Translations under genes and position numbers: made by a program
In this document: piece by piece, positions 1-64,000 of the stretch
Position numbering within the stretch: position 1 is the first letter of the stretch
How the letters are laid out: each line of letters starts with the position of its first letter
NCBI GenBank assembly: GCA_964016885.1
Contig: OZ024750.1
Span: 2,480,001-2,544,000 of the forward strand
Length of the DNA stretch: 64,000 bases
Source: Eledone cirrhosa
Taxonomy: Eukaryota
Direction: 5' to 3'
Notes under the pieces: generated by a model
The model's input: the letters and a program-made list of their open reading frames with translations, nothing else
Database searches by the model: none
Told to the model about the DNA's origin: nothing

Positions 1-741
1 GTGTGTGTGTGAGTTTTGAATCCCTAAAACTCAAGAAGCACCCAACCGACTGTTTTCAAAATTTACACATGTAATACTTATGTTTCAGGGAGTGTTCTGA
101 GCAAAATAAATTTCAAATTTTCAATGCCCTAGGGACCGCATTAGGCGATTTAGCGATCTCTCTCTAGATCTCTCGCTATAATTCTTAGTCTTTCTGTTTT
201 TAGATAGATACATACATATAACGTTGCACCCTTATAATATCTGTCTGTATGTCTGACTGTCTGCATTACGTCACTTCCCTGAGGATGTCTGTCTGTGTGT
301 GCGTGTGTCTGTCAGTTTGAATCCCTAAAACTCGAGAAGTACCCAACCGATGTGTATTACTTATGTTTCAGGGAGTGTTATGCACATAAAGAAATTCAAC
401 TTTTTTATCTCCTAGGGCCTGCATTAGGTGAAAAACTGCGTTTTTTCAGCTTTTTAGGGGGTTTTTGAGGCGCTACGTCTAGCCGATTTTCCCGAAATTT
501 CAAGGTATATTAGGCACATTAAAAAATTCATTTTGCTTGATCCCCTAGGGCCCGCATTAGGTGAAAACCTGCATTTTTCCTGCTTCATCGAGGAAAATCT
601 TAAAGATTATCCAGCCATCAGAGTATTCGGTTTATTTTCTTTACATATTGTCCAGGCATGCAATTTTTCCACGATTAGGTCTGTTGGCGGCCCGGGTTCC
701 AAAATACCTTATCCCGTGCAACGCCAGGTACCACAGCTAGT
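1..741 (+). mobile_element. Non-autonomous Helitron-like element, 3' part (5' end outside window)
   Basis: Ends in an imperfect GC hairpin (cccgtgcaacgccagg, 713-728) followed by CTAG|T at 737-741, the Helitron 3' signature. Contains (GTCT)n-like tracts and a duplicated internal module (1-150 vs 295-430). Confidence 0.6.
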
Positions 742-984
742 AAATGATATAAATAACATGATTTTCTCCCTATAAGAACATGGTAAACAACTGGTATATT
801 TTCCATACCAATAAAGGAAGTTCTAGTGATAATGGAATAGAGAAGATTTATGATTTTAAAGAAATTTATTTCATTTTTAAGAAGTCATCGTCTGCCTTAC
901 AATAATTCCACACTTCTGTGGTACTTGAAGATAAAAGAAGAATACCTCAAAGAAGTAATTGAAAAAAAAGGGTAATATTCAAAT

Positions 985-1140
985 AGATCCTGTTGATACT
1001 AAACTGCCTGAAACCTTCACTGGTTTCGCAATACCAAGTTATTTACTTTAAAATGTTTATATTTATCTGGACAAAAACTTCCATCATACTTTTATATAAG
1101 AACCTGTCAGTTTTACTACAAACACCAGCTTAATAGCAAG
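985..1140 (+). mobile_element. Decayed piggyBac-like MITE fragment
   Basis: 'gatactaaactgcctgaaacc...aaaacttccatcata' resembles the start of the element at 53923-54151. Confidence 0.4.
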
Positions 1141-2572
1141 GAAAATATATTATAAAATCCTTTCAAATACTTGATTATTTCCCAATTTAATTTGAAATTT
1201 TAAGCTGTGTCTGAGGGCATATTCAGTATCTTTCATACATGTTTAATTCAAAGGATATATGAAGATCTTATATTAATACACACAAAACTAGAGACAATAT
1301 AATTGGCTACACATCTCCCACTAAATATGAGTATATTATAAATTTGAAATAAGTATCAAAACTAAAGATTCTGAAAGATATATATTTTATGAAAGAAACA
1401 TAAAAAAGCTGAATTGCATTAAAGTTCCAAAAGTGATAAAATAATTGTTTACAAGAATAAGGAATTTAAAAAATTTAATTTTAATTCTTTAAATTATTCC
1501 CCAAGTTTATATCTCTCTACCATTTTACATATGAAAGATTATTATATAAAATATTCACAAATTATCAATAAACACTTGAGAAAATACAGAATTGTGAGTA
1601 AATTTGTATTTGAAATCACAGGTGAACAATGAAAAGAAAGGAAGATGTTGATAAATACCTGTATAAGATTATACAAAAGGAATGGGTGCATTTATAAGGG
1701 AATTAACAAGAAAAATATATGACAAGATAATATATAAATACGCACTCACACACACATAAATATAGTTATATTTGGGGCTGGTCATGTTGCCAATATTGGC
1801 AATAAAAAAATACATGCACCATTTGATTTTTACTTCACCTTTATTATTAGCTAATAGTTAATTCATCGATGTTCTTTTGTCACACATCCTGTGACCTCCT
1901 CAAAAACTATTTGTTTTCATCTGTGTCTCCTCTTTTTCTGCTCTTATTTAGTTTACTCCATCTTGTCTTTCTGTGGTACTTTTCCCTGTCTGCACAGATT
2001 GTGTCAAGAAAGAACTTTGAAGAACTAACTAATAACTAATAATAAAATAATAGTAAAAATCAAATAGTGTGTGAGTTTTTTTATTGGCAATATTGGTAAA
2101 ATGTAGATATCTATCACTTTCTCTTTCATTACTCCCCTTTCCTCACCTACCACGCTCTTCATCCTATCTCCTTCTTTCTCAAATACATTCACCTTGACCT
2201 TAGTTCTCTCTGTCATTATTTACTGTTCTAACCATGTTCTTGGTCACATTCCCTTTGAATGAACAGTGATAATGTAGAGAGGAGTGGATTAGTCATGTAG
2301 AGGATAAGGTAACTCTTCTGGTGCTGGTGTTGCAGTACACACTGATTCAACCACCACACTCCTACTTTTAACTTAGCCTCTTGCCTTTGTTATCGCTCTA
2401 TCACTTTCTCTTCTATCCAGCTTCTTGTAAATTCAAAAGCCAACATAAATTAGAAAGGACTCTTTGGTGCAGATGCCATGAAAAATGCACTTAGTACACT
2501 CTGTAAAGTTGTTAGGGAAAAAACTTCCATAAAGATACACACACACACACACACACACACAGAACTATATAC

Positions 2573-2740
2573 ATCATCATCATCATCATTTAACATCCAT
2601 TTTTCCATGCTTTCAATGGGTTAGACAGGTTGTCACGTTATGAAATAAGTCAGGTCAGGTGACCACGTTTTATTCATATGGAACTGTATTTTGGTTTGGT
2701 CTCTATGGCTGGATGGCCTTCCTAAGGCCAACCACTTACA
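2573..2740 (-). mobile_element. SINE 3' part with RTE-type tail
   Basis: (CAT)n + 'ttaacatccatttttccatgc...gggttagacagg' is the reverse complement of the RTE tail seen at 22210-22265. It continues into 'ggctggatggccttcctaaggccaaccactt', whose complement occurs at 14725-14770. Confidence 0.6.
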
Positions 2741-2861
2741 TATAAATGTATTATATACACTCATAGGTGCATGAGATGATCTGACGATGAGAAATATGAA
2801 ACTCTGAATAATGACCAGCAAAGAAATTCAGCCCTGAAAAAAATTTACATTCACTCATAGT

Positions 2862-2878
2862 AATATATATATATATAT

Positions 2879-2916
<38 letters not shown>

Positions 2917-3170
2917 TACACTCACACACATACATATCATATATACATTATATATATATAAAGTTTAATATAATGAAGTTTAATTTTAAAATATTTTAAT
3001 TGAATAACTTGTATATATACTCATACATATATATACATATGTACACATATATATATACATACATATATACATATATATACATATGTACATATATATTCAT
3101 ATATAAGTATATATACAAACATATATATATATATATATATACAAACATATATATATATATATATATATAA
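2862..3170. repeat. (TA)n/(CATA)n compound microsatellite
   Basis: Directly visible. Confidence 0.9.
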
Positions 3171-3187
3171 CACAATATTTATGTATA

Positions 3188-3610
3188 TTAAGTGCAATGG
3201 TGCATGGCAGTGAAACATGGGCATTGATGGAAAGAAATGAGGCGAGCATGCTTTGCTGGATATGTAAAGTTGTGCGTGAACAATGGAGAACAAATGAGTT
3301 GAGTGAAATACTGTATTTAAGAGGAGATGTAGCCTGCAGGAGAGAGGAGTGTGCTGGTACAGACAGATATATGAAGCATATGGAGGATGACAGTTTGGTA
3401 AAGAAGTGCTAAGCAATGGAAGTGTAAGGTACCTCTGGAAAAGGAAGAATAAGAAAGATATGGGGGAAATGGTAAAGATTCATTTAAGAAGACCAAACCT
3501 CATGATGGAAATGATAATGGACTACAACAATTGGTGAGTAACTGCCTTGAAGAAGACCAATCCGACCCAAACCAGCATGAAAATAAAAATGGATGTAAAA
3601 TGATGATTAT
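3188..3610 (+). mobile_element. RTE-clade LINE, 5'-truncated 3' end (decayed)
   Basis: ORF 3197-3412 (HGSETWA..ERNEASMLCWIC) matches the RTE post-RT motif YGSETW..R.E..MLRW.C. Ends in 'ccagcatgaaaa...ggatgtaaaatgatgat'. Confidence 0.85.
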
Positions 3611-4271
3611 ATATATATCTCCTGGCAATTAGTATGTCCAATTTCCATGCTGGTATGAGCTGCACAGGTCATTATGCTCCAAATCAGTTTTTATTCAGAA
3701 TTACTGCTCTACAATACAGGTCAGTGGACAAACTTTTCACTCATGCTTTCCAATTTTTGGAATAGAATTTTCTTCAAGTGAAAGTGAATAATCAGTGAGA
3801 AATACTATTGTGTTTCTAGTTATAAGGGTATGTCTGTCCTTGCAATTGGTAGTGAAAACTTCTGATTGTCCTTCTGATCAGTCTAAGTGTAAATCAAGCT
3901 ATAAGTGTTGCAATCAGATACAGTTAGCATGGGTTTGACAGGTACAGCTTTACAATATAATGTTTGATAGATCCCATGTAGACCTGTGTGTGTAAAACTC
4001 CCTCCAAGTAGCAAAGTGTTTCTCACCAAACCAATACCCAATATACATATATATGCACATATACATATATGCCTATGCACATATATATATGCATATATAT
4101 ATACACATATATATATACATATACATATATATATATATATGTATAAATATATATATATACACACAACCTACCACACACTTAAATCATACCCTAATCCCAT
4201 GAAAAAGACAATATTACTGAAAGTGTATTGGTTGGTCAAATTTAAAAAGTGTTTGATCCACATACACACAC

Positions 4272-4425
4272 ACGGCTTCAGTACAATTTCCATCTACCAA
4301 ATTTCACATAAAAATCTTTGGTCGATCCGAAGCTATCGTAGAAGTTATTTGCCAAGATGCAATACAGTCTGATTGGAACTGCAACACAAATGGTTTTGAT
4401 GCAAATTCCTTATCCACAGAACCAC
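4272..4425 (-). mobile_element. tRNA-head SINE fragment
   Basis: 'ttccatctaccaaatttcac...ctttggtcgatccgaagctatcgtagaag...tgccaag', resembling a cephalopod SINE body in antisense. Confidence 0.55.
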
Positions 4426-5409
4426 ACACACACATATATATATATATATATACTAACACATATATACACATACAAACATACATATATATATATATATATA
4501 CTAACACATATATACACATACAAACACACATGTGTGATTCCATACATACACACACTATACTATCAACTTTACATAAGTCCATTACAACATCCACAAGTTG
4601 TACACAGATTTTTCTTTAAAAATATATAACTACACTCACTGTACGCAATATATTGTGCATATGTATATATAAACACATTCATATGTGTGTGGACATAATT
4701 ATATATAGATGTACTTATATATATTATGAAGAGAAAAATAATTTATTAAAATGATAAACACAGATGTTTGCGGTTAGAACTGCTTTACACCAAGAGGACA
4801 GCATAGAGGAATTTCTGTGAATTGGGGAATATATTCATTCAACAACAGCAGTAGCAGTATTGGCACCAACGACAACAATAATACGAGAACAGCGAGAACA
4901 ACAAGACTAATGCAAGAAATGATCGATTAAACCTGGTAAAAATGTGCACCATAACATAATGACAAACTTAGCAGAAAGAATTTAAAAAAAAAAACGACAA
5001 AAAATAAAATAAAATAAAATATCCTGCCTCCCCCCCAAAAAAATCAAAGAAAAACATTGAATGAGCCAAATTGCAGACAGATTTCACTGAACTTAAGTGC
5101 ATATAATAATGGTTTAACTAAATGATTGAAGGTTTGATTCCTAGAATTGGATATTATTTGCTTCATTTGAAGCCTCATTATATTGTAATTTCAAAGATTG
5201 CAATATATTAGCACTAGAATCTTAAGTTTAGTATGAAGATGATGTGTAAGTAACAGTTATTGCAGGTTGATATGTTAATACACAGCCAGAAGTTTCTCAT
5301 ATAATTAAAATAAATTCCTTAGCATATTATAGGAATATTTCAGAAAATATTTATATATAAACTTTTGGCTTTAATGGATTTGGGATTTAACAAACCAAAT
5401 AATAATAAT

Positions 5410-5582
5410 GATTTCTAATTAATTTAGGCACAAGGCCAGCAATTTGGGGGAGAGGCAAATTGATTAAATCAACATTAGTAATTTACTAGTACTTTATTTT
5501 GTTAACCACAAAAGGATGAAAGGCAAAGTTGATTTTGATTAAGCATTTGTTTGACTCTAAATACTCTGGTAACCCACCCACA
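5410..5582 (-). mobile_element. Nin-domain-like tRNA SINE (decayed)
   Basis: 'ttaggcacaaggccagcaattt...tagtactttatttt...aggatgaaaggcaaagtt', the same family as 57492-57679. Confidence 0.8.
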
Positions 5583-5739
5583 GCAAAATACTTTTCAACT
5601 ACATTCTCAAAAGTGAAGTAAAAATTACATAATCTTTATCACAACAACAACAAAATTATACTGTGTACTTGTATATAGTGTATTAAAGCTATTTTTTTTT
5701 ACATTAAAAACAATGAAAATAACTCTTATGTTACCTCTA

Positions 5740-6051
5740 ATTTAACAGATTCTCACGAATTGTTACCCCATTTCTATGGAATTTGGAATGATTTGGTAAT
5801 ATAACTTACTCATTATTAAACTGGTGACTGAAACATATCTTATCAAATGTTCTTACATAAAATTATGAAGGAGGGTTTTTTTTAAAGATAAATATAAACA
5901 TTTTAGAACAACATAAAATGAAAATGGAAGAATTTTTAAGACAACATAAAATTATGATGGAAGGTTTTAGTTACATATGAACATATTAAAACAGTTTTCT
6001 ATTGTGGAACTGGGGGCAGTTTCGGACAGTTAACTATTATGAAGGGTTAGT
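5740..6051 (-). mobile_element. Decayed piggyBac-like MITE
   Basis: Ends 'ggggcagtttcggacagtt...atgaagggtta', the reverse complement of the 5' end of the 53923 element. Confidence 0.45.
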
Positions 6052-6696
6052 AAGTCACACCTCCTTTCTATTAGTCAGTGTATTTAATTTTTGCCATATG
6101 CACAATACCTCAAGGTTATAAAGTAAAGGAACAACAGTTTTGTTGCACCCATGTCCCACTTCAAGTAATTAAATGCATGGAAAAATATTTACAACAAAGA
6201 AAAAAGAATGTTAATGGTATATCTCAGATGCAAAATAAAATATGTTTTTAATAAGTACAAGCTGTAGTTCCTGTTATTTTCTATTTCTATTTAGAGTAAG
6301 GTGTAGAAATTAAATTTATCTATCCATCCAAATTGATATTATTTTTATCAACTTTTATCAAAATGATCTTGGTCAAGCTAATACTATTGATCCATGAAAT
6401 ATCAAATCTAATGCTTTATCCCTAACCTTAAGTTATTATTTTAATTCAAATAGTGTCTTCTATTTTCATGGTAAATGTAGCTTTTTCAGTTCAGATAAAA
6501 AGTGCTATCCAAAGTGTTGAAATGTAATATATTCTAGCAGTATATGTCACAGAATTTATTGAACAATAAAAAGCTGTTGACTCTGAAAGATTTTAAGCAA
6601 CATAGAGTCCAAATAAAATATAGTTAGGTATGAAGGATGACCAGACCTATCGCTTGATTCAAATGAAAATATAAATAGAAGATGGTATTTAAATTA

Positions 6697-7075
6697 TGTC
6701 ATCTTCACTTCATTTATTTTTCCAAGCTGAAATAGATGTCTGGGTCTGAAATATGATATCTCTCCATGCATCTCATTCCTGTATCAGTTTACTCGTGAAG
6801 CTCACATTTCATCTGTGAGGTTCAGAAATAATTTTGGTCTATTTTTATTGTCGATGCATCACTGCAAATCTTCAGGTATCTTTTCACGTTGCTTTACCTG
6901 GTTCATATTAATATACACCTTATAATATGTCTGATGCTTAATTCTGTCTTAATTTGTTTATAATCTTTCTACCAAGTAATCATTGTACACCAGACAAACC
7001 ATTCTCAACCTCACAAATTAGTAGAAATCCTCTTCTGTTATAGAACGCATCTCACTGTCATACAACAGACTTTTA
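6697..7075 (-). mobile_element. Highly decayed RTE 3' end
   Basis: Minus-strand translation LLYDSEMRSITEED...RMVCLVYN..LVER resembles LLYGSETW.LT.ED..RM.RWMCN..L.ER. A tail-like sequence lies at about 6700-6750. Confidence 0.45.
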
Positions 7076-7361
7076 AATCTATCTCAGCCTTTTGTATGAA
7101 AAGAAAAGGAAAACCTATTAATGAAACAACACAAATACAAATGAAAGTTTACATACACACATCACACATACACACACAAATATATAATGTTTGTGTGTTA
7201 GAATATTAACATCACAATTTGATAAATATATTTAATCTTCCTACAGTGTGAAGGGCAGAGTTGAAGTAAATAAAATGAAGATATTCTTATATTCTTTTCT
7301 CTCATCTCTGTAGCTCCATATTGATTAACTTCTGGCAAATATAAGAAGGAAGCTCAAACAA

Positions 7362-7566
7362 ATGAAGGAGTCTCTATGTGGTCACTCAGCTTGTTAGAAA
7401 TAGCAGGCAAATCTCCCTCAAACACACCCTGCCATCTTAAATTGGGAAAGAACAGATGGTTTAGTCATAGATACCACTAAACAAATATATTGGTCACGAG
7501 ACCTGCTTTTGATCATAGGTCTGCTTGATCAGGGTTGACCTGCAGCTAAACAAAACAACAAACAAC
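7362..7566 (+). mobile_element. Dispersed retro-repeat 3' part ending in (CAA)n-like tail
   Basis: 'tagaaatagcag.caaatctccctc...gatcataggtctgcttgatcagggttgacctg..gctaaaca'. A second copy lies on the minus strand at 19890-20085. Confidence 0.7.
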
Positions 7567-7924
7567 TTCTTACAAATTCACAAATAATAGCTTTTGATTT
7601 ACCATGCTACAGTGATCACAATTGTCTTGTATTATGCTGAAATCTTGAACTACATACTAAAAATATCTAAAAGTAATTAGTAATTGCCAATGAAAAGAAA
7701 TCCTGCAAAAGGTTCTGAAATGGAGGAAGGGCACTAACATGAGAACGGCAAATAATGTGGACTGCAGAGTTGTCTACTGTTATAGCCTCAAATAGGCTGG
7801 AGAATTCTTACATTATTGATTTCTTATATAGGCACAAGGTTTCAGAGTCAAGAGAGTAATCAGATTTTATGACATTGATAATCTTCAAGGGTATTTCATT
7901 ATCAGCATGGGTTGGATGATGTAG

Positions 7925-8199
7925 AGGCACGGAACCTAGTGGTAAGGGTATTGGACTCATGATCATAATGCTGTGGGTTCAATTTCTGGACTGAGTTGTG
8001 TGTTGTGTTCTTGAGCAAAACACTTCATTTTCTATTGCTCCAGTATACTCAACTGAAAGTGGGTACCTGCTGGTGGTTTTACCATGCAATGGACTGGCAT
8101 CCTGTCCAGGGAGAAGTCTTGTGTTCTTAGTCACCTCACACCACAGAAACCAGGATAAGCATCAACCTGATGAACCCCGGGGCTCAAGACAGACTTTAG
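7925..8199 (+). mobile_element. Near full-length tRNA-derived SINE with CORE-like central domain
   Basis: A-box-like 'cctagtggtaaggg', B-box-like 'gggttcaatttc', CORE-like 'gtgttcttgagcaaaacactt' and a 3' domain 'gcaatggactggcatcctgtccaggg...gacagacttta'. Confidence 0.75.
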
Positions 8200-8582
8200 A
8201 TGGGTTGGACGAGGTTTCTGAAGTGGGTTTTCTACAACTGGATTCCTGTTTTGGTATTAACCTTTATTTCACTTTAAGTTTGCTCATCTTCATTGAATGA
8301 CTAATCTGTGGTACATATTGTTTACGTGGGACATAAACAAATGTCACTACCTCAAATGATGTCAAGATAAAGTCATGCAGAGACAGACACATATACACAC
8401 ATGTGTGAGAGTGTGTGTGTATATATATGATATATATGAGTGTGTGTGTACACACATACTTTATATATATGTGTGTTTGTGTATTTGTATGAATGTGTGT
8501 GTATGAATGAAAAGGGAAAAAAATAATTTGATTTAATTATTAGATTTTAAAAAACAATGTATATATATAAAAAAACAATGAT

Positions 8583-8616
<34 letters not shown>

Positions 8617-9474
8617 ACATTGTGAGAATAGAAATAGTATTTTCAATGTTTATTTTTCTGAAAGCTTATAATAATATTGAGAATGCTGGTGATTCTAAAA
8701 ATATCAACAGGATTTGTGGGGTTGTGTGTATGGAATGATGGTGATGGGGGAGATAGTAAGAGTCATGAGACTGATAATAAAATGTATAAACAGCTAGATT
8801 AAATAAAAGATTATATGGAAAGGAAAACTGCAAGTTTAGCTTAGTTAGGAATCAAGTTAAATTTAATATCATAATGTACTGTTATTTCTATGATATTATG
8901 ATGACACTTCAATTTGGAGCAAATACTAAAACTGTGGTCTGAGATTAAACAGAGCTATTTCAATACTTGGAATATCATAAATTTATTGAGACCTACTAGT
9001 AAATAATATTGATTACATAAATGAAAAATATTTTCCCTAAAAATACTTGCGCTTGAATCTGTTTGTTTTTTTAAAACTTCAATTAAAATTAAATAAAGTT
9101 TATTTATGAAAGCTACTTTATATTATTAGAAAAGAACAAATTCAAAATCATTAATTTGATAAATGACAAACATAGCTGCAATAAGTTTCCCTTATAAAAC
9201 ACAGAATGTTTTTATTCAAAATTTAGCAATTATCAGGAAAATTCTAAACACAAATTATTATCATTATTGTGGCCAATAAAGAAAGAATTATTATTATTAT
9301 TTTTATTGTTTTTCTTTCAATATTGTTTCTGTTATATGCCAAGTGTCTTCTTGACACCTCGGGCAAATAAACTCACTGTATACATTGGTAAGCCAGTTAT
9401 CACACCAAATTGATTATAATTTACAATTTATTATTATTATTATTATTATTAAATTATGATAATATTGTAAAAAT

Positions 9475-9655
9475 AATGTTGATTTTTCAGTTTGAACTTC
9501 TGTAGAATGATGCCTTGTATAAAGAAATCTGGGAAAAGTGAGTTTTCCAAAAGATTGCAAAGATTTTAGTGCAGGTGTTGTGGTGTGTTAAAGAGAAGCA
9601 AGTGCCTTTATAGTATGCAGCTTGTTAGTTTAGATGTAAAATAGCTGTAGCTGTT

Positions 9656-9695
<40 letters not shown>

Positions 9696-10195
9696 AAAGG
9701 AGGAAATTGCATGTTTGTAGGCAAGACTTTGTAATACATTGGTGAATCTTTACACACTATCTAGGTAGCTTTTAGGTACTAAAATGTTTCTGTGTGACAG
9801 TGTTGCACTAAATATGTGAGAAGTTCTCAATATAGGGAACACATTGATTTAGAAAAGATTGAATTTATATGTCAACAAAGAAAGCCTAGGTTATGGGATG
9901 AAAATTTCACAATGTTGTATATGTGAAGTCCCCATGAAAAGTCTTTAGAGAATGGGTAACTTTTAATTTGTGAGTTTGAAATTTTAACTATGGTTTTCTT
10001 GTAGGTTTTTTTATTAATACCAAAATGAATGCAGAACTTTTTACCTGGCCAAAATGCTTTCAGCTATAACCTATCAAATACATTTGAAAGGTCAACTTCA
10101 TTGTTTAACATGTGGTTTGCTAGCTTGTGATGCCAAACACCAATCCTCTGATAAGAAAAACCAGCAACACCTAACATCTAAGGTCACTTTCCAAT
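9475..10195 (-). mobile_element. Decayed CR1/L2-group LINE RT remnant
   Basis: Minus-strand peptides DLSNVFDRL*LKA (~DISKAFDRVWHKA), NQCVPYIENFSHI (~QVRP.LEYCSHIW) and ILQKFK at the 3' end. Interrupted by (GA)n at 9661-9693. Confidence 0.5.
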
Positions 10196-10219
10196 ATTTT
10201 AAACAACTCATAATAATAA

Positions 10220-10385
10220 TGGTTTAGGTACAAGGCCAACAATTTTGGGAGAGGAAAAAATTGATTAAATCCACCCAGTTTGTTACTGGTACTATATTTT
10301 CAACCTTCAAGGATGAAAGGCAAAGCTAACCTTGGCAGGATTTGAACTCAGAATGTAAAGGGCCATAACTCTATGCTGCAAAACA
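10220..10385 (-). mobile_element. Nin-domain-like tRNA SINE
   Basis: 'ttaggtacaaggccaacaatttt...actggtact...ggatgaaaggcaaagctaaccttggcaggatttgaactcag'. Confidence 0.8.
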
Positions 10386-11989
10386 ATATTGCCATGGAGT
10401 ACAATCAGCTAATACACTCAATAATATGAATGTACCACATATATAACTGTTATATATATATATATTACTTTATTTATATGTTTATTGGATTGCAAGAAAG
10501 AAATAAGAGAATAAGTTGTTACTATGTCAATTAATTTCCATTCAAGGTCAGAAACTAACATTTTAAATAGTTTCTCTTTATCTCTAAAATGTTAGTAAAA
10601 ATTAAGCCGTAAAATATTTATTAACTATGTATTATAGATATAAAGTGTTTTGTTTTGAAAGACCATTCAATATTTCAAAATTTCACACATTTTTTATTTG
10701 TATTATTTGACTGCAATCATCTCAAGATAGATTTTTTTTTTATTGCATGTGAAGAGGTTGAAGAGTTGATAAAGAGTGCTGAACTATGAAAAGATTTGAG
10801 TGGTTTATATTTCTGTGCTCAAATCTCACCAAAGTTTCATATCTAGGATCAATAAATATTTTACATATATTCTACCAATTTCAATTTCAATTTAATCTAA
10901 AAGGATAGTTTAGTTCTTTCTATTCTCATTTAGAGAATTTAAGCATTTCTTGCATATCCATGCTGATTACTAATTATGAATGGAACTCCTTAACAAAAAT
11001 GATTTGCATTAATCACCTTCAAATATTTGTTGATCTGTTGAATGTATGATGAAGAAAGATTATGTAATCCTTACAAGAGGTGAAATTGATGGAAAAACCT
11101 TTTTAGATTGGTATATATGATTTTTAGACTTTTAGAGGATTTTGAAGCTATGTGAAAGGGAAAAAGAGTTCTTAAAAGTAAAACAATATTTTCTCAGTTT
11201 TTGTTCTGTTAATTTAAACATTTTGTACCTAATTTGCACAAGCACACACATGCACATACATATTGTACATGTGTGTGTTTGTCTACACTTATATGTGTGT
11301 GTTTGTCTACACTTATATGTGTGTCTGATTGGCTATATTACTAATATATAAACATACACACATATTTAGACACAAAGATAAAATATGCATATGTATACAA
11401 ATGTATGTATATATTTATATATATATAAACACACACATATACACTGATATATTCACATATACACATATATATAAATACATATATACATATAAATATATAT
11501 ATATATATATATATAAATATGTGTGTATATAGATATTTGTGTATATATATATTACAAATGGGCTTCAGTGCCAGTTACAAAACAGAAGCTATCTAAAGAA
11601 AAGAAAAGAAAATGAACAGGTGCAGAGAAAATATATCTACTCACCTTTAAATACTTGTGAACAAACCTGGCATGCACCTGTCAATGAAAGGTACAGTAAG
11701 TACTTCTGCAGGTTTGGGGAACACTAGCCAACAACTGCGAAGGACAGTCACATACAGTGATAATGGATTTGATTTTGTATACCTCTAGACAAGAATTATT
11801 CACTCTGTCTCAGACAACAAGTTGTAAATGGATGGTTCCTTCAAATCCTTCTCCACAGAGAAGAAACAGCATCATCTGTAGTAAAATATACCTTAAAGTT
11901 CTTGGTTGTATTTACGATACAATATATAAATAACTTTAGCCACAGTATGGTCATACCCCAGTGGTTGCAACTAGTAATAAATCACAAGA

Positions 11990-12232
11990 TCCCAGACCTC
12001 GTTCACTTACCGAGTGGGGTGGAGCTTGACAAATCGGAATAAGGAAACAATGTTTCCATTGGTCTTTCTAATTACTGACACTATCTACTCATTGCAACTC
12101 CCGGTAGAAGGAGCAGCATGAAATAAAGTGACTTGCTCAAAGACATAACACATCGCCCGGTCTGGGAATCAAACTTGCAACCTCACGATTGCAAATTCAA
12201 TTCTCTAGCTGCTAAACCATGCATGTTCACAG
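11990..12232 (-). mobile_element. tRNA-derived SINE (CORE-like)
   Basis: The reverse complement has a B-box-like 'agtttgattccc' followed by 'gtctttgagcaagtcactttatt', related to the 7925 SINE. Confidence 0.65.
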
Positions 12233-13936
12233 TGAAAGAGTTTAAAAGACTGTTAAAAGAGAAGAACCTTCAGTAATTATATTTAATTAATGTATCATCT
12301 AACAAGCTTTTTTCAATTAAAGAAAGCTGCCATAGAGAAAATAGCTATTTAACAAAATAGTGTAGTTTTCTTTTAATAAGACAAAGTAGAGGCATTGTTT
12401 TTATGCTGCATACATTTCACTATTCATTTGATTACATTATTGCTTTATTGACACAGAAGAATCAAAAGAATGGTCTTGTCAATGCCTTGCAATTGATGCT
12501 CAAATCATCTACCTAATCCCCTTCCTGCCTTGCAATTGATGCTCAAATCATCCCTAATCCCCTTCCTATGTCAAGCTTCTTAACAGCATAAAGGGATTTA
12601 AAAAAAAAATTAAAATGACACAATCTGAAGTTTAGAATGGAGTAATTAAAGGAAATTTGATAAAACTTTCTTGATAATACATCTATCACTAAAGTTGATA
12701 GATGTATTTTTAAGAAAGTAATGTCTGAACAAAAATGGGGATGTGCATGGGTGTCAATTGTTGTGAGTGGTTCCATATTGACACAATTTAAAAACTAGTG
12801 AGATTTGTCTATGTCTTTCACAATCAACATGCCTTATAGTTTTGCATTTTTACAAACATCAATGATATATACCATACTAAAAAATCATACAGTATGAGAT
12901 GATATCAAGAAGGGCCTCTGGCCATAGGAAAACTGCCTAAAATTATCTTGTCCAACCCATGCTAATATGGAAAACAAGATATAAAAACAATGATTGTGAG
13001 AAAGATAAAGCCAAAGATTATGAGGAAACATTGCACGAGAGTGTTAATCAATAGAAAAAGATCTTATGTGACATGTAAAGTTACTTCAAATCAAGATGAT
13101 AAGTTCCAAATTCTACAAAAAGGAAGATTGCCTATGATTTGCACACTGCACTGTGTGGGATAATTTGCTAATATACATATACACTTCTAGGTAAGTTGGT
13201 GAGAAAATCTGCATGCAACTTACTGACCAAAACTTGCTCTGGGCTTGAAATTCACAGCACTAACACACAGACATACATACACACAAACAAACACACACAC
13301 ACATGATTGGGCATGTTAATACTCACTATATATGAATATCAGCATTGTAATAAACAAATATATATTGACGTTTCTCCTGAAATCAAAAATGATATATATA
13401 TAATCCTAGTTTTCTATTGGTTAATTGTAATACTAATGCTCATTAGATGCTACATTGTCAGCCAATTTATGAGCACCAGTTCATCTGCTCTTTTCGAGCA
13501 TAAAAACACGTTATATCTATCGTTCCGGGACTTTGCTAGTCTGTACTAGTTAGGATTGTCGTTATTTGAGATATATGTGTTTTCCTTTTATTTAAATGCA
13601 ACTCTAAGCAAAATTGTTGACAATATTTACAAGAAGCAATATACAACTTATATACTGGTCAAAACCAGGAAACAAAAAACATTATAAATTCAAAGAGGGT
13701 GTAATTTGTTTTACTGCAGCGACTCTCTATGAGTATTGGCAGTTTACAACCAGAACAGTATTAAATCGAATGATTAATTGATTGATTGGCAGATTTGTAG
13801 AGATATAGATACAAAGTACAGATCTTAACATACACCCACACACAAACAAAATAGCTTCTCATACAAGCATACACTGTTGAAAAGCAACAAAGTGAAATTT
13901 GAGAAGTGATGACGCAAAATCTTTTTTTAACAGTGG

Positions 13937-13937
<1 letters not shown>

Positions 13938-14001
<64 letters not shown>

Positions 14002-14123
14002 TAATATTATAATATAATTATATTATAATATTATAATATAATTATAATATTAATGGGTGTTTTTTAGCTCAATGCAATATATATATAATAATAAACAAAT
14101 AAGACAGTTACTTTAGTCCATCC

Positions 14124-14212
<89 letters not shown>
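13938..14212. repeat. Two long (TA)n microsatellites
   Basis: Near-pure TA runs at 13938-13996 and 14129-14212. Confidence 0.95.
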
Positions 14213-14410
14213 GGAAAAGAGTCAGGACCTCGACGGCTGAGCTCCGGCCATTTCAACAGCTAGAAATATACATTCTTTATTAAACATTGAAATGACTTCT
14301 ACAGGACTAGAACTGCTTCATTCATATGAAATCATCATGAAAATCATCCAAATGAAACAGTTCTAGTCCTGTAGAAGTCATTTCTATGTATAATAAAGAA
14401 TGTATATTTC
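14211..14410. mobile_element. Penelope-like terminal-repeat fragment with hammerhead motifs, head-to-head inverted repeat
   Basis: About 60-bp inverted repeat (14263-14323 / 14351-14410) containing GAAA-CAG..CTG-TA-GAAGTC. A minus-strand GAAA-TGGC-(cgGAGCTCa)-GCCG-TC lies at 14232-14254. Abuts (TA)n. Confidence 0.65.
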
Positions 14411-14499
14411 ATTGTTTTGTTACTGCTTTTATTTTATTTTGTTTGGTTGGAAAGGTTTTTACAGGTCTTTGCTTTGCTATTAGTTGTTTATTAAATACG

Positions 14500-14780
14500 A
14501 AGGTCAGTGGATTGGTGGTATTGGTAAAGCATTGGACAAAATACTTGAGGTCATTTAGTTATGACTTTCTATATTTTGAGTTCAAATTTTGCCAGAATCA
14601 ACTTTGTCTTTCATCCTTCCTCATCTAGAGAAGCAAAGAACTGATACAAGAAACACATTAGTCCTTGGTCATCAAACAACCACACTAGTGCCAATTGTAC
14701 AATAACATACACTCAGTACACAATGTAAAGTGGTTGTTAACAAGAAGGGCATCCAGCTGTAGAAACTATGCCAAAAACTT
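14500..14780 (+). mobile_element. Composite of SINE fragments
   Basis: 'gagttcaaattttgcc...ctttgtctttcatcctt' (Nin-like SINE, sense) followed by 'gtaaagtggttgttaacaagaagggcatccagctgtagaaactatgccaaa'. Confidence 0.6.
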
Positions 14781-14855
14781 GAACATACAAATAAGACAGG
14801 GACTCCCAAAACTGCATAGCAGACTACCCATCACAATCTCTCTCTCTCTTATATA

Positions 14856-15088
14856 TAATTTAATTGGGAGAAAATGTATTATGTGATGTTCATAATACAG
14901 GCTGTTTCATGCACGAGTTATTTTGCATTCCTGCAAAACAATCTGTTTCCAGTTTCAGCATGAGATGGAGCAAAGCGGTGAAAATAACTGGAGAGTGAAG
15001 AGTATTTTGTAGAAATGCAAAATAACTCGTGCATAAAACAGCCTATAATATGAATACTGTGTAATATACTTTTCTTGTGATTAAATTA
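14856..15088. mobile_element. Foldback/hairpin MITE-like element
   Basis: Long imperfect inverted arms of about 90-100 bp ('aggctgtttcatgcacgagttattttgcatt' / 'aatgcaaaataactcgtgcataaaacagcct') around a short spacer. Confidence 0.75.
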
Positions 15089-15277
15089 CATTAAACTCTG
15101 TAATATAGCATTGAGTGCTGTCACATCTTATATGTTTTATAACTTAGGATTCTATCTACCTCTCTATAGATACATACAAGCACACATCATCATCATCATA
15201 ATAATGTATATAATGCTGGCTAGCTGGAAAAATAAACGTTAAATGATATATATATATATATATATACATATACATAC

Positions 15278-15310
<33 letters not shown>

Positions 15311-15364
15311 CATACATATATATATATATACATACATATATATATACATACTCGGTACACATAC

Positions 15365-15460
15365 CGTGACAAGTGGAGAGATGCTGTGCTGAATAGGACC
15401 CGTCCCACCCTTGCAAGCAGGGAAAAGCGGTCATAAAATGATGATGATGATGATGATAAT
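15365..15460 (+). mobile_element. Extremely 5'-truncated RTE 3' tail
   Basis: 'gagatgctgtgctgaataggaccc...cccttgcaagcagggaaaagcggtcataaaa(tga)n' matches the tail at 44870-44952. Confidence 0.75.
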
Positions 15461-15623
15461 GATATATATAATAAAATGTTATAGTTTGTATAGTCTAATA
15501 TAGTCACACTTTACTATCCCAAATATTGAGTACTCTGTTGAATATTGTTCGATATGGTAGGAAAATAGATTTAACGTTTTGGACGTTTCCTTCATTGAAA
15601 AATAGCTGTGTATTGTATATATG

Positions 15624-15659
<36 letters not shown>

Positions 15660-15661
15660 CC

Positions 15662-15710
<49 letters not shown>

Positions 15711-15847
15711 CTATATATATATGAGTGTGTGTATGTATATATATATATATATATGTATGTGCGTGTCTTTATAGATGTGTTTGTGTGTGTATGTGCTCTG
15801 TGATATACCTAGATACCAGTATCAAGTCTAGTATACTACTGTTATAT

Positions 15848-15941
15848 CAGTTGACTTTGCCTTTCATCCTTACGGGGTCGATAAAATAAAGTACCAGTAA
15901 TGCACTGGGTAATTGCTGGCCTTGTGCCTAAAGTAGAAACA
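15848..15941 (+). mobile_element. Nin-like SINE 3' half (short variant)
   Basis: 'gactttgcctttcatccttacggggtcgataaaataaagtaccagtaatgcactgggtaattgctggccttgtgcctaaagtagaaac'. A near-identical 3' piece lies at 20204-20254. Confidence 0.8.
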
Positions 15942-16365
15942 GTTATATCAGTTGAAATGCCCTCAATGGAATAACATTATTATGTCAGTGGGGATTACAA
16001 TGTCAACACTTAAACAATAAGATTATTTTAATTTACTTCATCTTCACAACGATATGTTATTAGATAATAAACAGCATAGTAAATTAATATTGGTTTCTAA
16101 GACAGACACACCAGAAAACTGTGTCTGAAGGTAGACATAGTTGATTAAACTGAGTATAGTGCTTCATTGGTACATATTTTAATAGCAACTTCAGAAGGAT
16201 GAAAACCAAAGTCAACCATGACAGTATTTCAACTCAATATATAAAGGAACATCATTTAATATAGCGAGTCATTTTCTTCTCTGCTCTTCCAAATTTACTA
16301 ACCCTGCCTCATCATCATTTAATGTCCATTTTCCATTCTAGAGTAAATGAATATTTTAGAATGTG

Positions 16366-16930
16366 AGTGTGTGTGTGTGGTGTGGTGTGGCGTGGTGTGG
16401 TGTGGTGTGGTGTGGTGTGGTGTGGTGTGGGGTGGTGTGGGGTGGGGTGGGTGGGTGGGATGGGGTGGGGGTGGTGCAGTGTGGTGTGGTGTGGTGTGGG
16501 GTGGGGTGGGGTGGGGTGTGGTGTGGTACAGTGTGGGGTGGTGTGGTGTGGTGTGGTGTGGGGTGGTGTGGGGTGGGTGGTGTGGGGTGGTGTGGGGTGG
16601 GTGGGGTGGGGTGGGGTGGGGTGCAGTGTGGTGTGGCGTGGTGTGGGGTGGGGTGGGGTGTGGGGTGGTGTGATGTGGTGTGGTGTGGTACAGTGTGGGG
16701 TGGTGTGGTGTGGTGTGGTGTGGTGTGGGGTGGGGTGGAGTGGGGTGGGGTGTGGTGTGGTGTGATGTGGTGTGGTGTGGTACAGTGTGGGGTGGTGTGG
16801 TGTGGTGTGGTGTGGTGTGGTGTGGTGTGGTGTGGTGTGGTGCAGTGTGGTGTGTGTGTGTGTGTGGTGTGTGTGTGTGGTGTGGTGTGGTGTGGTGTGG
16901 TGTGGTGTGGTGTGGTGTGGTGTGTGTGTT
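16366..16930. repeat. G-rich pentanucleotide array (GTGTG/GTGGG)n
   Basis: Directly visible; about 560 bp with a recurring 'gtacagtgtggg' variant. Confidence 0.95.
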
Positions 16931-17081
16931 GTGTTTCTGAGGAAGATGGTATGATAGATCAGGTATTTCAAGACATAACCACTACCTGTTAATCAATTTC
17001 ATTTGAGTTCTGAAGAAGGACTTTATAGGTCATAATAACTTTTCTCCTAAATCACAATTAAAAATTGGTAGAATTCAACAG

Positions 17082-17112
<31 letters not shown>

Positions 17113-18916
17113 ATACATAAATATCCTTTGCACAACAGTTTTTCCCAGAAAGCCATTTTTAAGATGATTTATTTCAATATTTCTGAATATATTCTAAAAG
17201 GAACAAAATATATATCAGTATGTTCGGTTTGTTTTTTTAATTACAAAACTTTAACTCGTTATAGAGACTGAATAACTAAAACAACAACAAAATATATCAA
17301 ATGTAAATTTTAAAGATATTTACATAAAATTTTTCTTATTGAAATTAGCCTCCACCATTTTATTTCAATTATTATTATTGTTGTTTATTATTTTTTCATA
17401 ACTGTTAGTTTTGTATGCAGTTAATTTGAATATGCAAATAGAAGTACTTTTGGTCATTATAATAAAACAATTGACTTTAATTCCAAATAACAAAGCGTAC
17501 AATCACTAGTAGTGATTTATATATACTCACACGACTGGCATTTCTTTTTTTGTTTTCAACCATTTTGGCTGATATTGCCTTTAAATCAGAAAGTTGGTAA
17601 TCCATGGTGGAAAAGGTGGTCTAAAATTATCTCCTTAAAATTTGCCAAAATGTAATATATCCAACAAGAGCAAAATGTTTGTGAACTGAACTATGAAGAG
17701 ACACAAACTGTAGATTTCTTCATCATTCCTAACATAGCCACAGCACCATAGAGTGTGAAGCAGGTAAGTTTAGAACACACTCAAAACACAAGCAAAATGG
17801 TATCAAACTTTTCTTCTTCTACAAAACAATTTAATGTTTTCAGAAGTTATAAAATGAAATCTTGTACAGTTGAAAGAGTAATATTTATGTAATATTTCTC
17901 TCACTGTCTGTTGGTTTACCAGCAGAAACTATGTAGATATCTGTATCCTTCAGCAGCACTTCACTTCAATGCTGTGATAGGTGAGAGTCTAAGTAGAGAA
18001 TAAATATAGAAGGCTTGTTTTTCTATAGAGGAGTAGAAGAAGGGAATAGGATGGAATGCCAGTGAAAAGAGAGAAATAAGATCTTCATCAGTATTACTCC
18101 TACTCATTACTAGATAGCAGTTAGTTCCTCACCAAACTTAATCAGTATCATCTCCTGCCTGTGTAAAATTTCACAGATGCTTGTTGTGTAACTTATAAAC
18201 CAAATGGCCAACTTTAAGAAATGTTGCTTTCATAAAAATACATATTGGTGTAGAAAAATAAATTTCTATACATTCGAGAAACTTTTCTTGTGTTAACTTA
18301 CATATATAATGTGTAAAAACAACAACAACAAAAGAAGTTTAAAAGCCAAACAGGATGATAAAGTAAAACAATAAACTATTATAAAACTGCTATTCCTACC
18401 ACTGATATACACATATCACAGCCATAATAGTACATATTGTTCTTTTGGTAGTCAGAAATAGTTCTAGGCCATACTAAAATTTGTAAACTTTGTACAAAAT
18501 TAATCATTGACAAATCGATTTAATTAGTGGGCAAAAAAAAAAAACGCTAAAAAAACAATATAAATTATATTAAAGAAACAACAACAATAATAATCTCTCT
18601 TTTTGGCCCAGAGCCAAGAATTTCTTGCAAAGATGTATATAGTCAAATAATTTGATCCACTTATACCACTGGTACCTACTTTAATAACTTTAGAATCATT
18701 AAAAGCAAAGTTGATCAAAATTTGAAACTTTGTTTTGTTTTTACTGAGTCAAGAAGGGAAGGGCAGTGCCCATAACACCTTTTAGGGCTTCTGAGACCAG
18801 TGGTACTTTTATCGACCTCAGACTTTGGTTAGATTTGAACTTCGAACATAAAGCCAGAACAAATACTACAGAACGTTTCTTTGATACTCAACCAATTCTG
18901 CCAATTTACCATAATA

Positions 18917-19114
18917 TGAGGGTCGGCTGAAAGGTTCATAGGCTGACTATGAAGGAGTGATGCTAGAGCTGTGAAAGCTTGCATGAATAAATTTCAACTC
19001 TTCGTATAAATAACTGCATTGTTTCTTTCCAGGAACTATGTCGATAAATAAACCTCATTTGGTCATTCCCTGAGAGTATCTTGGTTAGCCTATGAACTTT
19101 TCAGCTAACCCTTG
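18917..19114. mobile_element. Tc1/mariner-type MITE (198 bp)
   Basis: TIRs 'tgagggtcggctgaaaggttcataggctgac' / 'gttagcctatgaacttttcagctaacccttg', flanked by TA on both sides. Confidence 0.85.
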
Positions 19115-19889
19115 TACTATATTGATTTCTAACAAAGAACTCAGAATAAAGGGACATAACTATATAATGTAAGGCATTGTGTTTGATGTTTTACCAATTT
19201 TACCATAATAATAATAACTACATCTAAGACAACATACTTATAAAACTTCTTCAATTTTTTTTTAATCATTATAAGAAAACCATAACAAAAATGTATCCTT
19301 CTTGTAATAAGTTTTCATTAAACTTAATAAAACCAGTGTGTTTATAATATATTCTTAATCAGATCTTAAAAATACCACAGAAAATGTTGAATATTAAATA
19401 AATTCACCAGTAATTGCATGCCTTAAATCTTATTAATACCACAAACATTTTTCTTCGTTTCAACTGGGTTTACATCCATACCAGAAAAAAATCGATAGTA
19501 ATTGATGACATATAATAAAGATTAAAAGTTTATTAGATTATAAAGTAGATTGGAAAATTATAAAATTAAATTTTAATATTAATTATTAACGAAAAACAAA
19601 ATTAATGAAATCATTGTTCATTGACTTGTTGCAAATGAGATAGGAAGAAAGCATTTAGATACCATTAGAAAAATTATGATTATCAAAATTTTCTTACAAT
19701 ATAAGCCACATCTAATAAGAGAATGAAGAACCTGAAAACATCTTACAGAATTGATGAGATTGGTACCTACCATTAATGCCTTTAGTCTGAGATAAGCTTT
19801 TGTTCACAATATGAATTATACTTTATACTGTAGCAGTAAATGACAAGCATATATGGAAGGTGTAGTAGAGTTGTCAATCACCAGTTTGT

Positions 19890-20085
19890 GAGTTGTTTAG
19901 CCCCAGATCAACTTTATTCAAGCAGACCTATGAACAAAGAGATTTTAGCCATGGCTAACTCTTATTTTAAGTTTCTAAGACAACGTAATCAAATGTATCC
20001 TTCATTCTCTAACACAGTAGGTTGTGAAGAGGGATATTTGGCTGCAGTTTCTATCAGGTCGAGCAGCTATATAGAGGTTCTCTCA
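19890..20085 (-). mobile_element. Dispersed retro-repeat, same family as 7362-7566
   Basis: 'gttgtttagccccagatcaac...caagcagacctatga...gagggatatttggctgcagtttcta'. Confidence 0.7.
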
Positions 20086-20274
20086 TTGACTATGAGTTTT
20101 ATCAATCTGGTAAACATTATGTTTAATTTTGTGAGGATGCATATATTTAGTGAGAATATTAATTAAAAGAAGTGTATAGCTGTTAACATATTGTAATCAT
20201 TATGTACCAGTAATGCACTGGGTATTTGCTGGCCTTGTGCCTAAAGTAGAAACAATTATCATCTCTGTTACTAT

Positions 20275-20532
20275 TATCATCAACAACAAGCATTGTTAAG
20301 GCTATCTTCCCTGCTAAAGCAATGATTAGCCTCATAAGCCCCATGATAAGCTTTTCCATTTTGTCCTATCATCTGTTACCCTCTCACCAACCCCTAGCTT
20401 TCATTTCTTCTTTGATTATCTTTAGACATGTCTTTCTTGGACTTTCCTTTCTTTTACTTCTTTTCACATTCATTTCCATCACTCCTCTCACCCACTCACC
20501 ATCATACTGCTTCAACATTTGACCCAACAACA
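20275..20532 (-). mobile_element. RTE 3' end (second subfamily)
   Basis: Minus translation GQMLKQYDGEWVRGVMEMNVKRSKRKGKSKK resembles GHV.R.D..WV..VM...V.G.R.RGRP.K. The tail is shared with 23440-23485. Confidence 0.65.
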
Positions 20533-20714
20533 TTGTTTTCCTTTTGTTAAAGGGTCCTCAATGTCCTGATACATGGTGTCTTTTGCATTTTCAACCTGGA
20601 GGAACCTATCATTCTCCAGGTCAGAACACAACCAATTTCTTCCAGAGAAATAAAAGCTGCTAGAAGCTTTAAAATGGTCTGTACAATAGTCCTGGCAATG
20701 TGTACTTGTATTAA

Positions 20715-20823
20715 ATAGGCTTGAAGTTATATTATTAAATCCACCCATATTCTTGATTATTTTCCAAATTAATAGAAAATCATAGGCAGAGTTTTATTAA
20801 AAATATGGTAACAAAAGGGTTAA
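20715..20823 (+). mobile_element. piggyBac-like MITE 3' half
   Basis: Ends 'aaatatggtaacaaaagggTTAA', like the 3' end of the 53923 element. Confidence 0.55.
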
Positions 20824-21434
20824 TTCGTTAGCAAGGAAACAGTGCAGATGAAAATAAGAGCTTGCAACTCATCAACTATGAAGCTGACACCATATTCACT
20901 CAGCCATTGCAATTCCTCACTGGAAATAATCTCATCTCAAGTAATTACTAAGTTGTATTTAAGAATCTTCTTATGTTTGTTACTTTAGAAGAAAATTATT
21001 TAATATCAAGGCTTGATGAGAAGATTTAAATTGCTTTTTTTTTTTTATTGTTCTTTTGTGTGATTATTATTTTTCTTATTTCTTTTCAAATTTCACTGCT
21101 TTTACACATTGAAATTTTGAAAGAAATAACAGTGAATATAGAAAATAATGTTAATGAACAATTACAAAAATAATCACAATAGCAACAGGAAAAATAGCAA
21201 CACTGGAAACACAACATTCAGACTTAATTGTCATTATATCAATGTTTGTCTTCAGATGCCCTCTATCAATCTATGTGTTTTTCTACATTAATACCAATAC
21301 TTGCAACAACACCAGAAATAAAAAAGGAAAATTTCCAGAATGCAATTTCAATTTTAACTCTAGTAATGATTATAATGATAAATAATATCATATAACAATA
21401 ACAATAGCATAAACAATAACATATCAATTTTAGA

Positions 21435-21482
<48 letters not shown>

Positions 21483-21501
21483 GACACGGGCTCCATAAGT
21501 T

Positions 21502-22265
21502 ACAGGGAAGGTAACCTGTCTACGAGAAAGGGTAATTCCAAAGAAATAAATCTGTACATGGTAGATGCAGAATGTGTAAGCCACATTGAAGGCAACCCAT
21601 CTAAGAGAGCAGTCACGCTGAATAAATATGATTGCACATGGCAAACAAGGACTCTGTAAACCATAAGAAGGCAACCTGTCTAGGAGAGTAGTTTCTCAGA
21701 ATTAAAACTAATGAAATAATTTGAAGAAGGAGTTGAGTTAGTCATCCATATAATCAATCAGGTAATAGATTATGGAGTCATAGACAATGACTGGTATAGC
21801 AGTATAATCATTAATTGTTGTAAAGGAAAAGGTGATGCTCTAGAAAGGAGCAATTACAAGGACATAAAACTGATAGATCAAGTTATGACAGTAATGGAAA
21901 GATATACAAAAGCTGGAGAGAAATAAGCATGCTCCATTGGATGTGTAATATTAGTATGCATGAACTAAGAGAACTGGATATGAGAGGAATCAGATGTGGT
22001 GTGCAAGAGAGAAAACTGTGCTGATATGGATATATGATGTGTATGGATGATAAACACTGGGTGAAGAAGTGTCAGGAGGTGATAGTGTGAGGGAGCTGTA
22101 GTGGAGGAAAAAACTGGGCAGAGATGGTTAGAGCTGATCTCAAAATGAACCTTATAGAGGAGATGACAAAGGAACATAGCAAGTGATGGGAGGCTGTACT
22201 GGAACGGACCTGTCCAACCCATGCAAACATGGAAGAATGGATGTAAAATGTCACTGATGATGACA
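21502..22265 (+). mobile_element. Internally deleted RTE (5'UTR-like repeats + RT N-terminus + 3' end)
   Basis: Three 'gaagg(c/t)aacc..tcta.gaga' motifs at 21507-21695. Then NDWYSSIIINCCKGKGDALERSNYKDIKLIDQVMTVMER (~KGKGD..ERGNYRGIKL) to about 21903. This joins directly to the post-RT segment and the 'ccaacccatgcaaacatggaa...gatgatga' tail. Confidence 0.8.
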
Positions 22266-24799
22266 CACACACACACACATACATTTATGGGAAGTAATTC
22301 ATTCCAGTAAGCATATATTTAAAAAAATACTACATATTTAAATGTCATTTAAATTTGGTTATTGTAGTGCTAATCTGTGCTAATCATCTATTTGTTCCAC
22401 TGAGTAGATACTACTTAAAATATGAATACACTATTTAAGCTTTAAATAGCATTAAAATTGTGGAAAGATGGCTACTAGACATAAATATGACATTAATAGT
22501 CACTTTGAAACAACATTAGATTGAGTCAAATCAATTTCAAGTTAAAACTGACTTAACATCTCACTGCCCACCAAGTGGTCACATATCTAATAATTTCTTT
22601 TAATGTATACAAATAATAACCAAGTGTTTACTGATAAAGAGAAATCTAGGTCCAACAGCAAAGTTTTTACATCAGAGAAAAGAAAAATACTTTCTGATGC
22701 ATTCCTCTTATTCACAATTCTGTGTAGTTACGATGACTTTAACTTAATTTGAATTCATACTGTCTAAACCCATGCTAGCGTGGAAGACAGACGTTAAACG
22801 ATGATGAGGAAGTTAACATTCTACATATCAATTCAATTGATTCTTTTATACGGTTAAATTATAAAGAAGACTTGGGCAAGGATTGAGAACTTCTAGCTCT
22901 TTGCTAATGGGAGATATTGTCAGTCAACATTTTAGTGGTGAAGTTAACACATTATTTAGTAATTGCTTCAATTTCAAAGAAAGGTTTATTCAATACCTAA
23001 TAGTTTAGAAGTTTAAAGAAATGCCTTGTTTATGGTCAGTAAATATAGAGAATTAGAAAGTACCTCAGATATTGAAATAAAGAAACATTGACTGCTTATT
23101 TACCTACTCAGTATATAATCTACAGAAAATTTGTTGGATCCTCTAAAGATACAAAATACAGAAAATTTCATCGACCTCCAAACATTGTTTTAAAAAGAGC
23201 TCATAAAAAATACTGGGATAGCATTTCAGAGTAATTAGAGATAGAGAACTAATAATATTGATTTTTATTGGTGTGTATACAGTTTACTGACTGTGTGTAT
23301 CTGGTTTAGACTAGGTACACAGTATCCTTTTGTGTTGTAAGAAGTAAGAGTTCACACCAGGATGGGCAACTGACCCTAAAACATTGTTTCAAAAAGGACC
23401 TCATGATGATTATGAAGACTGTCATAGGGTCTGCAAAGCTAGCCCTTGTTTTAGCAGGAAAAATGACCTTAAAATGCTTGTTGTGTTGTATTGGATTGAC
23501 CTGAGTGTATCACTGATATATATTTTAATCAACATGAATGGTTGAAAAATAAAATCAAACTAATAGGATTTAAACTAAGTCTTGAGGGGAAAACATTAAA
23601 TATTAATTACTGTCCAAACCCAACCCACTTCCTCAGTGATGTAATAAAGGGCAGTTTTGGCACTATAAAGAAAATGTCCCTTTATAGACTCTATTGGTTT
23701 GGTTAAGCCTAGAATCTAGATATCGGCCAAGATACTTTTTTTTTTCCAGCAAGATAAACTCAGACAGACACATAAAATTATTTATGATGGGGGGGGGGGG
23801 GGGGGGGGGATCTTGCAACCCAGAATTCAGGTGACTGATAGTTTATCAATTTGGCTATTTGCCTTTACAAACTTGGTATAAAAAAAAGTTAAAAATAGTA
23901 TTTATATTAGTTATGAGTGACCACCACTATTAATAGAGATTACTTTTTAACTACACCCTGGCAATTACATAATTAGTATTATCTAGTAAAAACAAATATA
24001 TATAGCAAATAAATGTGAAATATTGTCAGTCTCTCAGTTTGCAGTCTCCTATTTATCATATGCTATGTACTGTCTTCGTGCAAAACACTTATCTTCTAAT
24101 CTTTGTCTTCTTCACTAGAAATAAATACCAAGGGAAGACTGGCTCAATGATATAGTACAGATCCAACTGGATAAGTAGAGAGTGTCAGCTATCACACTGT
24201 ATTCTTCAAAGAAAACTGTGTGTCTCTCTAAGCTAATTACCATCAACTATTTCCAGACATTTGTAATATTCTGTTGAGTTAGTACCAAGACAACACTAAC
24301 ATTTTCAAATTATTTAAAGCTATTTATTTTATAATTGACATTTTTTGTAACAATAATATATATTCTGAATTTGATTTATTTTAGCATCTATTTCTAGAGC
24401 TATCCATAGTACATTTGGACTTTATATATATATATCTTCCAATGTTCTGCAATAATGAGCAGTTTATTATCTAATTATATATAATATAACACATATTGTA
24501 TAACAATAGCTATAATGACAAATGGGGTAACAAGCTATAGCAGTCTTGTGAATAGTAATCACTTATAAACAATAATTATACTAAAATATATACAACACTT
24601 TTAAACAGTCTAAAAATGAGAACATATTTTAGATTACAATAATGAATTACAGTTATTATTCAATTCTGTTGCATGAGATGCAATAAAATAGAGCTGATAC
24701 CATATATATATATCATTCTGCTGTCTTCTGAATATAATAAGGTTGGGAGGAAGACTTTATTGCCTGAACATACCAAAGTTATACCTACTCATGGTGGTG

Positions 24800-25100
24800 T
24801 TTATGACTATTTTTCAAGACAAATAGAAGCCAGCAAATTATTTCAGTTATGTTACATATAATATTACTGGTAATTTTATTGAATTCTGCATTTGTCAACC
24901 CAGAGACAGCTTTTTATCAGGGTCTTATGCTCTGTAGTCTAGTGGGTACTTAAAAAGCTAGAGACGGTAAGGAATTTATTGTACAGGTTGCTGTTCAGCA
25001 GTCCTGACATCAGTTCTACTTTCTATTATAGTTTCTAGAGTAATAAATAACTCAGGTGTACAGCACTGATTATGCATGGACGATCTGCCATACTGCTAAC
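24800..25100 (+). mobile_element. Decayed RTE RT core fragment
   Basis: Frameshifted peptides AFVNPETAF (~AFVDLEKAF), SVV*WVLKKL (~VIWW.LRKL), VQVAVQQ (~VGVHQG), LLSIIV and LCMDDL (~LYADDL). Confidence 0.6.
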
Positions 25101-25464
25101 TTGGTTTGTTATTCTAAAATATTTAAAGAGCTACAGATGAAGTTAGTTCAGGTAATGATCAAACTAGTGTTTAGTATGAGAAAACAAAACATTCTAGTGC
25201 CATCTGGTAAATGACTTTGTTCAATATTTAGGAAGACAATTGATTAAAACTCAACACTGTGTATTTAGTGGCTGCTACAAAAAGAAAGTGTATTTAAACA
25301 TCTGAAATATTGTCAGAACTCAGAGATACAGATACACTAGATGTTTAAAGGTAGTTAGTCATATGAATAAAATTCTTTCTACTACTCAGATGGGTTTCTA
25401 TTATCTAGGTGATGTTATTATCACTGATAGAAGTTCAAACAGTTGATAACACTGTCAACAAAAA

Positions 25465-25519
<55 letters not shown>

Positions 25520-26752
25520 CACACATGCAAGTGCCTGTGTGTAAAATGAAAGCTATATGAAACATGTAAAAATTGCAATATTGTATGGTAGAGATAGAGA
25601 TGGGCATTGAATGCTGAAGATCTAAAGAGACTGGTAAAAAAATGAGTTCAGTATATACTTCATGAAAGTTGTATGAAAAACCGAATATATGTGAGTTAAC
25701 TGAGCAGACAAGAACTAAACACACATGCTGAAGTTGGCAAAAGAGGCAGCTGCTGGTGTGAACATGAATTACAAATGAATTAATAAAAATGTGCTGACAG
25801 TGGTTGGTACCTATAGAAGAATATGAACCATTTACTGTTCTAACAAGTTACCAGTTCAGTTAGTAAACTTCTGCTTACTAACTGAACTAAATTAGCAAAC
25901 CATTAGAAGCAATTATCACCTCGAATATCTAGGTGTAAATGAATAATTTGCCAATGACAAGAAGCACATTATGTTTTTAATGTATTAAGAAGATAAAATG
26001 TGCACAAAAATATCAACCCATAAAATGCTATCGAAACATAAATAATTTATGTTTAATGGCTGCACTGTATACACTTCTTTTCAATATATCTTAATGATAT
26101 TCAATGATATACTGTATTTTCATAAAAATATTCTAAACTGATTCTTTATGTATTCAATTACTTGTCATAAATATGCCTTTTTTTTTAAATGTAGCCTTTT
26201 GTTTAGTATTTTGCAGATTTTTGTCTTCTTAATAAACGCTGGTTACTAATTAATATTACTTCTATTAAATTGTTATTGTTGATGAGTCTCAAATACAACA
26301 CCTATAAAGTTGAAAATTCTTTTGAGAGTTCTGAACAAGAGGAAAGCAATAACTATTCCCATACACACACTCAACTAGAACTATTGGAGAAATCTTAGAA
26401 TCAAACTAACGAACCAGCCTTAAAGCCAGCTAGGTTGTCTCTATAAGCCACCCCTGCCCCACCCATTTTACCATCAATTTTTTTTTGTCACATATTTCTT
26501 GACTTATATCTGAGTATATATATTACATAGCTATGTGCATATATATACGGTAACTAGGGGAGACATGGTAGATTGAATGAAATCCAGTACAGAACATGTG
26601 AGATGTAAAATAAACTTTGGTGGGATTTGAACTCAGAATATGGCAGAAAATAAGCAAATTATAACAACAACAACAACAACAATAATGATTTCTTTATTAT
26701 TCCCACGAACACAAAAGATGAGAGGACATGACAGGGAGTGGGTACAAAATGT

Positions 26753-26783
<31 letters not shown>

Positions 26784-26899
26784 GGTTACATTGAAATTAA
26801 ATGAAATGAAAACTGTCAGTATACACATCATCATCTTCATCATCATAATCATTTTACATCCACTGCTGTCCAGTCTTGTTTCTATTAGTCTGGAAATCC

Positions 26900-27560
26900 A
26901 GACTGAAACAGGTCCCAAGCTGGTCAGTCCAGTGGCCCCATGATGTTGGCCAGCAGCATGGACTTGCTTCTCCAGATGATGAACAGCAAGACCATTGATT
27001 TGTTTAGGTGAAACTATGTTCCAGTTACTGCTTCGTTTTCCTTTAGAATGATGCCAACCATCTTGACCTTTATGGTCATCCATATATTGTCACAGTTTGA
27101 TCATCCATTCATTGTCACAGTTATGCTGCATTCCAGCTTAAATAAGATGTCCCTCTCCAAGACAATTCATACAAATGAGATAAATGACAGCACCTTTGAC
27201 AAACTGATTCAAAACAGTTCCAATAGGTGGACAATAAGTGTGACCACCAGATGTTGCTGTACATGGAAGTGATTCAACTGCTGAAACCAACAGTACTGAA
27301 GACAACTACCAAGAACAATAGTTGACCCTATCAAAATCTTTCAATCGATCCAAATTGATGAGAACAACACTAAAGCCAATTTTTTACCCACATCCGCTAT
27401 GATGCATTGCATAAGGTGAAGTTGCCATGAATAGATCTGTCTAGGATCACACCAGTTGGCATCTACTGGATATATTGCCAATAGCAAGCATTAACCTTTT
27501 TGCTAGCACTTTGGTCAAAATTTTAAAATCTATAAGCAGCAGAGGGGCTAGCACATGACT
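26900..27560 (-). mobile_element. Tx1/L1-like LINE RT fragment (N-terminal RT motifs to just past YADD)
   Basis: Minus peptides DFKILTKVLAKRL, RSIHGNLHLM, LINLDRLKDFDRV, SMYSNI, SVCQRC (~SVRQGCPLS), YMDD and VGIILKENEAVTG. Confidence 0.8.
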
Positions 27561-27599
27561 GCCAGTGATGGAAGGCACTGGTGGATCTGTTCAGGTCAA

Positions 27600-28430
27600 G
27601 AATCAATTTGCTGTTTGGATCCGGAAAGATCATCCAGACCTCAAGATCTTAAACTTTCTGAAATAACAACTGTCTTGCCACCTGAACTGGGCCAACCAAA
27701 TGATAAGCACACCCTGTTGTCTTCAAAAAAGAGCATGAGTTTAACCCATTTGGCTAAATCTCAATCATGGCTACATCTATATCTGAGATCTTTAAATAGG
27801 TGATCTTCCTTCCAAGCTGACTCTAGGCCATGTGTATTTATACATTTGAGTATGACCATGTTGGTTGGAAGAAAAGATGTGAGAAATGTCACTTACCTTG
27901 GTCATGGAGAAGGATGGGAAATCTGATCTTCTCAAAAGGAACCTCCAAAGGTTCATTTCTGATGGATCTCTTGATCAGTGAAAGGTTTCCCTTCCAGAAG
28001 AAGCAAAATAGCATGAGCCCAAATCTAATAAGATGTTTTCTGGGACAAAGCACTCTGGTCAGATAGAAAATACACCAACTGATGTAGGTGTTAGCCACTT
28101 TTGCTCAACCTTTCACAGACAGCTTCCTCTTAGCCCATTTCTGAAGGAGTTTGGACATCCTGCTCATGACCTCTTCCCAGATGTTCTTCATGTGGAGGTA
28201 TAGACCAAATCAGATTCCAAGCACATTAACAGAATCCAACAAAAGAAACTGTTATCCCACATGAACTTGTCACTCCAAGGTCTGTATTGGATCCCCATTA
28301 CTGCTTGGTACTTCTTCAGTATTGTACCAACCATCTCAATTTTCCATGCGTCTAACATCATCATGGTAATGTCATTAATGAATACTGATATAGACCATCT
28401 GTTTAAGCAGTCACAGAATGTTCCAATGTA
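27600..28430 (-). mobile_element. Tx1/L1-like LINE fragment (YADD region to post-RT)
   Basis: Minus peptides FINDITMM (~YADDIT), VGTILKKYQAV, VNVLGI*FG and KWAKRKLSVKG*AKVANTYI...LFCFFWKG. Confidence 0.8.
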
Positions 28431-29348
28431 TACAGAAGAAAAGGGTTATTTTTTTAGGTAAAAATCCATAACCTTTTAAGGCCTGACCCTTTTATGAACT
28501 GACCCTACTGACTAATGCTTAAACTTAGATCATGTATTACACTTAGTATTCTTGAACAAAGTTAATTTTGATATATATTCTTACTCCATCACCATCTCCG
28601 AAATCACTTTCATTTTCTATATCTAACTAAATTTGAAGCATCCATAACATTTTCCCATTTATCCACCAGCTCACCTGTTGCTGTTACACATCATGATCCA
28701 ACAACTTTCAGTTCATTTCAACATGGCAGTGATAACAGGCAAAGATTTATTCCAAAAATTCACAAAATACATTCCTCCCCAACCTTCCACACCCAAGAAT
28801 TATCTACATACAATCTAGACACATCATACCAAATCTACACTGACCTAATTAGCAAAGTGAAAACATTCCTTGTATTAGAACTTATTTTCCATCCTATAGT
28901 TGATACACATAAAACATATAAGAATCGAACCACCTCTGTTTTAATTCAATCATTATAGGAGGAGAAAGTATTTGAAACTTCTAGCCACTTTTAGGTGGGT
29001 TCTTACTTGGAAATCTTCGAAATGAAACAATTGTTTAATCTAAATCTTTCTCGTTATAAATAGAAATATCTTTTTAAAAATCTATTATGGTTCTATTTCC
29101 TTCTGTTAATGGAGACCAAACATTTTAATTTGTGACAAAATGGTATTTTATAACTTGTAAATGCTTTAAAGATATTACATAATCTCAATTAACTCCCAAG
29201 ATCTGTCAAATATAAGTAGGCTGGCATTGTATGGAAAAATGATCTACTTTACTATATTCAGTCACTTGGTTGATAACATAACCAGAATTTCAGGAGATAA
29301 ATACAAGTCCTTACAGTACAGAGACAAATTAGTCTGAATACTACAGAT

Positions 29349-29700
29349 GTCATCATCATCATCATCATCAGTATTTTAATGTGCATTGACAATGCTGACA
29401 CGATTTTCAAAGTCCAAAGTATGCATATCAACATTTTCATTGATCCTATGTCTCAGGCCCAACAGATATTATCTCATGTCTTCCTTGCTATTCCTCTACA
29501 ATTCATACAGTCCACTCTTAGCAATATCACTTTTTCAGCCATTGTTATTGATTTACATTACTTATCCATGCCAGCACTATCACCTCCCCTGCATACATTG
29601 GCTAAAGCCTCTAATGCCTAGCCACTTTTCAGCTTACTTTTACTTTGCCGTCCATACAGAGTTCATGTTTAACATCCAACAGATTCTACTCAACTCGTAC
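29349..29700 (-). mobile_element. Decayed RTE 3' end
   Basis: (CAT)n tail at 29349-29369. Minus peptides LGIRG..QCMQGR..CWHG.VM and RGIARKT (~RGRPRKTW). Confidence 0.6.
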
Positions 29701-32399
29701 ACACATGCTTTTAACAGTATAGCAGTTCCTTTTTGCAGAAAAGGGAACTTTTGGTTAAGAACAAGGATAGCAACTTATGGAATTTCTTTCACCCATTTCT
29801 TATCCCAGAAACTAAACTTTAACCCCAAACAACCATTTCCTGCACTAGTCAAAGCAAGAGTAACAACTTTCTACAACTAAACACTCCATAACTTCTACAA
29901 TTATTCCTATACATTTATTACATTTGAAATCCTGATTCTCTACCAATCTGTCAGAGATTCCACTACACTGAGTACATAGTATACAGTTATTTTCCAAATG
30001 GCACAAGAAATTTGTATTATCTTTTACTAATTAGTTCTTTGGTCATTGCTTTGTTAACCTTTAGGCTCTTTAGCTAAAAATCAACCTTTCTAATTCAGAA
30101 CATTTTCTGTAGCTCTTCAATAAATTCTACAATGAGAACCATATTATCATTATTCAAGACAGAACTCAAGTGAACACTGACATGTAGGCTTTAAATTCCT
30201 CATTAAATTTGCAGCAAGCTTAACCTTCATTACAACACTCAAATAGGAGATTAAAATATTCTCATGAATAATTTTTCAACAATTGTTCCAGAAAGATACC
30301 AAAATATTAGTATGTAAAGATTGTTGAAGATCACTAAGCATATTATATGCAACATTAGATTCTTCAATTCAGTTATGTTGCTTATAACAGAGGACAAGTT
30401 GCTTAATCTGATCTACAAATCTTTTTCAAGTCAAGAATAATGGATAATTTAATGATGACCATAGATTAATAGTGATATTAAATGATCTGTTGATTTAAAA
30501 CAAGCTTTATAGATATAGCAGTGATTGGGAAACTTTATTTCACACTCCAATTCAATGTCTGCTGATTTCTTGTATGTGGTATCATTACAAATTTCTATTA
30601 AATCTTAACACCCTTTTAACAGAACATATCAAAAGACAGGTTTATTAATGAAAATGTTTATAGTAACTTTACTACATGACAAATCATTGTGAAAATTTGT
30701 GAAAATTTGCAATATGAGAGTAAAGACTTTTTAATGTGATGCAGTCAGTAATATTAGTACATTATACTTTTCAATAATGTCTTACTAATACAGTTTCATG
30801 AAGTACAGAATGTTAAGAGTTGAAAATAATGGGTTTGAAGTCAAATGTTTGAATCTTTGTCAGCCCTCACCCCACAAAAAAAAACCCAACAAACAAACAA
30901 TGAAAAATAATGTAGCATTTATATCAATTCATTATTTACTTAATATTGTGATCTCTATGGAACGTCTGAAGGATCCTGAATGATCATAAAATCTAGCAGA
31001 GATACATTTTTAATAACCAGAATCACAAGAAATTCAACAGTTCTGGTGTCTATACCAACAAGTCAGAAATAGTTATTACATAGTGTTCACATAGTTATCA
31101 CGCATATTCGTTCCACAATAGGAAATCGTGTATGTGAGAGGGGGGGGAGCGAGAGGGGAGGAGGTGTGAAAGGGGGAGAGAGAAGAGGTGGGAAAATAAG
31201 AAAGGGATATGGAAAGAAAGAGCAAGAGAGAAAGAAAGCCAGAAAGCAAGACATGGAGTGAGGCCGATGGTAATATAATTTTAAGATAGACAAAGGAAAG
31301 ATAATTTAGGGACATTTGATTAATTCTAAATATTTTCAATGAGTTAAAGATTGAATCCATTAATTATGGTACCAGCAAGAAGTTTGTCAGATAATACAAT
31401 GTCATATTTTTCTCCTTCTCTCCTCTCAACAGATTCCACATGAAACTTTAAACATGTACATGTGGATAGTACCTCAAAACAATAAAAAGAAGATCTACTT
31501 TCAAGTCAGACATATCTCAATCGCTTCTACATAGCCCTCCCCACCTCCAATTTTCCACCACCAATGAATCTACATAATTTAATGCCCAAAATTCCAAACA
31601 ATAACTTTGTGGTTATTGATCAGATGCTGTTCATATGGACATTGATGTTATTGATGTTGTTTTATGTTTAGCTTTAAATCTGCATAGAAGCAATGCTACT
31701 CAAAATGGAAAAAAAAATCATCTAGTAATAATACAATGGACGTTGTAGTTTTTATTGTTGTTATTGTTTTATTTTTGTTTTAGTATTTGCTTATGTTTAT
31801 TATGATAGCAATGATTATTGTAGTACTTGTAATAATGATGCTAAAGACTAGCTGATTGTAGTGAGAATGATAATGTAGTTGAGGGTTATGGTGGTGATAG
31901 AGTTTGAAAAGCTGATCATAATGATTGTGATGATGATGATGGAAGAGTATGATGGTGGCAGTTGTTAAAAATTACACTAGTCTATTGACTAATGTATGCT
32001 TCATATCTTTAATATTTCCACTTCTATAGTGAATTTTAATTTTTATATGCTATGCCAACCTGAGTTTGGGAATGTGCCAGAATTGGTTACAAGAGCCACA
32101 TCAGAAATATTGGTGCTAAGTTGACAAGATATAAATTGAGGTAGCATCTTTATTTTTTCAGAAATTTAGAACTAACCTTAATACTTCTCAAAACTAATAT
32201 AAGAAAAGCAAACTTTAATCTACTAATAATACCTCCTTGATTTTCAACTCCTTTGGATGGAAGTAAGAAGTGAAAATAAACATCTTACTAACTGGTATTG
32301 AACCAAGATTTCCAAGCTCTGGAATTTGGCAATTTAACAACTAGGCTATTCAGGAATCCCTTTACTTATAAAAAAGTTTCTATCTATATATCAATAATT

Positions 32400-32586
32400 G
32401 TTTCTACTTTTGGCATAAGGCCAGCAATTCACCAGTACATTACTGGTACTTTATTTTATCGACCCCGTAAGGATGAAAGGCAAAGTTAACCTCGATGGGA
32501 TTTGAACTCAGACCGTAAAGGGACGTAACTATGCAGGAAAGCAAGGCGTCCAACCCTCTACCGATACTGCCAATCTACCGCCCTTC
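32400..32586 (-). mobile_element. Young full-length Nin-like tRNA SINE (short variant)
   Basis: Reverse complement begins GGGCGGTAGATTGGCAGTATCGGTAG (A box) and has GAGTTCAAATCCC (B box). Closely similar to 57492-57679. Confidence 0.85.
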
Positions 32587-32717
32587 AACATCCATATATC
32601 AATAATAGAAATGTATCAGAGATAAGGAATATAAAATACAACAGCAACACGTTGAATAAAACCATTGATCAATAAAAATAAAAATATATACAAGTGAAGA
32701 TTGCCAAGCATAATAAT

Positions 32718-33760
32718 GGTTTCTGTTTTAGGCACAATGCCAGCAATATTGGTGGAAGGGAAAGTCGATTATATCGACACCAGTGCATTACTGGTACTTT
32801 ATTTTATCAACAGCAATAATAACTATTATATTTCAAGGATAATAATGATAAAACAAACAAAAATATCAATAATAATAAGTATAAAAGCTATGATAACAAC
32901 AGCAGTAATTTTTCACATTGACTAAAAGTGTATAATTGGTTTAATGAACCCAGTATATGATTGACACCTATTTTAAGAACATTAGAAGGACGAGAGAGAA
33001 AGTCAGTTTCAGTGTAATTTGAACTCAAAACAGAGAAATTTATTTACATTACTCTATATATACTATTGTATTTTCACGGTAAAGGTTTTACCTCACATAA
33101 TATTTAATCTATGAGATTTTGATATTATTCATTTTGAGAACAATACCTTAACATAAGTATGAACAGTCAGTTATAGCCAGTTTCAACAGAAAGAGGTGAG
33201 AGAACTCTGGCCAGATATGGCCGGTTTAAATGCTAAAAGAATTAAATACTACAATACATTATTCAATCCAACATTCTACCAGAACTTCCATTCCAACAAT
33301 AATGACAGTTTCTAGTTTAGGCACAAGACCAGCAATTTGTGGAGAGGAAGAGGGAATCAGTTATATCGACCAAGATGAGAGGCAAAGTTGGCCTTGATGG
33401 AATTTGAACTCAGAACATAAAGAACTGGAACAAGTACTCCAAGACATTTTAATATTTATAATAATAATCCTTTTACAAGTGAAGTCAAATGATTTCAACC
33501 AGGAATTGAAATTGTCATGTGTACATGTCTCACTAGAATCCAATACACTGCAGCACTTGCTACTCTTTACAATAATAATAATAATAAAAGGTTTATAAAT
33601 TAGATGAATGTAGTTGATTGAATCAACCCTCAATATATGACTGGTACTTATTCTTTTGATTCCAGAAGGGTAAAAATAGTGAAACATGGTGGGATTTGAA
33701 TTTAGAGCATAGAGAGATCAAACTAAATAACTTAATAATTCCAACCATTCTACCACAACA
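32718..33760 (-). mobile_element. Cluster of at least four further decayed Nin-like SINE copies
   Basis: Repeated 'taggcacaa..ccagcaat', 'actggtactt' and 'atttgaactc' blocks at about 32720, 32940, 33310 and 33610. Confidence 0.7.
33043..33245 (+). mobile_element. piggyBac-like MITE copy with damaged left end
   Basis: Colinear over about 200 bp with 49421-49625; ends 'taaatgctaaaagaattaa'. Confidence 0.8.
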
Positions 33761-34442
33761 ACAGCAACAATAGAAAGCTTGTTCATTTAAGAGTTAAATG
33801 ATTCTCAATTTGATGCATTTACTCACATCAACCTTTTTACAAATCTTTTCATTAAAATATATTTTCTCCAAAGATACGTTAGTAATGTATGCGACATGTC
33901 AGTAGAGATAAATAAATGAATAAAAACAAATAACAAAATATGGTTGTTACTTTTGTCGTTTTTTTTTAAAATGTAATTATTTATAATGATAATAACTGAA
34001 TGAAATTTAAAATTTAACCAATAAAGATAAATACACTAAACAGAAGTAGATTGAGAAATTTAGAAATACCTATCTGTATTTCAAATCAAACAGCAATGGT
34101 GTTGATGTGTATAGAATTCATTTAAAAAATATTCATAGACTTTTGTTCTCTTTGATACTGTGTTATAAAAATCACCCTTGCCCAGGATAAGGTTCTGCCA
34201 AATGTGAGGAATGAAATCGGATACTTCTGTAAATGTTATCATATAGCACAAATTTATCCAACATTTCCTTTTGGATAACTGTCAGGAATTGGGAAAAGGA
34301 AGAAGAAAAATGTGTGTTTTTCAAAACGTAACCACATCAATATTTTTCTTTAAATAATAAGTCAGTCTAACTTTTAAATTAGATTTTTGGGGTTTTGTGG
34401 TGAGGGGAAGAGGTATTATATTAAATTTATTTCATAATAAAA

Positions 34443-34601
34443 TCTCTCTCCCTCCCTCCCTCTCTCTCTCTCATACACAAATGTAGTTACCTTTCTCTCC
34501 CACTATCTCTCTCTCACACACACACACACACAAATATAGTTTCCTATCTCTCTCTCTCACACACACACACAAATGTAGTTTCCTATCTCTCTCTCCCACT
34601 A

Positions 34602-34633
<32 letters not shown>

Positions 34634-34692
34634 AAATGTAGTTTCCTAAACCCCCCCCCTACAAATATACAGTCACCCCCTCTCTCTCTATA
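34443..34692. repeat. Higher-order compound repeat (CT)n-(CA)n-'aatgtagtttcct'
   Basis: Four copies of 'cacaaat(g/a)tagtt(a/t)cct' separated by CT/CA tracts. Confidence 0.85.
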
Positions 34693-34897
34693 TCTCACCA
34701 CATATATCTCATGCAGACAAATGTGAATTATACTAATTTCTTGGAGAGTCAAGTAAAATTATTGACTTCTTCACTGTAATTATGCTGTCTGTAATGCACA
34801 AAGTTATAATAGTACCAAATTGTTTTGTGAGCTCTAGTTTTCATTGGGACTAACAGAGTCAATGGTAAATGATACACTTTCAATGGAATCTCAATAA

Positions 34898-35102
34898 CAT
34901 ACACACATTCACAGACAAGCACACCCATTCATACACATTCACACACATTCACACAACCACACACATTCACACACATTCACACACATTCACACACATTCAC
35001 ACACGTTCACACACATTCACATACATTCATACACAAGCACAGACATTCACACACATTCATACACATTCACACACATTCACACACATTCATACACAAGCAC
35101 AC
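34898..35102. repeat. 10-bp tandem repeat (ACACACATTC)n
   Basis: Directly visible. Confidence 0.9.
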
Positions 35103-36209
35103 CACAGATTAAAAACTGCAGAGGTTGATGACTGCAGTGAATAACCAAAATAATGACGATTTCTTTCTGATAATGCCTAAGGCTCCGAAGAGAAACAGAA
35201 ATAGGATAGTGGAGAATATTTGTGCTTTCTCCCAAGTGCATTAGTGACATAATTGAGGTGAAAAGAGCTTCATCGAAAAATCGAACTGGGTCAAAGACAT
35301 AGCTTGCAGGGGGGAGGATATCTCTTATTCTATGATGTTTGTCGCAATAATAACAATTGCAGTTCAATAGTGATTTTTTTTTCCTTTCCTTCTTTTTTTT
35401 TTGTTTTCTATTTTAACATTTGACACACGGACAGAAATATAAAGAAAGGATATAGAGAAGAGAATGAAGCCAAGTAGATGTCTGGTACTTATTTTTATTA
35501 ACTCCCTATGATGAGATAAAAAGGTAAAGTCAACCACAAGTGTTTGGACTGAGTATTGTAGGGAAACAAAATGAAATATTGATGGCATTTAGTCTGGGGC
35601 TGTTTGGTTGCTGTTGTTGTTTTATCGCTCCATGTTTTATAAAAATGGCAGAGAAGAAGAAGAAGAAGAAGAAGAAGAAGAAGAAGAACGACGGCAATGA
35701 TGACAGCGACGACAGCAGCAAACAACGACAATAACATGAACCAATATGGAGATATGAAACAGCTTCAGAATGGAAAGAAAAGTTGAATCTAAATTAATAA
35801 AAGATTGAATGTAGCAGCAACAATAATACTACAACTACAACTACTAATAACAATACTAATAATATACAATACTAATACTACAACTACTAATAACAATACT
35901 AATAATAATGATAATGACAATAAAATAGAATCAAAAGAGATAAGAGAGAAAAGGAAAATAAATTGAAGAGACAAGGATGAGAGTAAAAGAAGAGTTATAT
36001 GGGAGAGAATGTTAAGAGAATGAGCAGTAGATATGGCAGTAGCACTGTTGGTAACATTAGGGAGTGGAGTGCAATATTACACCAATCAAATGGCTTAACA
36101 CAGTTCAATAGACAACTTGTTAATCTGAATCAATAATTTTATATATAATTTTAAACAAATACTGTCTGTTCTCTTCTTCAAGCTAATACACCAAAAGCTT
36201 TATAGACAT

Positions 36210-36379
36210 GTATACACACATATATATATAATATATATGTGTCTATATATTTATATAATATATATAGATATATACACACACACATATAAATATATATATA
36301 TACGTGTCTATATATTTATATAATATATATAGATATATACACACACACAGATATATGTATATATATATATATATATATG

Positions 36380-36445
<66 letters not shown>

Positions 36446-37192
36446 TATGTCCAGAATTAGCCGTCGAAACGGCTTGAGCTCAGCTGTCGGGGTCTTACTG
36501 GTTCCTATACATATATATATATATATATATACACATATATATATATATATATACACATACATATATATATATATATATACATATATACATACATATATAT
36601 ATATATATACATATATATATACATATATATACATATATACATATATATATACATATATATACATATATACATACATATATACATATATACGTATATATAT
36701 ATACATATATATTATTGTTGCTGTATACATATATATACATATATCTATACATATATACATATATACGTATATATATACATATATACATATATACGTATAT
36801 ATATACATATATATATACATATATATATACATATATATACACATATATATACATATATATATACACACACATATATATATATATACACATATATATATAT
36901 ACATATATACTTACATATATACATATATACATACATATATATATACATATATACATATATCTATACATATATACATATATATACATACACACACACATAT
37001 ATATATATATACATATACACATATATATATATACATATACATACACACACACACACATATATACATATACACACATATATATATATATACATATACATAT
37101 ACACATATATATATATATATACATATACATATACATATATATATATATATATATACATACACATATACATATATATATATATATACATACAC

Positions 37193-37233
<41 letters not shown>

Positions 37234-37428
37234 TATATACATATACATATATACATATATAGACATATATATACATATATATATATACATATATATACAC
37301 ATATATATATATACATATACATATATACATATATAGACATATATATACATATATATATACATATATATATATACATACATTTATATATATATACACACTT
37401 ATATATACATATACACACTTATATATAC

Positions 37429-37461
<33 letters not shown>

Positions 37462-37636
37462 CATACTTATATATACATATAAATATATATATATACATAT
37501 AAATATATATATAGACATATATATATACATAAAAATATATATATATACATATATATATACATATATATATACATATATATACATACATACATATATATAT
37601 ACATACATATACATATATATATACATACATATATAC

Positions 37637-37670
<34 letters not shown>

Positions 37671-37691
37671 GTATACATACATATATACATA

Positions 37692-37727
<36 letters not shown>

Positions 37728-37731
37728 CATA

Positions 37732-37795
<64 letters not shown>

Positions 37796-37910
37796 CATAT
37801 ATATACATATATATACATACATATATATACATATATATACATATATATACATACATATATATACATATATATATATACATATATATACATATATATATAT
37901 ACATATATAC

Positions 37911-37943
<33 letters not shown>

Positions 37944-38095
37944 CATATATATACATATATATATACATATATATATATATATACATATATATATACATAC
38001 ATATATATATATTTATCCTTATCGAGCCCTCTTTGGATTTTAGTCTTCAAATTTATTATTATTACTATAAATCTGAGAAATATTTATATTTAAAC

Positions 38096-38129
<34 letters not shown>

Positions 38130-38275
38130 ATATAATATATATATATATATGTTTAAATATAAATATATATGTCTCTGTGTTTGAGTATTATGTATATATA
38201 GATAATATATATATATATGCACTTATGTATTTGTACATATATACATACGCTATATTCATGATAATGATGATGATG

Positions 38276-38342
<67 letters not shown>

Positions 38343-38370
38343 TACATGTATGTGTATATATATATATTAA
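36210..38370. repeat. About 2.1-kb (TA/CA) compound microsatellite field
   Basis: Directly visible; source of the spurious YI-rich ORFs. Confidence 0.95.
36449..36508 (+). mobile_element. 60-bp Penelope-like fragment with 3' half of a hammerhead ribozyme inside (TA)n
   Basis: GAAA-CGGC-ttGAGCTCa-GCTG-TC (36466-36488); nearly identical to 46425-46484. Confidence 0.65.
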
Positions 38371-38466
38371 GAGTCAATTGTCGATTCACTCCATTTTTGT
38401 ACAGGTGTACATGTAGGTGTGTATGTGTATATATATACATAGAGAGAGAGAGACAGGAAAAAGAAA

Positions 38467-38542
38467 AATGACTTCTACAGAAGAAGATCTGTTTTATTTG
38501 TATGAAATCATCAGGTAGATGTCTGTACTCTACTTCTACCAC
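38467..38542 (-). mobile_element. Penelope-like fragment with decayed hammerhead core
   Basis: Minus strand reads CTGATGA-tttcatacaaat-AAAA-CAG-atcttctt-CTG-TA-GAAGTC; same family as 14351 and 40354. Confidence 0.6.
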
Positions 38543-38567
38543 GTATATATATGTGTGTGTGTCTGTA

Positions 38568-38600
<33 letters not shown>

Positions 38601-38717
38601 ATATACGCATACACTGAAGGATAGGAGAGCAAAAGAGTGAGAATGAAAGAAAGGAAAGAATTATAGACAGACAGACAGATAGATAGACAGGCTGACTGAC
38701 AGACAGACAGATAGATA

Positions 38718-39392
38718 AATTTCTTTATTAGCCAGAAGGGCACAAAAGAAGGGGAAAAATACAAATGGGAGTTTACATACAGGTATATGAAAATAAAACT
38801 CTTAATAAAATAACAAATAACAATTGAAATCCCCAATAGGGGGGAGGTGTTACACAGGGGTTGTACACACCCTGAAAAAATGTACAACTCTCTTCTCCAG
38901 GAGCACCCAGAGTGCGTACTCCCTTCCTCTCTTTCCTCAACCTACAGGCTTATATAGAGAGAAGGCCCAACCACTCGGGCCATCTTTGCCACATTCACCC
39001 ACCTTTTATAGAATTTGCTGGGGTACAGCACCTCTCTCTCCATCCTGGGGTACAGCACCTCTCTCTCCATCCTGACTCTTCTTCCAAAATGATATTTGAA
39101 AAAACGAATCAGTTGTTCGCCGGAGAGAAAGATGTCTGACCTCAGCCCTTTTAACCTCGTCCACCATAACCATAACACATAGGAAAACCGCCTCTCCCTC
39201 ATTTTTGAAGGAGGGTGGCGGTTTGAACATGACAATGGACACGGTGGTCAACTGGATTGGTCCCACCCGCGACAATAGTCGTTCTACATAGCCCCACAGG
39301 TCGTTAACGCCCGGGCAGTGTACAAATGCGTGCGCAACGGTTTCTTCATCGTGCACGCATCTCGGACAGATCTTTTTCAAAGGGTCCCTACC
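38718..39392 (-). mobile_element. Young 5'-truncated Tx1-like LINE 3' end with CCHC zinc knuckle
   Basis: ORF 39006-39380 has CPRC..DEETVAHAFVHC...LW (zf-RVT-like). The 3'UTR has AATAAA on the minus strand near 38724-38729. A 27-bp tandem duplication lies at 39018-39071. Both flanks are (GACA/GATA)n. Confidence 0.85.
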
Positions 39393-39652
39393 CTAGATAG
39401 ACAGACAGACAAGTAGATAGACAGCTAGACTGATAGACAGACAGGTAGGTAGACAGACAGACAGACATGTCAAAGGTGGCATCACTGTAGATTTGATGAA
39501 AGTAGACATGATAGAGACAAGATTCAATATAAGTGGAATGACTTCAGACATGACATTTCTCAATAATAATCTCTTTTTAAACATCACAACCATCATTCTC
39601 AGCTTCCTCACCAATAACAACATTTTAATGTTCAGTGTTGTTTTTGTTAGGT

Positions 39653-39909
39653 TGTGTGTGTGTATATATGTGTTTGTGTATATGAGTGTGTGTGTGTGTA
39701 CGAGTGTATGTGTGTGTGCGTGTGTATGAGTGTGTATGAGTGAGTCTGTGTGTATGGGTGTGTGTGTGTGTTTGTGTGTATGAGTGTGTGTGTGTAAGTG
39801 TATGAGTGTGTATGTGTATGTGTGTGTGTGTGTATGAGTGTATGAGTGTGTATGAGTGAGTGTGTGTGTGTGTGTGTATGTGTGTGTATGTGTCTGTGAG
39901 TGTGTGTGT
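39653..39909. repeat. (TG)n/(TGTA/TGAG) compound microsatellite
   Basis: Directly visible. Confidence 0.9.
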
Positions 39910-40220
39910 CCCATATTTTCCCACACTGACATTTTGAAACGCAATGGAATCAAAATTGAAATGTCTGAACATTGATAGAAAGAAAAAAGAGAAGACAGAA
40001 GGATATTTTTATACCAATATTGAAGATATATACATATATATGTGAGTGTGTAAATACATATATATACAAACACACACATATATACATATATATACATACA
40101 CACATATATATATATACACATACATATATATCTACACAAACACACATATATATATATACACATTATATATATATATACACATTATATATATGTATATATA
40201 CATACATATACATATATATA

Positions 40221-40415
40221 AGTTTATCCCGGGTTTAATCGGGGGTAACCACAGTAAGTAAGGTACTCAATACAAAGCAGAATATAAATATTTAAAATAG
40301 AGAGGCCTCTACAGGTCCAGACTTTTTTCATTCGGGAGAAATCATCAGGCTTCCTGATGATTTCTCCCGAATGAAACAGTTCTAGTCCTGCAGAAGTCCC
40401 TCTATATTAAATATA
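40221..40415. mobile_element. Palindromic Penelope-like element with near-complete hammerhead core
   Basis: Perfect 24-bp inverted repeat (40326-40349 / 40353-40376) with longer imperfect arms. Plus strand reads ggcttc-CTGATGA-tttctcccgaat-GAAA-cag-ttctagtc-ctg-CA-gaagtc. Flanked by (TA)n. Confidence 0.7.
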
Positions 40416-41399
40416 TATATATATGAGAGAGAGAGTGAAGGAACAATAATAATAAAAAAACCCATCTAATGTAGCATTGATCATTTCACTTAAGCACACA
40501 GATTTATTTCCACTTAACACTGCAGCAGACTTACATCTTACAGTGGTTGTGTTCAGAACTACCACTGATTTACAATTAAACTAGAAAACCGAAGTAATAC
40601 TATCTCAAATATTACAAAGATGTGAATAGGTGAATAGAAAATATGAATGAATATTAAATAACCTAAAACAATTCTTCAATCTTTTTTTCCCCCCATTTTT
40701 TTCTTTTTTTTTCAAATACTCATAATTAACCACAATTACAGATCCTGTAAATCTGTCGAGAAATCAGGTGTTTTTACTAAGGATATCATTAGTAGGCCTC
40801 TTGCTTCAGTATTATAAATCAAATGACATAGAACAGATGCAAAGGAGGTGACTTGCAGCCACTGCTGTAATTGCTTTGCTTTTTTTGCTTTTTTTAAAAA
40901 ATGATTTAACAGTATGTTTAGGTTTTGCAGACAGAGATAATGCTCTTACCTGACTAGAAAGGACACACTAGAATTGCGAATGGCTTGCCAATATCAATCA
41001 CATTGTGTTAAGAGCTTTACCAATACAGAGGCATATTCAACAATACCATTCTTACCTTTCAATAATAAATCAATAACTGTCTTTCACTGCCTGAGTAAAT
41101 ATACCTAATGCTAGAAATTGAGAACGTATACACAGACACGGCACACAGATACGCATGCTCACATACACATACATATCCAATGATTGCATCACAGATAGTG
41201 GCAGTCATTTACAGTGTATGAGATCAGTAGAAGATGCAGAAAGATTTGGAGGAGAAAGATGTGGGGAAAATATTAAGTGGAACAAATGCAAATAGATGGG
41301 GAAAAAAAATTTTTTTTCAAAAAAAACAATCATTGAAAAAAAATCATCAGATTGAAGGAATGGCAGATGATGGTAGTTCTCAAAATCATTAAAATATTT

Positions 41400-41663
41400 T
41401 ATACATACACATACATACACATATATATAGAAATATATATATATATACACACACACATACACACATATATAGAAATATATATATACACACACACATACAC
41501 ATATATATAGAAATATATATATATATATACACACACATACACATATATATAGAAATATATATATATATACACACACACATACACATATATATAGAAATAT
41601 ATATATATATATACACACACATACACATATATATAGAAATATATATATATATACACACACATA

Positions 41664-41713
<50 letters not shown>

Positions 41714-41738
41714 AACACACATACACATATATATAGAA

Positions 41739-41762
<24 letters not shown>
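41400..41762. repeat. About 35-40-bp higher-order microsatellite repeat
   Basis: About 8 units of '(ca)n tacacatatatatagaaa(ta)n'. Confidence 0.9.
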
Positions 41763-41770
<8 letters not shown>

Positions 41771-41786
41771 ATGTTTTCTCTTCCCT

Positions 41787-41833
<47 letters not shown>

Positions 41834-41918
41834 CATATACAGAGAAATATATAGATCTATGCATGTATATTTTTTTTATTTATGTATGTCTCTTTCTCTA
41901 CTTCACTTCACACACATA

Positions 41919-41968
<50 letters not shown>

Positions 41969-42794
41969 CTACACATAATAGTCACTTAGAGGACATTTCA
42001 GAACCATTAAAATGTTTAATTTCAAGTGACTATGTATGTTAGCATGTGTATACACATACACACTTATCACATGTATGTATATATATATATGTATATATAT
42101 ATATATGTATGTGTGTGTATAATCACTTGGAGGACATTTCATATTTAAGAGAGGTCAAATGTAAATCAACTGTATAATTTATAGTGAAATAGAGAGAATG
42201 ATATTGAGAAATGATGGTCGCACTGGGGAAGAAGGGGGGAGAAAGGTCAAATTTTGTGGAATATGTCATCAAGTGGTTTTTTTTTTTAAAGATGAAATGA
42301 AGGAGCATATAAAAAAAGGGTTAAAAAAGGGGAATAAAACAGCCTTTACCCCTTAAACTGAAATTGACTTAAAAAAATGGAGATTAAAAAAATAAAGAAG
42401 CAATGATACATACGTGAGTGAGCGGCTGTGAAGAAGAGACTGAGGGAGAGAGAGAGATAGATAGATAGCCCTGCACCAATACAAGATATTGTGCTTCTCA
42501 CTTGAGCAATATTGATAAACACACACACGCACACACAAGAAAGGAGATGCAGAGGAAAGAGAGATGGGCAGAGAGGAGATATGGAAGACAGCAGGAGAGA
42601 GGAACTGGTAGTGGTGGCACACCCAAAGGAGGGACTGACACAATGAAAGAAGAACCACACTCTAACTATAACGAAAAATAATGCCAAAAAATCGAAGAAT
42701 AGAGAGATATAAGAAAGGGGGGAGTGAAAATATATACACATATAATTATTTGTGTGTGTGACTATGAATTGCTGTGTATGTGTATATGTGTGTG

Positions 42795-42923
42795 TATATA
42801 TTTGTGTGTATGTGTGTTATGTATACACACACACACATATATATATATACACATGTATACATACACACATAAATGAATGTCTATTTGTATGTGTAAATGT
42901 GTGTGTGTATGTGTGTTATGTAT

Positions 42924-42954
<31 letters not shown>

Positions 42955-43110
42955 CACATGTATACATACACACATAAATGAATGTCTATTTGTATGTGTA
43001 AATGTGTGTGTGTATGTGTGTTATGTATACACACACACACACATATATATACATATATATACACATGTATACATACACACATAAATGAATGTCTATTTGT
43101 ATGTGTAAAT
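42795..43110. repeat. About 105-bp tandem triplication
   Basis: Three copies of 'gtgttatgtata(ca)n(ta)n..catgtatacatacacacataaatgaatgtctatttgtatgtgtaaat'. Confidence 0.9.
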
Positions 43111-43182
43111 CAGAGAACAAAACAGAGGGAAAAAAGCCATCCTCCAATTGTAGCAATTTACAGCTGTGCTTGTGACAAGCAG

Positions 43183-43271
43183 CACATGATGGTAAAGATT
43201 GCATTTTAGTAGATGCTTATAGCGCCGGTAACTAATTGACGTCACATTGATTTTTTTTCTTTGTGACGTAA
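43183..43271. promoter_or_regulatory. Candidate enhancer with paired CRE-like sites
   Basis: Perfect TGACGTCA at 43237-43244 and TGACGTAA at 43264-43271, with an overlapping TAATTG and several CpGs in unique sequence. Confidence 0.3.
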
Positions 43272-44604
43272 GCTAGCAATGAAAAAAAAACAAACAAACA
43301 ACAAATAATAAAATAAACAAACAAAAAGATGACTACTGAAGGAAAAGAGCCAAGAGACAATGTTTTGGTAAGAATGAGAGTGGTTCAACACCATTGACAA
43401 CAATATATGGTGACTAGATAGGGGGTGTAGTTGTGACTTATCTAGGGACAGAGGTATAGCAATCCTCTCTATGATTCTATAACAGCAATCCTCTGTAATG
43501 ATGTAATGTTAAAATAACCTAAGAATAATCCATAGAAATAACAGACACTGAGCAATGATGCAATGAAAGGAGGTTGTTGTCTAGACACAGCTTTTTAGTT
43601 ATTTAAATATTTTGTTTGTTTCAGTGGATAATTTTCACACAGAATTTTACTATCATCACTCGGATAATTTCCCACAACACAATTTAATGATACTTCAAAA
43701 CAATAAAGATAAAATGAATGAAAGAATAATAAAGAAATGTTATCATTATATTCAATGTAGACATAATCACACAGACACACATACATATATACATATCATC
43801 AATATAAGGTTATTGTTAATAGTAAAGAGCCACCACTAGTTCTCCCAGAATGCAATTAATTAAAGCCAGAGATGGAGATGTTTCTCTTATTCAGAATGAG
43901 TTGTTTTTTTAAGTAGGTTAAAGTTTTGATGGAAAAAAAAAAATCATAGTTTCATGTAATAATTGACATTGGAAAAACAAACATAACAGTCTTTGAATGT
44001 GATTTGAAATTATAATTATTAACATCATGATTATCATTAGAATCATCACCATCATCGCCATTATTATTATTATCATTTCAAGTAGCTCTCAAAATCACAC
44101 ACACACTCTTATATGCAAATATTTTTGTAGTCTAATTGTTAAAGTAAATTGATAATTCAAAAGTATATTCTAAGCATATGTTATGAGGAAAAGAATGAAC
44201 AATCTTTTATTTACATAATAACACCAAATGTAAGTAAACAGAATGTAAAATATTAAGTTCCTTACAGGAAGTGAATCTGCTTCCTTTCATCATCCAATCT
44301 TTGTCGATCCTAAACTACACTGGCCTTTTTAGTTATCCTCTTATTTCCACTTGATATGATAAAGATAAATATTTATTTACTCCACACAATAATATGTTAA
44401 GCAGAAAGAATCACTTGTGATAAACCTTAATGGATTCCATGGAGGTGAGATGGAAGTTGCAAAATGCATCCCTTCACTAAGAGCATTAACAGAGTAAATG
44501 AAATAGCTACAACCAGATACCAACCCTGAGTCTAAATCCAAGTTCACCTGTAACTTACCACCTACATTATTGTGCTTGCCATACTTGATATTATATTAAC
44601 AATT

Positions 44605-44952
44605 ATTATGCTTCGTTGGATGTGTAATGTAAGTGTGAGAGAATGGCAGAGCTTGGAGAAGCTGCGTTTAAGAGGTATCTAAGGTGGTGTGCAAGAAAGA
44701 AGACTGTGTTGGTATGGACATGTGATGTTCATAGATGATGATTGCTGGATGAAGAAATGCCTGGAAATCCCATTGGAAGGAAGCCACAGTAGAGGTAGAC
44801 CAAGAAAGACCTGGGCAGAGGTTGTGAGAGCTGAGACTCACAGAGGAGATGATGAAGGAACGGGAAGAGTGAAGAGATGACGTGCTGAAAAGGACCCCTC
44901 CTACCCATGCAAGCGTTGGACAAACGGACATAAAAACGATGATGATGATGAT
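44605..44952 (+). mobile_element. RTE LINE 5'-truncated 3' end
   Basis: MLRWMCNV, then ORF 44689-44880 QERRLCWYGHVM...EGSHSRGRPRKTWAEVV, ending in a (GAT)n tail. Confidence 0.9.
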
Positions 44953-45314
44953 AATTACTTATCAATGAAACCTATACCTGATGTATTCTTATAGGTAATC
45001 ACCTAGTATAAACGAGATATATTTGATATGTTACCTGGCATATATGGGATATATCATATGCTATAGGCTTGAAATCTATACAGGTAACACAATTTCAATC
45101 TCAATTATGATTTTAAATCAACTATTAATCAGACATTTTAAATGGATGTCCTTCCTATCACCAACCATTTTATGTGAACTGGGTACATTATTGTGCCACC
45201 AACATTAACAAGGTTGTCTGACTGAATCTAAGAGTCCTGTCTATTCTGTATCAGGTTTGACTGCTCTTCTAGGTGGGTTGCCTTCACTACTTACTGAGCC
45301 AACAATTATATACC

Positions 45315-45620
45315 CTTCTTCTTCACCCACTTATTCATGAGAGGGTCATGGGGGCAGAGTCCTCAAACACTCCCTCCAACAGGTCCTGTCAGAAGCAACT
45401 GTCTCCAACTGATCCAGCTGGATCCCTAAGTGTGACCAGCCAAGCTCATGGATGTTATCCAACCATCTTGCTCAGGGTCTACCCCTGGGTTTCCTGCATT
45501 TATATACCCATAATCCATAAATAAATCCTAAGTATTTAGCACTGATTACTAAAATACTTAATGAACAATTTGAAATGAGACTCACATTTCACATCTAGCC
45601 TGGGTCTTTCACTAGCCTTG
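45315..45620 (-). mobile_element. Expander/Rex3-like RTE 3' end with internal deletion
   Basis: Minus peptides KYLGFI joined to RKPRGRP*ARWLDNIHELGWSHLGIQLDQLETVASDRTCWRECLRTLPP. Confidence 0.75.
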
Positions 45621-46346
45621 AGGGCATGTATTTTACCTTAGAACTATTAACAGCTTTACACAGACCTGTCTCTGACAAACACATAAGCATCCTTTAGTCA
45701 AAATCCATTAAAGTCTGGTATTCTGATCCATTAGCAGGTTATCTCTCTTGACAAATCAGACTTGGCAATAGGTAACATACACAAGAATTCTGTCAGGACA
45801 AGTTAAATTAGGTTCAATCAACATCAAAATTATACCTTTTAAAAATAAAGTGTTGACTGAATCACAAGAAATATAGGAATGAGTAATAAGTTGGAGCTGA
45901 CTTACAGTTAATCCAATACACAATCAGCTCTCGACACACACACACACACAATTCGATGAGGCACTGGATGGCCAGAAAATAGTTTATGAGTTCAAATGTA
46001 CTGCATTTTTTTTGTGATATTTCCGACAAGATATTTAATTCTACATTTACTTAACTAAGGGGAATATAGACCAGGCTGTAATGAAAAGAATACAGGCAAT
46101 AGACTACTGTTTTATCCAATAGGAAGGGGCATTTATCTTCCATCAACTTAACACTGCAGATAACAGAATTGGCTAGCAGCCATATGGATCCTTATGATTT
46201 GTGTAAGAATTAACATATATGTGTATGTGAGGTGGTTGCAATGAATTAAAAAGCACATATACATGCACATACATGACATTGTAAAATCTATTTTAATTGC
46301 TGTTGTTGTTGTTATTATTAACTCATAAGTATAGGGTACTTATTAT

Positions 46347-46399
<53 letters not shown>

Positions 46400-46423
46400 C
46401 ATAATAAGTACCCTATTTTTTTT

Positions 46424-46560
46424 AGTCCAGAATTAGCCGTCGAAACGGCTTGAGCTCTGCCGTCGGGGTCATACTTGTTCCTATTACCCACTCTACTACC
46501 CTAAGTATTGAGTACTTTGGTGCATTATGGTCCATCTGGTTCCTTACCACATTTCCTTCG

Positions 46561-46592
<32 letters not shown>
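46424..46592 (+). mobile_element. Penelope-like/retrozyme-like fragment: hammerhead 3' half + tail + (TA)n
   Basis: GAAA-CGGC-ttGAGCTCt-GCCG-TC at 46442-46464, then 'ccactctactaccctaagTATTGAGTAC...ctggttcc...(ta)n'. Flanked by the direct repeat aataagtaccctat. Confidence 0.7.
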
Positions 46593-46598
<6 letters not shown>

Positions 46599-46606
46599 AG
46601 TACCCT

Positions 46607-46722
46607 ATGAAAGACATAGCTAACCTTGGAAGGATTTGAAATCAGAATGTAAAGAGACATATCACTATGCCACAAAGCATGATGCCTGATGCTCTACTGA
46701 TACTGCCAATCCTTCACCCTTC
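46607..46722 (-). mobile_element. Nin-like SINE 5' half
   Basis: 'atgaaagacatagctaaccttggaaggatttgaaatcag...ctctactgatactgccaatcc'. Confidence 0.7.
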
Positions 46723-47359
46723 CATATAATATACTCTAGCGTAAATAAGTTCAGGTGGGTTGAACTGGGTTACAGATTGAGACAAAAACCTAACAAGACG
46801 ATTCAGTAGAATACCTTAGATATAAATATTTAAAAGTGATTTTTATTTTCACACCTGTGTTAATTAGGCACAAATAAGCAAGTATCATGAAATATTTTAG
46901 AAATGAGGTAAGAATACATTTCTAACTACAATATATGCATTTCTAATTTCAGAAGAGTTGCAATTTTTTTTTTTTTTTTTTTTAATAAAAAAAACAACGG
47001 CTGTAAATCAGAAAATATTTCTCTCTAATTGTGAAAAAAAAAATGAATTATTCACAAAACTAGTTTAAAAACATTTTCTGCACAAATTCTGAAATATCTA
47101 ATAAAAATATATATCACATGTTATTAGTGAAAAAATTATTTGTTTACATCAATATGAAACATCTGGGTTTTAAAGGAGCTAATAATGGAAATTGTAACAT
47201 TTACACTGCCATAAGATAATCAAAATGGACTTAAATATGTGATTCATATCATGGTGCTGGATATATTATGGTGAAAACCTGTTAAAACACAGTACCAATA
47301 CCACATTACTTGGATAAATTATATTTTGACACAATTTAATTTTGTGTGTGTGTATATAT

Positions 47360-47545
47360 TGATAGTCTGAAGTACTGGGACCAGGAAGACCACAAATCAA
47401 AGAAGTACTCAATACATGGTAAGATGCAGAGTGGTTATATTAGAGGAAGTAGAGGATCTACTGCGAGCTCAGCAGTTTTAGCCAGTTAACCTCTTCATCA
47501 ACCGAAACCGCTGAGCTCACAGATCCTCTACTTTCACTGTTATAT
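47360..47545 (-). mobile_element. Penelope-like fragment with hammerhead motif and partial inverted duplicate
   Basis: Minus strand reads tTGATGA-agaggttaactggct-AAAA-CTGC-tGAGCTC-GCAG-TA-gatcctc...ccactct...TATTGAGTAC. An inverted partial copy lies at 47504-47535. Confidence 0.65.
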
Positions 47546-47967
47546 ATATATACATATATACACATACACACATGCATAATCATCATCATTTAATGTCTAT
47601 TTTTCCTGCTAGCATGGGCTGTGCATATTTGTGTGTGTGTACATTCTTTTGTGACTAATTTCCATATCATAATTTACAATATATTTTTTTTTAAAGATTG
47701 AAGTGTTTTTTTTTAATTAAGTTAGTTTACTTAATTTTATGTTAATTCAAGCTTAGTGAGTTCTATACTTGATACTACTAAGAAGATATTAATTATGTAT
47801 TTGGGGAGATAATATATGCACATACACACACACATATATATATATATACATACACACACACGTGTGTGTGTATATATATGTGTATATAAGTAATTATGGG
47901 TTAAACATGCAGTGAATGGGAAAGCAGTGCAAAAATAGTCAATATCGCAGTCGAATAGAATAATATT

Positions 47968-48050
47968 TATCGAAAACTAAGTCTTCATCAGTTGCTACTC
48001 AGAGTTTCTGGTTACTGATTCTACCAGTAAGAAAAAACTCTGAGTAACAT
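47968..48050. mobile_element. Small palindromic element with hammerhead-like motifs
   Basis: Inverted repeat 'tactcagagttt...aaactctgagta'. Minus strand has GAAA-CTC-T-GAG-TA followed by CTGATGA-agac-tta-gttt-tcgata. Confidence 0.4.
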
Positions 48051-49420
48051 TTCACAAAGAGTCAGCTTTGAATTTGTGTGTGTAATATATAAGACATAAA
48101 CATCATTTTATATGCATGTATACTTTTTATATGCATATAAACATATATACACACTCCTGTACACTACTCTAGTTTCAAATCATATCCTAAGGCTTTGTTC
48201 TATGACATACTATACTGTTTCAAGTATATCTTTATCATAAAAGGTGAAATGGAAGTATAAATCTGATCAAATACATTCTGATGATCTTCATTAATAAAAA
48301 ATGTTGATTTAAATGTTAGTTACTTGAAATAAAAACGTAGCTTATGCAGTTGACATCTGACAAATTTGCTCAAATGCTTATTGATAACATAATACAGAAA
48401 CAGAATTGGCTACATTATTAACCCCTTTTTAAAGACTACATGCTCAGTTAGCAGTGCAGCCATTCCATCTCAAAAGTGGGGAAATGTCTTAAAGAGTTTC
48501 AACATACCTATCCCAGTACTTAGTTCAAATTTAATTTGTTATCGATCTCTATTTGCTGGGACAAAAGTAAGAACACAGACTTGAATACAGACACTTATGT
48601 TGTCCAATATTTTGTGATGTGTGTAAAAATATAAGGTTACTTTCATGAAATATCTGAGCATCACTGAGTACCTCTGTTAGTTTTATATAAATAAAAATCC
48701 AAACACCTACCCAATATTTTATGTAATTTAATCCTTAATATCATCCTCTTTTTCAGGTAAGGCTATATTCATTAGTGCTTCTCATTATTGTAATGCAGCC
48801 TTTTACACTAGTGACTTAGAAGATACTATACACAATTCACTCTAATATCCTTAGTATAAAAATAGACCAAGCAATATTTTTGGTAAAATCAAGTTTTTAT
48901 TTAAACAAACAAATATTAGCGAATATTCACTAAATCTATTGTCTTCTCCTTTCCATTGGCTGATAAATCATAGATATCATAAAAACAATTAAGGTAAGAA
49001 ATTCCTGCTGTAAATAGGCAAGCTCAGTTAACCATTTCAATTCCAAAAGCCTTTCCAATATCAATAATACAGTCTCTTGAACCTAGAATTCCATTGACCA
49101 AATGACTGACCTCTTAATAATAATTGTCTTTTGAAAGTCTTAATGTGATGCACTAAGGTGCAACCAGATAATCAAAGACATTGAATTGATTGAGAATTGC
49201 TTCAAGGCTCACTTTTATCAACATATTTATTCATTCAAGAAACCAGAGAAAATTTACAAGAACCATTTTCAGGTATATTTGATTCTTAAAAGAAACAAAT
49301 CCAATGGCATTGAAAACCGAATAGTCAACTGTTGAGCATGATACTTGGCAGCTTTCAGTTGTTTACTGTAAATTATGCTTAAATAACAATTTATTCTATT
49401 TCAAGATATTCATGGTTTAA

Positions 49421-49625
49421 CCCTTTAGCATTTACATTACTCTATATTTACTGTTGTATTTTTGTGGTAAAGGTTTTATCGCACATAATATCGAATCTAT
49501 GAGATTTTGATATTTATTTTGAGAACAATACCTTAACATCAGTATGAGTGGCCAGTTATAGCCAGTTTAAACAGAAAGAGGTGAGAGAATTCTAGCTGGA
49601 TACAGCCAGTTTAAATGCTAAAGGG
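49421..49625. mobile_element. Intact piggyBac-like MITE (205 bp)
   Basis: TTAA target duplication (49417-49420, 49626-49629) and perfect 14-bp TIRs ccctttagcattta / taaatgctaaaggg. A second copy lies at 33043. Confidence 0.9.
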
Positions 49626-49918
49626 TTAAATGAATCATCAGAGATACTAGGTTGTTGTAGACAGGCATCAAAATACTTACTTTCCAACTATGTGCCCTCA
49701 AATAAATGATTTAAAACAATATGAGTCTTATTGCCTCTGTTGTTTTTTTATTCTTTTTTTTTTTTAGATACATGGCTTTTGAAGACGCTTATTATGATAT
49801 TCAAACATCTCAACTGTATGACTATTATATACCATTTTATATTCAATCCTTCATAAATAGTCATTCAATGGCTGGAAACAAGAAACTTGAGGTAACAATT
49901 CATGAAGTTTCAGCTTCC

Positions 49919-51738
<1,820 letters not shown>

Positions 51739-52389
51739 ATGCTCACACATTAAACATATCTATATTTTATTAATTTTAAGACAGTTGTTCGATATCTCGG
51801 ACAGTTTGTGAGAAAATGTCTTTATTGCAACATTTCTACATCATTTAGATATTTGTGATTGGTGGAGGAGACAATTTTTATGGATATATTTGGTAAAGAT
51901 TTACTATAGTCTTAATTAACTGAATATTGTCAATCTCAGTAATAGAGGTTAATTTTACTTTGAATGTACTTGGACTTTTTTACTTGGAAGCAATTACAGA
52001 AATTATCTCATTGTAAACAGTGTAGAAAGAGTTGTCATTAAATGCTCTCAACCAGTTTGATATGTTTCTATCATATTGGTATCTTAAGTGTATCAGCAAT
52101 AGATAGAAAGATTTACCTAAAAAAATATAAATTCGAAGAATGTGCATCTAAATTATTGATGCCAAATGTATAACACATAAAAAAAAAAGCCAAAACAAAA
52201 ACCCTGGTTTCCTACAATGGCAATATTACTGATGCTGGTAGTAATGATAGGTTGGCAATGATAGACTCCATATTAGAATGTGATCCCTTTCGCAATCATG
52301 AGATCTTTAAATATATATCTGTTTTTATCTTTTGACTCCTCCACCACATCTTCATGCAATGCAGCCAATGCACCATCATATTGTCAGCC

Positions 52390-52509
<120 letters not shown>

Positions 52510-53351
52510 TCGACTAGTGCCTAGGTGCCAAGAAAATACCAAAGCACACATGACACGGTGCTATGTTGGACAAAAGTAACTAAGAGTAGAAGCTGCTGCT
52601 ACAGCTACTGCCACTACAACTACAGAGATCTACTGGACGAAAATAGGAAACACTAAAACCAAATCAGTTTGCTTGCAATGCAAACCTGAAAAAAAGATTC
52701 TACAGAAATAGAAATGTTGATACATACTAGAGAATATTTAATTCTTAAATACAGACAGAAGTTTACCCTCAATCTGTATTTACCCTTTCATCTTCTTAGG
52801 GTAGCCTCAGAACATTGACTCCCTGGGTTAACTGAGAAAGCTACAAATTGCCAAGAGAAAAATGTTACAAAATTAAGATATTAGTTTTCTTTGTTTTCAC
52901 TCAATGGAGATTTTTAAAGAATTTTTGCTTTTTCTTTTTATTATACTTTAAAAGAAATCAAATAATCCCCAATAAATGTTAATGTATATCATTAATTATG
53001 TATCTCCATAAGAGCAAGAACAAATAATTTAATGATATTAAAATTTCAAAACATTGAAATTATTAAGATATTATCAAAATATCAATGATAAATTACAGAA
53101 ATCCTAACATTTTTATCTTACAGGATTAATGACAAAACCACCAAATTAACTGTTGAAACATTTGGATTAAGTTATTAGAACTATTCAAAATTTTTTCTTT
53201 GTATATTCATTTACTCTTGCAAACATAATCTAAGCTAAAAATAAAAACCACTTCAAAATAAACATATTCATCATATTTGGTCATACTATTAGCTTTAATT
53301 TTGATTTTTAAAAAACTGAAATTCCTTAAGGTAGGTCACTACAATTAATAA

Positions 53352-53540
53352 TTTCTGATTTAGGCACAAGGCCAGTGGAAGGGAAAGTCAAGTAAATCGA
53401 TCCCAGTGTGTTACTGGTACTTTATTTTATCAACCTCATAAGGATGAAAGGCAAAGCTAACTTCAGAATGTAAAGGACCATAACTCTATACCACGAAACG
53501 TTGTCCGATGCTCTACCAATACTACCAATCCACTGCCATC
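53352..53540 (-). mobile_element. Nin-like tRNA SINE
   Basis: 'taggcacaaggccag...ttactggtactttattttatc...aggatgaaaggcaaagct...ctctaccaatactaccaatcc'. Confidence 0.8.
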
Positions 53541-53922
53541 AAGGTCTTACATATAATATAAACTTGATATATAATGAAATGATATTATTATAAAAATCAT
53601 ATTGTATGTTGTACTTCATTCAGTTCAATGGAGATGATAGCAAAAATATTAATGACAATTTTTGTGTCCTCAATTTTGTATAAAACACTTTAATATATGA
53701 AAATATTCATTTCAAAAACATTTGAAAATTTCCCTACTTCTATCTTAATTAAATTACACGATTTAAAGCTAAAAAGCATTTGAATTTCTGACAGGACAGA
53801 ACACATTACTGATGTACCAGAAATAAACAGATGGAGGTACATTAACCACCAGTGATTGTCAAATGCTACTCCCAGTAGATACAAACAAGCCTGTGAAGAG
53901 AAGGCTGAGATTAAATGCTAAA

Positions 53923-54151
53923 CCCTTTTCATACCAACCTGCCTGAAACTGCCCTCGATTTATGATACAAACCTCCTTATATTAAAATCTTTACATCATA
54001 ATATAATTTTATAAATGTTTCTTAAGTAATGCTCTAGACATCAGCTTACTAATAACTAATTTTATTAAATTTCTCCAAATGTTTGGTTATTTTCAAAATT
54101 AATTGAAACACATAGGCACTGTCTTTCATTAGAAATATGGTAATGAAAGGA
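53923..54151. mobile_element. piggyBac-like MITE (second family), decayed TIRs
   Basis: 'taaa|cccttttcatacca' ... 'tggtaatgaaagga|ttaa'. Related fragments lie at 985, 5740 and 20715. Confidence 0.6.
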
Positions 54152-54569
54152 TTAATAGAATATGTAAAAATCCTTTTCTTCTCTTTCACCGACCTAGAGA
54201 ATTGTATTGGTACCAATAAAATAGATGGTGAAGACAAGCTTTTTAGTTGAGTGCACCAAATATGATTCTGAATACATATGAATGCAGTTTTAGTGGATGG
54301 TGTACAAAATTATTGTGCGGTTTATAGCTCTAAATATAAAATAAACAACTAAAATATTATTTAGAAGCTTCCAAAAGTTAAAAGAAAATAATTATAAATT
54401 CTTTATAGATTACTGTCGTGATTTTTAAATTTAAAAAAAATCTTATTTTGAACAGTAGAATTTATAAATATTCTTAGGTGTCACATTATATATATATATA
54501 TAGATATATATATATAGCATGGGATTGGTATAGATTTGTTTAAGTTTTAGTTAAGGTAATTAGCAGTCT

Positions 54570-54600
<31 letters not shown>

Positions 54601-54932
54601 GTGGATTGTGTAGGTTTTCTGTAATATGCAGTTGAGGGCAATGTAAGAAGAGTAAGCTAGAGGGAGGGGAGCAGGAGAAGCTAGAGGGAGGGGAGCAGGA
54701 GAAGCTAGAAGGTAATAAAAAATACAATAAATGAGATAAAACCTGTTTTAAAATGGTAAACATTTTGTGTTTTATTGTTGAGGCAGAGGTTTAGAATGTT
54801 GAGAGTGAGATGTAAAATTAGAGTTGAAGAAACATCCAGCAGTACTTTAGACAAAAGCAAAATATTGCCAGAAAATTGAAAATTGAGTTTCATAAGTGAC
54901 ATCTAGGATGTTTCATAATAATAATAATAATA

Positions 54933-55128
54933 GTTTCTTATTTAGGCACAAGGCCAACAATTTTGGGGAAAGTCGATTAAATCAACTCCAGTGCGTTACT
55001 GGTACTTTATTTTATCCACCCTGTAAGGATGAAAGGCTAAGCTAACCTCGGTGGGAAATGAACTCATAACATCAAGGGTCATAACTATATGCCACAAAGC
55101 ATGTTGTCTGACGCTCTACCGATTACTG
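54933..55128 (-). mobile_element. Nin-like tRNA SINE
   Basis: Full family signature including 'agtcgattaaatc..ccagtgcgttactggtac' and 'aggatgaaagg'. Confidence 0.85.
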
Positions 55129-57099
55129 TAATAATAATACTAACAACAACAATAACAACAATAATAATAATTTCTACTTTGGGGAGAATTCCACAAATTT
55201 AACATGAAGATATAGGAATGGTGACCTGTGGCCTTAACACTGCATGCACCCTTTGAGGCCCTTAAGACCTTGTTATTCTGCATAGAAATACATTTTTATT
55301 GATTAAATATATTCATTAATTAAATATGTATATATGATTAAGCCATTATAAGGTCAGTTTACATATTTCTGACTTTAATATTCATAATTACATTTTCACA
55401 ATAAATGTGATTACATTTTCTGTATATTTAATAAAATTGTGTTTAATGTGGTTTTATTAGATTACATCTGATTTGATATGGCCTTCAAATATTAGAAAAA
55501 GTTTGCTACTTCAGGCATGGTCAATTAGATTAGCCAAGTACTAGTCTAGTATTTTATGTTTTGTAGAAGAGTCAATGTTGCACCCAGTGTTATTTGGTAA
55601 ATAGATATAACTAAATACTCCATGGAATTTGGTCCAACACTCTACTGATTCTTCTATTCATTATCTCAATAATTTCTAACATAAAGACACTAGTGGTGGG
55701 GTGGGGGTTTAGGTTAATTGATTATATCGACTCCAGTAATTGACTGGTACTTTATCAACTCTAAAAGAATAAAAGACAATGTTGACCTCCAAGGGATTCA
55801 AACTCTAAATATATCGGGTTGTAACTAAATATACATTTTGTTTAACAGTTTAACAATTCTACTAATCCACAAATATGTTGTAGACATTTATATACTCATT
55901 ATGACAATTGATTACTAAATAAATAGTAACTATCAATACTAAACTTGCTATTGAAGGATTTTAAGAATTTTACCATTAATTCTTTGGAAAACTAGCAAAA
56001 AGCAACTTTTAATATAAAATAAAATGGCAATATCAAAATCTTAAACAAATTAACTCTATTAATATCAATTTATCATACAAGATAACTCTATTATGACAAT
56101 TGGGATTATTTTTGTAACATCAAAATTAAAGGTAAAATATGAGTGAGAATTATTTGCTAGAAAAAGATAACTATTTCTTTTTAACTCTAAACAGATCAAA
56201 TATCAAATATAAGAAAATAAAGAGAATCTTCAAGATACAAAATATAGCAAAATATGGAAGAAGCAAGATGAAAGCAATAAATTATCAACATGCAGAAAAG
56301 TGAAATAACAATGACATCTGTTTCATAAAACAAGAAAAATAAAGGTAGCAGATATTGATATAATAGCTGTCTTATTTGATTATTTACCTAATTATTTTGA
56401 ACCTCAAAAAATATTACAAAACATTAATTATTTACATCAATTTATGATGTTACATTTATATAAGTAAACCATAATTAAAAATAAACACACCATTGTTTTG
56501 TTAACAATGGAAATAATTAATAAGCAGACTGCTAAATACTGCAAGCAAATCAAGTAAAATGAAATTACTCTTTAAAAAGAAGTTAATAAAAATAACAAGT
56601 ATGATTTTCATTTTCCGACATATGATAATTCCATTTTTATACTTTTTAGTTTTTGGATGTGTTTAGTTAAAACCAGTTTTTGGTGGTTGGAAGTTAACTA
56701 AATGTCAAGTGACATATAATGATTTTGTTGCAGCACAACCACTGGTTGTCTTCACAAACCAACAACTGACTGTTCCTTATTTAACTAAAGTATAATTTAA
56801 TATCACAACATCATGTGTATAGATGTTAACTTTGCAACAACTAAAAGCCATTACATGTCTAATAGTTAAGTGTGAGCAAACAAACTTAATGTAGTGAGCT
56901 AACTGAATAACAGGGGAAAATATATATATATATCAGTATATATATATATCAGTATATATATCAGTATATATATATCAGTATATATATATATATATATCAG
57001 TATATATATATACTGCTTGAACCAGATTATCTACATGATGTTGCAATGTAACTTTCACGGATAAGCACCCTAACAATAAGTTATAAGTCAATATCCCTA

Positions 57100-57400
57100 A
57101 CTGTGGTTCTCATATTCCAGAGACCCATGTATTGTGGTACTGGCTTGTAAGAAAACATGATGTACAAGCTCAACTTGTCTTCTTACCTGATTCTTGGTTT
57201 TAAAAAGTAGGTACACATCTTTATGTACCCTACCTTTGTTAATGGAGCACACATCCTGCAACACATTAGCCAAGACATGCCCTAACTTCTCTTTCAAGAG
57301 CTTATAGAAATCTGTATTTTTTCTTTTTCAAAGAAACCTTCCACCTTACTCATTTCTGGATAAATTTGTTGGACAAAGAATCACTATCTTTTGTCACAAA
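57100..57400 (-). pseudogene. Decayed coding-like fragment, possibly LINE ORF1
   Basis: Minus ORF 57097-57297 (LLKEKLGHVL...VYLLFKTKNQV) plus a frameshifted PQYMG. Non-repetitive and coding-like, but the family is not firmly recognised. Confidence 0.25.
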
Positions 57401-57491
57401 CATCATCCATGTCTTCTTTAGCTTCAACTGGCTCAAGTCATTCCGTTTGACCACAGTATGCACAAAAAGATGACTTTTAATGATAATAATT

Positions 57492-57679
57492 GTTTCTACT
57501 TTTGGCACAAGGCCAGCAATTACCCAGTGTATTACTAGTACTTTATTTTATCGACCCCGTAAGGATGAAAGGCAAAGTTAACCTCGGCGGGATTTGAACT
57601 CAGAATGGCAAGGGCTGTATCTCTATGCGTCAAAGCATGGCGTCCGACCCTCTACCGATACTGCCAATCCACCGCCCTT
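57492..57679 (-). mobile_element. Young full-length Nin-like tRNA SINE (short variant)
   Basis: Reverse complement GGGCGGTGGATTGGCAGTATCGGTAG...GAGTTCAAATCCCGCCGAGG...CCTTTCATCCTTACGGGGTCGATAAAATAAAGTAC; CpGs retained. Confidence 0.9.
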
Positions 57680-57714
57680 GACTGTTAATAATGATAATGA
57701 TTTCTAACAAGATC

Positions 57715-58400
57715 ACAATGACTGGTACATATTTTACAGACATCAGGAAGAAAAATAAAATAAACTGATGCAGTTTGAATTCAGAATGTAAAGGAATGTA
57801 ACTAACTACTGCAAGATCTTAGTCTATTGTTTTAATATTTTTGCTAATTTTGTACATCATAACATGGCAACAAATTTGGGGAAAGGGAGTAGTAAATTGA
57901 CCTTGTTGCTTGCCTGGTACTTATTTTATTGAACTAGTAGATGTGGAAGCATAATCAATACTGGATATATTTGAACTCAGAAGGTAAAGAGCCAAACTCA
58001 ATACTGAAATTTATTACAAACATCTTGTATTTCATCACTACCCAAATATTAATGATTTTCTACATTTGTACAATGCTACAAAATCATACTTGGAAATATT
58101 AATCAATGTGATCACAGTATTTCTCTAATAATTATTTTATCAAAACCTGAAGGATGACTAATGCAGCTTCAGCGAGGTTTAACTACAAAGCATGCTCACC
58201 CTAATAATGATTTCTTCCATAGACATTTGGCCTCAAATTTGAGGAGGGTGGGGGGGGGGGGGGGGGGCATTGTCAACCATATCAATTCTAGAACTTATTT
58301 TATTGCCCCAACGATGAAATGTTGGGAGTCAATCTTGACAGGAATTGAAATCAAAATGTAAAAGAACTCAACTAAATACTGCAAGGCATTTTGCTCAACA
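57715..58400 (-). mobile_element. Cluster of decayed Nin-like SINE copies
   Basis: Repeated 'ctggtac', 'tttgaa(c/t)tcagaa.gtaaag' and 'aactaaatactgcaagg' blocks. Confidence 0.65.
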
Positions 58401-58981
58401 ATCTGCTGCTGTTGCTACTACTACGTTACTACTGCTACTGTTACTACTACTACTACTGCTGCTGCTACTACTACCACCACTACTACTACTACTACTACAA
58501 CTACTACTGCCACTAGTGCTGCTGCTGCTGCCAAAAATATGATATAATAGGGAAAATAAGAGTTATGTCAGAAAATGGCCCCCAAATACTTGTGAATAAG
58601 CTTAGAATGATGGTGAGGAAAATATATACATTGATAAAAAGTAATGTTATCAAAATATGATTTCATAAGGAAGATAATCATGATTTAATACGCTAGTTTA
58701 AAACTTATTTGATATGCAATATCTAGAAAGTATGGAATAATGTCCAGCTTTTATGTTAATAAATTAATAATTTTTATATTTATTTCACTTCCACAGAATT
58801 CAATGCAAACAAAAAGCAAAAAAAAACTTTGCAGTAAAATTGAATTATTAAAATGTCATACCAAATGATTGAATTTGTAAATTATATCTAGAAAATATAT
58901 AGTAACTAAAGATTAATCTCAATAAATTGTAAGTTATCACCATTATTTTATGATTTATATATACAATCTCTATCTCTCTTG

Positions 58982-59013
<32 letters not shown>

Positions 59014-59094
59014 GACTGTTATTGCTCCAATCAGTCCACAAATATTCATAAAACACCCTAAACATATATATGTATGTATGATTGTATGTATGTA

Positions 59095-59138
<44 letters not shown>

Positions 59139-59309
59139 TATATATATACACACACACATATACATATACACACACACATATATATATATACATATACACA
59201 CACATATATATACACACACACACACATATATATACACACACACACATATATATATATAATGTATATTTATTGTGTTTGTGTTTGTGTGTACATACCCTCT
59301 AAATTGTGT

Positions 59310-59862
59310 TTCAGAACTAGCTCCTATTCTCACCAAACTTTATCAATGTTTCACTCTCCAAGCTAACTCTGTCTGTCTGTCCTCTCTTGAACATGTCCTG
59401 ACAGACTACTCCATTGCAGTCTCTATTAGCGCTATATTCTATCTACTGTGGAGCATTCCACAACTTTGGTTAAGTCTTCTACACTCTTCTTTCTGTGAGG
59501 TAAAAAAGTAGTTATGGTTACACACTACAGTGCAGATAATACCAGTCTTCACTTCTCTTAATCTTTCACAGAGAGATGTCATCCACAAGTAAACTAAATA
59601 CTTTACAACAGAGCTAAACTATTTTCATGAAAACCGACCTCAAAATTACCCTTCAATGGGGATACGACAGCTTGGCCTCCTTGTAGACACATTTGCTACA
59701 CATATCAATACTCTTAATGTATTTCATCCATCAGATCCTGCACAAAAAACATTTCCTAATTATTCCCCTCAGAGTTTCAGATATCTGGAATGTTATCCAT
59801 GTTTTCCTGTTGATATTTACCTGCAGACATTCAAACTAACCATTAACCACGTTCCTAGGTGG
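59310..59862 (+). mobile_element. Condensed CR1-group LINE RT remnant
   Basis: Peptides in correct order: SELAPILTKLY, IPQ, HYSADNTSLHFS (~HSYADDSTL), DLKITLQWG, SDIWN, FPVDIYLQTFKLTINH (C-terminus). Confidence 0.7.
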
Positions 59863-60175
59863 TGCCTCTCTTCTCTGATTAATACACACACACACGCGTA
59901 CATACATACACACACATCATATACTCATAATTTTTGTTTATGTTGTGGTACAAAAACATTAAAGTGCACAGTACCACTTTATTCTGGAAGTGTTATATAT
60001 AAGACTCTTATATATATGCTATTTATGACCGTATATATATACACACATATATAATATATATATTATAATTATATTTTTATGTCTAATGAAAGCCATGTAT
60101 TTTCCTATATATGACAGTAATTCACCACTAGAATGGTTTCTAGTTGCTTTCTTCTGGCCTATGATAGGATTAACC

Positions 60176-60311
60176 CTAATATACTCGAATATAAGTCACC
60201 CTATATACTCAAATATAAGCTGAGGAATATTTGACCAAACATTTTGATGGTAAAATGGGGGCTGGGGATCAGCTTACATTCAGGGTGGGGCGACTTATAT
60301 TTAAGTATATA
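60176..60311. mobile_element. Tc2/pogo-like MITE
   Basis: Ends 'atatactcgaatataagtc' / 'gacttatatttaagtatat', with subterminal repeats 'aatataagctga' / 'tcagcttacatt'. Confidence 0.65.
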
Positions 60312-61711
60312 TTCTAAGTTCAGTAATACAATCTCATAACATGGTTATCAAGTGACAGAGGAAGAGCATTGCCTCACAGTTGTGGTCTGTACCACTTATA
60401 TTCATTTACAACCTCATGGATTGGACTTTTGAAAGGGTTCAGTGTCTTTGTCAAGCCAGTGCTTCAATGTCCAGCTGAAACAATTGTAATAATCATTAAT
60501 ATTCTAATATTATTATTCATATTAATCATAAAATACTCAATCCTTAATATTCAACTTAGCTTTGAAGAAACAGTAAAACCCTTTCAATGAGATTTTATGG
60601 AAATCATTTCTAAGAGATTCCAGAGAAGGTAGTAAATGATAATCATCCATACCTAAATCAGGGGAGATTTTGTGAGAGGTGAGGGGGTGAATATTATTCT
60701 AACAGATAATCATGTGGATAATTGACATTTGACTTTCGCTATCAAATATTATGTTCTCTGATTCTCATTTTGTTTTCTGGACTGGAATTTTGTCATCTTC
60801 TGCCATTTTAAATAATATCTTATAAATCAGTATAATGTTTGGAATTACTATGTATCAAATATCATAACAGAATCTAGAAGTGAAAAAGGTTTGTAAAATA
60901 TAGTGCAATAAAAGAAATCAATGAAATACATGGATTTGAAATACCTTTAAACTACAAAACAAAGCGATTGCATTAATAACATAAAATCAGACGAAAAAAA
61001 TACAGCATGTTTTTATATTGAGAAAAATGACTAGCAGCATAGGAGACGTGTTATAATAGAAAGAACTAGATGAAGGGAAGAAGATAATTGACTATTCCAT
61101 TAATGTAATTAATAGATCAGAACGAGCAACATAGAATATAAACCTAAAATTGATGATAATGATGATGATAGGAGAGGAGGAGAAGGCAAAGAAGAAGAAG
61201 AAGAAGGCAATAAAGAAGAAGACAAAGTAGAAGAAGAAGGCAATAAAGAAGAAGAAAGCAAAGAAGAAGTCCATTCATTGATGGAAAGCAAATGTGAAAA
61301 GCTATCTAAGAATACTGAAGATGATAATTTCTTTAGCACAGGTACAAAGCCCCTTTTTGTAAAGGGAGCTACATAGCCAATATAATCAATCTAAGTAAGT
61401 ATATTATCGAAGTGTGTATGTGTGTGTAGGGGGGGGGGGGGGTTCTTTTTTTTTTCATTTCTAGTTATTTTATTGATTCTTGGCTAATGAAAATCAAAGT
61501 CAGTCAATCCCAACTTGATCTGAACTTGTAACAAAAGTACAAAATTATTATTATTAAGCATCTACTCTAGTATTGACATAGCTACCTCTTCTTTGGTTTC
61601 TTATTACTCAAAATCATGTCAGTTATACTTTGCAGTTCTTATAATTAGAACATTCTAAAATAATTCAAGTATTGTTTAAAGATTCATTGGTACATGCAGC
61701 TTATATATATA

Positions 61712-61811
61712 CAGGGTGTCCCAAAAAATGTGTACACACTTTGATTACCTGTGCAGGCAATAATTATTAGAATTATGTTGAAGAGTGTATATATTATTTT
61801 GAGACACCCTG
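61712..61811. mobile_element. Tc1/mariner-type mini-MITE (100 bp)
   Basis: TIRs cagggtgtcccaaaa / ttttgagacaccctg; TA on the left only. Confidence 0.8.
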
Positions 61812-61873
61812 CTGGTCGTCTAACCCATGCTAGTGTGGAAAAATGGATGTAAAACGGTGATGATGATGATGAT
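61812..61873 (+). mobile_element. RTE-type 3' tail
   Basis: 'gtctaacccatgctagtgtggaaaaatggatgtaaaacgg(tga)n'. Confidence 0.75.
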
Positions 61874-62521
61874 AATTATATATATATATGTGTGTGTGTA
61901 GTGGAACATCAGTTCATGAACTTAGTTCCTTCCAGAAGGTCATTTGTCATCCACAATGTTCATAAACCGAAACTATTTTCCCCATACGAAATGTTGAGAA
62001 AGAAATACAATGAGAGAGAGACTGTGTGTGAAATACAGATAGATATCACCATAGTAACTAACTACACAATGGCAAACCATTACAATAACACCGAATTGGT
62101 CAGCTACCCCCAAACCAAGTCTATCCTTTATTCTCTTGAGTTCACTGTAATCCTGTCACCTTATATAACCAATTTTGCAGTCAACACCTGATGAAATTGT
62201 CTGAGTCTTGCATCACAGTTGGATGATGAAACTGAGCCACTGAAATACGTATAGTGTTTTCACAAATTAAAAATTTAGAGAATGTTTCCCATTTGGCCTT
62301 CTGTTGTTTTTAAATAAGTCATCATCATCATCGTTTAACGTAATAACTTTTTTATTTTTTATTTTCTTTGTACTTTTCCTTTTGTGTTTTTCCTGATGAA
62401 GGGCAAATGCACAATACGTTGTCTATGTAACTCATTCTCCTTTCTCCAAGCGTGAAACTAATACACTTCATATTATTACATCCTTTTGTTTTTTCCTACC
62501 AAATTCCATTCACAAGGTATT

Positions 62522-64000
62522 TGTAAAAGTGAGGCTATGATGTAAAACTGGGGCTATGATGTAAAACTGGGGCTATGATGTAAAACTGAGGCTATGATGT
62601 AAAACTGAGGCTATGATGTAAAACTGAGGCTAAGATGTAAAACTGAGGCTATGATGTAAAAGTGAGGCTATGATGTAAAAAAAACTGAGGCTATGATGTA
62701 AAACTGAGGCTATGATGTAAAACTGGGGCTATGATGTAAAACTGAGGCTATGATGTAAAAGTGAGGCTATGATGTAAAACTGAGGCTATGATCTAAAACT
62801 GAGGCTATGATGTAAAACTGAGGCTATGATGTAAAACTGGAGCTATGATGTAAAACTGAGGCTATGATGTAAAACTGAGGCTATGATGTAAAACTGAGGC
62901 TATGATGTAAAACTGAGGCTATGATGTAAAACTGGGGCTATGATGATAAACTGAGGCTATGATGTAAAACTGAGGCTATGATGTAAAACTGAGGCTATGA
63001 TGTAAAACTGAGGCTATGATGTAAAACTGAGGCTATGATGTAAAACTGAGGCTATGATGTAAAACTGGGGCTATGATGTAAAAGTGAGGCTATGATGTAA
63101 AACTGGGGCTATGATGTAAAACTGAGGCTATGATGTAAAACTGAGGCTATGATGTAAAACTGGGGCTATGATGTAAAACTGGGGCTATGATGTAACACTG
63201 GGGCTATGATGTAAAACTGGGGCTATGATGTAAAAGTGAGGCTATGATGTAAAACTGGGGCTATGATGTAAAAGTGAGCCTATGATGTAAAACTGGGGCT
63301 ATGATGTAAAACTGGGGCTATGATGTAAAACTGGGGCTATGATGTAAAAGTGAGGCTATGATGTAAAACTGAGGCTATGATGTAAAACTGAGGATATGAT
63401 GTAAAACTGAGGCTATGATGTAAAACTGAGGCTATGATGTAAAAGTGAGGCTATGATGTAAAAGTGAGGCTATGATGTAAAACTGAGGCTATGATGTAAA
63501 ACTGAGGCTATGATGTAAAAGTGAGGCTATGATGTAAAACTGAGGCTATGATGTAAAACTGAGGCTATGACGTAAAACTGAGGCTATGACGTAAAACTGA
63601 GGCTATGATGTAAAACTGAGGCTATGATGTAAAAGTGAGGCTATGATGTAAAACTGAGGCTATGATGTAAAACTGAGGCTATGACGTAAAACTGAGGCTA
63701 TGATGTAAAACTGAGGCTATGATGTAAAACTGGGGCTATGATGTAAAACTGGGGCTATGATGTAAAACTGAGGCTATGACGTAAAACTGAGGCTATGATG
63801 TAAAACTGAGGCTATGACGTAAAACTGAGGCTATGATGTAAAACTGGGGCTATGATGTAAAACTGAGGCTATGATGTAAAACTGGGGCTATGATGTAAAA
63901 CTGGGGCTATGATGTAAAACTGGGGCTATGATGTAAAACTGGGGCTATGATGTAAAAGTGAGGCTATGATGTAAAACTGGGGCTATGATGTAAAAGTGAG
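62522..64000. repeat. 19-bp minisatellite (TGTAAAACTGAGGCTATGA)n, runs off window end
   Basis: About 78 highly homogeneous units with recurrent variants CTGG, GTGA and CGTAAAA. Confidence 0.98.

What the first reader, a model, noticed from the sequence alone, without database searches (positions are those of the whole stretch)
40290..40412. Hammerhead family B: near-complete type I core sitting at the axis of a perfect palindrome
Seen: ggcttc-CTGATGA-(tttc tccc gaat)-GAAA-cag...ctg-CA-gaagtc. Stem I (ggcttc/gaagtc) and stem III (cag/ctg) pair. The triplet is GCA here, but sister copies at 14351-14379 (+), 14294-14340 (-) and 38470-38514 (-) have canonical GUA. Each copy has a different core lesion, so the consensus is intact. 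Stem II opens with an unusual U-U pair. The 24-bp perfect inverted repeat puts a CUGAUGA...GAAA core on both strands. Inference: a second ribozyme family in head-to-head Penelope-type terminal repeats.
Basis: partly seen in the sequence, partly recalled or inferred. Interest (0 to 1): 0.75.

Follow-up and report, generated by a model that had tools for sequence, protein, structure and literature searches.

The report
Head-to-head Penelope stub with hammerhead
This mirror-image stretch is one worn copy among thousands of short stubs of a Penelope-type jumping gene; the family carries a well-conserved predicted self-cutting RNA at what is likely the very start of its transcript, and each stub is likely two short DNA copies of that RNA start joined head to head, so the locus itself is ordinary.

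Summary
In detail: type I hammerhead motif on + (40348-40398), 24-bp perfect inverted repeat around CTT, GCA at the cut site. The element is larger than reported: 40220-40412, with a 70-bp one-sided tail, in (TA)n. GCA is sporadic (169 GCA against 9,426 GUA exact hits genome-wide). Stem I shows compensatory changes between subfamilies. Relatives continue upstream into CCAAT and TATA boxes and downstream into a reverse transcriptase plus GIY-YIG frame with Hydra-clade motifs. The U-U pair is common in published Hydra-clade hammerheads, and the minus-strand core cannot fold. So it is a new family of a known kind, and this copy is likely dead. The population is informative: 74 of 95 sampled arms start at the first six bases of stem I, about 30 nt behind TATA, often with an extra G; 76 of 79 head-to-head pairs have exactly one tail and none has two. 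I infer two cap run-off cDNAs from two internal start sites on uncut RNA. This scan reached the same reading before, in this and other genomes. Cleavage, transcription and the start site are untested.

The parts
40220..40412 (.). whole insertion: two arms head to head plus one-sided tail, between TA-rich microsatellites
   Evidence: shared boundaries in the best genomic copies; 82.7% over 127 nt to the 5' end of the ORF-bearing copy L208
40348..40412 (+). short arm, from the first base of stem I to the proximal 3' end
   Evidence: 3' ends cluster near +57 to +74
40220..40349 (-). long arm: begins at the base before the core, lacks the 5' strand of stem I, carries the tail
40348..40398 (+). type I hammerhead motif, decayed in this copy (GCA at the cut triplet; one stem I pair turned to G-U)
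40326..40376 (.). 24-bp perfect inverted repeat with 3-nt loop CTT; GG at 40348-40349 is shared by both arms (junction microhomology, inferred)
40380..40387 (+). loop III with a self-complementary CTAG; predicted dimer contact
   Evidence: self-duplex -12.8 against hairpin -1.4 kcal/mol
40220..40289 (-). 70-bp tail (5' untranslated leader of the parent element, inferred)
   Evidence: the same sequence runs on to the ATG of the ORF in sister subfamilies
40228..40243 (-). small hairpin just inside the tail end; candidate mark of the distal RT start
   Evidence: outer pair C-G in 41, T-A in 27, other in 9 of 77
14290..14383 (.). sister palindrome of a related subfamily, centre deleted, both cores broken, no tail
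38470..38515 (-). single decayed sister arm

Best explanation
The locus is a decayed head-to-head stub of a very abundant Penelope-like retrotransposon with Hydra-clade motifs, likely made from two short cDNAs of the RNA's 5' end, and its family carries a conserved type I hammerhead fold predicted to be the first 51 bases of the transcript. Shown: the anatomy of the parent (CCAAT, TATA, hammerhead, tail, ATG, RT, GIY-YIG), the pile-up of stub ends at stem I, the one-tail rule, stem I covariation. Inferred: a promoter in the terminal repeat starts RNA at stem I; the protein nicks both strands of a (TA)n target; each nick primes reverse transcription inside the 5' leader of uncut RNA, one at about +65 and one at about +137; both cDNAs run off the capped end (extra G) and are joined through 2-3 shared bases (CC on GG), giving the CTT loop. 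The ribozyme likely needs a dimer or protein help and would remove the cap 137 nt ahead of the start codon; it is not needed to make the stub.
For: Copy number: 9,426 exact GUA hits against 169 GCA; 636 exact 46-nt cores. Parent: L115 and L208 join promoter, hammerhead, tail and ORF; motifs RWR, DKT, YRDD, CxCx5C, YIG; weak Pfam GIY-YIG hit; these match the Hydra description. Covariation: 64 sequences, stem I pairs changed on both sides in 6, 13 and 1 sequences, 0 of 500 shuffles reach the cell count; loop II varies, core 94-100% constant. 5' ends: 74 of 95 arms at +1..+6, 4 at -9..-2, 17 run 29 or more nt upstream; TATA lies 35-38 nt before the core in 64 of 79 hits. Extra G: 11 of 16 non-native, non-arm junctions, against C in 15 of 15 native ones. 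Tail: 76 of 79 pairs have one, 0 two, 3 none; the arm that keeps stem I has the tail in 18 and lacks it in 22. Uncut template: 15 solo starts at the cut site against 22 at a control TA. In vitro precedent: both strands extended, two internal RT starts that define the tail, uncut RNA as substrate (PMC11167929).
Against: No RNA data: start site, cap and cleavage are inferred. No ORF-linked copy of the window's own GGCTTC subfamily was found (0 matches; only a short continuation in L071); the ORF links come from sister subfamilies. The covariation rests on about two lineage changes, and stems II and III show none. The hammerhead fold is 1.0 to 3.4 kcal/mol above the best fold, stem II pair probability is 0.10 or less, and stem I drops to 0.16-0.58 in the 137-nt leader. 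The sampling pattern forces 5' ends to be at +6 or earlier and favours intact copies. The Pfam hit is below the curated cut-off (20.1 against 22.6 bits). No tree with named Hydra references was built.
Confidence: 0.72

Rival explanations
1. Same parent element, but the palindrome arises by fold-back self-priming of one strand at the AGG-CTT-CCT hairpin, and the endonuclease then trims one arm at the AT-rich site near +65.
For: Self-priming was proposed for head-to-head palindromes (PMC3846280, passages) and endonuclease resolution for the tail (PMC8557442, passages). Arms agree in subfamily marker in 50 of 54 pairs, shuffled mean 17.4. The commonest junctions sit at this hairpin.
Against: Without trimming, the copied arm cannot be longer than the template arm, yet it holds the tail in 22 of 40 scored pairs; junctions vary widely, 2 pairs keep stem I on both arms, and 4 of 54 pairs differ in marker.
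Confidence: 0.17
2. A non-autonomous mini-element (SINE-, retrozyme- or MITE-like) whose master copy is already short or palindromic and is copied as a unit.
For: Fixed ends and high copy number; no ORF-linked copy of this exact subfamily; retrozymes are proposed as non-autonomous PLE derivatives (10.64898/2026.07.22.740005, part 1 of 5).
Against: Loop orientation flips against the tail and junctions differ; 17 of 95 copies run into the native promoter; units begin at stem I, not at the cut site; only 2 short tandem duplications were seen among the sampled loci, no arrays. A short non-autonomous linear master remains possible.
Confidence: 0.08
3. This copy is a functional, host-used ribozyme or hairpin RNA.
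For: The inner 24 bp are a perfect repeat while the outer arms have decayed.
Against: 12 differences from the family majority in 123 bp, including the cut triplet; stem I probability 0.0 in the palindromic transcript.
Confidence: 0.03

Closest known systems
Hydra clade of C-terminal EN+ Penelope-like elements (Craig et al. 2021, PMC8557442; section 11, passages, part 2 of the supplement)
   Same: RWK-like, DKT and CxCx5C motifs, C-terminal GIY-YIG, (TA)n targets, type I hammerhead; CUGAUGA-U...U-GAA in many Hydra magnipapillata rows; stem III acag/ctgt in four listed families; Penelope-13_HM has an inverted copy at its 5' end.
   Different: Hydra-1_Obim, the one octopus family listed, has a different hammerhead; a search of the supplement for this family's core gave 0 hits. 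Loop III is 8 nt here against 1-3 nt in the listed Hydra rows. The tail is about 70 nt against the 30-40 nt described.
PAc Poseidon element of Anolis carolinensis (Frangieh et al. 2024, PMC11167929; parts 1-2 of 4)
   Same: Two RT starts bracket the tail, both strands are extended, AT-rich target, uncut RNA is the substrate, stem-loop at the start site.
   Different: Different clade; in PAc the ORF begins inside the hammerhead, here the ATG is at about +182. The parts I read do not describe cap run-off or head-to-head joining.
Minimal hammerheads of metazoan PLEs (Cervera and De la Pena 2014, PMC4209133; parts 1-2 of 4)
   Same: Type I, in the terminal repeat, palindromic loop III, paired motifs on opposite strands ascribed to truncated PLEs.
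   Different: This family has a 4-bp stem III, a 3-bp stem II and U10.1-U11.1 in place of G-C.
Inverted pLTR insertions of Adineta vaga Penelope (Arkhipova et al. 2013, PMC3846280; passages)
   Same: Head-to-head repeats with palindromic junctions, optional tail on one arm, TATA and Inr-like motifs in the repeat.
   Different: Explained there by self-priming on an antisense template; the arm statistics here fit two cDNAs better.

Membership tests
Type I hammerhead ribozyme | Core CUGAnGA ... GAAA | tested here: met
   window + strand; 94-100% constant over 79 hits
Type I hammerhead ribozyme | UH at the cut site with A15.1-U16.1 pair | tested here: not met
   this copy has GCA; the family has GUA in 9,426 against 169 exact hits, so met for the family only
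Type I hammerhead ribozyme | Stem I pairing kept by compensatory change | tested here: met
   about two independent lineage changes
Type I hammerhead ribozyme | Stems II and III supported | tested here: inconclusive
   95-97% paired but no compensatory change; weak predicted stem II
Type I hammerhead ribozyme | Site-specific self-cleavage | not testable with these tools
   no genomic excess of ends at the cut site
Hydra-clade PLE | Single ORF, RT with C-terminal GIY-YIG | tested here: met
   L208 651 aa open from ATG, L213 C-terminus; sister subfamilies, not the window's own
Hydra-clade PLE | RWK, DKT and CxCx5C motifs; no CCHH | tested here: met
   RWR, DKT, CNCLNKEAC; the second Cys in the GIY-YIG core is not kept among copies
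Hydra-clade PLE | (TA)n insertion bias and canonical hammerhead | tested here: met
   flanks
Hydra-clade PLE | Placement in the clade by RT phylogeny | not tested
   1,273 unnamed homologs found; no named references available for a tree
EN+ PLE insertion structure | Inverted 5'-truncated copy and tail at one end | tested here: met
   76 of 79 pairs with one tail
EN+ PLE insertion structure | Direct terminal repeats around the ORF | tested here: inconclusive
   not seen in the visible part (8 loci, output cut); the 3' region runs into microsatellite like that found upstream of the promoter
Non-LTR retrozyme | Tandem units each with a hammerhead | tested here: not met
   copies are dispersed, inverted or solo
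MITE | Fixed palindromic master copied as a unit | tested here: not met
   variable junctions, tail on either arm

The most novel reading that the evidence does not exclude
The stubs record the Penelope insertion mechanism: the hammerhead is the capped first 51 nt of the mRNA, every insertion uses two fixed internal RT starts (one per target strand), both cDNAs run off the cap, and they are joined head to head. The ribozyme would then act as a dimer-dependent decapping switch on the element's own message rather than as a 3' processing tool.
Probability: 0.5. Interest if true: 0.6.

Novelty: new member of a known kind. Interest (0 to 1): 0.3.

Why it matters
The locus is neutral debris. The family matters as a large natural data set on an open question: how Penelope-like elements make their inverted ends and one-sided tails, and what their hammerheads do. 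The one-tail rule, the free choice of arm and the pile-up 30 nt behind TATA give exact positions to test in the existing in vitro system. The GUA form, with a full stem III and a self-complementary loop, is a good candidate for a monomer-versus-dimer assay.

Tried and rejected
Rfam: the whole-window scan showed only microsatellite-driven miRNA models in the 150 of 355 rows listed; the local scan listed no hammerhead. The repeat finder was swamped by TA arrays. A second ribozyme on the minus strand: rejected (3 of 6 stem I pairs). Footprint of cleavage: 15 starts at the cut site against 22 at a control site; partner arms starting at +44 to +46 (5 of 65) are equally explained by stem I microhomology. 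Two different RNA molecules per insertion: mostly not supported (50 of 54 concordant; 25 of 79 pairs left out for private changes). ORF-linked copy of the window's subfamily: none; one search found only microsatellite or unrelated flanks after the tail in 23 hits. Sequencing runs: no RNA holder listed; contigs of four runs of unrecorded kind did not span the locus and showed no intron joint; summed depths were not used. tblastn of the parent protein found nothing in the window. Literature: searches showed no paper on this family or on cap run-off in PLEs; the library lacks most subscription papers and Repbase/Dfam, where the family may already be deposited. Lunse et al. 2017 on dimeric PLE hammerheads is recalled only. 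PMC13282606, PMC6155905 and PMC3088659 were seen as passages.

Full report
Observation. A 24-bp perfect inverted repeat closes a CTT loop at 40350-40352, and the 123 bp match their own reverse complement at 81% (z -12.8). The minus strand has the two core boxes but only 3 of 6 stem I pairs, so there is one candidate ribozyme, not two. The three sister arms are real, have GTA, and are each broken in more than one place. Rfam does not list a hammerhead here.

It is a repeat. The genome (3.0 Gb; likely an octopus by composition and repeat content, not tested) gave 1,564 first-look candidates. A 28-nt stretch across the cut site occurs exactly 9,426 times with GTA and 169 times with GCA; the reversed control occurs 0 times. 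The window copy differs from the majority of 17 equal-length top hits at 12 of 123 places. In most of the 25 best copies a 70-bp tail extends one arm, and both ends lie in (TA)n; in the window the tail is 40220-40289.

The parent. Copies that are not inverted continue upstream for 400 bp or more through CCAAT, CACCC and TATAAATA motifs (motif names recalled). In L115 and in most of 30 further loci the tail continues into an ATG and a reading frame. L208 reads 651 aa open with RWR, DKT, YRDD, CxCx5C and YIG; L213 gives a weak Pfam GIY-YIG hit below the cut-off. These are the diagnostic motifs of the Hydra clade (PMC8557442 section 11). The links come from sister subfamilies; for the window's own subfamily I found none. 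L208 matches the window stub at 82.7% over 127 nt.

Is the ribozyme real at family level? Of 79 TATA-linked hits I aligned 64, dropping 15 that were non-native junctions, duplicates or had indels. Stem I occurs as GGCTTC/GAAGCC, AGCTTC/GAAGCT and AGATTC/GAATCT; changes on both sides touch three pairs (6, 13 and 1 sequences), and 0 of 500 shuffles reach the cell count. That is about two lineage events, not 20. Loop II varies, the core does not; stems II and III show no compensatory change. The U-U opening of stem II appears in many Hydra-clade rows of the published supplement and was reported as the best-tolerated mismatch there (PMC3088659 passages). Predicted folding is marginal: the active fold is 1.0-3.4 kcal/mol above the best one, loop III prefers a dimer (-12.8 against -1.4 kcal/mol), and in a transcript through the palindrome stem I has probability 0.0.

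How the stub is made. From the first 100 of 636 exact cores I took 98 loci and scored 95 rows (3 duplicates dropped; one more duplicate pair, L246/L247, is counted twice). 74 arms start at +1 to +6 of stem I, 4 at -9 to -2, and 17 run 29 or more nt into the promoter; the pattern hides starts later than +6. TATA lies 29-32 nt before +1 in 64 of 79 hits. The base before stem I is C in 15 of 15 native copies, but G in 11 of 16 other junctions and in 15 of 19 arm-to-arm joints, where it is ambiguous. Contigs of public runs also break at 40348-40349 and often hold the extra G. 3' ends fall in two groups, near +57 to +74 and +133 to +140. Among 79 head-to-head pairs (two are repeats of one locus) 76 have one tail, none two, three none; the arm that keeps the whole stem I has the tail in 18 and lacks it in 22. 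Arms share their subfamily marker in 50 of 54 scored pairs (shuffled mean 17.4). Solo copies start at the cut site no more often than at a control TA, 15 against 22. A hairpin next to the tail end keeps its outer pair across subfamilies, C-G 41 and T-A 27 of 77.

Reading. I infer that transcription starts at stem I; that the protein nicks both strands of (TA)n and primes at two fixed sites in the 5' leader of uncut RNA; that both cDNAs run off the cap; and that their 3' ends anneal by CC on GG. This joins the in vitro results for the Anolis element (both strands extended, two internal starts equal to the tail, uncut RNA used; PMC11167929) to the known head-to-head insertions (PMC8557442; PMC3846280). 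Fold-back with later trimming is the main rival: arm concordance fits it, the tail on the copied arm does not unless trimming is added. Cleavage after +45 would remove the cap ahead of the ATG at about +182, so a regulatory role is more likely than 3' processing; this is inference.

Novelty. Hammerheads in PLE ends, opposite-strand pairs and one-sided tails are published. This family's core was not in the one supplement searched, and my searches showed no paper on cap run-off in PLEs, but Repbase, Dfam and subscription journals were out of reach. I had noted the start-site and two-cDNA reading before looking up earlier notes by words; those notes report the same in this and other genomes and are not independent support. 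Two gave leads that I tested: the terminal hairpin (supported for the tail end) and A-to-I editing (weak: 5 T-to-C among 12 changes in this copy, p about 0.03). Verdict: new member of a known kind; interest 0.3.

Noticed in passing
window 40290-40412: 5 of the 12 differences from the family majority are T-to-C on +, including the GCA lesion; this would fit A-to-I editing of a minus-strand hairpin transcript, p about 0.03 against 17 other copies. Weak.
   Followed up: partly
window 62183-62235 and 62388-62465 (+): Two further CTGATGA...GAAAC hammerhead-like motifs unrelated to this family; no match to the parent protein nearby.
   Followed up: no
window 8167: CTGATGA inside another repeat-like stretch.
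   Followed up: no
window 39006-39392 (-): Open frame resembling the zinc-binding end of a LINE reverse transcriptase (resemblance recalled).
   Followed up: no
window 36280-38016 and 49926-51770: Very long TA-rich degenerate arrays, 76% alike on the same strand and on opposite strands.
   Followed up: no
L115:2050-2110 and sister loci: TAAC followed by a pyrimidine run and TAG right after the tail end looks like a 3' splice site ahead of the ATG; no spliced contig seen.
   Followed up: partly
L026/L178, L179, L103: Palindromes whose two arms carry different subfamily markers, so two templates can be used in one insertion.
   Followed up: partly
L102, L142, L143, L145, L147, L212: Other Penelope-like families, some Hydra-type (42% to the L208 protein), nest in the same (TA)n tracts; one has a CTGAAGA hammerhead-like motif.
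   Followed up: partly
L141:2924 (+), L140:2517-3570 (+): A 640-aa open LINE-type RT frame and Tc1/mariner-like frames (labels recalled).
   Followed up: no
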